Program-made: the position numbers and the translations under genes | DNA from: an uncultured virus (IMG/VR IMGVR_UViG_2236876025_000003) | Lineage: Duplodnaviria > Heunggongvirae > Uroviricota > Caudoviricetes | IMG/VR virus record: IMGVR_UViG_2236876025_000003 | Reading direction: 5' to 3' (one strand) | DNA length: 64,000 bases | Shown: in pieces, positions 1 to 64,000 of the stretch | Position numbering within the stretch: position 1 is the first letter of the stretch | How the letters are laid out: every line of letters begins with the position of its first letter | Notes under the pieces: generated by a model | The model's database searches: none | What the model was told of the DNA's origin: nothing | The model's input: the letters and a program-made list of their open reading frames with translations, nothing else

Positions 1-490
1 CCTTGATTTCATTGAACTTCTTATCTGAAAGTCCATGACCTACGCATGGCTTAATTGCGTCAATAAATTCTGCCTTTACCTGATCAATGCGTCCAGTAGC
101 CGCAAGAATTTGTTCAGCCTTGCTGATACCTGTCTGGTTATTGCCGCTGATGAATTCTTCAATAATGTCTGAAAGCTGAGTTCCTGCAGCGTCACCATAA
201 GCTTCATCCATTTTTTTTACGCCGAATCCATGGTTCGTAACGATTTCCATCGCTTCTTCGAGTGTCATACTGTCATCTCCGTTATAATTTTCAGTTTTTA
301 CCTGATTATGAATATTGTCATAAATTGCTGCAGCGCATTCATATGCCTTGAACTTATCAAGATAAAAGTCTCTTACATACGAATCAATAGTATGCATAAT
401 ATTCGTAATTTCTACGCCCTTTCTTATAAGATATTTTATTACCAGATTTTTGTATTTTTCATACGCTTTTTCAAAATATGCTTCGTTCAT
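1..490 (-). CDS. Hypothetical late protein, runs off window start
   Basis: Manual translation MNEAYFEKAYEKY...MTLEEAMEIVTNHGFGVKKMDEA..., open to base 1; AAGGA SD and late promoter (TATTTATA 507-514) upstream. Confidence 0.75.
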   Translation of the reverse strand, partial: MNEAYFEKAYEKYKNLVIKYLIRKGVEITNIMHTIDSYVRDFYLDKFKAYECAAAIYDNIHNQVKTENYNGDDSMTLEEAMEIVTNHGFGVKKMDEAYGDAAGTQLSDIIEEFISGNNQTGISKAEQILAATGRIDQVKAEFIDAIKPCVGHGLSDKKFNEIK

Positions 491-578
491 AATATTTCCT
501 TTTTATTATTTATAATTATGACGGCTAAAATTCAAAATTATTCCATAAATATATAAATAAGATATAAGAGGATTTATA

Positions 579-971
579 ATGGCTAGTTTTTCAAAATATG
601 TAGAAGAAGAAATTCAGCATTCCATGAATGAAAATACTTCACAGATTGGTCTTACCGACGTATTTTCCGGTTCCCCTGTAATGGGCCCGCATCATCACGA
701 ATACTGGATTTATGACGAAACCGGTTACGGTAGAACAAGCGATTCTATCAACGAACCGTCTAACTTAAATGCTGAGACGCCTATTACGTCAGTCGGCGGA
801 CACATCCATTTCATCAATAACGGAGTTGTCGTTCCTGCAGGCGATGGTCATACACATAAGCTTCTCGCGCCACAAAAAGTAGACGCTGACACCAAGATTT
901 TTAGCCATAAGTGCAAAGACGGTCAGTGCTGCTGCGGAGACACGGTAGAAACGCCTATTAGAGGAATTTAA
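579..971 (+). CDS. His-rich (HxH repeat) putative metal-binding late protein
   Basis: HHHEY, GHIH, GHTH motifs and a Cys cluster; TATAAATA 552-559 and GAGG SD. Confidence 0.6.
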   Translation: MASFSKYVEEEIQHSMNENTSQIGLTDVFSGSPVMGPHHHEYWIYDETGYGRTSDSINEPSNLNAETPITSVGGHIHFINNGVVVPAGDGHTHKLLAPQKVDADTKIFSHKCKDGQCCCGDTVETPIRGI

Positions 972-990
972 TTTATCTCCTTATTAAAAT

Positions 991-1019
991 AAAACCGAGA
1001 TTTTTAATCTCGGTTTTTT
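991..1019. terminator. Bidirectional intrinsic terminator
   Basis: AAAACCGAGATT-ttt-AATCTCGGTTTT between convergent genes. Confidence 0.8.
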
Positions 1020-1020
1020 A

Positions 1021-2094
1021 TTATAGCTGATAGCCGTAAATTTCCGACGGATCAGGCTGAGGCATATCGGCAGCGTTATCTGAACTTACTGTACAAGATA
1101 ATGTAAGTCTATTTTTCATTATATTGGGCGATTTACCACCTGTTGGAAGTGGCCATACTTTTTGCGTTACTGTTGCCGACGTGAATACTGCCGAATATTC
1201 ACCGCTATACTCGGTGAAGAAATCATGAAAATATGCAACCTGTATATCGCTGCCAGCTACTTTGAATATGCTTGCAGTTGCTGGACTATAGACAGATTTA
1301 TCATAATCGGCAGATACTTTAACACCCCTGTCCGGGTCATACCAATATGAATCTATTTTTATATTGTTCGTATTTTCCGGCGCATACAGTATGGCAGAAG
1401 CTTCGTAGCCATCTTTTATGGCAGAAGGACCGATATACAGTCCATTTACCGTTTCATCGTAGTTAAAATTGGCGCTTAAATTAATATTGTTATCATTGAA
1501 TACGTTATTAAAATTATAACCGGATGTCGGCAATAGTTTTGTAGTGTCATTTTCAGGATTGACTATTCTCGAATGGTCTGTTCCGAAAACCGAATCGGTG
1601 CCCTGCGCATTAGACTTTACGATAGTATAATTATCGCTGCGCCTGATTGACGGTAAAAAACTCGCGCGCAATTCAAAATTCTCGGTAATGCCGTTCAACT
1701 TGAACGTTACCATTATTTTTGCCATATCGAAGCTGACAACCGTCCTTTCATTATGTCTGTAAGTCGGCATCAAGTAGACAGTAATGCTGTTGACCGTATT
1801 CGAGAACACATAACCGCCGTTCTTTACAAGATTCGCCTCTATTTTCTTAATCTGGTTTTCTTCATAATGTACGTAGTCAAGGCTATATCCTAAATCCTGA
1901 ACTACTGCATTGTTGATAGGAATACCATAGGCGTCATTTATTACTATACTGTTCAATGTAAACGGATTCATGATGTCAATCGAAAAGTCTTCCGTATATA
2001 TTATATTATATGGAATACCGTTAGGAAAATAAATAGTTCCCTTATAAATCCAGCCATCATCTAAATATTCATTCTTTATAGTATAGTCTATCAT
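1021..2094 (-). CDS. Hypothetical protein, probably virion-associated
   Basis: 357-aa ORF with late promoter (TATTTATA 2107-2114) and GAGG SD. Confidence 0.6.
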   Translation of the reverse strand: MIDYTIKNEYLDDGWIYKGTIYFPNGIPYNIIYTEDFSIDIMNPFTLNSIVINDAYGIPINNAVVQDLGYSLDYVHYEENQIKKIEANLVKNGGYVFSNTVNSITVYLMPTYRHNERTVVSFDMAKIMVTFKLNGITENFELRASFLPSIRRSDNYTIVKSNAQGTDSVFGTDHSRIVNPENDTTKLLPTSGYNFNNVFNDNNINLSANFNYDETVNGLYIGPSAIKDGYEASAILYAPENTNNIKIDSYWYDPDRGVKVSADYDKSVYSPATASIFKVAGSDIQVAYFHDFFTEYSGEYSAVFTSATVTQKVWPLPTGGKSPNIMKNRLTLSCTVSSDNAADMPQPDPSEIYGYQL

Positions 2095-2119
2095 AAAACC
2101 TCTAATTATTTATAAGATA

Positions 2120-2150
2120 AAAAGGGCGGCATAAAAGCCGACCCCTTTTT
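2120..2150 (-). terminator. Intrinsic terminator downstream of tail sheath
   Basis: GC-rich imperfect hairpin GGGCGGC-ataaaa-GCCGACCC flanked by A and T runs. Confidence 0.7.
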
Positions 2151-2166
2151 AAATCTGTATGTTAGA

Positions 2167-5100
2167 TTAGCCACGGCCAGTGGTTTCGTCCATGGACATA
2201 CCCTTCTGACGGTTGATGAAGATCTTGATATCGATGAATTCGATTGCACTTGTCGGGTAAACAATGATGTTTACGTTCATGATTGTCGGATCGTCGTCGT
2301 CAATCGTTACGCTGACTTCGTATCTGTCGATACCGCCTGCAGCCTTGACTCTCTGCAAGAATGCGTCGATGTCATTTCTAGCAGCGCTTCTGGTGCTCGT
2401 ATTGTTCTGTTGGAACAAATACGGAGTCATCATGTGTTCAAGAATCTTCTCGATGTAGTTCATACAGCGACGGACATTGATACGGTTCAAGAGGCTATTC
2501 TTCTTGAGTGCAGTTTTCTGACCCCAAAGAATAACGCCGTAATTACCGCAGTCACGTGTAGTATTGACGTTATTGTCATAAAGTTCGCCGATTTCATCAT
2601 CGGTCAAGCGGAGCAACTGTCCGTTAGCATACGGGATTGTACCGTTTGAAACGCCAGCTGGAGCCATCCAAGGATAAACAAACGTATCGCAATGTGCCAT
2701 AGCGCAAGCGCCAGCAACAGACTTCGGCAAGTAAATCCAGGATGCTACGTCACCGTTGTAATACTTATCATAGCCACCGTATTCAGCGACATAGGAAGCA
2801 TTGTTGAAGGTGAACATCTTAGATTCAGATACCATCTGCTTACCGGTCCTACAGGACTTAGAAGTTACCTGAATTACGCCGATATCCTGCTTACGATTAC
2901 CAGCGATTTCTGCAATCTTTCTCTGGAGAGCGTTATAACGCTGACGGCCGTTGAAAGTTTCAATAGCGTCTACGTTGAACAAGATATCGAACGGAGAACG
3001 AACGCGGTCCTTGTAAAGGTTGAGCGCTGCAGTCTTTTCAGAAACATTGTCCTTTGTAGAGTTCTTACCGCCAGTCAAAGCGTAAATTGCGAACGTCTGT
3101 GCCGGCTGTGCATAATTGCCAACGCGGTCAACTGCGTCGCTTACAGAGGCGCGGGAAACATAAATGTAATCGGAATGACCGTTAACTACGTTCGGAACGT
3201 AGAGACTGTTACCTTCGTCATCCTTTGCATACGGGTCAGTAGATACCAAGAAGCTTTCGACTGGAGTCTTGAGAAGAGCATCCATGCCTGTGCCCCATGC
3301 TGCCTTAGCAGTCTGGTTCTTGTTCTTAACGTATACGTTAATCTTGAAAACCTTCTTCCAGGTCAAGTCTGCCGTACCGTCGTCGTCATTTACCTGGTCT
3401 TCGTCGTCATACTTATACTTCCAGTTGAAACCATAAGTTCCCTGAAGTGCCGGAATATCTGCGCATGCAGTAGTAATGATGCTAATACCGACATCGTTAC
3501 CATATTCACCCGGACCGATAGCTGCGATAACAAGCTGGTCATTGAATACGGACTTATACTTTTCAATATCACCGTTACCCGGTTCGTCCATAGATTCAGT
3601 CTTGATGGTATAACCGTCAGCGTAAGTCTTGTCAACGGAATTCAAGATGTAAGAAGTAGGCGTAGCAACGATGTTGTTTACCATATTCTTATCTGCGCCG
3701 TCTTCGATTACAGTATCTTGTTGAATCGGAAGGTCGATCATGCTCGGTTCACCATTCTTGATATTAAATACGCTGTTGATCAAGAGCTTCTTGCTATCGG
3801 CTTCTACGTAACGAATAAAGAGCTTATCTTCGATGTTAGTAGTATAAATGTCTCTTTCAGTGAAGTTTTCCTTAACAAGCTTTTCAACATGATAGTTATC
3901 ACGCGGGCTATAGTAATTAAGATAGAAATACTTGCTTACTTCAGCGACATCGGAAATACCGAGCCTATCGAGTAAAGCTATAGCAAGATCCTTGGGCGAC
4001 TTCACTGTACCGTATTCGTCTTCAATCGGGTCTGTAGTCGTAACTCTGCCGTCGTACATTTCTTTAATGTTAGCACAGAATACGACATCTTTCGTTGTGC
4101 TCGGTCTAGTATCTTCATTGATACCGGCAATATCATAGGAAGGATCAACCTGATTATATTCCGTATATTTTACGCCATATGCGAAACCTACCAAGTTTTC
4201 GTTGTTCACATCTTTCAACGATTCTTCGTCGACGTAATAAGTCTTCTTGATTTCCGGGTCGTCCCAGTCGATGACTTCCAAACGGAGTGCTTCGGTATAG
4301 CCATAACCATCCTTGTACGGGTCAGTCCAAGATCCAGACCATGAACCTGCCGGATAGAAGTTTTCTTCCTTGAACAATTCATTATAATGAACTGCAGAAT
4401 TATCCTGAATAACGCCTCTTGGTGACTGGAACTTAATAACCATGTCACCCTGACCATCTAATGTGGCGCTTGACGGAACCAAAACCTTTACATAATCATA
4501 ATCGTCTGTCCTAGATTCAACAGCTGCCATTGCGCTAGAAGTCCAGGCATCTTCAGTAATCATGAGCTTGGTCTGCATCGTTTTCGGATTGCCGTTATCG
4601 AAAACCGTTTCCGGATAGATAACATGATAGCCCTTATTTGTCTGAACACCATCGAATTCAGTGCTTGTAGACTTAAAGATAATCCTGTCTTCACCTTCTG
4701 TCAAGATATCACGGAAAGTACCGTATAATGCGCCCTGAACAAGCGTATAACCAGATACAGTTTCTCCGCCGCCTTTGTTGAACGCGTCATCCCATTCAGT
4801 ACCGACAAGGCCATCATAGCCATTGGCGGACAATGCCTGAATCAAAGCGAGATTGTTCAAGCCTTGATTATCAACAAATTCCAATTTTGCAGTGGTCTTG
4901 GACTTGTTTGTCGCGGTCACTGGAGCATTTTCATAAGTAAACTGAATCTGTGCGTACTGTTCGTCACCCATAGTTGCACGAACTGCATACATCTGAGTTG
5001 AATTAGCGAAATAGTTTTCCGCTGCGAAGTGACCATAGTCAGTTAAAGTTTCAGGCGCACCGAAAACTTCCTTAAACTGATTGTAATCATGAGTTACAAC

Positions 5101-5229
5101 TCTCTGATTAACCGGGCCTCTATTTGACTTAAGAACAATAGCGCCAACACCCATCGCTGGTGCTGCATCAGTCTGGATGCTATTGTCGATTTCGGTAGTT
5201 CTAATACCTGGAACGCTATATTTAGCCAT
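2167..5229 (-). CDS. Tail sheath protein (gp18-like) with large internal insertion
   Basis: N-term PGIRTTEID, RGPVN, FKEVFG; C-term PWMAPAG, WGQKT, RINVRR, PTSAIEFI. Confidence 0.95.
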   Translation of the reverse strand: MAKYSVPGIRTTEIDNSIQTDAAPAMGVGAIVLKSNRGPVNQRVVTHDYNQFKEVFGAPETLTDYGHFAAENYFANSTQMYAVRATMGDEQYAQIQFTYENAPVTATNKSKTTAKLEFVDNQGLNNLALIQALSANGYDGLVGTEWDDAFNKGGGETVSGYTLVQGALYGTFRDILTEGEDRIIFKSTSTEFDGVQTNKGYHVIYPETVFDNGNPKTMQTKLMITEDAWTSSAMAAVESRTDDYDYVKVLVPSSATLDGQGDMVIKFQSPRGVIQDNSAVHYNELFKEENFYPAGSWSGSWTDPYKDGYGYTEALRLEVIDWDDPEIKKTYYVDEESLKDVNNENLVGFAYGVKYTEYNQVDPSYDIAGINEDTRPSTTKDVVFCANIKEMYDGRVTTTDPIEDEYGTVKSPKDLAIALLDRLGISDVAEVSKYFYLNYYSPRDNYHVEKLVKENFTERDIYTTNIEDKLFIRYVEADSKKLLINSVFNIKNGEPSMIDLPIQQDTVIEDGADKNMVNNIVATPTSYILNSVDKTYADGYTIKTESMDEPGNGDIEKYKSVFNDQLVIAAIGPGEYGNDVGISIITTACADIPALQGTYGFNWKYKYDDEDQVNDDDGTADLTWKKVFKINVYVKNKNQTAKAAWGTGMDALLKTPVESFLVSTDPYAKDDEGNSLYVPNVVNGHSDYIYVSRASVSDAVDRVGNYAQPAQTFAIYALTGGKNSTKDNVSEKTAALNLYKDRVRSPFDILFNVDAIETFNGRQRYNALQRKIAEIAGNRKQDIGVIQVTSKSCRTGKQMVSESKMFTFNNASYVAEYGGYDKYYNGDVASWIYLPKSVAGACAMAHCDTFVYPWMAPAGVSNGTIPYANGQLLRLTDDEIGELYDNNVNTTRDCGNYGVILWGQKTALKKNSLLNRINVRRCMNYIEKILEHMMTPYLFQQNNTSTRSAARNDIDAFLQRVKAAGGIDRYEVSVTIDDDDPTIMNVNIIVYPTSAIEFIDIKIFINRQKGMSMDETTGRG

Positions 5230-5341
5230 AAATTTTCCTCTTATTAAATATTAATAACCAACAATTCACAATTTTTCACAATTTGATATATAATTATTTA
5301 TGAAGAAATTTCTAAATTTTTCATATTTAGCCCAACTATTA

Positions 5342-5349
5342 TATAAATA
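5342..5349 (+). promoter_or_regulatory. T4-type late promoter
   Basis: TATAAATA upstream of tail tube gene. Confidence 0.75.
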
Positions 5350-5381
5350 ATAAAGAAATATAAAATTTAGGAGAATTTATA

Positions 5382-5978
5382 ATGGCTGGAAAGAAATATG
5401 ATACCACCAAAAGCGTATGGGGCGAATTGTCAACTAACGTCGACGTAATGAAACAGTTCCTGTTCGACGTCCGCTTCGAATACGAAAGCGATTCTGCCTT
5501 GACTCCGATTCTTGACAAAGATGACTTTATGATTAAGGCAAGAAGCGCTACTATACCGCAAAAATCATTCAACGAACTCGAAACCAACTACATGGGCATG
5601 AAGCTTCTTTATCCAGGCAAGGCAACCGTTACAGGCGACTTTACTGTTACCTGGGATGAATTCCAGGATAACTCTATCTCTATCGCGCTCCATAAGTGGT
5701 CCAACCTTCTCATGAACCAGGGCTTTAATGAAGATATCGGCGGTTCGAGCAATAATATCACCGGCGGTGCAGTTGCTAACTATGCATCAGCTTACACCTG
5801 CACAGTAGAACTCCTCGTCTATAGCTCTACGCTCAAGACATTGCTTCCAATTAAATGGCGTCTTTACCGTGTATGGCCGAAATCAATCAATAGCTTCCAG
5901 CTCGATCACAACGGCGATGCGAAAGTTACACGTGAAGCTACATTCAGCTACAGCAACTTCGAAATAATCTACACGTAA
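5382..5978 (+). CDS. Tail tube protein (gp19-like)
   Basis: ARSATIP, YMGMKLLYPGK, WPKSI, TFSY pattern; next to sheath; AGGAG SD. Confidence 0.85.
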   Translation: MAGKKYDTTKSVWGELSTNVDVMKQFLFDVRFEYESDSALTPILDKDDFMIKARSATIPQKSFNELETNYMGMKLLYPGKATVTGDFTVTWDEFQDNSISIALHKWSNLLMNQGFNEDIGGSSNNITGGAVANYASAYTCTVELLVYSSTLKTLLPIKWRLYRVWPKSINSFQLDHNGDAKVTREATFSYSNFEIIYT

Positions 5979-5995
5979 TTAATTATATACAATAT

Positions 5996-6027
5996 AAAAA
6001 ACCGGTTGTCAAAACCGGTTTTTATTT
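5996..6027. terminator. Bidirectional intrinsic terminator
   Basis: AAAAACCGGTT-gtcaa-AACCGGTTTTT between convergent tube and portal genes. Confidence 0.85.
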
Positions 6028-6042
6028 TCTCCACAATTTTAT

Positions 6043-7656
6043 TTAGAATCCTAAATCAGTGCCTTGGTCTGGCTCTTCGCCACCTTCATTGGCGTTAGCC
6101 TCCATTTCTTCTCGCATCTGCTTGATTTCGCTTTCAAGCATCTTAGAATTCAATAAGATATCCTGAGTAGACATACCGAGAATCCTTTCCAAGAAGAACT
6201 GCTTAGAGAACAACGGTGCAAGTTCTTCAGCGCCTGGTTTAATATTCGTAGATGTCGGCAAGAACTGAGACAATGTACCGATAACGGAACCACGTTTTTC
6301 AGCCAAGTTCAAGTCTCTCATGCGTTCGAAATCTGTTGCCGGATTCAAGTCGATGTTATATAAGGCGCTGTCAAGGAACTTTTCCTTATAACCGCTTACT
6401 CTCAAGTGCACAAGGAATACCTGTCTGATAATGTCAGCGAAGCGCCTACGCAATCTACGGTTTACTCTCTGGAATGCGACTTCTTCCATATTGGCTGCTT
6501 CAATACCGACATTATAGTTATTGCCGCCCATTTCGTCAGATTTCCATCTGGCTTGCGGAATGAACATGCCATCCATGACCATCTTCTGGAACATCCATAC
6601 ATCCTGCAACTGACCGTCGAATGTTGCACCGGATGCAAAAGTTTCAACCGTAGAACCATTTCCGGAGTCGTCTTTACTAAAGAAGAATTCTTCTGTCATG
6701 GCCTGGGTATTCTTAACCGAGCTAATCATACCGGTAGCATTATCGATTGTAAGGTTCTTCCTATACTTGTTAATCATTTCCTGGACTTTGGCTGCAGCTT
6801 TGTCAGGCGGCATACGTCCGGTATAGATATTAAAGTAACGGTGTTCGGTCGCACGAGTTATTCTATAAACCGTCAATGCGTCTTCGATATTTCTTAACTG
6901 ATTCAAAGGCCTGATAGAACGTTCCAAATGACCTCTGACATCGTTTCTGTTTGTCCAAGTTAATGGATAACGGACATATGCAATCTGGCTAGGCAAGAAC
7001 TTCTTGACTTCTTCAACCTTGTCTTTTTGCTGTGTCAAGTAATTGGTATTCTGAATAAAGCCATTGATATTTTCGGAATACTTGTCATATACAACTAACA
7101 TTGCATAAGGTGCCAACGTATTAATTCCGACAACCTTATCACCCGCGTCATTCAAACAGATTTCCCAATAAAGTTCAGAATCTACAAGCCACTTATAATA
7201 ATATTCCCAAATTCTTTCCTTACCGATAACGCAGTTAATAAGATAATCAAATTCTGTCTTCAATGTATCAAATTCAGCAGCGGTAAACTTTGACTTCCAT
7301 GCGTCTTCAATATCAAACTTTGCGACATTTCCCGCGGCATCAGGACAGACAGCTTCATCCGCCATCATATTAAGTGCCTTTGCCACGAGCGGATAAAGAG
7401 ACATATTGCGATACCAAGATATTTTTGACCATTTATTGGTAAATAGCGTCTCAAAAATAATATTATTCTGGTTGTAGTCCATGGCCGGATCTGTAAGGCC
7501 GTTATTCGAATAACCAGTAACAAGTTCATTCCAGTTAACCGGGTCTTCACCGATACCGAATGAATTTCGGGCAGCGACTACTGCACGCTGTTTAGCATGG
7601 TCAGGTGCCGTTTTTAAAAATTCAGAAGAAAATGGATTCCAAAATTGTATACTCAT
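6043..7656 (-). CDS. Portal protein (gp20-like)
   Basis: YRNM, WLVDSELY, NQLRNIEDALTVYRITRA, FNIYTGRMP, MTEEFF motifs; late promoter 7683-7690. Confidence 0.95.
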   Translation of the reverse strand: MSIQFWNPFSSEFLKTAPDHAKQRAVVAARNSFGIGEDPVNWNELVTGYSNNGLTDPAMDYNQNNIIFETLFTNKWSKISWYRNMSLYPLVAKALNMMADEAVCPDAAGNVAKFDIEDAWKSKFTAAEFDTLKTEFDYLINCVIGKERIWEYYYKWLVDSELYWEICLNDAGDKVVGINTLAPYAMLVVYDKYSENINGFIQNTNYLTQQKDKVEEVKKFLPSQIAYVRYPLTWTNRNDVRGHLERSIRPLNQLRNIEDALTVYRITRATEHRYFNIYTGRMPPDKAAAKVQEMINKYRKNLTIDNATGMISSVKNTQAMTEEFFFSKDDSGNGSTVETFASGATFDGQLQDVWMFQKMVMDGMFIPQARWKSDEMGGNNYNVGIEAANMEEVAFQRVNRRLRRRFADIIRQVFLVHLRVSGYKEKFLDSALYNIDLNPATDFERMRDLNLAEKRGSVIGTLSQFLPTSTNIKPGAEELAPLFSKQFFLERILGMSTQDILLNSKMLESEIKQMREEMEANANEGGEEPDQGTDLGF

Positions 7657-7762
7657 AGAATAAGCCGTTTATTAGTTTTCTATATTTATACTTTTAACCT
7701 CTAGTCTTTTGTATTTATTAGGCTTTAAAAGTATAAATATATTAACGAAAAAGGTCTAAATA

Positions 7763-10561
7763 ATGAATTATACAAATATAACTTACGAGCAGATTTTAAA
7801 ATCATTTAAAGACAGACTTGCATCTGACCCGAGATTTAAGAATATAGGTTCGTCGGCCATTTACGGGATGTTCATGGAAATGATTTCAGCAGTTACCGAA
7901 ATGACCAACTTCTATATTCAGAGAACGGCTGAAGAATCGTTTATAGAGACAGCAAGACTTGATTCCAGTGTCATCAAGCACGGTAAGAACCTCGGCTATA
8001 ATCCTAGACGTGCTGTACCTGCCCGTTGCGAATTGGCGATTAGACTTAAAGGCCCGCTTCCTAGCGTTCTTAGAGGCGGCGACGAAATTATATTCGGACA
8101 GAAGACAACTAAATTGTCATTCAACGGCTATAATTACATACTCGACAGCGGCTACAGCTATGTCCTTACCGAAGAAGACATTGAAAGCGGAAAAGCTTCA
8201 GACTGGTCTAAGACATTGACATTCTCAGTTCCGGCGGAAAATGCAGAATATTTACCGAGACTTGACTATAATGTATATAGTTCGGATTTCACGAACCCTA
8301 TCAAATGTTTTCAAGGCGAAGAAAGAACCGTAGAATTCCTTGGCACGGCAAATACTACCAGTTTAAATGAAACATGCCAATACTATGATATCAACGATCT
8401 TGAATTTTCTAACTGGTATGGCAAACGCGACCCGTTCAGTTTCAGAAATGGCGCATATAATAAAGAATACAGCTGGTGTAAAGTCGGTATTGGGAAAACC
8501 GAAGATGAAGCATTCAATATCGCCATAACTGACGAAGACAAAGACGGTCGTCCCGATGACCATCTTTATGCAGTCGAAGACCAATCTATTTTCTTAAACG
8601 ATGAAGTCGTAAAACTTGACGGCATAACGCCGGATGTTCCGAAAAAAGTATGCTTGATAGATACTAACTCGGACAAAACAGTTCGTGTCACGTTTAGTTC
8701 TGAAAGATATATTTGCGACTGCGGCTTAAAAACGGCAGACGAGAATCTTTATGTAAAATATATCGCTACGAAAGGTAAACAGGCTAATATCATCGGCGTA
8801 ACTGGTTCTATCATGACACATAGCAACAAGATTTATGTAAGTACACGAGGCAGCACGGTCGATGTAACCAACAATGTCCAGTTCATTATCAATTCCGACA
8901 TTTATGGTGGCGATGATTTCGAATCACAGGAAAGTATAAAGATTAATGCGCCTATGTATTTCTCTTCCCGCGGTAAACTTATCACGCATGACGACTATGT
9001 TTCTTATTTCAGGTCTCTGACATCACCTATCCAGGTACAGAATGCGCTGGTATTCGGTCAGGACCAGGTTGAAGACAATGGCGACAAGTTCCACACGTTA
9101 ATCCAGAATAACGTAATTTACTGCTTGCTCGGTCATCTCTACCTGAAAAATGACGGCAACTGGGATGTAAGGAACGTGCTTACCGGCGATACCAATGGAA
9201 GTGATGCATTTACGTTGTATGGCGAAGATTATTTGAATCATCTTGTCGACTATATGAAATTCATCTATTCATTTGAGGGCTTCTATAATAGTCAGCAAGG
9301 CAAGCCTGGTTCAAATACCGAACAGTGGCAGAGAAATATTCAGTTACTCAACGATGAAATGCATTATAAGGCCGAAATCCTTTCACGCCAATTCTCGCTA
9401 CCGCCATATATTCAATATTTTGACGCTGTTGGAACTGTTTATGTAAATGATTTGACCGATATCGAAAAATATACTAACGAGATGAAGAATAAAGTCTATG
9501 CTTACCTTGATAACAAGCTAAGTACCGACAGAAAAATTTATCGTTCTGAAATCATAAAGCTTTATAACGAGCATCCGGCTACCATAGCTGCAGATATCGA
9601 TTTCAAGGTTTCTGATATCGTTAAATCCGGCAATAAGCAGTTTAAATGGGGCGCGCCTAAGAATTCCTATGGCAAATATAACCTGTTTGATAATGGCGCA
9701 TGGTATGTAGTAAATGACCCGACAGAAGGTCCATCTGCTAGTGACTTGACTGGACATCCTTATAACGGAACAATCTGGAATGAATTATTCATCAATAAGA
9801 AAGACAGCTACGGCTCTACAATTGACACAGATATGTTCAATAGCACAGTAACTGTTATTTTTAGTGGCACCACAAGATTTAATGAGCCATTCACAAAAAC
9901 GATAACTGACAAATTTAATGCGACTGATGCCGGTAATTTTATCAAGCTTATTCCGTCTACGGCATATCTGACATATGTCGAATATGATGAAAACGAGCCA
10001 ATTTATATGGCAATCGACGTCGCTACCAATGACGACTTCTATTCCAGCACAGAACTTTCCAAAGGCAAATGGGAAACAGCATACGGCCTATCTAAAATCG
10101 ATGATTATGAAGCAATAATCCAGAAATTAACAGACTGGTTAAACGGCCTTCAGACAATCGATCAAGCAAACCGAGCTATTCCGTTGCCATATGAAGTCAT
10201 GACCAATACTGTACCGACTCGCAGTGAAACGATAATGCGTAAAGGCTATATCAAAACAGTAAATGAAAAAACGTTATCTGAATATACTTTCTGGAATTAT
10301 TTCGTTAAGGATATTCTTGACAGCTTCTATAGCGAAAAGGCTACTAATATAGTCAGATCTGAGTATATTACTGACGATACTGAATTCGACGCGGATATCT
10401 GGGTAAAAGCCAATAATTTAATCATGGATATTTATCGAAAGGTAAAATCCGGTATCTGTGACTCGATTCTTGACAACAATAACAATATTGTCAATTTCAG
10501 TACGGCTATGGAATGTGCCGCGTTATTCAATAAAATAACGGTCAAGCACTATAACAGATAA
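7763..10561 (+). CDS. Baseplate wedge subunit (gp6-like)
   Basis: ESFIETARLDSSVIKHGKNLGYNP, GGDDFESQESIKINAP, LITHDDY; late promoter 7732-7739. Confidence 0.9.
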   Translation: MNYTNITYEQILKSFKDRLASDPRFKNIGSSAIYGMFMEMISAVTEMTNFYIQRTAEESFIETARLDSSVIKHGKNLGYNPRRAVPARCELAIRLKGPLPSVLRGGDEIIFGQKTTKLSFNGYNYILDSGYSYVLTEEDIESGKASDWSKTLTFSVPAENAEYLPRLDYNVYSSDFTNPIKCFQGEERTVEFLGTANTTSLNETCQYYDINDLEFSNWYGKRDPFSFRNGAYNKEYSWCKVGIGKTEDEAFNIAITDEDKDGRPDDHLYAVEDQSIFLNDEVVKLDGITPDVPKKVCLIDTNSDKTVRVTFSSERYICDCGLKTADENLYVKYIATKGKQANIIGVTGSIMTHSNKIYVSTRGSTVDVTNNVQFIINSDIYGGDDFESQESIKINAPMYFSSRGKLITHDDYVSYFRSLTSPIQVQNALVFGQDQVEDNGDKFHTLIQNNVIYCLLGHLYLKNDGNWDVRNVLTGDTNGSDAFTLYGEDYLNHLVDYMKFIYSFEGFYNSQQGKPGSNTEQWQRNIQLLNDEMHYKAEILSRQFSLPPYIQYFDAVGTVYVNDLTDIEKYTNEMKNKVYAYLDNKLSTDRKIYRSEIIKLYNEHPATIAADIDFKVSDIVKSGNKQFKWGAPKNSYGKYNLFDNGAWYVVNDPTEGPSASDLTGHPYNGTIWNELFINKKDSYGSTIDTDMFNSTVTVIFSGTTRFNEPFTKTITDKFNATDAGNFIKLIPSTAYLTYVEYDENEPIYMAIDVATNDDFYSSTELSKGKWETAYGLSKIDDYEAIIQKLTDWLNGLQTIDQANRAIPLPYEVMTNTVPTRSETIMRKGYIKTVNEKTLSEYTFWNYFVKDILDSFYSEKATNIVRSEYITDDTEFDADIWVKANNLIMDIYRKVKSGICDSILDNNNNIVNFSTAMECAALFNKITVKHYNR

Positions 10562-10580
10562 TGACGCTTATATAAAAATT

Positions 10581-10612
10581 AAAAACCAGTCTTATTGACT
10601 GGTTTTTATTTT
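10581..10612. terminator. Bidirectional intrinsic terminator
   Basis: AAAAACCAGTC-ttatt-GACTGGTTTTT. Confidence 0.85.
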
Positions 10613-12987
10613 TATTGGTTCAATAATGCCTTTAATCGTCTTAGTTCGTCCATCGTCAGTGATTCTGTATCACCTTGCTGATTCTTTAGTATCAATCTAT
10701 CTGATTGTATATCTACCGAGTTAATTATATTTGTTGAAACCTGATTATAAGCATATAAACGATCAACAATGCCCCATACTTCTGAATGCTGTGTAATAGA
10801 GTCAATCGATGTCATAATACCATAAGCAAGTTCGTCATAATCTTCAGATGAGCCTCTATTCGGATCGTCGATGAAGTACGCGTCATGGACTCTTACGATA
10901 TCAGTTGTCAGATGGCCGACAAGATTACCGGATGCTGTCTTATAGTCATACTGTTCATAGAATTGATGGATATCGCTATCCTCATTTTGCGCAATATATT
11001 TAGAATATTCAGACGGTTTAATTAAGCCGAATTCTAATGCGTTGCGTCTAAGTACGTCGCTAGCGCCGCCACCAATTGTAAAGACAGAACTTACAGGCGG
11101 TGCAGAATCGATATTCTCGCCGCACCATTTACCACGCGTATCATGAGCATAAGAATCTTCGACTGTATCATTATAAATGACACCATATGTATAATGTGGC
11201 GCATTATATTGACCCATTATCACTTCATTGTTTTTACCCATACCTTTTAGGCCGATACCGCCTACCAAAGTTTTATTTATCGTGGCTCTGGTTAAAGACT
11301 CGAGCTCCGGTGATAGATTGTCATATTTTACGCAGCTGTCTGTACAATTGATTATAGTATTATTTGATGCGCTTAAAGCACTGCAATTATTAACTTTTGC
11401 CATAAAGTTATGGCTTGCACCTTTAATCGTAGCAGATAAGCCTTTAATTGTGACATTAGACGACGCATATCGTAAATCATTAGTATTACCGTTAAAATAT
11501 ACGCCTATATAACGGCTATAATCTGTACAGATATCGACATTATATATAGAATTGCCTAAATACTTTAATTTATTTGCGCCAATTAAAATATTATCACTCG
11601 AATCGTCTATATAGTTTTCTCTTGAGTTTATAGCAAAAGTACCATTGCTATCAAGAGAATAGTTTTTGTCGGAATTCATAAAAACACTTCTATAATATGG
11701 AGCTAAAGATGTATTTTCCCATTTATAGATATTCTCATTGGCGCCAATGTAAACATTTCCACCCACACGACCATCACGCTTAGATATATCAATGTTATTA
11801 TCCGAGTCAATGAACATTGCATGTGAAGCATCATATGCTGAGTTGTCAGAGCCAAACAAATTAGTAGCAATATTTTCGCCAAGTGTTTCAATACTGAATT
11901 CTACTTCACTCTTGCAATCAAGTGCTAATGGAGATTGCATATTATATGCGGTAGTTCTATTATCCGGTGCTGGAACATTAATTGCATTGTCAGCCTCACC
12001 AGTCAATGACATTATTACATGAGTAGCATCTACAGTATCTGGTGAATATTGTTTATCATAAGTATATGTTGAAATAACCTGCTGCGGTTTATATGCAGTA
12101 TCATCATTCTTTATGTGTCTATTTACTATGTGTAACATGCCCGGTGCATTTAAAGATTCGTCCATTTGGTCAACACTATATGCATTCGCTATCAATACTG
12201 ATTTCGTAGTAGCAAAATTACCGTCTTCATTTAAACCCATGTCATGGATTGTTTCTTCATCCATTGCCAAGTTTATACCGGCGCTAGTCTTAATACCGTC
12301 ATTTGTCAATCTAAATGTATTATTTATCAAAGCCAAATCTTCTGCGCTAATACCAGCATTTTCATTGACAATCGGATTTTCAGTAACAGTTATACGCCAT
12401 TCAAACTTATATGCCGTATACTTATTTCGTTCACCGCCATTATCGGATTCGAATTCAGCCAACGGCGGATCACTTACATCAGTCGACAATGCGCCAACAA
12501 CTGTCGGTAACTGAGTCTCGTCAATATTGTACTTTGCATCGTAATCAGTAACATACTGTTTGCCCATCAAAATAATGGTATGGAACGCAATAGAATCGTT
12601 GCATGTAAACTTAGTTCTGTCGAATGCGAATGAATAAAGGCCGTATACGTTATTATCTTTATCCTTTACGCCAAGATCCGGCTGGTAAACAGTCTCGAAT
12701 AAATATGTCTGCTGGCTATCAAGAACATGTTCTAACGCGTCAGCATAATTCGGGTCATTGGTCATTATGCCCGTGCCGCCGTTTGTCGTATATGATATAC
12801 CTTTAAAGCCTAATGTACCATAAGCACCAGCCTTTAAAGCTTCCCATGTCATTCCCTTGATTTCGGATTCGTCATAATGTTCTGTTAAAAGAATAGCTCC
12901 CATGACGGCAAAATGTATACCGCCGTTCTGCGCAACGAGCATTCTTCTGCCTTCATCTGTAAATACAAATTTTCCAATCTCGGCCAT
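10612..12987 (-). CDS. Tail fibre / adhesin-like protein
   Basis: Fibre-like N-term (VFTDEGRRML); Asn/Ser-rich repetitive middle; GQYN...FTIGGGASDVLRRNALE trimeric-adhesin-like motif. Confidence 0.55.
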   Translation of the reverse strand: MAEIGKFVFTDEGRRMLVAQNGGIHFAVMGAILLTEHYDESEIKGMTWEALKAGAYGTLGFKGISYTTNGGTGIMTNDPNYADALEHVLDSQQTYLFETVYQPDLGVKDKDNNVYGLYSFAFDRTKFTCNDSIAFHTIILMGKQYVTDYDAKYNIDETQLPTVVGALSTDVSDPPLAEFESDNGGERNKYTAYKFEWRITVTENPIVNENAGISAEDLALINNTFRLTNDGIKTSAGINLAMDEETIHDMGLNEDGNFATTKSVLIANAYSVDQMDESLNAPGMLHIVNRHIKNDDTAYKPQQVISTYTYDKQYSPDTVDATHVIMSLTGEADNAINVPAPDNRTTAYNMQSPLALDCKSEVEFSIETLGENIATNLFGSDNSAYDASHAMFIDSDNNIDISKRDGRVGGNVYIGANENIYKWENTSLAPYYRSVFMNSDKNYSLDSNGTFAINSRENYIDDSSDNILIGANKLKYLGNSIYNVDICTDYSRYIGVYFNGNTNDLRYASSNVTIKGLSATIKGASHNFMAKVNNCSALSASNNTIINCTDSCVKYDNLSPELESLTRATINKTLVGGIGLKGMGKNNEVIMGQYNAPHYTYGVIYNDTVEDSYAHDTRGKWCGENIDSAPPVSSVFTIGGGASDVLRRNALEFGLIKPSEYSKYIAQNEDSDIHQFYEQYDYKTASGNLVGHLTTDIVRVHDAYFIDDPNRGSSEDYDELAYGIMTSIDSITQHSEVWGIVDRLYAYNQVSTNIINSVDIQSDRLILKNQQGDTESLTMDELRRLKALLNQ

Positions 12988-13012
12988 ATATTAGTCCTTA
13001 AATTCTTTTATA

Positions 13013-13024
13013 TATTTATAAATA
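13013..13024. promoter_or_regulatory. Palindromic double late promoter
   Basis: TATTTATAAATA gives TATAAATA on both strands between divergent genes. Confidence 0.7.
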
Positions 13025-13031
13025 GAATGTT

Positions 13032-13892
13032 ATGATTTTTAATTGTAAAATATGCGGATTCAGCACTGATGACCCTAATGCATTTGCACAGCATATAAAG
13101 AAAGACCATCAGTTATCCATGAAAGGCTACTATGACCAATATCTTCGTAAAGAAGGCGAAGGCATCTGTCCAGTATGTGGAAAACCGACACAATATCTGA
13201 CCTTGACTAAAGGTTATAGGGAATATTGCAGCATAAAATGTGCAAATTCAGTCAGGCAGTCTTTAAAAACAGAAAAATATGCAGAACTTGAATGCAAGAT
13301 ATGTGGCAAAAAATTCGAAGGAACTGCACAGCAAGTAGGCGTCCAGTTTGCCAAACATCTAAAAGAACACAACATTTACGAGCCAAAGATATATTACGAT
13401 AAATATATCAGACAAGAAGGCGAAGGCGTCTGTCCGATTTGCGGAAAAGAAACGACATTCTATAGCATCCTTAGAGGTTATGACACATATTGTTGCTCGA
13501 AATGCGCCGGCGCAGCATTAAAGAACAATAGCGAATCACAACAGAGCAAATTGCACAAGCTAGTGGAATTCAAAGAGACATTAAAAAACATCGGCTCGTC
13601 AATAATCGCAAAGTATAAAAATTTTATCGCTAACGACAGAAAGCCAAAATGGTCAGACATAAGAACGAATCCGATAACGCATAATACTATTTCTACAGAA
13701 GCGGCATATCTCGACGAGAATAACAAGCCGTATATGGTAAAGACTGAAATTTCATGCAGTACCGAAAGAACGAACAATATCGGAAACCAGGTAAGATATG
13801 TGCCAAAACTTGAATCGTGCAACCAGGAATATAAGTTTGATGAAATAATCGACGACAATTCCAGGCTCGATGAAAATGAATGGTGTAATTAA
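13032..13892 (+). CDS. Tandem zinc-finger repeat protein
   Basis: Two copies of CKICG..H..H..YYD.Y...EGEG.CP.CGK..GY..YC..KCA. Confidence 0.7.
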   Translation: MIFNCKICGFSTDDPNAFAQHIKKDHQLSMKGYYDQYLRKEGEGICPVCGKPTQYLTLTKGYREYCSIKCANSVRQSLKTEKYAELECKICGKKFEGTAQQVGVQFAKHLKEHNIYEPKIYYDKYIRQEGEGVCPICGKETTFYSILRGYDTYCCSKCAGAALKNNSESQQSKLHKLVEFKETLKNIGSSIIAKYKNFIANDRKPKWSDIRTNPITHNTISTEAAYLDENNKPYMVKTEISCSTERTNNIGNQVRYVPKLESCNQEYKFDEIIDDNSRLDENEWCN

Positions 13893-13910
13893 AGTATAAA
13901 TATATAGAAT

Positions 13911-14450
13911 ATGGAAAAACTCTGGGAAAGATTCTTTTATTCTTTAGAAGATACGAATAGCATATCTGGCTTAAGACGTTTGGTAAATAATGCCGAAACG
14001 ATGTCCGCATATTTTGAAGCGAATAACATATTGGCAGAAGCGAATAAGACTTTACCAATGCTTATAAGAAAAAATAAAAAAATTAACTTAAGCTGTCATA
14101 ACAGGGATATTGACAACATCCTCGTTTTTATATTTTTAAAATCCATTACGACGATACCGACGAAAACCAAAGCTTACAAGCTTGGCCTTATTAATAAAGC
14201 AGGCGAATTAATCAAGGAACCGGCAACCCAAGAAGAACATGACGCTATTTCAAACCTTGACCTTCTGATGTTCAAACTACGAGAATGGCTTAGACCGAAA
14301 ATGTATTGCCTTGCTTCTATTAACTGGATTAGAGGCTTATACAAAGATAAAAGAATACAGAACTACTTAATGAATACAGACTTTATTTCTAGGCAATATG
14401 TCGTAAGACGTCTCAACAATGAACTAAACGATATTTTAAGGAAACATTAA
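13911..14450 (+). CDS. Hypothetical late protein
   Basis: TKAYKLGLINKAG motif reminiscent of T4-like hypotheticals; TATAAATA 13895-13902. Confidence 0.6.
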   Translation: MEKLWERFFYSLEDTNSISGLRRLVNNAETMSAYFEANNILAEANKTLPMLIRKNKKINLSCHNRDIDNILVFIFLKSITTIPTKTKAYKLGLINKAGELIKEPATQEEHDAISNLDLLMFKLREWLRPKMYCLASINWIRGLYKDKRIQNYLMNTDFISRQYVVRRLNNELNDILRKH

Positions 14451-14451
14451 T

Positions 14452-14715
14452 ATGCACCCATTCTTTCCGCCTCGTCCACCTTGTCCCGAATGCGAACGAT
14501 TACGTAAGTCGGAATATGAAAAATACGGTTTCAATATAGTAATAGGCGGAAAATACTGGACAAAAATACCAGAAGTCAGAAAGTGCTGTCCTATAAAAGT
14601 AACTGTCGTCGAAAGTACCGCCGAGTCAATAACAGTAGACTTTAATGGCGTTAAATTCACAAAGAGCAGAACTGACTTCCTCAAATCTAGCTGGCGCGAT
14701 TATGACTCTTTTTAA
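14452..14715 (+). CDS. Hypothetical protein
   Basis: 87-aa ORF tightly packed in operon. Confidence 0.5.
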   Translation: MHPFFPPRPPCPECERLRKSEYEKYGFNIVIGGKYWTKIPEVRKCCPIKVTVVESTAESITVDFNGVKFTKSRTDFLKSSWRDYDSF

Positions 14716-15106
14716 AATAAGTCAAGACTACGCTTTAAAATTATATGAAGAGTGTCTACAAAAATATTTCAACGAATTAAAACCAATTCCTTTAAAAGTC
14801 GAGCCAATTAATGAACTCGGCTTATTTAAATTCGACATAGACAACTTTTCTTTAGTAAATCCGCAAATAATAATATCGAATAAAAAATATAGGACCGATG
14901 AAGGCTACAAGAATACCATACTCCATGAATTAATTCATTATTCCGTATATTCAAAACTTTCAGATGATGAAATCTATAAAGCAATAAGCTCAAACAACCA
15001 AGAGATATTTGACGAATTACTCGAAATGGGTAAGCATGCGCACGGCAAAAAATGGAATTCTGAAAAAGATACTATAAATAATATATACAATTTGAATATA
15101 CGGTAA
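14702..15106 (+). CDS. SprT-like zinc metalloprotease domain protein
   Basis: TILHELIH (HExxH) and downstream HGKKW; start chosen at ATG 14702. Confidence 0.7.
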   Translation: MTLFKISQDYALKLYEECLQKYFNELKPIPLKVEPINELGLFKFDIDNFSLVNPQIIISNKKYRTDEGYKNTILHELIHYSVYSKLSDDEIYKAISSNNQEIFDELLEMGKHAHGKKWNSEKDTINNIYNLNIR

Positions 15107-15110
15107 AAAA

Positions 15111-15680
15111 ATGGTAGATTTTTTAGAAAATGAAGATGATTTCACATTAGATGAAGATTTTAGTATGGGTGTCGGTGGCCCTTGCGGCCTTGATCAAGGC
15201 ATCCCACATGGCGGCGACTGTAAAGGTTGTTGTCCGCAACGCATGGGAATGTTATACCAGCGTTCACCATTTTCAACTAATCCGTTCTATAGAGGTGTAG
15301 CTGCCGCGCATCATCCTGGATATTGGCTCGGTCAAATTCCGAAAAAACGTCGTAAGAAAAAACGTCGTAAGCTCAAGGAAGATGCAGAGTCTGTACAAAA
15401 GCATCAAGAACTGCTAGAATTTATAAAGAAAGCATGTTTTAGATATTATTTCAATCTATGCGGTAAAGAAGATTGCGCTAATGAACATGCAACGCCGGAA
15501 GAATTAATGGATCATTTCAATAAAGGCTTTAAAGAAGACATAACCCCGCCGATTAGATCCTATGAAATCGGAAAATTTGCAAGAAGAATATGCGGTCATG
15601 CCTTTGATAAAGAAGACGCTGAAGAATTAATAATGCACTATAAACATGAGCTTAAGCTTCACGCAAAATTACTGGCGTAA
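15111..15680 (+). CDS. Hypothetical protein
   Basis: Acidic N-term, Cys/Gly segment, basic KKRRKKKRRK tract. Confidence 0.55.
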   Translation: MVDFLENEDDFTLDEDFSMGVGGPCGLDQGIPHGGDCKGCCPQRMGMLYQRSPFSTNPFYRGVAAAHHPGYWLGQIPKKRRKKKRRKLKEDAESVQKHQELLEFIKKACFRYYFNLCGKEDCANEHATPEELMDHFNKGFKEDITPPIRSYEIGKFARRICGHAFDKEDAEELIMHYKHELKLHAKLLA

Positions 15681-15701
15681 TAAAATCAATAGAGTGTATA
15701 T

Positions 15702-16085
15702 ATGGATGTGAAAACTCAACAGCTTAATATTATGATGGACGCAATACGCCAAATAGTACGCGTAAAAACATGTCCTCCATGGGTAGTCGGTAAATTAACC
15801 GATGCGGTCAAGCGTGCAAAAACATTAAACGATGAAGCTGAAACCGGTATATCAGATTTCAGCGAATATGAAGTTGATTATGTATGCAGACCGTTTAATC
15901 CGGATGAAAAGGCAATAAGCACAGTCGAAGGTGATAAATGCCTATATCAAATTATTAATGCGTGCGATCCAATAAACGGCATAAATTTATATAACATAAA
16001 AATTATAAAGGGCGATAAAAATAATCCAACCGGATATATCGTTTATAACGTCCCCGAAACAAAACTACAACATATTAAGGAATAA
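15702..16085 (+). CDS. Hypothetical protein
   Basis: 127-aa ORF in operon. Confidence 0.55.
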   Translation: MDVKTQQLNIMMDAIRQIVRVKTCPPWVVGKLTDAVKRAKTLNDEAETGISDFSEYEVDYVCRPFNPDEKAISTVEGDKCLYQIINACDPINGINLYNIKIIKGDKNNPTGYIVYNVPETKLQHIKE

Positions 16086-16088
16086 CTT

Positions 16089-16598
16089 ATGGCAATACAT
16101 GTTAATAGGCCATCAAATCTAAGGAGAGTTATCGTGAAGAGAGACTTTGAAGCGCTTTATGCGGCAAGAAAAACCGAAGAAAATTATACACAGCAGGATA
16201 TTCAGCATTTAAAATTGGTAAACCCGAATGCTGTTCTTCCTAACAGTTATACGTCGATTCCTAGAATACCTAGTCCGGCAAGAACCGATACGCGTTCTAC
16301 TGCTTCAGCCCAGCCAGTACTGAATGACAAATTCGAAGAAGAATATCAGGCATTTATTGAACAAATGAAAGCTAAAAGGGATGGAGACGCAAAGATTAAA
16401 GAGCAGCTTGAAGCTGCACAGCAAGCAGAAACTGAAATTACAGAAACAGTAAAGGAAACAACAAATGAAATCGTCGAAGAATCTACTCCTGTTGAAACCG
16501 TCAAAACACTCGAGGTTACTGAGCCAGTTAAAAAGACTCGAAAACCGAAGAAAAAGGTGGTTGAACAAACTGACGAAATAATTGAAACTATCGAATAA
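16089..16598 (+). CDS. Hypothetical protein
   Basis: 169-aa ORF with AAGGA SD; Glu/Thr/Lys-rich C-term. Confidence 0.55.
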   Translation: MAIHVNRPSNLRRVIVKRDFEALYAARKTEENYTQQDIQHLKLVNPNAVLPNSYTSIPRIPSPARTDTRSTASAQPVLNDKFEEEYQAFIEQMKAKRDGDAKIKEQLEAAQQAETEITETVKETTNEIVEESTPVETVKTLEVTEPVKKTRKPKKKVVEQTDEIIETIE

Positions 16599-16600
16599 TA

Positions 16601-16627
16601 AAAAAGAGCCAATCACTTGGCTCTTTT
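16601..16627. terminator. Bidirectional intrinsic terminator
   Basis: AAAAGAGCCAA-tcac-TTGGCTCTTTT. Confidence 0.85.
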
Positions 16628-16646
16628 AATTTTATATCAAATTAAA

Positions 16647-17456
16647 TTAATTGACATCTAATGCAGTGAGCATATCTCTCGTATTATCAAGATCGCCCTT
16701 CATTGTAGCAATATCCTGTTTGATTTCATCGCGTTTCTTGATGAGTGGTTCCTTCATCTTTCTGTTAAGATAAGCTCTGGCCTTTACATCAATCTTAGCG
16801 CCAATCTTCTTGATTAAGAATATTGCATTCTTAATATTCTTAAATTCAAGGTCTTCAGGATTCAATAACTTTCCATTGAAAATCAACTCAATATCAGTCT
16901 TAACCTTTTCGATTTCAACCAATTGCTCTTCTTTCAATGTCTGTGTTACCGCGACTACCGCCTGCATAATCTTTTCTACATCATAGACAACTTTAGCCGC
17001 TGGCGTGCTGTTTGTCGTAACGTCATTCGGATCAACCTTGCCTTGCAAGAATTCCGGGTCATCTTCATGAGAGCCGTCATTTACAGGAGATTCGTCTTCC
17101 TTGTCATCTTCAGCATTCTGGCCATCGCCAGTTTCGCCACCTGCACCACCAGTGCCACCACCAGCTCCGCCTGCTCCACCACCAGCTCCGCCAGCACCGC
17201 CGACGTCTCCACCAAACGGATCTGCGCCGCCTGCAGCATCTGCAGCAAATGGATCTGCGCCACCGGTATCACCACCAGCGTCTCCACCGGTATCGCCACT
17301 AGTATCACCTGCATCACCACCAAACGGATCTGCTTCGGTCAAAATTGGCGTTCCTTCAAAATCTGCTTCATCAGTTAAAAACTTACTAAACGATTCACCC
17401 AAATCAATCTTAATCGGGCCAATCGCTTTCTGAAGCATGTCTTCTAATTTTCCCAT
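16647..17456 (-). CDS. Gly/Asp-rich protein, possible prohead core or internal protein
   Basis: Three ADPF repeats in a Gly-rich linker; LTE cleavage-like site. Confidence 0.5.
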   Translation of the reverse strand: MGKLEDMLQKAIGPIKIDLGESFSKFLTDEADFEGTPILTEADPFGGDAGDTSGDTGGDAGGDTGGADPFAADAAGGADPFGGDVGGAGGAGGGAGGAGGGTGGAGGETGDGQNAEDDKEDESPVNDGSHEDDPEFLQGKVDPNDVTTNSTPAAKVVYDVEKIMQAVVAVTQTLKEEQLVEIEKVKTDIELIFNGKLLNPEDLEFKNIKNAIFLIKKIGAKIDVKARAYLNRKMKEPLIKKRDEIKQDIATMKGDLDNTRDMLTALDVN

Positions 17457-17465
17457 ATTTACTTC

Positions 17466-17816
17466 CTAGCCTCTAAAAATCTCGTTTATTCTTTCAACTA
17501 TTATCTCTTTATTTATACTTCTTATATTAGAGCATGTCAAATAATTAAAGAATACCCTCGCAGCTTTAGAATTTTTCTTAGTTAAAAGTTCATAAAGACC
17601 GTACTTGTCTTTGTTTATGACCATATTGGCCATTAACTCCATGAGGTCTGTCATTCGTTCTGCCGTATGTTCGCAGTCTTTAGATTCACCTTGATATGTC
17701 TTAAAAAACTTATCAAGATATTTCTTCATAAATTCATTACGATGGTCTAATTTATAATATATAGAAAATAACAATTTAAGCTCCGCCTTACGATAAATCA
17801 AAATTCGGCAATTCAA
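17466..17816 (-). CDS. Hypothetical protein (start may be MKKYLDK)
   Basis: ORF in minus-strand operon. Confidence 0.45.
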   Translation of the reverse strand: MNCRILIYRKAELKLLFSIYYKLDHRNEFMKKYLDKFFKTYQGESKDCEHTAERMTDLMELMANMVINKDKYGLYELLTKKNSKAARVFFNYLTCSNIRSINKEIIVERINEIFRG

Positions 17817-18336
17817 CTGGTGCCGTAACGACTTTTGCCTGTTTCATTATATCGAACTGTTCTTTGGGATTAAATATATACGTATTATTCTGCGTAATCT
17901 GGCCTGGAACTTGCTGCCCCTTATCTGCAGTGATTCTTTTCGTCGCAAGTTTTTCTTTCAATTCAAGAGATTTTTCCTTGAAATTTTCACCAGTTTCGAC
18001 AACCTGATAATCAGTAATTATCTTTTCGAGTTCTGTTAATTGCGCAACATTATCGCGAACAGACTTCGATAATGCTGTATACATCATATAGAAATTCGGT
18101 GCCGCTGCGCCGCCTAAAATTAAATCCTTTAATGAATCCATAACTTCACGGTCAGATTCAATCAATTCCTGAAGTTCAGTCATCAAATATTCTTTATCGG
18201 CAAGCGTATATTTCTGTTCTACGATTCCATCTCGAATTTCATTGATTTTAACATTAGCTGCACTGATGGTTGACTTTACATCTTCCTCTACAGCCTCAAT
18301 ATTAAATTCTTTTTCTAAACCTTCAAATCCACTCAT
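17788..18336 (-). CDS. Probable terminase small subunit (gp16-like)
   Basis: Helical 182-aa protein, LEKEFNI N-term, QNNTYIF C-terminal strand; next to gp4 gene. Confidence 0.5.
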   Translation of the reverse strand: MSGFEGLEKEFNIEAVEEDVKSTISAANVKINEIRDGIVEQKYTLADKEYLMTELQELIESDREVMDSLKDLILGGAAAPNFYMMYTALSKSVRDNVAQLTELEKIITDYQVVETGENFKEKSLELKEKLATKRITADKGQQVPGQITQNNTYIFNPKEQFDIMKQAKVVTAPVELPNFDLS

Positions 18337-18395
18337 ATGTTAAAATATAGTAAAATTATTTACCTACGGTTGACTAAACATTTAATTCTGTAAAT

Positions 18396-18917
18396 TTATT
18401 TACACATATTCAAAATCTGTCGTTCGGTCAAGACTTTGAATGTATATCCGTTTTCAGCACACCATTTTCTTGCGGCCTTCCATTTCGAGTTGTTAGTCCT
18501 TATGACATTACACTTTTCCTGCCACCGCATTAAAGCTTTCTGAGAACGGGTTTTAGGCGGGTTCGGATATATCAGTTCATTATTTTCGTCAAGCTTAGCC
18601 ATCTGGCTTTCTGGCTTTACCTCAATAATATACTTGTCGATACGACCGTTCACGTCTTTACATTTCATATAGAAATCAGTAATATATATATGTTGCTTAC
18701 CATCGACTTCTGAAATATAAGGAACTTTCAAGACTTCAGAACCCCACTCAAGTATCGTAGCATATCTGTCACAAAACCGCATGAGCTTTAATTCCCAACT
18801 GCTGCGATAAGTTATTTTGCTGACTTTTCCTAATGCTCCGTTCAAGTTTACGCACTTATACGGATGCTTCGGAAAAAATTTTCCCTTATAATAATCATTG
18901 CTAAATATCATTCCCAT
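18396..18917 (-). CDS. Head completion nuclease (gp4-like, TnsA-type PD-(D/E)xK)
   Basis: YKGKFFPKHP, YRSSWE, WGSE, YITDF, IIEVKP, NNSKWKAA, FKVLTE. Confidence 0.9.
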   Translation of the reverse strand: MGMIFSNDYYKGKFFPKHPYKCVNLNGALGKVSKITYRSSWELKLMRFCDRYATILEWGSEVLKVPYISEVDGKQHIYITDFYMKCKDVNGRIDKYIIEVKPESQMAKLDENNELIYPNPPKTRSQKALMRWQEKCNVIRTNNSKWKAARKWCAENGYTFKVLTERQILNMCK

Positions 18918-18926
18918 AAATCACCT

Positions 18927-19691
18927 TTACCAACCACCAAATGGGTCATAATATTCTGGATTCTCTTCTTTTATTTCCGGATCCTTGTATACGTAATCGA
19001 ACGTATTTACTGTCTCGTGCGCCGTTACGTCGTCATTTGTTTTCAACGGATCGTTAAAATTATATTGCGCAGAAAGACAATACGGTGCGACATCGTAAAT
19101 CGGGTCGGCTGAATTTGCCAATGTAGGGGAATTAGCCGACACGGACCACTTATTGTCCTTGTATACCTTCAATGTCATCGTATATGTATGCTTTGCGAGA
19201 CCGAACGCTTCCGTATAATACTTGACATCTACGACTCTATAAAAAGTATCATTCGGGTTTATATAGACAATATCGCCTATTTTGGCAGGACATTCATCAT
19301 ATACTTCTGGCGTATTCTTATCATAACCGCCATAGGTCGAAAAATAATTAAACGCGTTTATACTTGCGTATAATGTTACCGTATCTTCGCCCCAGATACC
19401 TTGAAGCTGATATGTTCGCACATTAGGCGGTAACTGCTGGACATAGCCCATAAAATACCAGCTACGTTCAATTTCCCTTAACTGGTCTTCACCGAACAGC
19501 TTATCTCTTTCCAAGTCTTCAGTTACATGGTAATATGTGCACTTAATACCGTAAAGCCCATAAGCGTCCAATGTAACATCGTCTACCGTATCTTCTTCAT
19601 TCGTGCATATGACATTATCTTGTTCGTCGGCTAACGCAGCGGTAGTCGAACAAAGCCATGGAAACATATTTGTATCTGTAATTTTTGCCAT
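18927..19691 (-). CDS. Neck/head closure protein (gp14-like), paralogue A
   Basis: DKLFGED, PAKIGDIVY, C-term YDPFGGW. Confidence 0.75.
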   Translation of the reverse strand: MAKITDTNMFPWLCSTTAALADEQDNVICTNEEDTVDDVTLDAYGLYGIKCTYYHVTEDLERDKLFGEDQLREIERSWYFMGYVQQLPPNVRTYQLQGIWGEDTVTLYASINAFNYFSTYGGYDKNTPEVYDECPAKIGDIVYINPNDTFYRVVDVKYYTEAFGLAKHTYTMTLKVYKDNKWSVSANSPTLANSADPIYDVAPYCLSAQYNFNDPLKTNDDVTAHETVNTFDYVYKDPEIKEENPEYYDPFGGW

Positions 19692-19698
19692 ATTTTAT

Positions 19699-20511
19699 TT
19701 ACGTAACTGAAAACAGCCCGTCGTCAGACCATTCTACCTTTATCTTGTCATTATGCGGCGCGTAAGTCTTTGGTAAAGCATAAAATGCGCATGGAATAGC
19801 GTCACCGCTGTTAATCGGCTGATATTCTATCATGTTCATATCGTTATGCTTTTCTGCCCTGTTTCCATCATACCATGTAATCATGATGCCATTTCCGATA
19901 AAGCCAGGTTTCGTGCTTGACAATACTATATCATCAGTCTTCAAGTTCGTCTGGCCTTCGCAAACAGGTTCTTCAGGAATACTGTATATCCTATACTCAT
20001 TGGCATTATAGCCTGAAGAAAAATTATAATTTTCCGTAAAATGTTTCATTTCCGCATCGTATACAGAACGGTCGGTATCAGAGATGACACCTTCCATCTG
20101 CGCAATATCATAATTTGACTTTTTAGCGTCATAGACATTGTAATTGAATGCACTATAGTAAATATCTCTTTCTATCAATGTTCCCGTAGTCGGCTTGTCG
20201 AAATTGGAAAAAAGATATGAAGAAACCGGCGTATTGAATAGGCCTTCATACGATGCCTCTGCTTCAAGCCCGTCAATATCCGATATTGTCTCAGTGTGCG
20301 CCTTATGCAATACTCCTAAATATTCGAATCTCTGGTTTTCCATGAAGTCAGAAAATTTAGAATTTATATTTTTAGCAACAGATTCACGAACATCACAATT
20401 ATAAACGAACCAAGCATCAAAATGCAACGGCTCCAAATGATTATTCAGTTTATCCTTGTCATTTCGTAACAGATGGTTTATATATGCGTTACATACAAAT
20501 CCCTTAGACAT
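19699..20511 (-). CDS. Hypothetical virion protein
   Basis: N-term FVCNAYINHLL and C-term IKVEWSDDGLF; lies in structural operon. Confidence 0.5.
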   Translation of the reverse strand: MSKGFVCNAYINHLLRNDKDKLNNHLEPLHFDAWFVYNCDVRESVAKNINSKFSDFMENQRFEYLGVLHKAHTETISDIDGLEAEASYEGLFNTPVSSYLFSNFDKPTTGTLIERDIYYSAFNYNVYDAKKSNYDIAQMEGVISDTDRSVYDAEMKHFTENYNFSSGYNANEYRIYSIPEEPVCEGQTNLKTDDIVLSSTKPGFIGNGIMITWYDGNRAEKHNDMNMIEYQPINSGDAIPCAFYALPKTYAPHNDKIKVEWSDDGLFSVT

Positions 20512-23500
20512 TACGTTTCAACCTCCAAGATTAAACCTGATGCATTCATCGCGTTCCTGACATCGATATTTCTTTGTTCTATCAGTCTTAATTTTTCTGC
20601 TTTTTCTTCATCAGTCTCCGCTACTTTACTATATGCAGATGTACTGAGCGATGTTTCTATATTTGCGGAATAACTCGGATATGCGCTATATGACCACGTA
20701 GTTCCTTCTGGGCATTCACCAAGGCCTACATCTATATACATAACCGGCCTATTCTCACCGTCAGTAACATAAATACCTTCAAAATCATCTGCGCTGAACG
20801 AGCTGAATGATACAGCGGTAATTTCTGGATCCGCAAGATGTTCATTGATAATACAACCCTGATTTGGCGTCTTGCCGATAGCAAATACATTAGATGTATA
20901 ATACATATTATCATTGTATGCAGAGCAAGTCGCTTCCTCAACAGTACCAAGGTCCTTCAAGTCGCGCGTTTTTTCTACGGCAGATTCATTCATATTGAAC
21001 CAGAAACCTGCCTTATTATTCTTATACTCGAACATAACCGGCAGCTTAAATCCAGCAGAACAGATATTATCATGCATGTTGGCTGGACGCTTCTCATAAG
21101 TATATTTAAAATAGTCCACCAGAGCATCATTTTTATGCTGTTCGGTATCAGAAACCTTTATATTCGCAGTTAAGTCTTTATAATAAGATGAAACACAGTC
21201 GTTGTTATAATTATCAAAAAACTCAGCGACCTTAACTGGCATATTATCGCGTGATGCAATAACAGATGATTTTACTGCTAATTTATATTTTCCAGAGTAT
21301 ACAGTATCTTGACTCCATGGCGTAGGATAGTTTAAACTTGCATTTGTATTTATCTCAATCGGGCCTGGAAATATACCATTATCACGATAAATACATATAT
21401 CATTATAGTTAGCTGACAGATAAGCACTTAAGCCTCTCCAATTATTATACTCTCTTGATGGCATATATGTGTTCAAGTTTACTGCCTTGGTATATCCATT
21501 TGTATCGTCATAATTTATAGCCGTTTCTGGAACAATCTTAAATGCTGGAAATTCTTCATTTAAGTTACCATCTGTATATTCTTCGACTTGTAACTTATAA
21601 GCTGATACTTTAGCAGCATCATTCTCGGTAATATACCAACCCTCATTACCTTCAGCTGTCAAATATGTCATTGCACCCATTTTATATAAAACGCTAGGCA
21701 CTATTTGGCTATCTGTTTCACTGCTGTCTACATAAATTCCAGTAATTTCACTTTCTTCAATTTCAACATCTTTTTGCACACTCACGATAAGTGCATCTGC
21801 CCATTTAGTACCAACTTCCGGCTGTGTAATATCATTATTCGTATATCCTGTCACTGGATAATACTTATCATTTACCTTCGTATGCGCTGGTTGTAACCAG
21901 TTTCCTGTATATATGCCATATGATTCAGCACCAATATCACAAGCGTTAAATATGTCGTTGCGTGTCGGAGTATGTGGTCCAGGTGCTGTATCATAGCTAT
22001 TTACAATATCATTATTAACCTCTAATTTTACTTTCCAGAGGGCGTCTAACAATATTGCATCGACTTTACCTTCTATAAACCCTAAATTCCATTTTATATT
22101 TTTTGCATGTTTCAATCTACGAACGCCATCACGCGCGCGAACTACTATCACACCCTGATTAAAGAAATTATTTCTTATAGTATCTAAATTCGGTGAATCT
22201 GCTATTGAACCCGGATAAATTATATTATACACATACCATCGAATATCATGTGCATGCGAAATTTTACGGTCTTGCTTCAATACCCACATATAATCAGTAT
22301 TGGCAAATTTAATATCCCAACTATCATGCTCATTAGTACGTATCGATTTAGTGACATAATTTACGTTATTGAAATAAGTTTCTGTTATATTTTCAGATAA
22401 GCCAGACTCAAAGCTCATTTGTTTTTCATCGCCATCATCATATACTGCATAAAATTCATAGCGTTTATCGAGTTCGTTATTATTTAAATTAACAACAACT
22501 TTGAATTTTTTAATAATATTTTCTATAATAACATCATCGCCATCATCGCCATCACTGCCATAAAATTCACCATAAAATGGATTAGTAATATATAGCGTAT
22601 AAGTGTTAACGCCTTTAGCTATTTTTTCGACATTACTAGTACTTGTATATGAATGTTCCAATACAAAGTCTGAGCCGAAATACGGATATAGATAATTATG
22701 TCTATTAAATTGTGTACTAGGTTTATCATTAGAATAACCTGACACAAGGTCAATTACTGTGCCTGGAGCTTTTTCTAAAATTGCTGCTGATGGCACAACA
22801 GAATATTTGAAAATATCATTTGTTTTCCAAACATCATGATTATTAGTAGCTGACAAGTCACGCCAATCAATAATGCTACCAAGCACTCTAGTTATATCAT
22901 ATGACATTACTTTATAGCTAGTATCACTTGGCGTCAAACTATCCAATAAATTACACTTGTCACCTGATGAAATATTTTTAACACCTGGTATTGCTACGTC
23001 TATACTGTCACCATAAAAATATGGCGTCGATACTGGTGCAGCGATATTCTGATCCATATAGAACAGGCCTACCATATTGTTAGTTATCTTTTTACCATTA
23101 TATGAGAAATAGCTAGCTAATGTGTTATATGGATATGACAATGAATAGTATTGATACGGTGGTGGCATTTGCGTGCCTTTGTTTACTATAACATATTTTT
23201 CAGAATCATTAGGGAACAGTGATTCTAACATAGAAGGCGTGCCAATATACAACGGTTTTAACTCTCCGATCAATGGCGCAGCAATACCGTATATTGGTTG
23301 ATCATTAATTGATTGCAGAGCTCTATCTATGTTATTGATTACCGAATGGAATCTTTCTTCTTTATTGTCCACATTAAATGGTTGAACAAACTCATAGCCA
23401 TCTGGTAAATGACTATATTCGCCTATAGATTCTCTATATGTTGTTCGTGTATTTTCAAATTTTACACATCTATTATTTTCATCGTTTAATTCACCGGATG

Positions 23501-25574
23501 TTGTCCATATATCAGACAGGTTAGAAGTATTAAACTCCATCATCGCTGCTATACCCGCATAACGATTAAGCAAATAATAATCTTCAGACAATGGCTTTAT
23601 ACCGCTGACATCTGTACTGCTCACGATTGCAGCATGCTGATTTTCGAACACGACATTACAATCTTTGACAATTAACGAATTTACGTCACCGACAATGCAA
23701 CTACCAAACATACCGCCGATATTTTTAATACTCTGTAACGGAAAACTGTACGTTTCCTCTACATTGCCATTGACTGTATATTCTGTATTAAAAATCGTGC
23801 GTTCATGAAAAACGCCATATTTTTCCATTTGGTTATGATAATGGTTTTCACCTGCCGTTACAACACTATCATAGGCACTTAGATTTATATTACATCCTTT
23901 AATGTAGCCATAATTCTGCTTGCCAGCTAAACCACCCAAAAATCCTACAAATGTCGCTGATGTAATGGCTGAGCAGTTAACATATACGTCTTTTACTTGC
24001 CTATTGTTAATACCTATAATAGGCGAAACATAATATGCCACTCTATTTTGCTGTTGCATTTTTATCGATTTGTCATAATAATTGACATCACGCATAGAAT
24101 CAAACATATGATCTTCTGATCTTTCATTATGATAATCATAATGTTCTGCTGCGCTTAACGCTTGTACACGCATTAAATTTACATCCGCATGATTTATTGG
24201 CAGTACGCCAGCTCTAGAGGATTGTAAGCTTTCATGGTCAAAATATTCAGAATTAATCTTTGAAAAAATTGTAGAATCATAAAACAAAATATTTCGTATA
24301 TAGTCCGGCTTAGTATAACAATCAATAGTTGTGTTGTTATATGGCATACCAGCAAAATAATACCATTCTTGTGGTGACTGATAATCTTTGCCATCAAGAT
24401 TATATTGCTTGATCATGTAGCCATTCTTAATAAATGACTCAAAATTTAGTGTCTTCCAATACTGATGATATGGCATCATGGAAGAGTCTTTGATACGGCC
24501 ATTATATGTCGCAAAAACTCCTTCATTAAAGTAACCAATATATGGAATAATATTGCCCAAAGAGTTATAGCACAAATAATCCGGATAGCAGAAATTAACC
24601 ATCGGATTATCTTGAATTGCCGGTAACGTACTATCGGACTTATTTCCGACTGAACAAATTCCCGGAATAAAATTATATAACACTAATTCAGCATCAAAAT
24701 CAATGCCCTCAATAACACCATTATTTTTACCACAAATAAAACCAGCGGCGACATCTGTGCCAATTGACATCAAATGTTCAAGCGTTATTTTTGATTTACA
24801 GTTCAAGATATTTCGACCTGCAACTCTGACCGTCGAAATTATACCATTAGTTCCGAGATAACCAATGATACCGTTTACTGGCTTGTCACAAATCAATTCT
24901 ATATTAATGAACTTGTAGCCGTTGCCATAAAAGATACCTTCAAATGGCCTATTTGGATTTTCACCGATAATAAAATTGAGTGTCGTTTGATTACTCTCAA
25001 CACCAATATTATCGCCCAAGACGATATTAATTTTATTATTATATGCTTCGCTATTAACGAGATTAGCACACCATCTAAGTTCTTCTTTCGTTCTTACGTA
25101 ATAGAAACCTTCAGGAATAGAAACTTCATTGCCATCAGAGTCTAATTCAGTTTCGTCGCTCGGTCTATAGAATTCACCATCCACATCAAAAAATAAGTAA
25201 TTTAAATTTTTTTCTCTTCCAGCTTCATCAGGATTAGATGCTAGAAAATCTATAATATTATATTTGGTAATATATTCTGGCTGCTTAGCAACATCTGTAT
25301 TTTGCATTACAGTATAATTGTAATGCACCGGATGCATCTTTGTAAAGTATCTATCCTTAAACGAATCTTCTATGCAGACATAGCCAAGTTCATTAAAACT
25401 CGGGTTAAGATAATATAAATCAGTCTCATTCCTGACATATTTTAAGTTATCTTCATAATCTTCAGTAAATACCTTTTTAACCGGCTGCAATGTCCATACG
25501 TCATTTCCGGACAATTCACCGTTCAACATTCTTTGTTTAAAACTGTTAAAAACAAATGATTCCATAATTACCAC
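20511..25574 (-). CDS. Large virion/fibre protein with GLUG-type surface-protein domain
   Basis: EELRWCANLVN, IVLGDNI, FEGIFYGNGYKFINI, GIIGY, GFICGKN, GGLAG, GGMFG motifs. Confidence 0.55.
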   Translation of the reverse strand: MVIMESFVFNSFKQRMLNGELSGNDVWTLQPVKKVFTEDYEDNLKYVRNETDLYYLNPSFNELGYVCIEDSFKDRYFTKMHPVHYNYTVMQNTDVAKQPEYITKYNIIDFLASNPDEAGREKNLNYLFFDVDGEFYRPSDETELDSDGNEVSIPEGFYYVRTKEELRWCANLVNSEAYNNKINIVLGDNIGVESNQTTLNFIIGENPNRPFEGIFYGNGYKFINIELICDKPVNGIIGYLGTNGIISTVRVAGRNILNCKSKITLEHLMSIGTDVAAGFICGKNNGVIEGIDFDAELVLYNFIPGICSVGNKSDSTLPAIQDNPMVNFCYPDYLCYNSLGNIIPYIGYFNEGVFATYNGRIKDSSMMPYHQYWKTLNFESFIKNGYMIKQYNLDGKDYQSPQEWYYFAGMPYNNTTIDCYTKPDYIRNILFYDSTIFSKINSEYFDHESLQSSRAGVLPINHADVNLMRVQALSAAEHYDYHNERSEDHMFDSMRDVNYYDKSIKMQQQNRVAYYVSPIIGINNRQVKDVYVNCSAITSATFVGFLGGLAGKQNYGYIKGCNINLSAYDSVVTAGENHYHNQMEKYGVFHERTIFNTEYTVNGNVEETYSFPLQSIKNIGGMFGSCIVGDVNSLIVKDCNVVFENQHAAIVSSTDVSGIKPLSEDYYLLNRYAGIAAMMEFNTSNLSDIWTTSGELNDENNRCVKFENTRTTYRESIGEYSHLPDGYEFVQPFNVDNKEERFHSVINNIDRALQSINDQPIYGIAAPLIGELKPLYIGTPSMLESLFPNDSEKYVIVNKGTQMPPPYQYYSLSYPYNTLASYFSYNGKKITNNMVGLFYMDQNIAAPVSTPYFYGDSIDVAIPGVKNISSGDKCNLLDSLTPSDTSYKVMSYDITRVLGSIIDWRDLSATNNHDVWKTNDIFKYSVVPSAAILEKAPGTVIDLVSGYSNDKPSTQFNRHNYLYPYFGSDFVLEHSYTSTSNVEKIAKGVNTYTLYITNPFYGEFYGSDGDDGDDVIIENIIKKFKVVVNLNNNELDKRYEFYAVYDDGDEKQMSFESGLSENITETYFNNVNYVTKSIRTNEHDSWDIKFANTDYMWVLKQDRKISHAHDIRWYVYNIIYPGSIADSPNLDTIRNNFFNQGVIVVRARDGVRRLKHAKNIKWNLGFIEGKVDAILLDALWKVKLEVNNDIVNSYDTAPGPHTPTRNDIFNACDIGAESYGIYTGNWLQPAHTKVNDKYYPVTGYTNNDITQPEVGTKWADALIVSVQKDVEIEESEITGIYVDSSETDSQIVPSVLYKMGAMTYLTAEGNEGWYITENDAAKVSAYKLQVEEYTDGNLNEEFPAFKIVPETAINYDDTNGYTKAVNLNTYMPSREYNNWRGLSAYLSANYNDICIYRDNGIFPGPIEINTNASLNYPTPWSQDTVYSGKYKLAVKSSVIASRDNMPVKVAEFFDNYNNDCVSSYYKDLTANIKVSDTEQHKNDALVDYFKYTYEKRPANMHDNICSAGFKLPVMFEYKNNKAGFWFNMNESAVEKTRDLKDLGTVEEATCSAYNDNMYYTSNVFAIGKTPNQGCIINEHLADPEITAVSFSSFSADDFEGIYVTDGENRPVMYIDVGLGECPEGTTWSYSAYPSYSANIETSLSTSAYSKVAETDEEKAEKLRLIEQRNIDVRNAMNASGLILEVET

Positions 25575-27355
25575 TTCTTTACATATTCAACTGGTTCATA
25601 TTCGTCAGTTATTATGTTCGGTCTGTTCACTTTCAATGTGCATTTCAAATCTGCATTATCATTACTATTTACTTGTTCAAATATCAGGTTCGAATCAAGC
25701 ATATTCACATAATCAGTTTCAGTATTTATAACCTTAGTTATCGAATATTCCCTAAGCCAATCTTTTTTAATTGTCTTATCTTTACCGGTTCCAAAATACT
25801 CGCTAATCTTGTTATTGATTTCTGTTTCAAACTGTGTAATATCATCGGCGTAAATGCTAGATACGAACGATGTAAGCTCTACTGAGTTACGCTCAGTGGT
25901 TGGCCCTGCACTTGTATATTCTCTCGGGTCAATTTTTGGCCTTACTTTATATGCTTTAGGTTCATAATTTGGCCTACATCTATAATATGTCATACCGACA
26001 TCCGTATTGCATTCGAAATTTGTCGACAAGAATACTTCGCCTGTCGGTAATCGCCATATTGGCGGAACACCGGTATATGATACGGTTCTATGTTCCGTAT
26101 TTTCAAAATATTTCACTGTCGCATATTTTGACATACTCTGTGATAAAATATATCTATATGTCTGAAAATCGACATTCGTATTAATACAGTAATTTACGAC
26201 CTTCTGTAATTTAAAGCCTTTAACTATCTGCTTATTTTTCGGTATCTCTTTTGCTTTAATATATTGTCCGTCTAGTAGCTTTGCTCCTGAATTATATGCG
26301 TTTTCAGAATAATATTTAATGGGTAAGTTACGTTGATTTATAAAAACATTATAGGGGTTACTAGGATCATTCACATTCATCATTCTTTTAAAAATATCGA
26401 TATATCTACCCGTATATTTAAGATAGCAATGAGTATTATATGGGTCAGATACGGTAACATTATATCCGTTACATATATTAACAAAAAGCGAATAATCGGC
26501 AGGCAGTATTCCTCCTGGTAGTATTTTTGTATAGACATTTATCTTTATATCATTATAATTGGCATCAATCTCATCAAATGCTGCATCCACATCAGCTTTT
26601 AATCCTTCAATTTGATTACTTCCAGTAATTAAAACATTATGGTTTTTAAAAATTTTTTCAATAGCAGATGGTATATTATTAACCATTTGAATCCTTCTAG
26701 CAATAATAGTATATTCTTCTGGTAAATACGGATTCAACCTATCTAAATCAAAATACTCGACATTTCCCCTAGACTGGCTAATTTTATTGATTGTAGCAAT
26801 AGCCCAATTATCCAAATGTTTATTTTTAGCTGGCAAAATCAATCGCTCTACGATATTTTTTTGAATATTATGAATTTTATTAATATCATTATTCGTATTG
26901 ACATTGCCATTATCATCAATATCCAACCAACCATTAGAGCCATTCCAAACTTGAAGTTTAAATGATATACCGTATGGCAACTTTTCCGTATTCGGCGTAA
27001 CATAATCGACATAATTATTGTTAACTTTATAACGGCACCAGTTCTTTAGGTCTTCAACCCAGAAATAACTCTTAGACTTACTGGTAGTATTATTATAATA
27101 CATGCCTTCACCAGATTCGGTTACTGCCATTGTAATATCTTCATTTGAATTATTAGTAGAATAAAATTTATATGGCTCCTGTAAGGACGCGCTATCAATA
27201 AGCTCATCAATAGTTTTTTCATTTCCTGAGCTATCATCAGAATGACTTGTGTCATGTGTTATGGTATCTTCGCCATAGTTATAGGCTTTAATATCAATCG
27301 ACTGACCTTCATTTTCATATTTGGTTTTTATGCTATAAACATGTGTATCTGACAT
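25568..27355 (-). CDS. Hypothetical late protein
   Basis: ~595-aa ORF; late promoter 27361-27368 overlaps the first ATG, so MSDTH at 27355 is the likelier start. Confidence 0.6.
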   Translation of the reverse strand: MSDTHVYSIKTKYENEGQSIDIKAYNYGEDTITHDTSHSDDSSGNEKTIDELIDSASLQEPYKFYSTNNSNEDITMAVTESGEGMYYNNTTSKSKSYFWVEDLKNWCRYKVNNNYVDYVTPNTEKLPYGISFKLQVWNGSNGWLDIDDNGNVNTNNDINKIHNIQKNIVERLILPAKNKHLDNWAIATINKISQSRGNVEYFDLDRLNPYLPEEYTIIARRIQMVNNIPSAIEKIFKNHNVLITGSNQIEGLKADVDAAFDEIDANYNDIKINVYTKILPGGILPADYSLFVNICNGYNVTVSDPYNTHCYLKYTGRYIDIFKRMMNVNDPSNPYNVFINQRNLPIKYYSENAYNSGAKLLDGQYIKAKEIPKNKQIVKGFKLQKVVNYCINTNVDFQTYRYILSQSMSKYATVKYFENTEHRTVSYTGVPPIWRLPTGEVFLSTNFECNTDVGMTYYRCRPNYEPKAYKVRPKIDPREYTSAGPTTERNSVELTSFVSSIYADDITQFETEINNKISEYFGTGKDKTIKKDWLREYSITKVINTETDYVNMLDSNLIFEQVNSNDNADLKCTLKVNRPNIITDEYEPVEYVKKW

Positions 27356-27410
27356 ATACATATTTATAATATCGTTTTACCATATATAATAAAGATTTTA
27401 AGAGGTTCTT

Positions 27411-28085
27411 ATGAAAATAGCAGGTCTTGATCTTTCCATTTCGTCGAGCGGAATAATCATTGAAGAAATAGACGAAAATTTTGAAATAAAAAATATCGAA
27501 CGACACGGGTTTACCAACGTCAAGAAAAATTCTATATTACCGAATATCGTATATTACCATAAAGACGATTTCAGAAACGACTATGAAAGATATCAGTTCT
27601 TCTGTGACCATATAGTAAGCTGGTGCAAAGATTGCGAATACATCGCGGTCGAAGATTACGCATATTCTATGTCTGGTGCGTCTGGCTTGATTTTCTCGTT
27701 GGCTGAATTCGAAGGAAATATCAAGCTTTCATTGTTTAGAGAAGGCTGCAAACTGCGATTCTATACTCCTAACCAGAATAAGAAATTCTTTTCGGGACGC
27801 GGTAACGCCGACAAAATCGGCATGAGAGACGCATTCAATGCATGGGCCGGCAAAAAACCGGACCTTGGCGATTTACCTTTGGTAACTAATGGAAAATCCG
27901 GAAATTCGCCGACATCCGATATCATAGACGCGTTCAGTCTTTGTGAATTCCTTAGAAAAGAATTACGAATCAGGAATGACATCGAATCTATGAAGTATCA
28001 GGAAAAATACATACAGGAATGCTTTTTGACCAAAACCAAAGAACATATTAATGGCCTAATTAATTACGATTTCCTTTATAAATAA
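27411..28085 (+). CDS. RuvC-like Holliday junction resolvase
   Basis: IAGLDLSISSSG, AVEDYAY, LAEFEG, GRGNADK, DIIDAF. Confidence 0.85.
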   Translation: MKIAGLDLSISSSGIIIEEIDENFEIKNIERHGFTNVKKNSILPNIVYYHKDDFRNDYERYQFFCDHIVSWCKDCEYIAVEDYAYSMSGASGLIFSLAEFEGNIKLSLFREGCKLRFYTPNQNKKFFSGRGNADKIGMRDAFNAWAGKKPDLGDLPLVTNGKSGNSPTSDIIDAFSLCEFLRKELRIRNDIESMKYQEKYIQECFLTKTKEHINGLINYDFLYK

Positions 28086-28099
28086 TATTAGAGGAAAAT

Positions 28100-28645
28100 A
28101 TGAAACTAAATGAGGCTTTAGATATACTTTTAGAGCATGATCTCATTAACGAAGACGAAATAAAAATTAGAGAAGCTACATATGACGAATATATGAAGGC
28201 TTTTAAATTGGTCTCCGAGAATGAGGTAAATGAATTTTATAAGCATGCGCCAGAAAATCAAAGACGTATGCTTGAGGCACAAATTGTAGCTTCCGGTAAA
28301 ATTATCTGGAATATGCTTCTTCATAAGTATACTGTAACCGGCGAAGAAATATTGGCGACATTACCAAACGCTGACGGTTCTACATATATTTCTATGGCAT
28401 ACGTTCCGCCTCATGCTCGTGGTAATTGGGCTTCTATTAAAGGGCTAAAACAGTGTATAGCAGATTCGCCTAATGGTGTTTCCTTACATACGAATAGAAA
28501 TAACAAGCGCGTTATAAAACTTGTTCAATATTTCGGATTCAAACAATATCCATCCACGCATCCTAACGAACTATACTTTGCCAATAAACCAGGAATCGGT
28601 GGCCATGAATGGGTAACTGCGAATAACGTACCTGATACAGATTAA
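28100..28645 (+). CDS. GNAT-family acetyltransferase-like protein
   Basis: YVPPHARG (motif A-like) and NKRVIKLVQYFGF (motif B-like); late promoter 28077-28084. Confidence 0.6.
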   Translation: MKLNEALDILLEHDLINEDEIKIREATYDEYMKAFKLVSENEVNEFYKHAPENQRRMLEAQIVASGKIIWNMLLHKYTVTGEEILATLPNADGSTYISMAYVPPHARGNWASIKGLKQCIADSPNGVSLHTNRNNKRVIKLVQYFGFKQYPSTHPNELYFANKPGIGGHEWVTANNVPDTD

Positions 28646-28654
28646 AGGATTATC

Positions 28655-29128
28655 ATGATTACTAAACTATTTTTAGACATGGATGGCGTTTTGGTCAATT
28701 TTAGGGGCCAATGTGAAAAGTTAAACTGTATTGAAGGCAATAAGGTTGACTGGAACGTAATTCACAATGCCGGCTCGGACTTCTGGTCTGAAATGGAATG
28801 GCTACCTGAAGGAAAGGAACTATATGAATTCATTAAGAAGGTATGTGCTGAAGAAAATATAGAATTATATATTCTTACATCTGTAACCTTTAATGAAGGC
28901 AAGGTCGGAAAGCTTACATGGATAAAAAACAATACGGACATCAACAGACATCATATCATTATAACGAACATCGGTAAGGAAAAAGCCTATTATGCTGATC
29001 CTGAATCATTGCTGATTGATGACTTCAAGAAAAACTGCGACGCGTTTTCGACCGCTGGCGGACAAGTAATCAAATACGAAACTAATAAACAGACTAAAGA
29101 CGAGCTACTGACGCTTCTAGGTCTATAA
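28655..29128 (+). CDS. HAD-family 5'(3')-deoxyribonucleotidase-like protein
   Basis: LDMDGVL, ILTS, GKLTW, LIDD motifs. Confidence 0.85.
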   Translation: MITKLFLDMDGVLVNFRGQCEKLNCIEGNKVDWNVIHNAGSDFWSEMEWLPEGKELYEFIKKVCAEENIELYILTSVTFNEGKVGKLTWIKNNTDINRHHIIITNIGKEKAYYADPESLLIDDFKKNCDAFSTAGGQVIKYETNKQTKDELLTLLGL

Positions 29129-29137
29129 AAATATATT

Positions 29138-29167
29138 AAAACCGGTCAAAAGCCGGTTTTATTTTTT
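29138..29167 (+). terminator. Intrinsic terminator
   Basis: AAAACCGG-tcaaaag-CCGGTTTTATTTTTT. Confidence 0.75.
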
Positions 29168-29196
29168 ATTATACCATACAAGTGTATAAATAATGT

Positions 29197-30081
29197 ATGG
29201 CTAGAGATTATGCGGCAGAATTTAGAAAATTATTCAGTAACGGATGCAGTGTCCAAGGATGGGACTGGACTGCGCCCCGTTATTTTGACTCTACGGAAAA
29301 CGACTGTTATTCCGCTGAAGCTGCATTAATGTCAGAGCTTACTTCCGAAGCCTATAATAATTTTGGTTTCGAAGTCCTATATTACATTAAGAATATCGAC
29401 ACTAAAATCGATAGGCTATATGGCGAAGACCCGCTTGAAAATGTCGAGCGCAGGTTCAAACTCCAGATGTATACTGACAGCATTCCTACAATGCAGAAAA
29501 GCTATGATTTGCAAGGCATGATTTATAACGAGCTTATAACTTGCCAATGCACTATTCAGCATTTTCATGAAGCGTCCCAACTTTCATACCCGGGACTTGA
29601 AGATATCTACGAGGCTGAAGTACCTAGAATCGGCGACATCGTATATATCGAATATTCAGATACGTATTACGAAGTCGTAAACGTAAAACAGTTTGCCGAC
29701 AATACTACATTCCTATCGACACCGATGACATATACATTCATATTGCGCGTATGGCGTAATAACCACGAAGATGTGGATGTTGACAATATCAATCCGGACA
29801 AGATGGAAGAATTTAACGAATACGCTTCGCTCGGCGAAACATTCAACATCGACTTGAAAGATACTGAAGACCACAATACGGCATATGTAGAAGCCGACAA
29901 GACAAAGACCGACGGTATCATAAAAGATGGCAGCGATATGCTCGCCACGAACGAAGACATAAAGCGGGACGTCGATATTCATGACGAGCCTAAAGACAAC
30001 GTGAAGACACATAGCATCTATAAGGATTCCGAGATTAAAGAAGAAAATCCAGAATATTATGACCCATTTGGAGGCTGGTAA
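29197..30081 (+). CDS. Neck/head closure protein (gp14-like), paralogue B
   Basis: DRLYGEDP, PRIGDIVY, C-term YDPFGGW. Confidence 0.75.
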   Translation: MARDYAAEFRKLFSNGCSVQGWDWTAPRYFDSTENDCYSAEAALMSELTSEAYNNFGFEVLYYIKNIDTKIDRLYGEDPLENVERRFKLQMYTDSIPTMQKSYDLQGMIYNELITCQCTIQHFHEASQLSYPGLEDIYEAEVPRIGDIVYIEYSDTYYEVVNVKQFADNTTFLSTPMTYTFILRVWRNNHEDVDVDNINPDKMEEFNEYASLGETFNIDLKDTEDHNTAYVEADKTKTDGIIKDGSDMLATNEDIKRDVDIHDEPKDNVKTHSIYKDSEIKEENPEYYDPFGGW

Positions 30082-31685
30082 TGGGTTTATTGAATATCTA
30101 TGGCAATATTTCAAAACTTAGGCCGCATATAACATACAGGTTCAATGCGGAAATTACGCCATTCGGTACAAATGGCAGAACGAACGTAAACGATATAATC
30201 AGCTTTACCATAAAGACCGTATCGTTTCCGACTTTCACGATAAGCAATGAAACAAAGCGCCTTCTCGGTAATACACAAATATCGTTTCCGACGTTCAAAT
30301 TTGGCGAGCGCGAAATGTCCATCACATTCGAAGAAACCGATGACATGAGAGTATTCAATACGCTTGCGACATTCTACAGTTCTGAGCCATATTTTACTGA
30401 AAGCCTTCCGTTGATAAACATAAAAATTACACAGTTCAACGAAACGATGGTTACAGTAGTCGACCAAAAAACTTATGTCTGCAGAATAAAGGATTTCAGC
30501 TTTCCTACATTCAACAATAACGCTTTAGGAACTTCGTTGGAACTTAAGGCCAACTTCTATGTTCTTTACAGTGTAAGCGATGAAAAAGAACTCGTGAAAA
30601 TTAAGAAAGACGACAATGGCAAAATCAAGCATGTCGAAAATACTGGAAATCTCCAGAGCATATTTGGCAAATACATGGCTGCAGTCGATTCTTCTGAAGA
30701 AGCCGAAAAGTTATTAACAGACAAATCCTATAGAACCAAGGTATATAATGACAAGTATAGCAAAATCGATGCAAAGCGCGCTGCATTGATGAAGACAATC
30801 AGATCGCAGCTTATCGATATGCACCAGTCTGAAATGAAGAAAAATCCTGCATACAAAAAACTTGTCGATAGCCTTATGGACGGTATCGAGGGAAGAAGCT
30901 CTCTCAAGGATTTGGCTACGACCATATTGAGTAAAGAAAATCTTATCACTGGATTCTTTAATAACGAAGAGATAGCGACAATATCCGATAAGCTTAACCT
31001 TGCAAGCGACAATATCCTTCAGGTCGCATTGGATCAGTTATCCGCATTGAATGTAGAGCGCGAACAAATCAGGGAAGAAGAGATGGAACTTGCTAAAGTC
31101 GGTACTACTGCTCTCTCCAACCCGGTATTCGTCAATACGGTTCTTACTAATACTCGAGACTTTAAAGTTACTGAATCTGAAACTAACGCAGCCCTTGCCA
31201 AAATCCATAGCGCTGGTATCTATAACGTTTCTCGTGAAAACCTCGAATATGTTCAAAAAGAAAATGCCAAGAGAATGCAGACCGCATATAACAAGTTCAA
31301 GAAGGCAATGGCTGAAAAAGGAATTACCGTAAGCGTCAATACCTATAATGACCCTGGCCATCAGTTAGGTCTTGGCTCTACAGGCGGTTCTCACTTGCTC
31401 GGCTCCAAGGTTGACTTGAACTTCCAGGATGCCAATAAGAAGAAACTTATCTTCGACAGTATGACAGAATCTCAGCTTAACGAAATAATTAGGACAGCTG
31501 AAAAATCCGGTTTGACAGTCAATTGGGAAACCAGCGGAGGCAGTACGTCTACATGGGGTGACTTCGCTCTCGCCAATGCGAAGACTGTCAATAAGGAAGG
31601 CAAAGTATACGACGTCAAGACAAAATCCTGGACCGGCGAACGTGGCATCTATAACAGCACTTCTAAGAGAAGGCATCGTCGTTAA
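30081..31685 (+). CDS. Tube-fold (gp48/gp54-like) protein fused to helical linker and M15-peptidase-like domain
   Basis: N-term TVSFP...SITFEETDDM tube-family pattern; C-term SHLLGSKVD resembles SxHxxGxAxD. Confidence 0.5.
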   Translation: MGLLNIYGNISKLRPHITYRFNAEITPFGTNGRTNVNDIISFTIKTVSFPTFTISNETKRLLGNTQISFPTFKFGEREMSITFEETDDMRVFNTLATFYSSEPYFTESLPLINIKITQFNETMVTVVDQKTYVCRIKDFSFPTFNNNALGTSLELKANFYVLYSVSDEKELVKIKKDDNGKIKHVENTGNLQSIFGKYMAAVDSSEEAEKLLTDKSYRTKVYNDKYSKIDAKRAALMKTIRSQLIDMHQSEMKKNPAYKKLVDSLMDGIEGRSSLKDLATTILSKENLITGFFNNEEIATISDKLNLASDNILQVALDQLSALNVEREQIREEEMELAKVGTTALSNPVFVNTVLTNTRDFKVTESETNAALAKIHSAGIYNVSRENLEYVQKENAKRMQTAYNKFKKAMAEKGITVSVNTYNDPGHQLGLGSTGGSHLLGSKVDLNFQDANKKKLIFDSMTESQLNEIIRTAEKSGLTVNWETSGGSTSTWGDFALANAKTVNKEGKVYDVKTKSWTGERGIYNSTSKRRHRR

Positions 31686-31716
31686 TAAAAAATTCAGAAT
31701 TAATGTTAATAAAAAG

Positions 31717-31745
31717 TTTACAAAAGTAAATTTCTTTGCTATCTT
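31717..31745 (+). promoter_or_regulatory. Host-sigma-type promoter for the non-coding unit
   Basis: TTTACA-17 nt-TATCTT. Confidence 0.6.
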
Positions 31746-31751
31746 TAATTT

Positions 31752-32080
31752 TCGACATTCCAAGTCCTATTCCTCGGAGCGAAATTCAACCCAATGAATT
31801 GTCGGTAGAGGGTAGGCCATTATGAGCTTGAGGGAAAAGCTCATCGTTTTTAAACGAAATGATCAGGTATCAACTGATAATGGAACCCAATGACGGAAAA
31901 CCTAGCAAGTTTTCCATGTAGCCGCCATGGCATGTCAAGATGTAGCCGGAGTACCGGATGACCATCCCGTAAGCTTGACAGTAAGCCCCGAGAGTTGAAG
32001 ACAGATGCTTTAGCACTTCTTTACCTATCTTCCTGGATAGGCTCGAAGTCTCAGAACAGATCCTTTAACGTGTGAGTAAG
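31752..32080 (+). ncRNA. Candidate structured non-coding RNA of unknown class
   Basis: No ORF of 60 aa or more lies within it; GC-richer than neighbouring spacers; own promoter; many nested stems. Confidence 0.6.
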
Positions 32081-32122
32081 TGAATATAAATATATAAAAT
32101 GTTTAAATAAAGGTGAAAAATA

Positions 32123-32944
32123 ATGAAATCAGAAAAACTTGACTTGAATCAGATAAATCCAGAGATCGCCAGTTCCGGTAATCTGGGAAGTTTAATGACA
32201 GCTATGTTGAACCAACCTCCGAAGGGTTCGATCATGCTCGATAAGAACTTGTTACCGTCTAGAGGCAAGCTCTATCCGGATATTCCGTTATACATAAAGA
32301 AACTCACGCCATTGAACGCAAAGGATCTCGCTGTCATTACAGCAGACAATATCAACAAGATTATCAATAAAGTTATTATCAGTAGCGTATGGGGTGGACC
32401 GAACTTTAATCCGAGCACGATTTTTACCGGTGACAAGCTTTTCTTGATTTTCTATATACGTTCATATACCTATAACGATATGCCGTTCAGACTCCGCGGC
32501 GAATGTAAGGAATGCGGCAATATCTGTAACTACGACTTTACGCTCAGTAACCTCGATATACAGTATCTCGATGAAGACATTCCTGAATATATCGAGCTCG
32601 GTAACGGCGACAAGATTAAAATCGCGTTCTCCACCATCGCTACAGAAAATGCCGTTAATCAGATGAAGGCAAGGCAGGACATTACAATCGAAATCAACCC
32701 TGAACTTCTCGAGCTTGCAACGTATATCAAGAGCGTGAATGACACGGAACTTTCGTTGTTCAAGGCGTATGAATATATTACACAGCTCGATACCATGTCG
32801 TTCTCGGAATTCGCAAACACGATAAGCAAGTATCTTTTCTGCGTCAAACCAGAAGCGAAGTTCACGTGTCCGAAATGCGGCGAAGAAATCTATCTTCCGA
32901 TGCCGTTCGTGTCTTCGTTCTTCTTGCCGATGATTACAAAATAG
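32123..32944 (+). CDS. Baseplate hub assembly protein (gp26-like), paralogue A
   Basis: LPSRGKLY, GDKLFLIFYIRSYTY, CKECG, CPKCG, SFFLP; late promoter 32085-32092. Confidence 0.75.
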   Translation: MKSEKLDLNQINPEIASSGNLGSLMTAMLNQPPKGSIMLDKNLLPSRGKLYPDIPLYIKKLTPLNAKDLAVITADNINKIINKVIISSVWGGPNFNPSTIFTGDKLFLIFYIRSYTYNDMPFRLRGECKECGNICNYDFTLSNLDIQYLDEDIPEYIELGNGDKIKIAFSTIATENAVNQMKARQDITIEINPELLELATYIKSVNDTELSLFKAYEYITQLDTMSFSEFANTISKYLFCVKPEAKFTCPKCGEEIYLPMPFVSSFFLPMITK

Positions 32945-32965
32945 TTAAACTTTAACCCATTTCAT

Positions 32966-32996
32966 AAAAAACATAGATTTAACATCTATGTTTTTT
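32966..32996 (+). terminator. Intrinsic terminator
   Basis: AAAAAACATAGAT-ttaac-ATCTATGTTTTTT. Confidence 0.75.
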
Positions 32997-33013
32997 ATTA
33001 TAAATATATTATT

Positions 33014-33439
33014 ATGGCTAGTTTTAAGCAATATCTGATTAACGAAAATGACAAGGTGTCTGACGAGGTAGTAAAGAATACGGCTATGAAGAAAGCCGAT
33101 AAGGGAGATACTATCGAAGACGTCGTATATAATGCTAACCCGTCGATATGGACCGGGCGCATTGTCAATAATAGAAAATATTTAATATACGCCGGAAAAT
33201 ATCTTGACTTGACTAGCCTGAAAGAAGAAATGACAAGACTTTATGACAGCAAGGGCTATTCTGGTTACGGTTTCGCAAAGCTCGACGAACATGAGCTTAT
33301 CAGATATACTAAAGTAAAAAATATCCTTATGAGGTCATTCAAGTCTGAAATAAATGACTTTATCGACCCGGCATCCATGGCCGAAATCCTTTTCATGAAC
33401 GAGTTTAAGGAATTCGAATGGCGGCCTGAGGAATATTAA
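33014..33439 (+). CDS. Hypothetical late protein with CTS-like N-terminus
   Basis: MASFKQYLINE; TATAAATA 32999-33006. Confidence 0.6.
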   Translation: MASFKQYLINENDKVSDEVVKNTAMKKADKGDTIEDVVYNANPSIWTGRIVNNRKYLIYAGKYLDLTSLKEEMTRLYDSKGYSGYGFAKLDEHELIRYTKVKNILMRSFKSEINDFIDPASMAEILFMNEFKEFEWRPEEY

Positions 33440-33440
33440 A

Positions 33441-33842
33441 ATGATTGACTATAATTCCTTGCTAGAAATCAAGCCGCTCGTAAACGAGAACATAATAAAC
33501 GAAACGCTTTCAAGAATAGGCATCATAAACCGCAGAAAAAAGATAATATATCAGTCATGCCACCTTATGAAGCAGTATGATTCATATTATCTTGTTCATT
33601 TCAAGCAGCTTTTTCCATTGTCTACTAACAAGGACGGTTTCGCAGGTTTCGGCGACGTGACGAATAAGGATATAATCAGACGTAACAGAATAGCGTATCT
33701 TTTAATAAAGTGGAAAATGATCGAGGTAATTAACGCCGAAGATATAGAACCGCATAATATATTTGTCGATACGCTGTCGTATAATGAAGCGTTGGAATAT
33801 CAAAAAGTACGAAAATTTAATCTCAACAACCTAGTTCTGTAA
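33441..33842 (+). CDS. regA: Translational repressor RegA
   Basis: ETLSRIGI...YQSCHL...YYLVHFKQLF...RRNRIAYLL..W matches the T4 RegA pattern. Confidence 0.9.
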   Translation: MIDYNSLLEIKPLVNENIINETLSRIGIINRRKKIIYQSCHLMKQYDSYYLVHFKQLFPLSTNKDGFAGFGDVTNKDIIRRNRIAYLLIKWKMIEVINAEDIEPHNIFVDTLSYNEALEYQKVRKFNLNNLVL

Positions 33843-33897
33843 TTTTTTCACGGAAAGATTATAAATAATATAAATAAACAATTATTTAGAGGAATAT

Positions 33898-35145
33898 ATG
33901 GAATTTACAGAAGCAAAACATATTCTTGAATCATTGGGTTACAATATCAATAACCCATATATGAATGAAGTTTTGGCTCGTTTTAACGGTAATTATACAG
34001 GTCGTTTCAAAGGTCTTGATAATGCCGGCGAAGTCACTATTCAGTTACAGAAAGGTCCGAAGACAGAAGAAGTCGCAAAGGCATTGTCCGATGTCGACAA
34101 TAACTTCCAGTCTGCTATGACTAACGGTATCAAGGCTAATAATACAGGAAAGTTTGATAACCTTATCAATAACTATAGCACAATTTTAACCGCTATTGAA
34201 GAAATTCCTGAAGCAAGCCAAGAAACAAAGGACGACCTTGCCAAGAAGATTAAATGGCTACAGGACAAGAAAGCAAACGGTGAAGAAGTTATCGCCGGTG
34301 AATGGAAAGCAGCTGGCCTCGCTACTACGACTCACTCCACAGATGACACACTTCTCGACTTCAATACGCTCGTAAAGAATATCTCGGCCCAGATTAGCTC
34401 CCTCAAGTCCAAAGGCGGAAATAATACTGAACAAATTGTTGCACGTATCGATGACCTCGCCGCCCGTGAAGGTTTGACCCAGGCACAGCTCGACAAGGTT
34501 GATGAACTCCGCGCCAAGCTCGAAGTAGCAATCGACAAAGGTGGTCAGGCAGCAGAAAATCGCGGTCGCGCATTCACATTCAAGTCTGACAAGCCGTTAA
34601 AGATTACGCGCGCTACTCGTATGCTTACTGCTAACGGCATCAACTTCACTAAGAACGAAGACGGTTCCGTCACGGTTAACGATACTCCGAAGAAAGTCGC
34701 AAAGGCACGTGAAGATCTCGCTGCAATCGGCGTAGAATTCGTAGTTGCACAACAGGCCGCTCCTGAAGAAGCGCCTAAGGTTGAATTAAGATATGCATTC
34801 CTTGATGAAGACTCTTTGGCAATGGCTCAAGACGAAGCAGCTGCAGCAGGAGTCGAAGCTACTGTAGAAAATCCGGAAATGCCAGATCATATTCTCTTTA
34901 CTGGTACTCAAGAAGCAATCGATCGTTTCAAGGCCGCACTTGAAGATATTGACGGACTTGCCTACGGAGTATATGAAAAAGAAGCGCTTGATGGGGCAGT
35001 TGCAGAACGCGCCGAAGCCGCTGAAGCTGCTGAAGTCAATCCTGAACAAGTTGAAGAATCTGTCAAAACAGAAGACGATAAAGAACAGCTTGATGAATCT
35101 GTTGACCCGGTTCTTTCGACTGCTGCTAGCTTGCTCTTGTGGTAA
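33898..35145 (+). CDS. Hypothetical late protein, possible internal head protein
   Basis: Tandem TATAAATA (33860, 33869), GAGG SD, MEFTEAKHILESLGY N-term. Confidence 0.6.
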   Translation: MEFTEAKHILESLGYNINNPYMNEVLARFNGNYTGRFKGLDNAGEVTIQLQKGPKTEEVAKALSDVDNNFQSAMTNGIKANNTGKFDNLINNYSTILTAIEEIPEASQETKDDLAKKIKWLQDKKANGEEVIAGEWKAAGLATTTHSTDDTLLDFNTLVKNISAQISSLKSKGGNNTEQIVARIDDLAAREGLTQAQLDKVDELRAKLEVAIDKGGQAAENRGRAFTFKSDKPLKITRATRMLTANGINFTKNEDGSVTVNDTPKKVAKAREDLAAIGVEFVVAQQAAPEEAPKVELRYAFLDEDSLAMAQDEAAAAGVEATVENPEMPDHILFTGTQEAIDRFKAALEDIDGLAYGVYEKEALDGAVAERAEAAEAAEVNPEQVEESVKTEDDKEQLDESVDPVLSTAASLLLW

Positions 35146-35150
35146 AAATT

Positions 35151-35226
35151 AAAAAACGTAATCTTAAAGATTACGTTTTATTTTAATATTAAAAAACCTG
35201 ATTGTCAAAATCAGGTTTTATTTTTT
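35151..35226. terminator. Two tandem intrinsic terminators between convergent genes
   Basis: AAAACGTAATCT-taa-AGATTACGTTTT and AAAACCTGATT-gtcaa-AATCAGGTTTT. Confidence 0.8.
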
Positions 35227-36586
35227 ATTCCAATCCGAGCTTTTCAGCGTAATCGGCAATAGTGTCATTCTGGTCGTCAGTAAGAGCCCTGCCAGCACCG
35301 AGAAGTTTGTCATACATTCTCTGGAGTTCGCTCTTTGTCAACGTTCCCATACCGTTCAATGTCTCTTTGGCATACGTAATGAACGCATTATATGTTCCGT
35401 TGATATTTCGGTTCGCATCCGCGTTATTATTCCTGTTAACCAGCACGCGCTGCATCGGGTTCATTCGTCTCATCTTGATTTTTTCGATTAAGCCCGTTAC
35501 CGCCTTCGTAAACGATTCCTTGTCATAATACTTCAATACGTTACCGAACGAAGTACCGGCTTTGATGCCATAGATAGGTTTCTTCGTTTCTTTTGAAACC
35601 CTGAAGAACGCAGTGAAAATACCTCCGTCTGTACTTACGGCATATTTCTTTTCGAATCTGTCAGGGTCAATATCGTTTTGTGGAATGTCATTTACAGTGA
35701 CCTTGTTAACGCCTGGAATCTTAGTAAGCATATCAAGGAACTGTTCAGCTTCGGACTTTCCGCCAGTGAGTCGGATTTTCTCTGCTTCTTTTTTCGCCGC
35801 ACGCGTTGCCTGGTTCGATCCGGATTGACGTATAGACTTATATCCCTCTGTAGAATTAATAAGTTTCTGAGCACCTAATAACGCGATTATTTTACCGTCT
35901 ATACCAACTGCCTTGTTGAGTTTCTTCTTATTACCGGCAGCGTCAATTTCTACACTGAACGGCCAAGTGATTTCGGTATTGAACATCAAGTCTTCAGCGA
36001 TATCAGCATTGGCGTCGATAACGCAGTCGTCAGTTCCGCTAAGCTTAAGGAACTTTACTGTAAGATTATTGTTGTCGTCAAAACCGAGAGTCTTATATGT
36101 CTTACGGCCAACATCGTCGATGTTAAATTCCGGCGGCTGGTCAATCGGCGTAAATACAATCTTTATTTCGAGCTCGTCTGTAATATATTCAAGCTTGAAC
36201 TTTACGGATATGGTAATAGGCTTCAGTTCTACAAGAGCGCTATTCTCGTCAAATACGGCCTGAGAATCAAGTTCTACTTTACAATCCGTAAGTTTTGATT
36301 TCAGGTTTTCATAAATTTCGCCAATCTCGAAGAACGGAACTTCTTCCATTGCCTGGTTTACGGCGTCTTCAAGAAGCATAAATCTTGAAAGGTAGCTTCT
36401 AAATGTCTCATTTTTTATATCAGGCGTATTTCTGATTGTTTTCACCATATCGTACATGGTACGTAATTTTTCAGCCTTTGCAATATCGTCCGCGAAGAAA
36501 GCGTCGCTAATTTCCTGACGGCATTCCAATAGCCACTGGTCGACTTCTTCGGGACTCATATTTTTCGGGTCTACATCATAGTTCAT
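35225..36586 (-). CDS. Hypothetical late protein
   Basis: 453-aa ORF; TATTTATA 36611-36618 and AAGGA SD. Confidence 0.6.
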   Translation of the reverse strand: MNYDVDPKNMSPEEVDQWLLECRQEISDAFFADDIAKAEKLRTMYDMVKTIRNTPDIKNETFRSYLSRFMLLEDAVNQAMEEVPFFEIGEIYENLKSKLTDCKVELDSQAVFDENSALVELKPITISVKFKLEYITDELEIKIVFTPIDQPPEFNIDDVGRKTYKTLGFDDNNNLTVKFLKLSGTDDCVIDANADIAEDLMFNTEITWPFSVEIDAAGNKKKLNKAVGIDGKIIALLGAQKLINSTEGYKSIRQSGSNQATRAAKKEAEKIRLTGGKSEAEQFLDMLTKIPGVNKVTVNDIPQNDIDPDRFEKKYAVSTDGGIFTAFFRVSKETKKPIYGIKAGTSFGNVLKYYDKESFTKAVTGLIEKIKMRRMNPMQRVLVNRNNNADANRNINGTYNAFITYAKETLNGMGTLTKSELQRMYDKLLGAGRALTDDQNDTIADYAEKLGLE

Positions 36587-36675
36587 AATAGATTCCTTAT
36601 TCGTTTATATTATTTATAGCGTTTTACAAGGCATAATGTTATAAATATATAAGTCTAAATAAAAAGGTAGTCTAT

Positions 36676-36978
36676 ATGTTTATCAAATGCGGTGACGAGT
36701 TTTTAAAATTTAAAGGCTTTAGTAAAAAGCTGTCTGAATCACTGGATATAGTTTTCGATAATTCGAGGCTTAAGTGTTCTGTCGACCATCGTTTCAAAGA
36801 CGAGAATGGCCAGGATATTTTTGCAAAAGACCTGCAAAAGGGCGACAGGGTTAAAAACACGCAATTCGGTTACAGCACGGTTGTCCAGGTAACGCCTATA
36901 GGTAAATATCCGGTATTTACGCCAGTCAACGTAGAAGGCGGCTTATACGAGACATTAAACGGCCTTATAAACCACAAT
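36676..36978 (+). mobile_element. C-intein fragment of an atypically split intein
   Basis: Block B-like CSVDHRF, AKDLQKGD, block F VFTPVNVE, block G NGLINHN/C; block A absent. Confidence 0.85.
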
Positions 36979-37734
36979 TGTTCATTTATCGGCTCTAGCC
37001 CTACGTTGGTAAAGGGTGACATTCTTGAAAAGCTGACAGAAAAAGAACCGGTCGAAGTGCTTTATGACGACTTGTCACTTTCGATTTATGAAAAACCGAT
37101 ACCGAATGCGCTTTATGTAATGGGTGTAGACTGCGCTACCGGTGTAGGTAACGACTATTGCGTTGTCCAAGTTGTAAAGATCGTATCTAAAACGGAAATG
37201 TATCAGGTCGCATGCTATCGCTCAAACGAAGTAAAGCAAGGCGAATTTTCACGCATAATTGATGACCTGTCTAAAAAATACAATGACGCATACTTTTGTC
37301 TTGAAGCAAACGATACAGGTAAGACAATTGCGGAAGAGGTCTGGTATACTCTTGAAAACATGCACTTAATCAATACCGAAAAATCTTCCAGGGGATTAGG
37401 AACTATTGCAGACAAGCGTTCCAAGCTCGACGCGTGTATGGAACTGAAACGCGTAATGGATAATGAGTTCTTGCACGTATGCGATAGCAAGACAATTGAG
37501 GAACTTTCAAGATTCGAAGAACAGCGTGCTAACATCTTTGCCGCGGCAAAAGGAAATCATGACGATACAGTTTCAGCTTTATACTGGGCAATGTATGCCA
37601 CAATGCAACCAGAAATAGATATGGACAATATAAAGCAGATTACGAATGAAGAAAACGATACTAATCAGCTTACCGTTGATATGATGGTCAATGACATGGC
37701 AAACGATGACGATTTCTGGGGAGATTTCAAGTGA
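36676..37734 (+). CDS. terL: Terminase large subunit C-terminal (nuclease) half preceded by split-intein C-fragment
   Basis: Residues 1-101 end in HN followed by CSFIGSS; nuclease motifs GVDCATG, LEAN, GNHDD; no ATPase domain. Confidence 0.9.
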   Translation: MFIKCGDEFLKFKGFSKKLSESLDIVFDNSRLKCSVDHRFKDENGQDIFAKDLQKGDRVKNTQFGYSTVVQVTPIGKYPVFTPVNVEGGLYETLNGLINHNCSFIGSSPTLVKGDILEKLTEKEPVEVLYDDLSLSIYEKPIPNALYVMGVDCATGVGNDYCVVQVVKIVSKTEMYQVACYRSNEVKQGEFSRIIDDLSKKYNDAYFCLEANDTGKTIAEEVWYTLENMHLINTEKSSRGLGTIADKRSKLDACMELKRVMDNEFLHVCDSKTIEELSRFEEQRANIFAAAKGNHDDTVSALYWAMYATMQPEIDMDNIKQITNEENDTNQLTVDMMVNDMANDDDFWGDFK

Positions 37735-38375
37735 GTGATAAAGTATTATGGCGCTCATTAAAACCCAGATTTAATACGATGACGCCTGAAGATAGTAAAA
37801 AAGAAAACATCGGCACATTCCATAAGCATCTCGCGGATTCGCTTAATGAATGGTTTAATAGCTATTTTATTCCGAAGCAAAGATTTTCCGCCAGCGGTGT
37901 TCAATATATCCCGCCGGTTGAGGAAGTTACATGGGTAGAGCCTGCAAATCCGTTAAAATATTTCATGTTCGTAAATCAGGTCATGACTTTCACCAAGGCT
38001 GAATTATTGGCTGCATTTAAAGTTCCTGCGATGTGCTGGCAAAATCTGTTCGGCATTATAGGTATGAGAATATCCGCTACGTTAAGTTCGGTATATTGCA
38101 CGGTTCCTGGTTCTGCTGTCGTCGGAACTGTAACAGTTCCTTTCGTAACGGCGCATTATCGTATGCAAGCTGTTAAATTTCTGGCTGATATCAAGAAACT
38201 GGAATATACAGAGGACAATATAAAGTCTGGCAAAATAACAGAACAGATATGGGATAAATTTGAAGATAATTTAATAAGCGCTATCAATAATACGCCACCT
38301 ACTGTTATAATGGTCGGCGGCGCATTACCGCCGGGAACTTTTACAGGGACAATAAATGCGAAACTCAGTATATAA
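37731..38375 (+). CDS. Hypothetical protein
   Basis: GTG start overlapping the upstream TGA. Confidence 0.55.
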   Translation: MSDKVLWRSLKPRFNTMTPEDSKKENIGTFHKHLADSLNEWFNSYFIPKQRFSASGVQYIPPVEEVTWVEPANPLKYFMFVNQVMTFTKAELLAAFKVPAMCWQNLFGIIGMRISATLSSVYCTVPGSAVVGTVTVPFVTAHYRMQAVKFLADIKKLEYTEDNIKSGKITEQIWDKFEDNLISAINNTPPTVIMVGGALPPGTFTGTINAKLSI

Positions 38376-39309
38376 TTACGACCATTATAACTATTGGGAA
38401 ATGTACCCTGAAGAATTGCCGTCTAGAGGCATATTCTATAATAAAAATGCACGAATAAAAGTGCGAACCATGTCTGTTCTCGAAGTAAAATTTTTAGCTA
38501 CGTATAAAGAGCAAACAGCTACCCGTATATGTAACGAAATAATTAACAAGTGCACTATTTTAGAAAACTTGAAAATTGAAGATTTATTATTGCCTGACAG
38601 GGATTATATAATTTTCTGGATTAGGCTTAATACATTCAATACTTCTAACGGGTTTACTATAAACATTCCTCGTTGCTCTACTTGTGAATCACCTATAAGC
38701 ACTGAAATTTCATTAAACGATATCACATATAGGTATCTTGATAATGGTTTTGTGCCAGAAGTTCATTTACCTGATTTAAATACAACTATTCCTGTAAAGA
38801 TTCCAAAATATGGCGACTCGATTTACAATGTAGAAAATGAACTTGAAGATATCGCGTTGAGAATAGATACCGATAATACGTTCGACGATAAAATCAGGTT
38901 CGTTTCGTCATTGACCGCGCTTGACTATATACATCTGAAAGACCATATTAAACAATATGGTTGCGGCATAAATGATGAAATTATAGTTCCTTGCAAGATT
39001 TGCGGAACACAGCATAATGTAAAGATGATAATCAACGACACGAACATTTTTACACAAATAGAGCTTAGGGATATTCTCGAGAAGATTACAAGAATAGCCA
39101 AGTATTCCAATCTGACTATAACAAATGACTGGTCTTGGGTAGAGGTAGAACTCGAACAGCAGATTATCAACGAGATGATTCGTGAAGAAAACCAGGAAAC
39201 CCAGCACCAGATTCAAGGTGTATCGTCTAAGATACCGGCCGCTACTGGAAACGGTGGAATGCCTAATATGCCAAGTATGCCAGGTCTTCCATCTTTACCG
39301 CATTTGTAA
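38356..39309 (+). CDS. Baseplate hub assembly protein (gp26-like), paralogue B
   Basis: ELPSRGIFY, DRDYIIFWIR, CSTC, CKICG. Confidence 0.7.
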   Translation: MRNSVYNYDHYNYWEMYPEELPSRGIFYNKNARIKVRTMSVLEVKFLATYKEQTATRICNEIINKCTILENLKIEDLLLPDRDYIIFWIRLNTFNTSNGFTINIPRCSTCESPISTEISLNDITYRYLDNGFVPEVHLPDLNTTIPVKIPKYGDSIYNVENELEDIALRIDTDNTFDDKIRFVSSLTALDYIHLKDHIKQYGCGINDEIIVPCKICGTQHNVKMIINDTNIFTQIELRDILEKITRIAKYSNLTITNDWSWVEVELEQQIINEMIREENQETQHQIQGVSSKIPAATGNGGMPNMPSMPGLPSLPHL

Positions 39310-39398
39310 AAAATTCAGAATAAAAGTTTGTAAATTTTTATTTACAATTATTTGCTATATTTTAATTATTGGAAAACTGAACATTTTTAAGGTTAACT

Positions 39399-39998
39399 AT
39401 GAAACAAGATAAAACAAGTGAAGGCTATATTTCAAATAAGTATTTACGTGAGCTTGTTGTCAAGTTTAATTCAATGAATATAAATGACAATGGTAAATGG
39501 TGTGATGCTTATGAAAAGAAGATGGATAAGAAAAATGCAAAAGGTAATATGAAAATCGATAAATACGAAGTATCGAAATCCTTTATCCATCGTAAAAAAC
39601 AACAGATTGCAGCTTTGCATACTAGATACGAGAATTTCAGTGACGAAGAACGCCGAGCGTTTGATGCTGAATTTGAAAAAGTAAAGAAAGACATTTGCGA
39701 AGCTTTCTTGAAAGTTATTGACGGGCGTATAATTTCATATAAGCTAGTCCAGACACCCGCATATGAAGAAATTGACGATATCAGACAGGAAGCGCTGATG
39801 TCCTTATTCACATATATAAACCGTTACGACGAAACGCGAAATACAAGTGCGTTCGCTTTCGTAACAGAACTTATATCTAACGCCATGAACGGATATCTTA
39901 AGAAAATGAACCAACGTAATGCCGTTCAGATTACAGGTCTCGATTTCTATGAAAACTTGAATACTATCGATGACATGTATGGCGAAGATAATGATTAA
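39399..39998 (+). CDS. Late-transcription sigma factor (gp55-like)
   Basis: YISNK, ICEAFLKV, DDIRQEAL, YINRYD, SAFAFVTELISNA; fits the many TATAAATA promoters. Confidence 0.8.
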   Translation: MKQDKTSEGYISNKYLRELVVKFNSMNINDNGKWCDAYEKKMDKKNAKGNMKIDKYEVSKSFIHRKKQQIAALHTRYENFSDEERRAFDAEFEKVKKDICEAFLKVIDGRIISYKLVQTPAYEEIDDIRQEALMSLFTYINRYDETRNTSAFAFVTELISNAMNGYLKKMNQRNAVQITGLDFYENLNTIDDMYGEDND

Positions 39999-40016
39999 TA
40001 GAGGTTATACTGATTA

Positions 40017-41225
40017 ATGTTAAATGCGCATAGTGAGAATGTAGACGGAAAAAGAATTGCACTGGTCTATTGTAGAGACCATTCAGGCTGTTCACATGTC
40101 CGTCTAAGATATAATACTGAATATATAAATGGTCATGAAATGGGAGTAGAACCAGTTATACTCCCGTTTCCTACTTTTGATCCGGCTCTTTTGTCCGCCG
40201 CAAAATCCATAGTAATTCAAAGGCCATGTGTAGGAAACGATATCGAGCTACTACGTCGATATAAAGAATTACAGCCTAAATTCGGTTATAAACTTGTAGG
40301 TGAATTTGACGACTTGATTTTTTATACAGGTGACTGCGATGAAGCAAATGACGGCGTTCCGCCGTATAATCCAGGACATGATAATATGAAGGAGCATAAG
40401 GATGAAATGAAAGCTATTCTTTCACAGACTCTTCCGATGCTCGATCTTATTGTCGTATCTACGGATTACCTTAAAAAATCTATCGAGAAAGTGTTCGGTG
40501 TAAACAACGTAATGGTCATAAAGAATGTAGTTCCAAGATTCTTGTGGAATTTTGAACGTAAAGCACCGATTAAACATGACCTTATAAAACCGCGAATTAT
40601 CTATTCCGGCAGTCCGACACATTATCAACAGCCAATTCCTAAATTAATGCCTGGTCAACATCCTAATTTTCCGAACGGACATCCAGGCCAACCAGGTGAC
40701 AGGGGCGACTGGAATACAGGTCTGTGTGACTGGATTATCAAGATGGTAAAGGAAAACAAGATTGATTTTTATATCATGGGCGCTTTGCCGTTTTTCTTCA
40801 GCGAAATCAAGGATAAAATCCAGTTTATTCCATGGGCTGATTCACATACGTTTCCTAGGAAATTTATGGAAGTTCATGCGGACTTTAGCGTAGCATCAGT
40901 TGTCGATAACCCGTTTAATAAGGCTAAATCATCATTGAGATTTACAGAAGCTTGCGCTACTGGCTGTGTATTTATCGGTAACATCTTTAGCGAATCTGAT
41001 ACCAGTCCGTATCGTGAAATTCATAACGATTGCAAATTTACTGAAAAATCTACAGTCGACGATATCGATAATATGTTCTGGAAGCTTTGCAAAAAGGACA
41101 AATATAATGAAGTCCTTAATTGGCAATATGATTTTATCAATAATTCTGGTTGCTGGTTAGAGAGTTCTCAGCATATAAATCAGATGATGCTTATGTTTGA
41201 TAATAAAGAACCGAATATAATTTAA
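40017..41225 (+). CDS. GT-B fold glycosyltransferase
   Basis: EFDDL, DLIVVSTDYL, VIKN, YSGSPTH, DNPFNKAKSSLRFTE. Confidence 0.75.
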   Translation: MLNAHSENVDGKRIALVYCRDHSGCSHVRLRYNTEYINGHEMGVEPVILPFPTFDPALLSAAKSIVIQRPCVGNDIELLRRYKELQPKFGYKLVGEFDDLIFYTGDCDEANDGVPPYNPGHDNMKEHKDEMKAILSQTLPMLDLIVVSTDYLKKSIEKVFGVNNVMVIKNVVPRFLWNFERKAPIKHDLIKPRIIYSGSPTHYQQPIPKLMPGQHPNFPNGHPGQPGDRGDWNTGLCDWIIKMVKENKIDFYIMGALPFFFSEIKDKIQFIPWADSHTFPRKFMEVHADFSVASVVDNPFNKAKSSLRFTEACATGCVFIGNIFSESDTSPYREIHNDCKFTEKSTVDDIDNMFWKLCKKDKYNEVLNWQYDFINNSGCWLESSQHINQMMLMFDNKEPNII

Positions 41226-41248
41226 AAAAATCAAAATATAAACATTTA

Positions 41249-41280
41249 TTTACAGGGTCTTGATCAAATTACTATATTTG
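41249..41280 (+). promoter_or_regulatory. Host-sigma-type promoter
   Basis: TTTACA-18 nt-TATATTTG. Confidence 0.5.
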
Positions 41281-41309
41281 ATTAAGACATTTTAATATGG
41301 AGTAGAAAA

Positions 41310-41696
41310 ATGATTATAACTACAAGAAGTGGTAACAAGTATATGGTCAAAGTAAGGTTTATTCATACGCCGGTCCTCAAGGAATCGACTGATGAATATG
41401 GCAGAAAGCACGTCATTTATTGGACTGAACACAGCACCCGTGTTTCTGTTTCGCGTTTGACCACTGCAAAAGTTAATTCAGAAGTAACTGTAACTGGCAT
41501 TAGCAGATGTCATTATAAGGATAAGTTTGATAAGCTTACCGGTAAGAAGATTGCATATAATAATGCAATTACTAAGTTGTATGATCTTAGCCTTATTACA
41601 GCTGAAGATAGAATCGACTTGGCAGCATTTGATTTAGTAAGCGCCGACTTTGTTGCGCCACAATTGAATACATGCGAACAAGAAGCTAAAATTTAA
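41310..41696 (+). CDS. Hypothetical phage protein
   Basis: SRCHYKDKFDKLTGKKIA motif typical of small phage proteins; GGAG SD. Confidence 0.55.
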   Translation: MIITTRSGNKYMVKVRFIHTPVLKESTDEYGRKHVIYWTEHSTRVSVSRLTTAKVNSEVTVTGISRCHYKDKFDKLTGKKIAYNNAITKLYDLSLITAEDRIDLAAFDLVSADFVAPQLNTCEQEAKI

Positions 41697-41704
41697 GGGG
41701 ATAT

Positions 41705-42235
41705 ATGAATACAGCAAAATTTGATAGTGTACTTACAGGATTCAAGCTGGTAAAGCGTGGCGAAGATTCATTCTGGAATGTACAGTTTAAAGTTTCCGAA
41801 GAAACAAGTATCAGGACATTTCCTAGACAGTTTTCTCCAGATATTGACTTTAACGGCGTATTCGATCAAAGTGCAGTAAATGACGCATGGGACAAGACAA
41901 ATATTCCGGTCAGTGACTATAATATTCATTATATGATTGACTTCAGTGAACTTTCCTTTGAAGCAAAGTTCTTGAACATTGCAGCAGTACGCAAACATAA
42001 CAATGATGATACTTGGCGTACAGATTATACGCTTTCTTTCCTTTGTGACCCGGACAAGGACACAATCAAGAAGCTCGTATATTATGTAAATCGAAAGGAA
42101 GTCAACCCGATGACCGGCAAGAAAGAAGTCGTGGCCTATCCGACTGTACTTAATCCAGTCGAAGACCAGGGAAATCTTGAACCGTCCGAACCGAATGATC
42201 AGGCTGAAAAAGATCAAGAATGGCGCGCAGAATAA
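41705..42235 (+). CDS. Hypothetical protein
   Basis: 176-aa ORF with SD. Confidence 0.55.
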   Translation: MNTAKFDSVLTGFKLVKRGEDSFWNVQFKVSEETSIRTFPRQFSPDIDFNGVFDQSAVNDAWDKTNIPVSDYNIHYMIDFSELSFEAKFLNIAAVRKHNNDDTWRTDYTLSFLCDPDKDTIKKLVYYVNRKEVNPMTGKKEVVAYPTVLNPVEDQGNLEPSEPNDQAEKDQEWRAE

Positions 42236-42254
42236 ATAATGGAAAGGAACACTA

Positions 42255-42956
42255 ATGTTTGATTCGCAAAAGCTTTCGTTTGAAAAATTTATTTTAGGCT
42301 ACAAACATGGCATTTACGTTTTTACGGAAGATACATGCCATATTTGTAAGGAATATAAAGACAGTATTTCGTTTATTAACAATGCTAATTTATATTTTGT
42401 CGAAGTAAGTTTGGAAACCGAGAAAAAGCTTATCGAACAAATGTTAGGCCGTTCTGTTTTTCCATTGACTGCATGTTTTAAAGATAATAAGCTTAGTTAT
42501 GTAAAGGCTGGACAATTATTTGAAACTCAGCTTCAAGGCATTTTTGCCGACCTTAAAAAGTTTGGCGATAAACCCCTGTCACCTGATGAAATTCAAAAAC
42601 GTCTAAAGAAAGAAGAAACAAAATGTCTATTGACATATTATGTTTTTTCCAACAGTATTACAGCAGATGAACGTAGACAGGTTATAGAAAAAGCGATAAA
42701 ATACAATGAACTTCCAATAGATGTAGATTCTATGCCAGAAAATTTAACATTGGAAGATAGATTTCATCTGCTTGAATATACGCTATCATTAGCTAAGCTT
42801 GTTATTTTTAAGTCATCGAAGTCACAGCTGTTTTCTAGTCTTGGTCAAAAAATTATTATAGAATATAATTCAGCGCACGGTACAGAAACTAAGTTTGATA
42901 TTAGAAATATTAGTGACATTTTAGGGCAATCAAATGATAGAGATAATTCCAATTAA
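42255..42956 (+). CDS. Thioredoxin-fold domain protein
   Basis: CHIC (CxxC) after a beta strand, later cis-Pro-like VFP. Confidence 0.55.
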   Translation: MFDSQKLSFEKFILGYKHGIYVFTEDTCHICKEYKDSISFINNANLYFVEVSLETEKKLIEQMLGRSVFPLTACFKDNKLSYVKAGQLFETQLQGIFADLKKFGDKPLSPDEIQKRLKKEETKCLLTYYVFSNSITADERRQVIEKAIKYNELPIDVDSMPENLTLEDRFHLLEYTLSLAKLVIFKSSKSQLFSSLGQKIIIEYNSAHGTETKFDIRNISDILGQSNDRDNSN

Positions 42957-43647
42957 GGAACGCGTAGAAGAAAAAACCGTAGATACGGAAAAAGTTTTTT
43001 ATATTGACAACTCGCACGGCACTTCAATGACAGAAAAATATAATTATGCCATTGAAAATATTATATTAAAATCAGATGATCCTATTGTCTGTTTCCGTCA
43101 TTACGATACTTTTATCTGTACGCCAAATGATGTATGTGATTATAAGCTCGAAAAATTGTTTGAAAAGCATACAGTCGGTGTCGCAGGTGTCATAGGGACA
43201 ATCGCTTTAGATAGAACATGTTGTTGGTGGCATGGTGTATTGAATGCCGGCGGAAGACAGAATTTTGGCAGTGGTTCTATTATTCAAGGTGGACTTAACG
43301 AGATGTGTCAAGTTATTGAATATCCGATGAATGACCATCCTGGCGTTCATGATTATCTTGCTACAGTCGATGGTTGTTGTTTGTTTTTCCCAAAATGGAT
43401 TTTTGAAGAAGGCCTTAGATTTGATGAAAATCTGAAAGATTATCATTTTTATGATTCGGATATTTCTTTACAGGTTCTCGAACGCGGATATAAAGTATCG
43501 ACTATCGATATTAAGATAAAGCATTATAGTCAGGGCGTGCCGCCTAAACAATTTGAAGACTTGCGCAAGGTATTTTTTGCAAAGTGGGATAAAAAAGTAG
43601 AAGGCCAATGGCCGATTTCTAGGCTAAGTAAATTTAAAAAGGATTGA
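42934..43647 (+). CDS. GT-A (family 2-like) glycosyltransferase
   Basis: KYNYAI, CFRHYD, GVAGVIG, TVDG, RFDE, YHFYDSDISLQ, HYS. Confidence 0.8.
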   Translation: MIEIIPIKERVEEKTVDTEKVFYIDNSHGTSMTEKYNYAIENIILKSDDPIVCFRHYDTFICTPNDVCDYKLEKLFEKHTVGVAGVIGTIALDRTCCWWHGVLNAGGRQNFGSGSIIQGGLNEMCQVIEYPMNDHPGVHDYLATVDGCCLFFPKWIFEEGLRFDENLKDYHFYDSDISLQVLERGYKVSTIDIKIKHYSQGVPPKQFEDLRKVFFAKWDKKVEGQWPISRLSKFKKD

Positions 43648-43649
43648 CT

Positions 43650-43817
43650 ATGAATAGAATTATCGACACGTTTCTAAAAGATTCTTCTTTTAATATGTTA
43701 AAACAAGCGGAAAATTACTATATTTTTAACGATAATACGAATAATCGAAAATTAAAGATTTCCGTAATTACTGACGATAAAGTTTCTATTGAATTCAGGG
43801 ATAATTTCGATGGCTGA
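43650..43817 (+). CDS. Small hypothetical protein (55 aa, below track cut-off)
   Basis: Manual translation MNRIIDTFLKD...FRDNFDG*; fills the gap; AAGGA SD. Confidence 0.5.
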   Translation: MNRIIDTFLKDSSFNMLKQAENYYIFNDNTNNRKLKISVITDDKVSIEFRDNFDG

Positions 43818-44232
43818 AAAAAAGAAAAATCCGTTATTTGAAACATTAAACTACATTTGTAATAAGCAATATACATGGGAAGAACTCCCTGAAGACAATA
43901 AAAAAACCTATAGTCAATTTATGATTAATAGGTTTTTAAGTAGTTATGAATATCTTTTGCCTATTCTTTGTGAATTAACATCAGTTAAATATACCGACGA
44001 GCAACATTACAGAATTTTATATGCGTTCGTAAAAAGAACCAAACATTATTTCAATTATGACGCCTATAAGATTGAGAATAAAATCGATCCGGATTTATTG
44101 CTTGCGATAAAGAAAGAATATAAAATTGGAAACAGGGAAGCAAAAAGATACAACGAAGTATTGACAGAACCTCAACGTGATTACATTAGAAAACGTTGGG
44201 CTGATTATATTGCTTATGTAAAATCCAAATAA
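43810..44232 (+). CDS. Clamp loader small subunit (gp62-like)
   Basis: LFETLNYI, YSQFMINRFLS, QHY, EYKIGNREA..Y; ATG 43810 preferred over TTG 43789. Confidence 0.8.
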   Translation: MAEKKKNPLFETLNYICNKQYTWEELPEDNKKTYSQFMINRFLSSYEYLLPILCELTSVKYTDEQHYRILYAFVKRTKHYFNYDAYKIENKIDPDLLLAIKKEYKIGNREAKRYNEVLTEPQRDYIRKRWADYIAYVKSK

Positions 44233-44261
44233 AAAACCGGTTATTTAACCGGCTTTATTTT
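44231..44261. terminator. Bidirectional intrinsic terminator
   Basis: AAAAAACCGGTTA-tt-TAACCGGCTTTATTTT. Confidence 0.75.
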
Positions 44262-44280
44262 TATATTAAATTAAATTAAC

Positions 44281-44760
44281 TTAACCTTCCAAAGAATTAT
44301 AGAATACGATAATTGCAGCAGCGAGCTCAAGAACACCATAGTCACGGCTTGTGTAGTTTTTGATGTATTTATTAAATGCTTTCGGTGAGCACTTGGAACT
44401 ATTGTTTACGATAGACTCAGACCTATCAATCGAACCGTCTTTAGATTCAATCGTTTTGATAATCTGTTCACATGCTCCATGAATAGTCTGTTCCCAAGAC
44501 TGAATTTGGTCAATAGCATCATTCATATGCTTAGTCTGATCCATATTATCGTCGAATGCGTTTTTAATAGTTAAAATCAATGACGTTGCTATTTCAAGTT
44601 GCGGTTTAATCGCGTCACGGATTTCGCTTCTAATATTTTTTGGTTGGTTTTTAGGGTCGTAGCTATCTAAATCAACATCTTCTACAACGATTTTATAATC
44701 GTCGTTGTATTTTGCGAGATTTTCTACAATTTTGTTAAATTCTTCCTGTATCATACTCAA
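44281..44760 (-). CDS. Hypothetical late protein
   Basis: TATTTATA 44771-44778 and AAGGA SD. Confidence 0.55.
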   Translation of the reverse strand: MSMIQEEFNKIVENLAKYNDDYKIVVEDVDLDSYDPKNQPKNIRSEIRDAIKPQLEIATSLILTIKNAFDDNMDQTKHMNDAIDQIQSWEQTIHGACEQIIKTIESKDGSIDRSESIVNNSSKCSPKAFNKYIKNYTSRDYGVLELAAAIIVFYNSLEG

Positions 44761-44778
44761 TCCTTTTATATATTTATA

Positions 44779-45234
44779 TTATTTCTTTGACATGATATAG
44801 TTGTAAATTTCGTTAATAAGCATATCTGACGAAACTTTAGGCAACTGATAACTTTCAGTTTTAGGCGGTTCTTCTTCTTTCTCGGATAACGCATTTGCTA
44901 TTATGGCACAACTTGCCACAATCGCACAAATATCGCTCGTATGATTTTCAGAATTTTTATCATTGACACTTTTAATTATATCTATTGCCTTGCTGCAATT
45001 CAGATTGTTTTTGCTCTTTGAAAGTTCTTCGGCAATTTTCGAAGCGATACCTAAAATATTATTTTCACCAAATATCTTTTTAGCAAACTGTTGTTCCAGT
45101 TCGCTAAAATCCTTTACCTTAGATATATCATACTTGTCAGAGTGTATATCTGTCGGCAATAAATCATTGAAATTAATAGGTTTCTTGTCAATTCGTAATT
45201 TCAAATCTTTAATCGGTTCTGCTAAATCGCTCAT
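44779..45234 (-). CDS. Hypothetical protein
   Basis: 151-aa ORF coupled to the upstream gene. Confidence 0.55.
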   Translation of the reverse strand: MSDLAEPIKDLKLRIDKKPINFNDLLPTDIHSDKYDISKVKDFSELEQQFAKKIFGENNILGIASKIAEELSKSKNNLNCSKAIDIIKSVNDKNSENHTSDICAIVASCAIIANALSEKEEEPPKTESYQLPKVSSDMLINEIYNYIMSKK

Positions 45235-48131
45235 TGATTACCTACTTGGTTATTTTGTTTCTTCTTGTCTTCTTCAACTCGGTTGTTTAAATCAACCATT
45301 GCCCTTTTTGCTGCTGAAATTGTAAGCCATAAGCCTTTCAAAAATGAAGAATTTTCAATACTATCCGAAATTTCATCAACTGTATCATTGTTATTGTATG
45401 CAGCTTTAAGCACCTTGATTATTTCTCTTTCATAATCATGCGCATTATCTATTATTCCCTGATAATTTTTGAACCACTTGTCATTCTGCCCGCTATATGC
45501 GATATTGTTCAACTGATGAACAACCTTAGTAAATAAGAAACTATTCGGTCCAGCAAGTTCCTGCAGTTTCTTTAAGCTGGCTTCATGATTAGTGGATGAC
45601 TCGTCTTTCTTTTCAGTTTCCTGACTGTTATCTTTGTTATATGTTTCAATAGCGCCAGGAATATTTTCAGCCTCGACATTGGCATCGCCAGTATTACTGT
45701 ATATACCGACAATACCGTTTTCAATCGGCATTACATTGACTTGTTTTAAGACGTCTGTAAGGTTTCCAAATACTTTTTTCAGATGCTGTTTTGCTTCTTG
45801 TTCTTTATCAGTCTTGGCAAGTTCTTTGAATCTGTTGATATTAAGACTGTCACCTCTTTCCGCCATGACTTCATAGACTTTGCATAATGCCTTGCCAGCA
45901 CCGTTAGTAAGCCAATCTAAATTACCGTTGCCTGACTTATGATTTATTTCTCTATTTGATTTATCAGAATTATTATTAGAATTAGTAGAATTAGCGCCTT
46001 CATTATTCTTCTCCGTATTAGATGGCTGGTCGCCATCATCATGTTCACTATCTTCTTCTGGACCATCGTTTTCAAATAAGCTTAGCTTGATTTTTGTATC
46101 AAATGTAAGCTTGTCATCGATTACCTTCAGTTTAAATTCAGGCTTATATGAATTATTCTGTTGCGGCTTATCTTCATTATCGTTGCTATTGCTCAAACGG
46201 GATGCCGTATCTTTTGCACGTACTTCATCGAATAATACATCTCTTAAAAATTTATAGGTTTCTTGAATATCAGGTATAGTTCTGATACTTGCCTTATAAT
46301 CGTCCAATATCGCAATATAGTTATTAATAGCAAGCTGACCGGCTCTTGCTTTCTTCGCCTTGAGTTGTTCTAATTCCTCTTTAAGCTTATCGATATTTTT
46401 TTCTTCATTTTCGACATCAGCCTCGTTCATGAAATTCTTTAAACTGAGCGGTTTAGCGCTTTCTTGTTTAGGCTGCTGTTCATTATTCTGTTTTTTATCC
46501 TGGCTTCCAGCATTATTAATCTGTCTTTCGACTGCATTTATCTGTTCTTGCTGTTTAGCCTGTGTATCTTCAGACCATTTCTGATATATTTGCTCTTCCT
46601 CGTCATACATTTTAAGCGAAGAAAGAAGATTATTTACATAAATCTGTATCAACGGAACATTGTTATTCCCATTTTCGGTATTGAATGTGCACTGTTCCAT
46701 ATTGATTGTTCCAATCTTGCCATATGCGAGAATCTTATATATCTGGCTTAATGAACACATGACGCCGACATAAGCGACAGCCATCGCCTCTTTTTCATCT
46801 TTTCCTCGATATTCCTTGATTAGCTTATTGAAATCTTCAGGTGTAGTATTTTTAAAGGCATGCTTTAATTGGTTATAACCACCGCCCATTCTATCGCAGA
46901 TATCTTGATAGAACTTTCCGCCCTTTTCCATAGCGTCAAATAATCCAAGAACAATCTTGGCGCCACAGTTGAATATCGTCCATTTTTGATTTTTAATATC
47001 GCCTACAATCTTATTTAAAGTCTCGCTATTCCTGATAAATGCGTTAGGACCGCCAAGGCCCCATGCTTTACCATGACGTCTTTCAACTTTTTTCGTAATC
47101 GGGTTTACTATTTCTTTTGTATTGACGTCTCTCTCAAGCCTTTGATATTCCTGTACACCTCTATCAAAGGCAGCAGTCAATTTTTCATGCCAAATATTAT
47201 ACTGCTTAGGAAATTTTTCTGCTACGTTTTTAGCTTGTCTAAGTGCAATTCGTATATCTTGAGAGAAGTCTTCAATACGTTTAGGCAATTCGATAAAGTG
47301 ACCGTTGTTATTTCCGTCTTGCAGGTTTTCTTCAGCAACTTCGAGCAAATAATTTATAACATAACTTGAACGTGTAGTATAAGATTCATTTGCTTCAGCT
47401 TCGATTTCACCATTGTCACTAGTACCAGCCTGCTTAATCGAGTTAATTACGTTCTTAGCGGCGTCAATCTTTAACTTAGGTTCAATCGTTACAAACTGCA
47501 TCAAGAAACTGTCATTTTCACGATTCTGTTCTGGAGCCGCACCGAATACGCCCTGCAAAATTTCTTGAAACTTAGCTGAATCGATTTTCGTATCAGTATC
47601 TGTTAAACGGCTAACGCATTTGCCCGCATAAAATACCATTGCCTGGCCGAGTGTTTCATACTGACTTTCTGAAGCGACGACGCCTTTTTCAGCATACTTG
47701 GTATCTTTAGTAACACGACCCGGATTTACGACTTTCGGCAAGAAGTATGTTTCAATATATGATTTCCTTGCAGCGTCATTAAGATTTTCCAAACCGTCTT
47801 CGATAAGCTTTGACCATTCAGTTGGTTTCTGGCTAATGATTGCGTCTCTGATTCGTCTAAAATCATCAGTCGGCTGTTTAGAACTGCCTTCGTTATAGTT
47901 AACGGAAGTTTCACCATGCTCGTTTTCAGTGTCGATAATATAGAAGAATTTTAAATGCTTACCGGAACTAGGCGGAGAGATGCGCTTTAAAAATTTCTTC
48001 ATCGCATCTTTATTATTATAAATATCCTTAATATCAGAAAGAATGGTATTTATGTTTACCTGTACTTCTTTTTTCTGCTTTTTGCCTGCTTCAGTTATGA
48101 AATCTTTTAATGACATTGTTATACTCCACAA
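45231..48131 (-). CDS. Large helical protein, possible internal head/ejection protein
   Basis: Likely start MSLKDFITE; internal SLKNFMNE and LFE sites; low-complexity linkers. Confidence 0.55.
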   Translation of the reverse strand: MWSITMSLKDFITEAGKKQKKEVQVNINTILSDIKDIYNNKDAMKKFLKRISPPSSGKHLKFFYIIDTENEHGETSVNYNEGSSKQPTDDFRRIRDAIISQKPTEWSKLIEDGLENLNDAARKSYIETYFLPKVVNPGRVTKDTKYAEKGVVASESQYETLGQAMVFYAGKCVSRLTDTDTKIDSAKFQEILQGVFGAAPEQNRENDSFLMQFVTIEPKLKIDAAKNVINSIKQAGTSDNGEIEAEANESYTTRSSYVINYLLEVAEENLQDGNNNGHFIELPKRIEDFSQDIRIALRQAKNVAEKFPKQYNIWHEKLTAAFDRGVQEYQRLERDVNTKEIVNPITKKVERRHGKAWGLGGPNAFIRNSETLNKIVGDIKNQKWTIFNCGAKIVLGLFDAMEKGGKFYQDICDRMGGGYNQLKHAFKNTTPEDFNKLIKEYRGKDEKEAMAVAYVGVMCSLSQIYKILAYGKIGTINMEQCTFNTENGNNNVPLIQIYVNNLLSSLKMYDEEEQIYQKWSEDTQAKQQEQINAVERQINNAGSQDKKQNNEQQPKQESAKPLSLKNFMNEADVENEEKNIDKLKEELEQLKAKKARAGQLAINNYIAILDDYKASIRTIPDIQETYKFLRDVLFDEVRAKDTASRLSNSNDNEDKPQQNNSYKPEFKLKVIDDKLTFDTKIKLSLFENDGPEEDSEHDDGDQPSNTEKNNEGANSTNSNNNSDKSNREINHKSGNGNLDWLTNGAGKALCKVYEVMAERGDSLNINRFKELAKTDKEQEAKQHLKKVFGNLTDVLKQVNVMPIENGIVGIYSNTGDANVEAENIPGAIETYNKDNSQETEKKDESSTNHEASLKKLQELAGPNSFLFTKVVHQLNNIAYSGQNDKWFKNYQGIIDNAHDYEREIIKVLKAAYNNNDTVDEISDSIENSSFLKGLWLTISAAKRAMVDLNNRVEEDKKKQNNQVGNQ

Positions 48132-48586
48132 ATCGGTGTCATCTTCTTTGAATAATATCTAAATTTATTTTGCCCATTGGTCATGCTGTTGAACATGTCT
48201 GACGCGGCGTCTATTATTAAATGGTCACACAGCAAGAATACATGCGGAATATAATAATAAAAAGCCTTATCTTCTTTTGACAATGACTCTACATAAGCTT
48301 CAAGCGAATCCTGATACGTATCGCCGAATTTTTTCTCTATAGTATCAAGTTCTTCTTCCGTGAAGTCATTTTCGTCAAGCCAGCCTTTGATAGTGTCGAC
48401 TTTATAAAGGCCTGAAATTATTTTGGACGGAAATCCAGACATCGTAAGCTCATTACGCAATTCATTATTTATTTCTATACAATTATCGCGAATCATTGGC
48501 AAATCAGGCATATAGTGACTGAATTCTCGCCAAATCATTAACGCTAACTGCTTATTATCTTCTGGATTTACTATAATATTATTCAT
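48119..48586 (-). CDS. Transglutaminase/papain-like Cys-His-Asp fold protein (tentative)
   Basis: NCIEIN...IISG...PHVFL...IIDAA..MF. Confidence 0.45.
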   Translation of the reverse strand: MNNIIVNPEDNKQLALMIWREFSHYMPDLPMIRDNCIEINNELRNELTMSGFPSKIISGLYKVDTIKGWLDENDFTEEELDTIEKKFGDTYQDSLEAYVESLSKEDKAFYYYIPHVFLLCDHLIIDAASDMFNSMTNGQNKFRYYSKKMTPICGV

Positions 48587-48623
48587 TTATATATTTATAA
48601 TGTTGTTTTTGCCATATAAAAAT

Positions 48624-48649
48624 AAAAACCAGCAAAATCCGCTGGTTTC
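48624..48649 (-). terminator. Intrinsic terminator
   Basis: AAACCAGC-aaaatcc-GCTGGTTT with an A run on the left. Confidence 0.7.
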
Positions 48650-48677
48650 TATATTCATAAAGGACCAAATTTAATTG

Positions 48678-49334
48678 TTAGTCTTCATCATCATCGTCGT
48701 CAGTGATATTATCTAACGATACGTAGCCGTCATCATCATTATAGCCGAGGTCTTCAACATTGTCTAATGCGTCGTCCATCGCGGTAATGTCTTCGCCTTC
48801 AGTTTCTGGTTCTTCTGTAGGACCTTCACCGTCAAGTAAATCAGAAATACCGTCAATATCAGCGTCTTCATCGCCTTCCTTAGTATCGAAGTCTTCCGTG
48901 TCAGGAACAGAATCGATAATATTAAGACGTGCGCCGCAACATGGACATACCGGATTAGAAAGATCGAGGTCAAATGTTTCGTCGTCGTCTGCCTTAGGAG
49001 TCTTGTCGCTGAGAGCATCAATCTTGTCTTCGATAACGTCTAAACGAGAATAAATGTCCTGGTCTTCCGGATCAACTTCATCTTCTTTGGTTTCTTCCGT
49101 GGCGTCAAGGTCAGTCAATTCGCCGTCGTCTTCTTCAGTGTCATCAACTGGGTCAGCTAAGTCGCTATTATCTACTTCGCCATCTTCGTCTGCGGTATAT
49201 TCGGAATCGTCTTCAGTTTCGTCAGTTTCATCGCTAGCGGTTTCTGTAGCTTCTTCTTTTGCATCTTCATAAATTGAATATGTTTCGTCCAATAACCAGC
49301 TAGCTGCGTCAAAAATATCGTATTTCTTAGCCAT
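48678..49334 (-). CDS. Highly acidic late protein with CPCCG motif
   Basis: Asp/Glu-dominated; TATTTATA 49359-49366. Confidence 0.6.
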   Translation of the reverse strand: MAKKYDIFDAASWLLDETYSIYEDAKEEATETASDETDETEDDSEYTADEDGEVDNSDLADPVDDTEEDDGELTDLDATEETKEDEVDPEDQDIYSRLDVIEDKIDALSDKTPKADDDETFDLDLSNPVCPCCGARLNIIDSVPDTEDFDTKEGDEDADIDGISDLLDGEGPTEEPETEGEDITAMDDALDNVEDLGYNDDDGYVSLDNITDDDDDED

Positions 49335-49382
49335 AGTATTAAGTCCTTTATTTTATATTATTTATATCGAAAAATTCAAAAT

Positions 49383-49865
49383 TTACGTTTTGCCCTGACA
49401 GCTTAATCCGTACATTCGTAATGCCTGGAATAATTCAGTTTCGATATAGAATGGTGAAACCTCAATGCCTTTTGTCTTTACCATGTTCGCAATAGCATTA
49501 GCTTTCATTTTTACAATCTTTTTTAGTTCCTTGGTCACATATAAAAATCGTTCGCCATAATCGTTTATGATATTGCCCATTGAATCCGTTTCAGGCTCAT
49601 TAGTATCGAGTTCATCTTCGAATATTGACCTTGCCTCATCTTCAATTACGCCCAATAAATAGTCTGCGAGCTTGTTTTCATTAAGCATAGATTCATTGAC
49701 TTTAATAATATCGTCGTCCGTATATTCTTTCTTTGTAGAATCTACAAGATTTAGCTTTTTGCCGCAGCATGGGCATACAAGATTATCTGTCTTGATGTCA
49801 TAACTGTCACCAGGAACATTATTATCTTCAAATAGATTTTGATAATATCTATAATAATTATTCAT
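49383..49865 (-). CDS. Late protein with CPCCG motif
   Basis: VCPCCGKKLNLVDS; TATTTATA 49870-49877. Confidence 0.6.
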   Translation of the reverse strand: MNNYYRYYQNLFEDNNVPGDSYDIKTDNLVCPCCGKKLNLVDSTKKEYTDDDIIKVNESMLNENKLADYLLGVIEDEARSIFEDELDTNEPETDSMGNIINDYGERFLYVTKELKKIVKMKANAIANMVKTKGIEVSPFYIETELFQALRMYGLSCQGKT

Positions 49866-49872
49866 ATCTTAT

Positions 49873-50520
49873 TTATAACAGCTTGCTCCATATGTCATAA
49901 TGGAATGTCAGCTTACATGTCAACTTGGAATCACTTGCATAATCAAGACCTTCATTAAAGGCAAAATTAGTTATTACACAATTCTTGTATTCATACTGTG
50001 CATTTACCAGAGGATATGGATTAGAGCCGTTCTGGTCAAGCGATAAGCCTATTTTATTCTTTATATTGACTATAATTTTATCAAAGCGCCAGACTCTTCC
50101 TAGCTTAGAATCGTTGTCTTTCGGACCGCTAAATTCCGGATGATAACCAATTATATCAGAACCGACCTTTCTAAATCTTGAAGAAAGCTGTGTAATGCTG
50201 TCAATATCGCTATTTTCCGCGTCTTCGCCACGAACGTCGAACGTTATATCGCAGTCGCCGCCATAAGTTCTTATAATCGGGTACGAACGCTCTGAGCCAA
50301 AATATTTCCTGGTTACAATTTCTGTCTTATACGACGGAAGCGTGACACTGGTAGCAATTAATGTTCCGTTAGTAACAGCGCATGCCAAAGCATTATTGTC
50401 CGTGGTAGGATCATCGCTCATGAACTGTACATCGAATAACCATGTAGCTTGTGGGTCAGCTAAATGATGGAAATTATTATTCGTAAAAATAGTATATTGT
50501 CCTGGTCTAACGTATGCCAT
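49873..50520 (-). CDS. Tail tube-like protein (gp19/gp48/gp54 fold)
   Basis: WLFDVQF, TSVTLP, YFG, CDITF, LDY, LTFHYD. Confidence 0.65.
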   Translation of the reverse strand: MAYVRPGQYTIFTNNNFHHLADPQATWLFDVQFMSDDPTTDNNALACAVTNGTLIATSVTLPSYKTEIVTRKYFGSERSYPIIRTYGGDCDITFDVRGEDAENSDIDSITQLSSRFRKVGSDIIGYHPEFSGPKDNDSKLGRVWRFDKIIVNIKNKIGLSLDQNGSNPYPLVNAQYEYKNCVITNFAFNEGLDYASDSKLTCKLTFHYDIWSKLL

Positions 50521-50522
50521 TA

Positions 50523-51092
50523 TTAGCTTCCTCTATTAAATTTCATATAATCGTATGTAAAATGAACGCTTCGAGTGATATCTTCGGTGCTATTATATGA
50601 CAACTGTATTTCGTCCAGCGAGATTATCTTACATCCGTAAAAATTATAAGTTACTTCAGGCTCAGTGGCTTCCAAATCACTGTTCTTATAGACCTGTACT
50701 GTTATTATATTCTGGTCAATCGCGTAATCTTTACCCTTGCTATTGTATGTCATCGCATCAGATTCGGTAGATGTCGGGTAATCCTGGTTCATGTTATAGT
50801 TTTCATATATAGATTCTATAATTTTAGTTACCGTATAGTTTTCATCTTCGTTGAACTTTATAGAAATTTCGCCTGCTGTATTAGCTCTTGTAAACTTCTT
50901 GAATTCTACGCCACCGTAATATACAGAGACATATTGCGATTCGCGCTTGCCAACATTTATGTCGACAACCGCCTTATTTAATATTTCTGCGCCTTTTACA
51001 TCAACGCCTTTAAAGCTATTGAATGATATTTTATAAGTCCATGCAATAGCAGGCGGTGTTTCATAAAATGAATTTTGCCAAATTGAATCCAT
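50523..51092 (-). CDS. Tail tube-like protein (gp19/gp48/gp54 fold)
   Basis: YYGG, GEISIKFNEDENY, FYGC, IQLSY, VHFTYDY. Confidence 0.65.
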   Translation of the reverse strand: MDSIWQNSFYETPPAIAWTYKISFNSFKGVDVKGAEILNKAVVDINVGKRESQYVSVYYGGVEFKKFTRANTAGEISIKFNEDENYTVTKIIESIYENYNMNQDYPTSTESDAMTYNSKGKDYAIDQNIITVQVYKNSDLEATEPEVTYNFYGCKIISLDEIQLSYNSTEDITRSVHFTYDYMKFNRGS

Positions 51093-51130
51093 ATACTATT
51101 TATAGTTTTTGTTTACGCTATAAATAATAC

Positions 51131-52108
51131 ATGAGTGATGTAATTGACGATAATTTAATGCCTATGCGTGATCCTATAATGCCGCCGACCGGTTCAAGGT
51201 CACGATTGAAACCGCCTCCTCCGGGCTATGAACCAGGCACATTTCCGCCAGGACCGCCTCCTCCGCCGGGTCCGTTTCCACCGGGTCCGCCAAGGCCAAA
51301 ACCGCCTGTTCCACCTCCGCCGCCGAACAATTGCGACCCTGTACTCGAATCTACGATGATACAGAATATGGCGCAAATGCGTAACTATATAAAGTTAATG
51401 CTCGGCGCTCCTGTAATCTGTATTGAAATCAGTGACGAACAATTAAATTACATCATCGCCGACATGATTCGATATGTGCAGAGATATTATGCGCGACAGG
51501 GTAACTATCGTGACTATCTTGTAATGGAATTGCAACCTGGCAGGACGCATTATAAGATTTGCCAAGAACTTGAAGAAGTTATCGATTTCCAGACCGCAAA
51601 CTGGATTGGCGATATCAATGAACTCTTCACATTGCCGCATAATGCATTGTATGATTCCGTCATGAGTATGAATACTTCCAGTATATTCCGTGGCGCATGC
51701 TATGGAAACTCTGCAGGTTTCGGTGATGTTCTCGGTAACTGGAATGCAGCTCTTATGTGGCTTGAACAAGCAAAGCTTGATTTCGGTGAAGCATATCAGG
51801 TAAGATATAACGATAAGGAAAAAGAATTAAGTATTTGGCCTACACCTAGACATCCTGTTCGCGGTATTATGGAAGTATATAAGCGTCAAAGAAGCGTAAA
51901 GATATTTAACGATATCATGTTCAGAAAGCTCGTTGTAGCGCGCTCTGGCATGATATGGTGTAATTCTTTGCGTAAATATTCTATTACAATTGCCGGTGGT
52001 GGTCAGCTAAATGCTGATAGCCTATATTCAAGCTATAAGGAAGAATACGATTACTGTCTTGAAAATATCAGGCTCGAATCACCAAATGCTGATTTCTATA
52101 TTGCGTAA
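51131..52108 (+). CDS. Neck protein (gp13-like) with Pro-rich N-terminal extension
   Basis: YIKLMLGAPVICIEISDEQL, W..SLRKY..TIAGGGQLNAD. Confidence 0.85.
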   Translation: MSDVIDDNLMPMRDPIMPPTGSRSRLKPPPPGYEPGTFPPGPPPPPGPFPPGPPRPKPPVPPPPPNNCDPVLESTMIQNMAQMRNYIKLMLGAPVICIEISDEQLNYIIADMIRYVQRYYARQGNYRDYLVMELQPGRTHYKICQELEEVIDFQTANWIGDINELFTLPHNALYDSVMSMNTSSIFRGACYGNSAGFGDVLGNWNAALMWLEQAKLDFGEAYQVRYNDKEKELSIWPTPRHPVRGIMEVYKRQRSVKIFNDIMFRKLVVARSGMIWCNSLRKYSITIAGGGQLNADSLYSSYKEEYDYCLENIRLESPNADFYIA

Positions 52109-52111
52109 AAT

Positions 52112-52143
52112 AAAAAAGCGGTTTACAAACCGCTTTTATTTTT
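52112..52143. terminator. Bidirectional intrinsic terminator
   Basis: AAAAGCGGTTT-ac-AAACCGCTTTT. Confidence 0.85.
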
Positions 52144-52909
52144 CTATATTTAATATTTGGAGTAACCGTCTACTATCGTTATTGCTGATTATTTCTTGCA
52201 TACGATTGACTGTGCCAATATACCTGATATAACTCGGTGGAATATTTTGCGTTACGTATCTTGCTGGACATGTAGAGCCATATTCATTATCATAATGTGT
52301 CTTTAATCCGTCAGGCAATCTGACCATATAAACGTATTGACCATAGCCGTCTGCGCCAATTGAACGTATAAGTGTTCTGATTGCGCCAACGACACGTTTA
52401 TCAAAATTTTTGTCGTCACGTTCCAGATTACCAGATACGTCTTCCATTTTCCATAGGTATACGCGCTTGTCAGGATAAATAATGCCACGTTTGACTGTTC
52501 CTGATCTATCCATTTCTGGATCTAATGAATCTTTGGCGATTAAACCGGATTTTAAAATTTTAGTCGGTACTACTTTAGTAAAATGTAGGTAAATCCCGCT
52601 ATAGAATGAGTCATTATCGTCATAATACCCATGGTCTATCGTATTCAGTTTGAGTAGATTTATTGTGTTATGCCTGATATATGATATATACCAGCCGTAT
52701 TTTTGAAGAAGCTTGTCGAATTCAGTCATTTTCATGCCGTGCAGTTCTAGTTCATCCAGCACTGTATCTCTATTGATGTCGACAGAGTTTACATAATTTC
52801 CATCTGGTACATTGCCCATGTAATGTATCTGGAAATCGTCATTTTTCCATAATGTATCTCTCAGCTTGTTAGCTGGAATGGCAAGTTCTAAAAATTCATT
52901 TAATTTCAT
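52136..52909 (-). CDS. ADP-ribosyltransferase-fold (Tpt1/KptA-like) protein
   Basis: YLHFT...ILKSGL, RVYL, IPPSYI motifs. Confidence 0.5.
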   Translation of the reverse strand: MKLNEFLELAIPANKLRDTLWKNDDFQIHYMGNVPDGNYVNSVDINRDTVLDELELHGMKMTEFDKLLQKYGWYISYIRHNTINLLKLNTIDHGYYDDNDSFYSGIYLHFTKVVPTKILKSGLIAKDSLDPEMDRSGTVKRGIIYPDKRVYLWKMEDVSGNLERDDKNFDKRVVGAIRTLIRSIGADGYGQYVYMVRLPDGLKTHYDNEYGSTCPARYVTQNIPPSYIRYIGTVNRMQEIISNNDSRRLLQILNIEK

Positions 52910-52913
52910 ACAT

Positions 52914-52925
52914 TATTTATAAATA
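52914..52925. promoter_or_regulatory. Palindromic double late promoter
   Basis: TATTTATAAATA between divergent genes 26 nt apart. Confidence 0.7.
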
Positions 52926-52935
52926 GTGCATACGT

Positions 52936-53235
52936 ATGAAATTATATATTTGCCATTATCCTGGATGCACCTATAAGACGGAAAACAGAAGTAAGATAGA
53001 CTTTCACCATATTGTTCCACGAGAATTATGGCCAAGGTTGAACCAAAATGTTACATTGAGTTTTTGTCCGACACATCATAGGCTTATTTATCATCCTGAA
53101 GTAAAGAGTGGCGCACACAGCATAAAGACAGAAGACAGTCTTGAAATACTCGGCATATTTAAATCGACACACGGTTATTCTGTAGAATATAGAAATGCTG
53201 ATGGCATTGAATTTTTTGAGGATTTTGACAAATAA
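52936..53235 (+). CDS. Small HNH endonuclease-like protein
   Basis: CHYPGC, FHHIVP, N...CPTHH. Confidence 0.7.
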   Translation: MKLYICHYPGCTYKTENRSKIDFHHIVPRELWPRLNQNVTLSFCPTHHRLIYHPEVKSGAHSIKTEDSLEILGIFKSTHGYSVEYRNADGIEFFEDFDK

Positions 53236-53264
53236 AAAACTCAAATAAAAATTTACATGTCTCG

Positions 53265-53292
53265 TTTACAAGGTTTTACAATTTACTATATT
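53265..53292 (+). promoter_or_regulatory. Host-sigma-type promoter heading a long plus-strand operon
   Basis: TTTACA-16 nt-TATATT within clustered TTTAC repeats. Confidence 0.5.
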
Positions 53293-53333
53293 TTACACAT
53301 ACAATGAAATTGTAAAACATAAAGGAAATAAAA

Positions 53334-53627
53334 ATGGAAAATAATTTTAATACTAACGATTACGTTATGAATACTGTTACTGGTAAGGCATATATCGTAA
53401 CTACTGATACCGTTCAAACACGCGGACGTCGTCAGCTTGCTGGCACAGGTATTCGCAATCCGGAACTTACGCAGGTCGTAGAAAACCATCTTGAATCACT
53501 TGATGGCACTGCCGCTATTGTCTGTTACCACGCAGAAAGAATCCTTCGTGGTAAGCATAAACAGTCTGAACACGATAAGCAGATTCTTGCAATGTATCGT
53601 GCACTCCGTAAGTTGGTAATCGCATAA
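53334..53627 (+). CDS. Hypothetical protein
   Basis: 97 aa, AAGGA SD. Confidence 0.55.
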   Translation: MENNFNTNDYVMNTVTGKAYIVTTDTVQTRGRRQLAGTGIRNPELTQVVENHLESLDGTAAIVCYHAERILRGKHKQSEHDKQILAMYRALRKLVIA

Positions 53628-53635
53628 TTATTTAA

Positions 53636-54298
53636 TTGCTAATGAACTGCTATTTTGTTAATAATATAAACGTTCCTAAATGCACGTACGTTCGTCGTGC
53701 TGAATGGTTCGACCGTATTATTGATAAATACTGTTTACCGGCTGACGCTATTTGTATTGCGGGTGGTATATCCGAATATTTGGATATGGAAATAGCTTTT
53801 TTAATTAGATTAGCACAGAGATATCCAAAGGTCGTATATATTTTAGGTGGTTGTGATTTCAAGAGCGATATACCACTCGCGAACAAATTTGGTAGATTTG
53901 ATAATTGTTTTAACAAAATTCAGAAAAATAAATGTACCCCCGAGAGAATAGATGGCAATAAAATTTGGATAGATAAGCTTGTTCTCGGGGGTTCTTTAGG
54001 TTTTGATCGATATGAAGATATCAAAAAATGGGACTGGTGGTCAAAAGACAAGGATGAAATTTATAATTTTGAAAGAAACCGTCTTTTATCAGTCATAAAT
54101 AAAGAGCCGATACCTGACATCGTTCTGTCTTATTATTCTCCTGACGCGATGCAAATAAATTCTACTGCCAAGATATGGCATTATGGGTTCGGTAAAAAAC
54201 AAGAAATCATAGAGAAAAACGGTAATCTGATTTTAAATAACAGTTGTGATGTTACGAATAGTAAATATTCGAAAAAAGACTTTTTAATTAATCTATAA
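53636..54298 (+). CDS. Degenerate metallophosphoesterase-like protein
   Basis: ICIAGGI and YILGGCD stand where AGD and GNHD motifs are expected; WHYG. Confidence 0.45.
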   Translation: MLMNCYFVNNINVPKCTYVRRAEWFDRIIDKYCLPADAICIAGGISEYLDMEIAFLIRLAQRYPKVVYILGGCDFKSDIPLANKFGRFDNCFNKIQKNKCTPERIDGNKIWIDKLVLGGSLGFDRYEDIKKWDWWSKDKDEIYNFERNRLLSVINKEPIPDIVLSYYSPDAMQINSTAKIWHYGFGKKQEIIEKNGNLILNNSCDVTNSKYSKKDFLINL

Positions 54299-54308
54299 TG
54301 GAGAAACT

Positions 54309-54983
54309 ATGAGAATTCTAGACAATAATGTATTGATTGATGAAAATAAATCGGTCGATCATCTTTCTGCTGGCGTATTTCTTATTCCAGGTGTTGGAAC
54401 TATTCCGATGGCTTACGGTAGAATTGTTAAGCTTGGCGAAGGACTTGATAATCCGGAAGTCGAAAATGATAAAATTCCATTTTTCGTAAACGTGAATGAC
54501 TACGTGGTTTATAATCCAGGTGTGGCGATCCCGATCGAAACCGTAATAAAGAAAGATGGTGTAACTAATAAAAAGAAGAATTTTAAATTAAGCGCAGGTG
54601 AATGTATGTTGGTGCTCGAAGAAGAAGATGGAAAGACCATCGGTATTAAGAAAATGCTTGAAAACTATCTTTTGCTGAAGATGGAAACCAATGCAGACAA
54701 GAAAAGCGGCAATAAGATTTATTGTCCGGAATATAACGCAGACAGTAGTATCGTTACTGGCACTGTCATTATGACTGGCCCGGGCCGTTATAACTATAAG
54801 CTCCGTAAGCAAGTTCCATGTCAGGCAAAGGTTGGCGATGTTGTTGCATTTGCAAGCGTAAAGAAGATTGCGCTCAATATTCCAGTAAAACAGGCAGACG
54901 GTAAAATCGTAAAAGAACAGTATTTTATGATTCCTGATACCGCAGTAGAAGCAATTTTGGAAAACGATGAAGCGCTCAACTAA
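54309..54983 (+). CDS. groES: Co-chaperonin with two tandem GroES domains
   Basis: Repeat 1 ILDNNVLI..GRIVKLGEG..VNDYVVY; repeat 2 MLENYLLL..GTVIMTGPG..KVGDVVAF..AVEAIL. Confidence 0.8.
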   Translation: MRILDNNVLIDENKSVDHLSAGVFLIPGVGTIPMAYGRIVKLGEGLDNPEVENDKIPFFVNVNDYVVYNPGVAIPIETVIKKDGVTNKKKNFKLSAGECMLVLEEEDGKTIGIKKMLENYLLLKMETNADKKSGNKIYCPEYNADSSIVTGTVIMTGPGRYNYKLRKQVPCQAKVGDVVAFASVKKIALNIPVKQADGKIVKEQYFMIPDTAVEAILENDEALN

Positions 54984-55284
54984 AATAATTATCGGTGTAA
55001 GCATTGTTGTTTACTCTTTTATAATAGGTCTTTTTGGCCTATTCGGAGAGAGTATTCAAAATGCTTTATTTTTCTTTTTAAAGAATGTCTTGCCATATAT
55101 TTTCATTTTATTCGGTTATTTTCTTGCTGTATTTTTACCAATAAGAATTACACAGGCATTGGAAGAAAATAAAAAAAGGCAAGAAGAATTTAATAAAGAT
55201 GTAGAAATGGTATTACGCGCAAAAAGAGAAAAGGAAATTCAAGAAAATATTCTTAATGCGCTAACAGATGAGGATAGAGTATGA
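54967..55284 (+). CDS. Membrane protein with two hydrophobic segments
   Basis: Two TM-like stretches followed by a charged tail. Confidence 0.55.
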   Translation: MKRSTKIIIGVSIVVYSFIIGLFGLFGESIQNALFFFLKNVLPYIFILFGYFLAVFLPIRITQALEENKKRQEEFNKDVEMVLRAKREKEIQENILNALTDEDRV

Positions 55285-55727
55285 GTAATGAAAATATCGT
55301 AAGAACTGCAATTAAGCCTACGCATTATTGTGATAACGCTATAAATATCGAACCTATTGAAGTCGCACGTCATTTGAATTTTGATTTAGGAAATGTTTGG
55401 AAATATTGCGCACGTTATCTTGGCAAGCATACGCCAGGCACGGATTTAGGCAAGGCAATTTTCTATATGGACGATTTCCGTAAAAACTGGGTTGACGACG
55501 TAAATGAATGTATTTACGTGCATAAGCTCCCGCAAGAAATTATTGAAATGATGATTAAGTTCATTGACGCAGAAACTAGGCCAGAAGTAAAAAATATGTT
55601 TACTCTTGTTCTTGAAATTACGACAGAAAATCGTATTCGTGATATTAAAGAATTTGACCTCGTCAGATATGAACTTTTACAATATGCTAAGACATTTCCG
55701 GATGCGGACTTGAAAGACTTAGAGTGA
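55281..55727 (+). CDS. DUF3310/SaV-like protein
   Basis: PTHY, IEPIEV, FDLGNVWKYCAR..GK, DLGKAIFY. Confidence 0.75.
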   Translation: MSNENIVRTAIKPTHYCDNAINIEPIEVARHLNFDLGNVWKYCARYLGKHTPGTDLGKAIFYMDDFRKNWVDDVNECIYVHKLPQEIIEMMIKFIDAETRPEVKNMFTLVLEITTENRIRDIKEFDLVRYELLQYAKTFPDADLKDLE

Positions 55728-55734
55728 GGTTGAT

Positions 55735-56115
55735 ATGCTTACAATCTCTAATGTCAGAGTTCTTCCGTTAAAATTTAAACTTAAAAATGGTGTCGTTGGT
55801 TTAGCTCAAGTATCATTCAAGGGTGGTTTGCTTATAACTGGCCTTGAACTTATTGAACGCAATAACAAACGATTTATCCAATATCCAAAGAATCCGAATA
55901 ATAATAGGGGCCTTTGTTATTGTCAGCCATTGAATTCTGTATTATCAGGCGTCATCGAAAAGAAAGTTTTCGAAGTCTATGATAAACTTAAAAACCAGCA
56001 AGTCGGTAATGTAGACCTAAACGATGATTTCGTTGATACTGCAATAACCGAGCTTTGCAACACGTTCCACCTCAATACAAGCGACGAACAAAATGAAGAA
56101 ACAAAAACAATTTAA
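55735..56115 (+). CDS. spoVG: SpoVG-like nucleic-acid-binding protein
   Basis: ISNVRV, AQVSF, ITGLELIE, FIQYP, CQPLN. Confidence 0.7.
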   Translation: MLTISNVRVLPLKFKLKNGVVGLAQVSFKGGLLITGLELIERNNKRFIQYPKNPNNNRGLCYCQPLNSVLSGVIEKKVFEVYDKLKNQQVGNVDLNDDFVDTAITELCNTFHLNTSDEQNEETKTI

Positions 56116-56383
56116 AATGCCACCGCTTTTTAAAAAAGATCGTGACATGTTGTCGATTATAAACAATCCTGAAAAAATGAAGGCATTGAAAGAAGTAGTC
56201 GACCAAGCTGCAAAAGTTTCTGAAAATCTAAAACATTTTAAAGATTTGCAGGCATGGTATGCTTATGTTATTACTATCCTGCCAGACTTTGAAAATATGT
56301 CTAACTTCAAAAATCAATTGGAAGCATTAATAAATGAATATTGTAATGAATCAGAAAGAAATAACACCGTTGAACATGGTTAA
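56093..56383 (+). CDS. Hypothetical protein
   Basis: Overlapping ORF in operon. Confidence 0.45.
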   Translation: MKKQKQFKMPPLFKKDRDMLSIINNPEKMKALKEVVDQAAKVSENLKHFKDLQAWYAYVITILPDFENMSNFKNQLEALINEYCNESERNNTVEHG

Positions 56384-56558
56384 GACTGTATATGCATCAG
56401 TTTTAGAAGACCTGCATGAACATTTCGAAGACTATGCCAAGGTTTTTGTTAAAAATTACGACACATATAATGAAGAAGAAATGAAGGTAATTATTAACAA
56501 GAATGATGAACTCAGTAAAAAGATTAACGCATTTTTAGGAAAGAACAAGCTTGTATGA
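56334..56558 (+). CDS. Hypothetical protein
   Basis: Overlapping ORF in operon. Confidence 0.45.
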   Translation: MNIVMNQKEITPLNMVKTVYASVLEDLHEHFEDYAKVFVKNYDTYNEEEMKVIINKNDELSKKINAFLGKNKLV

Positions 56559-56854
56559 GTTTTAAACTAGGACACACGTATGACGCGGCAGACGGTAATA
56601 AATATACTTGTATAATGCTGGAAAACGGTTTTGGAATATTTAAGCTTAATAAAATTCAGAAGCGTTTTAAAATTACCAAATATTGCGGCGTTGATTCAGT
56701 TATTCAATATGGTAATGTTTTAATTAAATCTGAAACTATTGCGCCGAAGGACGATGATGAATTTGATTTGCCCAAACAGCCAGTAATTTACACGTTGAAC
56801 AAAAATAATGAAAGGTATATAGATGTTTTCAAACGACACAAAGCAGCAAACTAA
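56555..56854 (+). CDS. Hypothetical protein
   Basis: ATGA-coupled ORF. Confidence 0.5.
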   Translation: MSFKLGHTYDAADGNKYTCIMLENGFGIFKLNKIQKRFKITKYCGVDSVIQYGNVLIKSETIAPKDDDEFDLPKQPVIYTLNKNNERYIDVFKRHKAAN

Positions 56855-57515
56855 AGTAGAAAAAAATTCAGCGAATATCGAAGTCGATAATCCGGAAACT
56901 GAAGAACAGCAGACTTCGGAACAAGTTGAAGGTCAGCCGGTAAATCTTGGCGAACTTGGTAATTATTTCGATGTTGTTCGTAATAATTATTTTGAAGTCA
57001 ATCGTGTAATTTTTATAATTGGTCCGATTACTTGGGAAAACATGATACACGTCATTCAGAAGCTCTCTTTCTATGATGATGGTTCCAAGAATCCGATTAC
57101 AATTTATATTTCCTCACCAGGAGGCGAATGTGATGCTGGTTTCGCAGTTATTGACTGCATGAACAAGCTTAAATCGAAAGGCATCGTAATCAATACGATT
57201 TGTATGGGTTCATGTTCTTCTATGGCATCCGTTATTTTGGCAAGTGGAACTATTGGCAATCGCTATGCATTCCCGTCATCAAGAATTATGATTCATCAGG
57301 CTGGTATCGAAGCTACTGGCGGTAAGTTGCAGGATATTCAGATTATTCAGCACGAACTCCAGGTTTGGACTGACTGTATGAATAAGATTTTCAAAAAGCA
57401 AACAAATAAGACGATCGATGAACTTAAGAAACTTACTTCATTCGATAATTATATGTCTGCTTCTGAAGCTAAACGAATCGGTCTTGTAGACCATGTAAAT
57501 GCAAAGATGGTATGA
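56823..57515 (+). CDS. clpP: Clp protease proteolytic subunit
   Basis: IYISSPGG, CSSMAS (Ser), RIMIHQ (His), DNYMSASEA (Asp), GLVD. Confidence 0.95.
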   Translation: MFSNDTKQQTKVEKNSANIEVDNPETEEQQTSEQVEGQPVNLGELGNYFDVVRNNYFEVNRVIFIIGPITWENMIHVIQKLSFYDDGSKNPITIYISSPGGECDAGFAVIDCMNKLKSKGIVINTICMGSCSSMASVILASGTIGNRYAFPSSRIMIHQAGIEATGGKLQDIQIIQHELQVWTDCMNKIFKKQTNKTIDELKKLTSFDNYMSASEAKRIGLVDHVNAKMV

Positions 57516-57769
57516 TTAAAGAATTAGTTGACAATATCTTATCAATAGATAATATAGAAGAAACTTTCTTAGGCCTTGATGATGAGTCTACAAAAGAGTA
57601 TTATGCTCTTTTGATAGCCTCTCTAGGCTATTTTAATTATCTAATTATTTCTAACGTATTTGCGGCGTTATTACATAATATCATTGAAAACGCAAAACAC
57701 GTAACAAAAGAAGATCTTGATGAAATTTTTGAATATCTGATGGATTTAAGTTTAAACGAGATTAAATAA
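57512..57769 (+). CDS. Hypothetical protein
   Basis: ATGA-coupled ORF. Confidence 0.5.
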   Translation: MIKELVDNILSIDNIEETFLGLDDESTKEYYALLIASLGYFNYLIISNVFAALLHNIIENAKHVTKEDLDEIFEYLMDLSLNEIK

Positions 57770-57770
57770 T

Positions 57771-58172
57771 ATGGAAGAACTGAACCATAAAAAATCACTA
57801 TTGACTTATCTTAAAAATTTGTCAAAGACGACTACCACAAAAACCCAAAAAGAAACAAACGATTATGACGGTATAAAAGCCATCATTGAATTTCTCCATA
57901 TGGATGGTGCAGACGATTGTATTTTACAAATTGCCGAAAAGCTGACAATCGATAGCGAATATGACGATTTTTATGAACACTTTGAAAATCTGGATTCCGT
58001 TCTCAATCTTATTTGTTTAAAAGAAACTGAACCAGAAAGATATTATAATGTAGTTCATTTTGAAAATATCTTAATAAATATTTTGGCTTCTATTATGGGC
58101 CTTAAATATAGAATTGTACTTAATCCAGAAGACTTATTACATCCGTATTATTTGACATTAACGCATAAATAA
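57771..58172 (+). CDS. Hypothetical protein
   Basis: 133-aa ORF in operon. Confidence 0.5.
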   Translation: MEELNHKKSLLTYLKNLSKTTTTKTQKETNDYDGIKAIIEFLHMDGADDCILQIAEKLTIDSEYDDFYEHFENLDSVLNLICLKETEPERYYNVVHFENILINILASIMGLKYRIVLNPEDLLHPYYLTLTHK

Positions 58173-58212
58173 CAAAAAGAGAATCATAAATATATAAAAT
58201 TGGTATTAAACA

Positions 58213-59271
58213 ATGAGTAATGATTTCTTAGAATACTATCATCGTGAAAGTAAGAAACATGCTGTTACTGAAGAAGAACAGCTTGCTCTTCATAAAAAAC
58301 AAATGGAGATGGAGTCTAAAAGACACCAATTAGAAGACGACGACGATTTTTATAATGAAGAAGTGCCTGTACAGGAATCTACACGCGTTAATGTGCCTAC
58401 GAAAAAACTTCCGCCTAAACGTCCGATTGTTCCGCCTGCACCACGTCAGGTACCATCTCGACCGGCAGCTGTGCCAGCTACACCAGCACCGGCACCGGTT
58501 AATCGTGTACGCACACGTGCATCATCCCAAATGGATGAAGCTCTTGCTATGATTGATAAAATCACTGACAAGATTACTGGCATGTTTTTTAAATATGGTT
58601 TTGACGGTCTTGAAAAGATTAGTCGTCATTTAAATGAAGATATTGAAGAAATTGTAAATCCGCAGCCAACATATCGAGAAGATTATAATGAATCTTATAA
58701 TGCGAACGAAGAACGCATACTCGAACTCGAAGAAGAAAATAATAAACTCCGTAGATTACTCGAAAGACAGTTAGAACGTAGCAAGGCAGAAGCTGCTGAA
58801 ACGCCTGTTGCACGTAAGCCAGTAAAGCCTGTTATCGAAGAAACTACGATTGATGAATCGGTAGACGATGTTCCAGAAGAACTTGAAGAAGTCGACGAAT
58901 CATATGGAATGCCGGAAACTGATTCTGAAAAACTAAACGAACAATTTATTTCCATGAACCAAAACATGGATATTAATGCTCTGGGCGCATCGTTGACACA
59001 ACAAGCTGCAATACAAAAACGTAGTGAATCCGCTGGTGATACAAGACTGGCACAGGTAGCCGCACGTGCAGAGATGCTCCAACAATCGATGAATAAAAAA
59101 ATCGATGATAAAATTGCGTCTGTCGAACAACAACAAGCAGAGTCATTCCAACAATCTGAAGAATTGGAAATTATTGATGTCGAAGAACCGACACAGCCAA
59201 TCGAAAATGTAAAGTCTACTCCTGCTGCAGAATCTAAGAAAAAAGTCTCTAAAAAGAAAAAGTCTAAATAA
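58213..59271 (+). CDS. Acidic coiled-coil protein with Pro-rich linker
   Basis: CATAAATA late-like promoter upstream; heptad segment [17 protein letters not shown]. Confidence 0.55.
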
Positions 59272-59528
59272 TGAAAAATAAAAATAAAAAAGATCTAAAA
59301 CCTAAGTCTGAGAAAACAAATATATCTGAAGTGGAGGTAGAGGGAACGGTAATAGAAGCCAGGCCCAATGCCATGTTTGATGTGAAATTGGACAATGATA
59401 ACGTAGTTCTATGTACAATTTGCGGCAAGATAAGAGTTAATCGTATTCGAATCTTGCCAGGTGATCGCGTTAAAGTTGGTCTGAGTATATACGATTTAAA
59501 TAAAGGAAGAATACTTTTTAGATTATGA
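59271..59528 (+). CDS. infA: Translation initiation factor IF-1
   Basis: [21 protein letters not shown]...[22 protein letters not shown]. Confidence 0.95.
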
Positions 59529-59755
59529 TCCCGGAATATAAAAGAGATAAAGCCAATCCGCTTAATATTGAAACCGCATTACAGAATTTACCTGAAATTG
59601 CTGCGCTTGCCGCACAGCAAGATACTTGGTCACAATATGAACAGCCAGCAGATTTCTCGGATATACCGCCTGAATATCAAAAGTTAATTCCTGACAATGT
59701 TCGCAAAAATCAAGAAGATACGCGAATATATAATATTTGGTTAACAAAACAATAA
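59525..59755 (+). CDS. Hypothetical protein
   Basis: ATGA-coupled ORF. Confidence 0.5.
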
Positions 59756-59773
59756 AATCAAGAGGTAAAAACT

Positions 59774-59980
59774 ATGATGCAAAACGGAAATAATTTTAAT
59801 GATGCTGTTGACTCTGAAGACGTTCTTGTCAATTCAGTTCGTGCAATTAAGCTTTATATTATCGCACGTATGGATGAAGCAAAGAAGGATAGAACTCCAG
59901 AACCGATGCTCAAGTTCAAAGAAGGCTACATCAAGGGTCTCGAGGACATCCAAGCATTTGTTAAGAAACTTAGCATTTAA
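59774..59980 (+). CDS. Hypothetical protein
   Basis: GAGG SD, 68 aa. Confidence 0.55.
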   Translation: MMQNGNNFNDAVDSEDVLVNSVRAIKLYIIARMDEAKKDRTPEPMLKFKEGYIKGLEDIQAFVKKLSI

Positions 59981-59995
59981 TTAGATTTCCAAAAG

Positions 59996-60030
59996 AAAAA
60001 ATTCATGATTCTTATGAGTCATGAATTTTT
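59996..60030 (+). terminator. Inverted repeat, probable terminator or operator upstream of DNA polymerase
   Basis: AAAAATTCATGATTC-ttat-GAGTCATGAATTTTT. Confidence 0.55.
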
Positions 60031-60081
60031 CTATCTTTATAATATAAAATCCGTATAAGACAGAGAGTTGAAGGATAAATA

Positions 60082-63000
60082 ATGGAAGCATTCAAAAATT
60101 GTTATTATGATAGATTTCATAAGACAATATATTTGAAAGAACAACATACGAAAGGCTGGTCAAAGCATAAATATCAGCCGTGGTGTTATATAACGGACAC
60201 TACTGGTAAATCAAATATATTGGACATTTATAAGCGTCCGGTTATGCGATACGAGTACAAGGACAATACGGTCATTGAAGCTTTAAAGCAAAACCCGGAT
60301 ATGATTGTCGCTGAATCTGACTTAAAACCTGAAGTCAAGTTCATGCATGAAAGATACGATAAAGAAGACTTAAAAGTCGATATTGATGACTGGAATATAG
60401 GTCTATTCGATATCGAAGTCGCGGGATCATCGAAATTTTACGACACGCATTTAATTGAAATCCGCGACTTACAAAGAGGCAAATTCGAAAGAATTGAATT
60501 ATTTCTTTTTGATACAAAATATAAGAAAGAAGACTGGGAAGTTTTCGATATCGAGAAAAAATGCTGGGTTAAATACATAAATTCGTGTTTTGTATCTTAC
60601 GAATTCCCGGCGCCAGAAAAAGCCGACTGGCCAATTAACCTTATTTCTTTATATTCGACTAAGGATAAAAAATTATATACTTGGGGCACTAAGCCATATG
60701 ATGACTTAGATGAACCTATTGATAATTATTTGTATTGTAGAACTGAAGTTGACCTTGTACGCAATTTCATGAAATGGTTTGCAAGGCAAGATTTTGATAT
60801 GCTTTCTGGTTGGAACTCGGAAGCATACGATATTCCGTATATTTGTAATAGATGTGCTAAGTTAAGAAAAATTAATAATGTTCAGACTGAATGGGAATGC
60901 TGTTTAAGTCCGTTTAATAAGCTGCCAGAAAGACACGATATTAAAGATAGAAAGCTTGAAGATGTTGATCTTGGCGCTACTTTTACTGTTCCTGGTTTAT
61001 ATTTGATTGACTTCATGAAGTTATATAAGACGTTTGGCAACCATCCGCCTCTTCCGTCTTATTCATTGAACTATATCGCTGCACGAGAACTCAGCGACGG
61101 TAAATTAAAATATGAAGGCTCTATTAATGAAGTCTATAAAGATCAATGGTGTAAGTTTGTTCGATATAACAGAAAGGACGTTACCATTCTGGTTGACCTG
61201 TTCTATAAGCTTAAACTGTTCGAACTTATTATTGAATACGCATTTAACTGTATAGTTACCGTCGACCGTGTAGAAAATAAAGTTCCTACGACGACTGGTT
61301 ATTTTATTAAGTTCCTCCATGCTACTGGACGTGTGCTTAACGATAAGAAAGAAGAACATATCGACTGGTGGACTAGAGAAGAATGCTATAAGGTAAAACA
61401 AAAAGACGGCACGATTTACTATCAGAATACTGAATGGGAAGATAACGTAGAATTTAAGAAATATCTTCTTAAATATGACATGTATAAATGCTTGAAGACT
61501 GAAGAAGAAATCAAGCCAGAAGTTTTAAGTATTTGGAAGCCGAAGAAAATAAACGGTGTTCAATATAATGCATGGCAAGTATTTAAACGAGATTTAGAAT
61601 TATTTAAGGATTGGCCGCATCCGTTCCCTGAATTCCAGGTTAAGGCTGGATATTGCTATGACTATCCGGGTAGATTCGATGACGATATGTCGTTCGATAT
61701 TACCTCGTCATATCCACATCATATCATGATGTTCAACATGTCTCCGGAAACTAAGGTTATCCGTCCTACTCGTTCTCAGATTGAATCTGGCGAAGTCATT
61801 ATGACAGACGTAGCAGAAGTCGGATTCTTAAGAACTGACGACGCGATTATGCCTAATGTCATTAAGCAAGTCTTTAATGAAAGAAAAGTTTGGAAAAAGA
61901 AAGAAGAAGAAGCTATTGAAGCTGGCGATAAGGAAATGGAAAATCTTTGTCATAACCGGCAACAGATTAAGAAACTTATCATTAACAGTATGTATGGCGT
62001 TTCGCTTGCACCTGGCTTCCATTTCTATGACCCGGATATCGCACGTTGTATTTGTCGTTGTGCCCGTGTAACTCTTCGTGACTGGCTGTCTCGTTACTGT
62101 AACGAATATTACGTTTCTACAAAGATAATCAGAGATATCGAAAAGTATTTCAATATCACTCTTAAGAATAAGGCACCGTTAAAACTCACGAACCGTGACT
62201 TCGCAATTGTCCATAATGATACTGACTCGTGCTATATCTGTGTTCATGAACTTAGACAGAGACTTATCGAAGAAGGCGTTTATTCTAACAGGAAAACAAA
62301 ACCTTTGCTTTACCCGGAAGACGGAATGTCTGACGAACAGCTTGCTGAAATGCACAAGAAGAATCGTGAAATCATGGACTACAACAAAACCGTAGCCGAT
62401 GAATATAGAGATTTCTTTAGCCATGCTGAAGCTATGTTCCAGGATTTCTTTAATCAGGTACTTGAAATCAGGGCAAAGAAGTCAAAGGTAAACCAGCTTA
62501 TCAAGTTCAACCGTGAAAACATCTTTAGCAACATGTTCTGTTTCGCGAAGAAGTTATATATCGGTTCAGTTGTAGACAGTGAAGGCGCATTATATCCGTT
62601 AGAAGGCATCGATAAGGAAGTTCTTACCGACGAAGAAAAAGCAACATTGCCTAAATCTATGTTGAAGCATCCGGAAGGACCTAAACATAAAATCATGGGC
62701 GTTCCTATCAAAAAGTCCACGATGCCTGACTTCTGTAAAATCGCAGCAGAAAAACTTGCATTTGACATTTCCGCTGGTATGACCAAAGAAGACGCCGATG
62801 ATTTTATTATGAAGGTCTACGAACAATACCGTAATAGCGATATTAACGATATATCGGCCGTCATTGGTATTTCCAACTATAAGAAATACATTCCGCACGA
62901 TATAGATTATTACGTAAAAAACGGCCTTGAGTTCGAAAAGGGCAAAAACGCGTCCGTTATTTTCGGCGCGAAAGCTGCATTGACGTATAACTACATCTTG

Positions 63001-63306
63001 GCGAAAAAGAAATTTAAGTTGACGCCGATTCAGAATAACTCCAAGATGAAATACATCTACGTAAAGCCGAATAACGAATTCAAATACAAGAATCTGGACA
63101 AGCATACGATTGAGCCGGTGACATTTGTCGCTTTCGTTGACCAATGGCCGAAAGAATTCGATTCGCTTTTTGAAATCGACCACGAGACTATGTTCAGAAA
63201 GTCATTCTGTGCATTGTTCGAGTCAATGTATGAAATCAATAAGTGGCTAGAACCTGGTAAACATCTTACCTTGGAAAAATCAACGCTTTGCGACTTATTT
63301 TGCTAA
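60082..63306 (+). CDS. Family B DNA polymerase (gp43-like)
   Basis: ExoI FDIEV, ExoII GWNSEAYDIPY, ExoIII YNRKD, motif A DITSSYP, motif B KLIINSMYG, motif C NDTDS, KKLY. Confidence 0.95.
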   Translation: MEAFKNCYYDRFHKTIYLKEQHTKGWSKHKYQPWCYITDTTGKSNILDIYKRPVMRYEYKDNTVIEALKQNPDMIVAESDLKPEVKFMHERYDKEDLKVDIDDWNIGLFDIEVAGSSKFYDTHLIEIRDLQRGKFERIELFLFDTKYKKEDWEVFDIEKKCWVKYINSCFVSYEFPAPEKADWPINLISLYSTKDKKLYTWGTKPYDDLDEPIDNYLYCRTEVDLVRNFMKWFARQDFDMLSGWNSEAYDIPYICNRCAKLRKINNVQTEWECCLSPFNKLPERHDIKDRKLEDVDLGATFTVPGLYLIDFMKLYKTFGNHPPLPSYSLNYIAARELSDGKLKYEGSINEVYKDQWCKFVRYNRKDVTILVDLFYKLKLFELIIEYAFNCIVTVDRVENKVPTTTGYFIKFLHATGRVLNDKKEEHIDWWTREECYKVKQKDGTIYYQNTEWEDNVEFKKYLLKYDMYKCLKTEEEIKPEVLSIWKPKKINGVQYNAWQVFKRDLELFKDWPHPFPEFQVKAGYCYDYPGRFDDDMSFDITSSYPHHIMMFNMSPETKVIRPTRSQIESGEVIMTDVAEVGFLRTDDAIMPNVIKQVFNERKVWKKKEEEAIEAGDKEMENLCHNRQQIKKLIINSMYGVSLAPGFHFYDPDIARCICRCARVTLRDWLSRYCNEYYVSTKIIRDIEKYFNITLKNKAPLKLTNRDFAIVHNDTDSCYICVHELRQRLIEEGVYSNRKTKPLLYPEDGMSDEQLAEMHKKNREIMDYNKTVADEYRDFFSHAEAMFQDFFNQVLEIRAKKSKVNQLIKFNRENIFSNMFCFAKKLYIGSVVDSEGALYPLEGIDKEVLTDEEKATLPKSMLKHPEGPKHKIMGVPIKKSTMPDFCKIAAEKLAFDISAGMTKEDADDFIMKVYEQYRNSDINDISAVIGISNYKKYIPHDIDYYVKNGLEFEKGKNASVIFGAKAALTYNYILAKKKFKLTPIQNNSKMKYIYVKPNNEFKYKNLDKHTIEPVTFVAFVDQWPKEFDSLFEIDHETMFRKSFCALFESMYEINKWLEPGKHLTLEKSTLCDLFC

Positions 63307-63310
63307 AATT

Positions 63311-63339
63311 AAGACTGTTCTAACAAGGACAGTCTTTTT
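63311..63339 (+). terminator. Intrinsic terminator
   Basis: AAGACTGTTC-taacaa-GGACAGTCTTTTT. Confidence 0.75.
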
Positions 63340-63353
63340 GTTATAAATAATGT

Positions 63354-64000
63354 ATGAAAAAGCTATTACTTGAATCAATCGATAATGAAAGCCGAAAGGC
63401 CGCAATAACATTCTTGCAGAATAACTTTAAGCGCTGTTTTACACTGGATAAACAGGATTTGACAGACGACGAGAAGCAAAAGCTCTGTCAAGAATATGTA
63501 AAGACTGTTGAAATCAACTACTGTATTCCATGGGATGCAGGTGGATGTAACTGGACAAAGGCATTGATTATGGCTCTTGTCCGCATTCTTAAAACAGAAT
63601 GTAATGACGGTACATCCAGACCGGTAAATACCAGAATGAAAGCACAACTTAAAAAAGTTGCTTTTGCTGCCATGATGTACAGACAAAAACAGGTATGGGA
63701 TGGCGTTCCTAAAGATAATATCATGTCAAAGGACGCCGACGGTAAGAATTTCTACCAGTTGTCCGCCCTCGTTATGCCGCAATATGATGAATTGATGAGC
63801 ATATATCTGAACGGTTACGGTAACGTATGGGCAGGAAAAGAAGCACAGGCAGAAGTTGCCGCCAGAAAGCGCGCCGAGAAAGATGCGGCAAATAATCAGA
63901 GATTCCAAGAGCTTTTAGCTAAAATTGAAAACGGCGGGGAACTGAATGCTGAAGAAAAGGCATTCGTCGAACGTATGAAAGCAAAGCAGGCACAGCAAAA
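63354..64000 (+). CDS. Hypothetical late protein, runs off window end
   Basis: Manual translation MKKLLLESIDNESRK..., open to the end; TATAAATA 63342-63349. Confidence 0.7.
   Translation, partial: MKKLLLESIDNESRKAAITFLQNNFKRCFTLDKQDLTDDEKQKLCQEYVKTVEINYCIPWDAGGCNWTKALIMALVRILKTECNDGTSRPVNTRMKAQLKKVAFAAMMYRQKQVWDGVPKDNIMSKDADGKNFYQLSALVMPQYDELMSIYLNGYGNVWAGKEAQAEVAARKRAEKDAANNQRFQELLAKIENGGELNAEEKAFVERMKAKQAQQ

Follow-up and report, generated by a model that had tools for sequence, protein, structure and literature searches.

Fractured genes are essential phage genes that are split into two ORFs carrying the halves of a split intein (Dassa 2009, PMC2677866). The terminase among them is broken at an 'unusual point', and its C-terminal part keeps every motif but N1 (Dassa 2009, PMC2677866). 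Split inteins in the large terminase (TerL) are already known from that work and from the AceL-, GOS- and Cat-TerL inteins, and they are common among metagenomic proteins; the mechanism is not new. Cultured phages also already show a split-intein TerL, with the two halves adjacent. In the split DnaE of cyanobacteria, the halves of the host gene lie in separate, endonuclease-free loci (Dassa 2009, PMC2677866).

The window analyzed here is a 64,000-nucleotide stretch of IMG/VR record IMGVR_UViG_2236876025_000003. Its source is an uncultured cattle-gut giant phage, and one of its ORFs encodes only the nuclease half of a large terminase (C-half). Judged from sequence, this half very probably consists of a 101-residue C-terminal intein fragment (IntC) and a gp17-type nuclease, and is predicted to be joined by trans-splicing to a separate ATPase half (N-half) ending in a 35-residue N-terminal intein fragment (IntN). 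The features of the locus are as follows.

35225..36586, minus strand: divergent ORF, the 5′ neighbor of the C-half
36611..36618, minus strand: TATAAATA motif of the divergent gene, 24 nt 5′ of its ORF start
36634-36636, plus strand: in-frame TAA that shuts the reading frame 13 codons 5′ of the C-half ATG
36640..36647, plus strand: TATAAATA, late-promoter-like motif, 28 nt 5′ of the C-half ATG
36676..37734, plus strand: terminase C-half ORF, 352 aa, ATG at 36676
36676..36978, plus strand: predicted IntC, the 101-aa C-terminal fragment of an atypically split intein, assigned by profile, fold, invariant residues and purifying selection
36775-36789, plus strand: block B, C34-S35-V36-D37-H38 (CSVDHRF is residues 34–40)
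36973-36978, plus strand: terminal H100-N101 (HN/C is residues 100–102, codons 36973-36981)
36979..36981, plus strand: Cys+1 (C102), first C-extein residue, invariant in 10/10 aligned sequences and 22/22 loci
36979..37734, plus strand: C-extein of 251 aa, comprising CSFIGSS (hinge motif) and a T4 gp17-type large-terminase nuclease domain (RNase H-like), then a TGA stop
37731..39309, plus strand: two downstream genes that overlap or abut the C-half, encoding 214 aa and then a 317-aa T4-type baseplate hub protein

The open frame that holds the C-half totals 365 aa. The TAA 13 codons upstream of the ATG makes an N-terminal extension of the C-half impossible, and a ribosome-binding-like stretch, AAAGG, is located 8 nt 5′ of the ATG. 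The first-pass annotation had concluded from this stop codon and the divergent neighbor that no N-half is fused to the ORF, and the ORF and frame check bears this out. It had also started the feature at 36611; that coordinate belongs to the minus-strand motif copy of the divergent gene and lies outside the terminase gene. The position of the ATG is the same in all 22 related loci, with a stop 1–13 codons 5′ of each. The baseplate hub gene follows straight 3′ of the C-half in 20 of these loci and is cut off by the contig end in the other two; the linkage between C-half and hub is kept in the relatives.

The short ORF might be an artefact, either of a contig mis-join at about 36600-36680 or of gene calling that truncated a normal terL, and the record is indeed a metagenomic fragment rated 18% complete. 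The chance of this is nevertheless negligible. A single 5,593-bp contig from an independent study bridges 35800-38400; the alignment is gap-free and shows 22 differences. An assembly break at 36600-36680, which had been named as an outcome that would speak against the split gene, is excluded because this contig crosses the junction. In addition, the 22 loci come from many assemblies and share the start and the upstream stop, and G001 and G006, two related genomes with terminal repeats, are split alike.

The motif TATAAATA, which we take to be the T4 late-promoter consensus, precedes both the C-half and the N-half. It occurs 32 times versus 11.35 expected, a count reached in none of 100 shuffles. 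Twenty-six of the 32 copies lie at most 80 nt 5′ of an ORF start on their own strand; such zones make up 4.5% of positions. An exact copy is found no more than 120 nt 5′ of the C-half in 21 of the 22 related loci, which again argues against an artefact. The earlier proposal that the C-half has a late-promoter-like motif of its own at 36640-36647 agrees with the presence of TATAAATA there, its enrichment over shuffles and its clustering before ORF starts. Between 36300 and 39600, a sigma-70 scan found 16 promoter-like sites (11.5 ± 3.5 expected) and a terminator scan found 2 terminator-like sites (2.0 expected), with no enrichment of either.

A metatranscriptome run contains a 232-nt contig that covers 36547-36778 with zero differences. 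It is not counted as proof of transcription, because RNA libraries can contain DNA and contigs are strandless; likewise, gaps in coverage of the stretch by runs X10 and X15 carry no evidential weight.

The translation of residues 1–101 contains block B (CSVDHRF) and the terminal HN/C junction, and block A, with its Cys/Ser-1, is absent from the C-half ORF, as the first-pass annotation had read. C102 is the predicted nucleophile of the trans-esterification step. No Pfam intein family reaches threshold on the window IntC, and the IntC sequences of 10 relatives give only sub-threshold matches (PT-HINT, 0.0075; Intein_splicing, 0.12). With Pfam below threshold, the assignment is based on PDB profile and fold searches. 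The window IntC by itself matches CatC (6dsl_B) in the PDB with an E value of 0.0023. When a profile of the 10 relatives is used, five of five matches are inteins, among them CatC (1.4e-5), gp41-1 (0.0056), Spl DnaX (0.013) and VidaL (0.16). Residues 1–101 of IntC align with CatC positions 19–114.

The AlphaFold model of IntC (pLDDT 70.8) is all-β, with residues 88–111 disordered, and predicts a HINT fold. In a Foldseek search with this model, ranks 1–15 are all inteins, and almost every listed row is an intein or HINT-type domain. By TM-score to the target, CatC ranks first among the structural matches, and Cat 6dsl_B superimposes with a TMq of 0.61 and 26% identity. The kinship with AceL/GOS-TerL-type IntC fragments proposed earlier is thereby supported as a distant one, the best solved-structure match being CatC, an AceL/GOS-TerL consensus.

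Residues C34, S35, D37, H38, H100, N101 and C102 are invariant in the aligned relatives. The class-1 catalytic set comprises Cys/Ser1, block B (T/S)xxH, block-F Asp, a terminal His-Asn and Cys/Ser/Thr+1; of these, C1, S35-x-x-H38, H100-N101 and C102 are invariant here, and the usual block-F Asp is missing. Block F of the clade contains an invariant T82-P83-V84 where Cat and the phages MHG19 and Va1 show (Y/F)-D. Owing to the missing Asp, the splicing chemistry may be deviant or slower.

The loss of this Asp would also suit a two-chain terminase that does not splice, in which the intein fragments serve as a tight docking module for ATPase and nuclease and no peptide bond is made. Split-intein fragments bind one another ahead of any chemistry, according to a review. 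Docking without splicing is nonetheless improbable. Lineages that share about 53–57% identity all retain Cys1, S-x-D-H of block B, the terminal His-Asn and Cys+1, an invariance that a pure docking module would not need. Furthermore, a review describes active trans-splicing for Cat, the closest solved relative, and for its parents. We infer that the two halves are joined by trans-splicing.

The C-extein carries a Terminase_6C match in Pfam at residues 149–306 (37120-37593, E 5.5e-13), and T4 gp17 (3ezk) aligns with the C-half from residue 99 (E 4.4e-19). D152, E210 and D297 of the C-half align with D401, E458 and D542 of gp17, presumably its catalytic acids. By this alignment, the nuclease domain retains its three catalytic acids. 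They correspond to the GVD, LEAN and HDD motifs that had been noticed after CSFIGSS and taken as marks of a TerL RNase H-like nuclease.

No Terminase_6N match is present in the full 71,625-bp record of the window, consistent with the earlier remark that no ATPase gene is recognizable around the C-half. As the record is about 18% complete, the missing ATPase gene is uninformative. An N-half hidden inside the window was also considered and ruled out, since tblastx of the N-half loci of contig L038 and genome G001 against the window gave no match at E <= 1e-8.

An IntN-tagged TerL ATPase ORF is found in every related record big enough to contain one. All 19 N-half loci end in QEYA/CL..ITV..DGFLR followed by a stop, and the N-halves of G002, G003 and G007 share the QEYA/C and IntN ending. 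The tail after QEYA begins with CL(L/T/A/D/C).. and is 35–36 aa long in 19/19 loci. The relatives thus supply the TerL ATPase ORF ending in QE..(E/A)-C plus a block-A tail for which the first-pass annotation had proposed a search. An IntN profile matches no solved intein in the PDB, the sole match being an unrelated ligase (E 0.8), because the fragment is too short.

The N-half of L038, 306 aa long, matches the gp17 ATPase with an E value of 1.3e-35 and contains Walker A (GRQCGKTT) and Walker B (DLMLVDE) motifs. L038 comes from the probable source sample of the window and likely bears the cognate N-half; it is tied to the window by shared sample and near-identity rather than by physical linkage. 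Run X3, from that same sample, contains a contig identical to this N-half, and the independent run X6, which also has the C-half, contains near-identical contigs.

Both halves occur together in five related phage records (G001, G002, G003, G006 and G007), three of which are 98–100% complete and about 411–424 kb in size. The N-half and C-half are 54.0 kb apart on the same strand in G001, 59.3 kb apart on opposite strands in each of G002, G003 and G006, and 46.0 kb apart on opposite strands in G007. The idea that the partner gene is remote therefore holds in these five records, at 46–60 kb; the window's own record is incomplete. Around the C-half, the window and G001 are collinear, and by this comparison the N-half falls about 17 kb past the left end of the record. 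Each half belongs to its own late gene cluster; the N-half neighbors the prohead protease (in G001 and G002), and the C-half neighbors the baseplate hub.

G001 and G006 are both rated 100% complete and have terminal repeats. Each has one Terminase_6C match over the cut-off, and neither contains an intact terL. Two outcomes listed beforehand as contrary to the proposal, the lack of any IntN-bearing gene and an intact terL elsewhere, did not occur, the latter as judged in these two genomes. A second, sub-cut-off Terminase_6C match in G001 (E 0.00127) was dismissed as noise; the 500-aa protein that contains it is of low complexity, and its translation shows no terminase features by eye. When 2,409 candidates with lengths of 617–2000 aa were searched for fused or longer forms, none reached E <= 1e-10, which is weak evidence. 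No endonuclease family is recognized in the window's ORFs flanking the C-half or in the ORF 3′ of the G001 N-half. The 18 related protein clusters are nameless or labeled only 'hypothetical protein'.

A second ATPase gene of the TerL type occurs in the complete relatives; it stops at the hinge, has intact Walker motifs and lacks an intein. The nuclease half could thus have an alternative, non-covalent partner. Conceivably, the C-half works alone or with this intein-less paralog, and its 101 N-terminal residues, together with the IntN tail, are decaying remnants. Such decay is highly improbable in view of how the fragments evolve. In IntC, pN is 0.06 versus a pS of 0.76; in IntN, pN is 0.16–0.22 versus a pS of 0.68–0.86 over eight more distant pairs. 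By these measures, purifying selection acts on both intein fragments and is as strong as on the exteins. Between G001 and G002, identity to the window pair drops from 97% to 54% for IntN, from 90% to 53% for IntC, from 93% to 71% for the N-extein and from 88% to 58% for the C-extein. Measured in this way, the intein fragments diverge in step with their exteins, contrary to what is expected of remnants. Both fragments also keep all splice-junction residues and have fixed lengths across relatives (IntN, 35–36 aa; IntC, 100–102 aa).

Under the preferred trans-splicing reading, the gene of each half would be transcribed late from its own promoter. The short IntN would dock onto the partly folded IntC and complete the HINT fold, as described for the Cat intein. 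A thioester would form at Cys1 and then pass to Cys+1 (C102), cyclization of Asn101 would free the intein pieces, and an S-to-N shift would link ATPase and nuclease at their hinge by a peptide bond, giving ...QEYA-CSFIGSS.... The resulting 522-aa TerL (271 + 251) would build the packaging motor. Because trans-splicing works without gene adjacency, distant halves are tolerated. The dispersed layout most likely derived from an adjacent 'fractured gene' by loss of the homing endonuclease and a later genome rearrangement that separated the halves.

A broader proposal is tentative, and we put it at somewhat less than an even chance. A clade of about 0.4-Mb cattle-gut jumbo phages might make its only packaging motor by obligate trans-splicing from genes that are separated by 46–60 kb, belong to different late operons and, in most lineages, lie on opposite strands. 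The intein, 'domesticated' and endonuclease-free, would have been fixed long enough for the lineages to diverge to about 55% identity. Among atypical split inteins it would form a mesophilic lineage of its own, with a Cys1/Cys+1 pair, that splices despite lacking the block-F Asp and is orthogonal to Cat, AceL and GOS, and the clade would be the first published phage case with distant halves. A literature search that covered few subscription journals found no published phage split intein with distant halves, which is weak evidence.

If a split intein reconnects the protein products, a phage can stably keep its sole large-terminase gene as two distant, separately transcribed genes. The 'fractured gene' picture of adjacent halves and an endonuclease would then also include giant phages in which the end state is dispersed and free of endonuclease. 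For annotation, the genomes of such phages would seem to have no complete terminase. For protein engineering, the natural, atypically split intein pairs of this clade (35 aa and 101 aa) form a graded set that comes from the animal gut and is only distantly related to Cat, AceL and GOS. They are candidate ligation and labeling tools, and their orthogonality is also of interest.

What is new relative to the described systems is a divergent intein lineage, 26% identical to Cat, and a dispersed arrangement of the halves that is free of homing endonuclease genes and conserved across a jumbo-phage clade. GOS-TerL, AceL-TerL and Cat (PDB 6DSL) share with the present intein a gp17-type large terminase as host. 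The IntN fragments of natural TerL inteins contain only block A and are 25–37 aa long, and that of Cat is 30 aa, according to a review, compared with 35 aa here. The IntC fragments with blocks B, F and G measure 104 aa in Cat, 122 aa in the terminase part of Dassa (PMC2677866) and 101 aa here. The disordered end of the IntC model agrees with the 'partially folded IntC' mentioned for Cat in a review. However, the nucleophile pair is Cys1/Cys+1 here, while GOS-TerL is described as having Ser1/Cys+1, and the block-F Asp of Cat is replaced by Thr-Pro in the present clade. The sources differ as well, namely a cattle-gut giant phage here and lake or ocean plankton for AceL and GOS-TerL.

The Dassa-type fractured genes and the present terminase both consist of two ORFs, each with one split-intein half, and the fractured terminase among the former shares the atypical break. 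In the cultured Yersinia phage MHG19 and Vibrio phages 1.244.A and Va1, IntN tails of about 33–37 aa follow QE(H/ME/FE), and IntC ends in HN/C-x-F-x-G-(S/T), the same hinge as here. The insertion site is that of the two Vibrio phages and is offset by one residue from that of MHG19. None of the cultured-phage versions exceeds 33% identity to the present IntC. The Dassa cases and the three cultured phages have their two halves side by side on the same strand, separated by a GIY-YIG-type endonuclease that is either free-standing or fused. In contrast, the halves of the present system are not adjacent, and they are on opposite strands in four of the five records.

The cyanobacterial split DnaE intein resembles the present one in being a natural split intein with its halves in separate loci. 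It differs in that it belongs to a cellular genome and is split at the canonical site into a long IntN and a short IntC, whereas here a phage packaging enzyme carries the inverse, atypical split. T4 gp17 (PDB 3EZK, 3CPE and 2O0H) is covered jointly by the ATPase half and the nuclease half, with Walker A, Walker B and the three nuclease acids conserved. While gp17 is one polypeptide, the chain of the present terminase is broken at the hinge, where C102 aligns with A354 of gp17.

The C-half is a stand-alone ORF of 352 residues. An AAAGG ribosome-binding-like stretch precedes its ATG, and an in-frame TAA at 36634-36636 leaves an open frame of only 13 codons upstream of that ATG. The local features are as follows.

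36676..37734, + strand: C-half ORF, 352 aa
36640-36647, + strand: TATAAATA motif ahead of the C-half ORF
35225..36586, − strand, opposite to the C-half: upstream neighbour ORF, with its own TATAAATA at 36611-36618

The same ATG starts the C-half in 22/22 related loci, with a stop codon 1-13 codons upstream in each. A baseplate-hub gene lies directly 3' in 20 of the 22, and the remaining two end at a contig edge. In addition, a separate study assembled 35800-38400 within a single contig of 5,593 bp, which differs from the window by 22 substitutions and is free of gaps. The shared start, the conserved hub neighbour, and the spanning contig rule out an assembly artefact; the contig contradicts the assembly break at the junction that the first-pass annotation had set against its own reading.

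The window is of T4-like myovirus character, encoding tail sheath, tube, portal, baseplate wedge and hub, and neck proteins, along with a RegA-like repressor, a clamp loader, a prohead protease, and a family-B polymerase. The polymerase (60082-63306, + strand, 1,074 aa) matches its PHROG in two stretches, 17-426 and 528-1055, and Pfam detects no intein in the gap of ~100 residues between them. A 286-aa zinc-finger-rich ORF (13032-13892, + strand) has a weak match to a PHROG homing-endonuclease family (E 6.3e-9, no single stretch passing) and only sub-threshold Pfam zinc-finger matches.

The TATAAATA motif, which we take to be the T4 late-promoter consensus, occurs 32 times in the window against 11.35 expected, a count reached by 0 of 100 shuffles. 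For 26 of the 32 copies, an ORF on the same strand starts no more than 80 nt further downstream; such zones account for 4.5% of positions. The motif thus behaves like a promoter element. It is found within 120 nt upstream of the C-half in 21/22 loci.

The C-terminal part of the C-half is a TerL nuclease. Terminase_6C matches residues 149-306 (E 5.5e-13), and structures of T4 gp17 align from residue 99 onward (E 4.4e-19). D152, E210, and D297 align to D401, E458, and D542 of gp17, and C102 aligns to A354, where the ATPase domain of gp17 is hinged to its nuclease domain.

Residues 1-101 form IntC, the larger and C-terminal part of an intein whose first ~35 residues, with block A, are missing. 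This identity follows from the splice motifs, the matches to CatC and other inteins, and a predicted HINT-type fold. The piece contains C34-S-V-D-H38 and ends in H100-N101, followed by C102-S-F-I-G-S-S. In a single-sequence search of the PDB, the sole match was the engineered CatC chain of Cat, a consensus of the AceL/GOS-TerL atypical split inteins (6DSL, E 0.0023). A profile of 10 IntC relatives matched only inteins (5/5), with CatC the best (E 1.4e-5), followed by gp41-1 (E 0.0056 and 0.02), Spl DnaX (0.013), and VidaL (0.16). No Pfam intein model scored above threshold. Residues 1-111 were modelled with AlphaFold as an all-beta fold (mean pLDDT 70.8) in which residues 88-111 are disordered. 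In a Foldseek search of the PDB with this model, ranks 1-15 are inteins and nearly every match listed is of intein/HINT type; Cat 6dsl_B aligns with TMq 0.61, TMt 0.58, and 26% identity. The first-pass description of a free-standing C-half, with an intein piece lacking block A in front of the nuclease, is therefore borne out by both ORF anatomy and PDB matches.

None of the splice residues C34, S35, D37, H38, H100, N101, and C102 varies across the 22 C-half loci or within the alignment of 10 IntC sequences. In place of the block-F Asp of Cat, Yersinia phage MHG19, E. coli phage kaaroe, and Vibrio phage Va1, the window's clade has an invariant T82-P83-V84 (window 36919-36927); Vibrio phage 1.244.A has Glu-Pro at the same position. 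The Thr-Pro may be a sign of variant splicing chemistry.

The record that contains the window spans 71,625 bp and is rated 18% complete, so the absence of any Terminase_6N match there is uninformative. The 22 C-half loci, 55-100% identical, lie in viral contigs, and five related records carry both halves. The distance between the halves was measured between their Pfam matches.

Related phage records with both terminase halves
G001: 424,163 bp, terminal repeats, completeness 100%; gap 54.0 kb, same strand
G006: 415,750 bp, terminal repeats, completeness 100%; gap 59.3 kb, opposite strands
G002: 411,059 bp, completeness 98%; gap 59.3 kb, opposite strands
G003: 291,102 bp, completeness 70%; gap 59.3 kb, opposite strands
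G007: 69,004 bp, completeness 18%; gap 46.0 kb, opposite strands

Each record contains one ATPase ORF of 306-319 aa that ends in ...QEYA|CL... and stops after 35-36 residues. This is the N-half that the first-pass annotation had proposed to look for, an ATPase ending in QE..-C with a short block-A tail. A search that used this ORF as query gave 19 N-half loci, all 19 with the QEYA|CL and short-tail ending, and a six-sequence alignment of the N-terminal intein piece (IntN) shows no variation at C1 or in the adjoining Q-E-Y-A.

G001 and G006 each have a single Terminase_6C match over the cut-off, and therefore neither holds an intact terL; an intact copy elsewhere is what had been named as counting against a split terminase. 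A weaker second match in G001 (E 0.00127) is probably noise, since it falls in a low-complexity ORF of 500 aa in which inspection of the translation shows nothing terminase-like.

A further TerL-type ATPase gene, encoding 263-308 aa (Terminase_6N E 1.9e-16), is present in G001, G002, G003, and G006; its Walker A and B motifs are intact, and it has neither intein nor nuclease domain. It stops at or just past the hinge, as in G006, where ...QEYAVEFIGSK precedes the stop. The gene is absent from the window's 18% complete record.

Second ATPase gene in the related records
L027:1342-2268 (G001), − strand
L029:1492-2283 (G002), − strand
L028 (G003)
L063 (G006)

The N-half of G001 is followed by a 132-aa ORF and a gp21-like prohead protease (Peptidase_S77, E 3.1e-29; L024). 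The order is locally reversed in G002, where the protease-like gene lies ahead of the N-half (L026). As neighbour order and relative strands vary among lineages, the region has been rearranged more than once. Only in G006, a 335-aa zinc-finger ORF (L060:294-1301, + strand) overlaps the N-half start; it matches DUF7487 (E 8.3e-19) and, weakly, Phage_endo_I (0.0013), and may be a mobile nuclease inserted beside the N-half.

Window positions 27.5-47.3 kb are collinear with G001, which places the expected N-half ~17 kb past the left end of the window's record. The N-half loci of G001 and of contig L038 share nothing with the window (tblastx, E <= 1e-8). L038 is the likely source of the cognate N-half. 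Its N-half is 93% identical to that of G001, and its contig name begins with the same data-set prefix as that of L002, a C-half locus 100% identical to the window's. Sequencing run X3, whose sample is a possible source of the window, contains a contig that matches L038:1-1700 without difference, and near-identical pieces occur in run X6 of another study, where the C-half is also found. The L038 protein (P0001, 306 aa) matches the gp17 ATPase (E 1.3e-35) and contains the Walker motifs GRQCGKTT (A) and DLMLVDE (B). TATAAATA lies ~40 nt upstream of this N-half and likewise precedes that of G001.

Both intein pieces are constrained to a degree similar to the exteins, with pN 0.06 versus pS 0.76 for IntC (window versus C-half locus L003) and pN 0.16-0.22 versus pS 0.68-0.86 for IntN (8 more distant pairs). 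From G001 to G002, identity drops from 97 to 54% in IntN, 90 to 53% in IntC, 93 to 71% in the N-extein, and 88 to 58% in the C-extein. Such in-step divergence fits long vertical co-inheritance. Because the splice residues are invariant, pN is below pS, and the segments co-diverge, decay of the intein pieces is unlikely.

Ligation of the halves by trans-splicing is predicted from these sequences. Two late transcripts would yield ATPase(271)-IntN(35) and IntC(101)-nuclease(251), and docking of IntN onto IntC would complete the HINT fold. The disordered end of the IntC model fits the partly folded IntC of Cat; the disordered IntN of Cat folds onto it, as outlined in a 2025 review. Class-1 splicing via Cys1, Cys+1, and Asn101 would then produce a 522-aa TerL, with the junction ...QEYA-CSFIGSS... 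at the ATPase/nuclease hinge.

The IntC-first TerL architecture is common among public genome and metagenome proteins. The IntC profile retrieved 859 cluster representatives from 1.84 billion such proteins (E <= 0.001). Among the best 150, 68 carry IntC within residues 1-25 and then a TerL nuclease, 16 are short fragments starting with IntC, 4 start with IntC and have no nuclease match, and IntC is internal in 39 with and 23 without a nuclease. The window's sub-clade is small, comprising 18 clusters, all of 347-354 aa and unnamed or labelled 'hypothetical protein'. No fused intein-TerL form was found at E <= 1e-10 among 2,409 candidates of 617-2000 aa, which is weak evidence. A tblastn search with residues 1-105 gave 18 phage records, and IntC of cultured phages is at most 33% identical to that of the window.

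Several known systems are related. Dassa et al. 2009 (PMC2677866) describe 'fractured genes' as split-intein halves with a free-standing endonuclease in between, a gp17-like terminase 'fractured at an unusual point' whose 122-residue C part has every motif bar N1, and cyanobacterial dnaE halves at separate loci. The 2025 review, in its account of active atypical split inteins, lists AceL-TerL (IntN 25 aa), GOS-TerL (37 aa, Ser1/Cys+1), and Cat (30 + 104 aa). Among cultured phages, the halves are adjacent in MHG19, where a 236-aa GIY-YIG-like ORF lies between a 396-aa N-half and a 368-aa C-half, and in 1.244.A and Va1, where the endonuclease is fused. Kaaroe has an atypical split, but at another TerL site than the window's clade. 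In this cultured Krischvirus (MN850574.1, L064:1161-4272), TerL is broken inside the ATPase after ...YIDE|C, and the 583-aa N-side ORF, with a long insert, is labelled 'hypothetical protein'.

Our limited coverage of the literature yielded no published description of a phage split intein with distant halves. In the window and G001, the flanks of the halves show no recognisable endonuclease. Unlike those of classical fractured genes, the halves lie 46-60 kb apart in the related records, a dispersed layout that is kept across a jumbo-phage clade. The C-half is a real and well-supported case of a mechanism already known, in a new divergent intein lineage, and holds no surprise in principle. It can help annotation, shed light on what fractured genes turn into, and provide new split-intein pairs.
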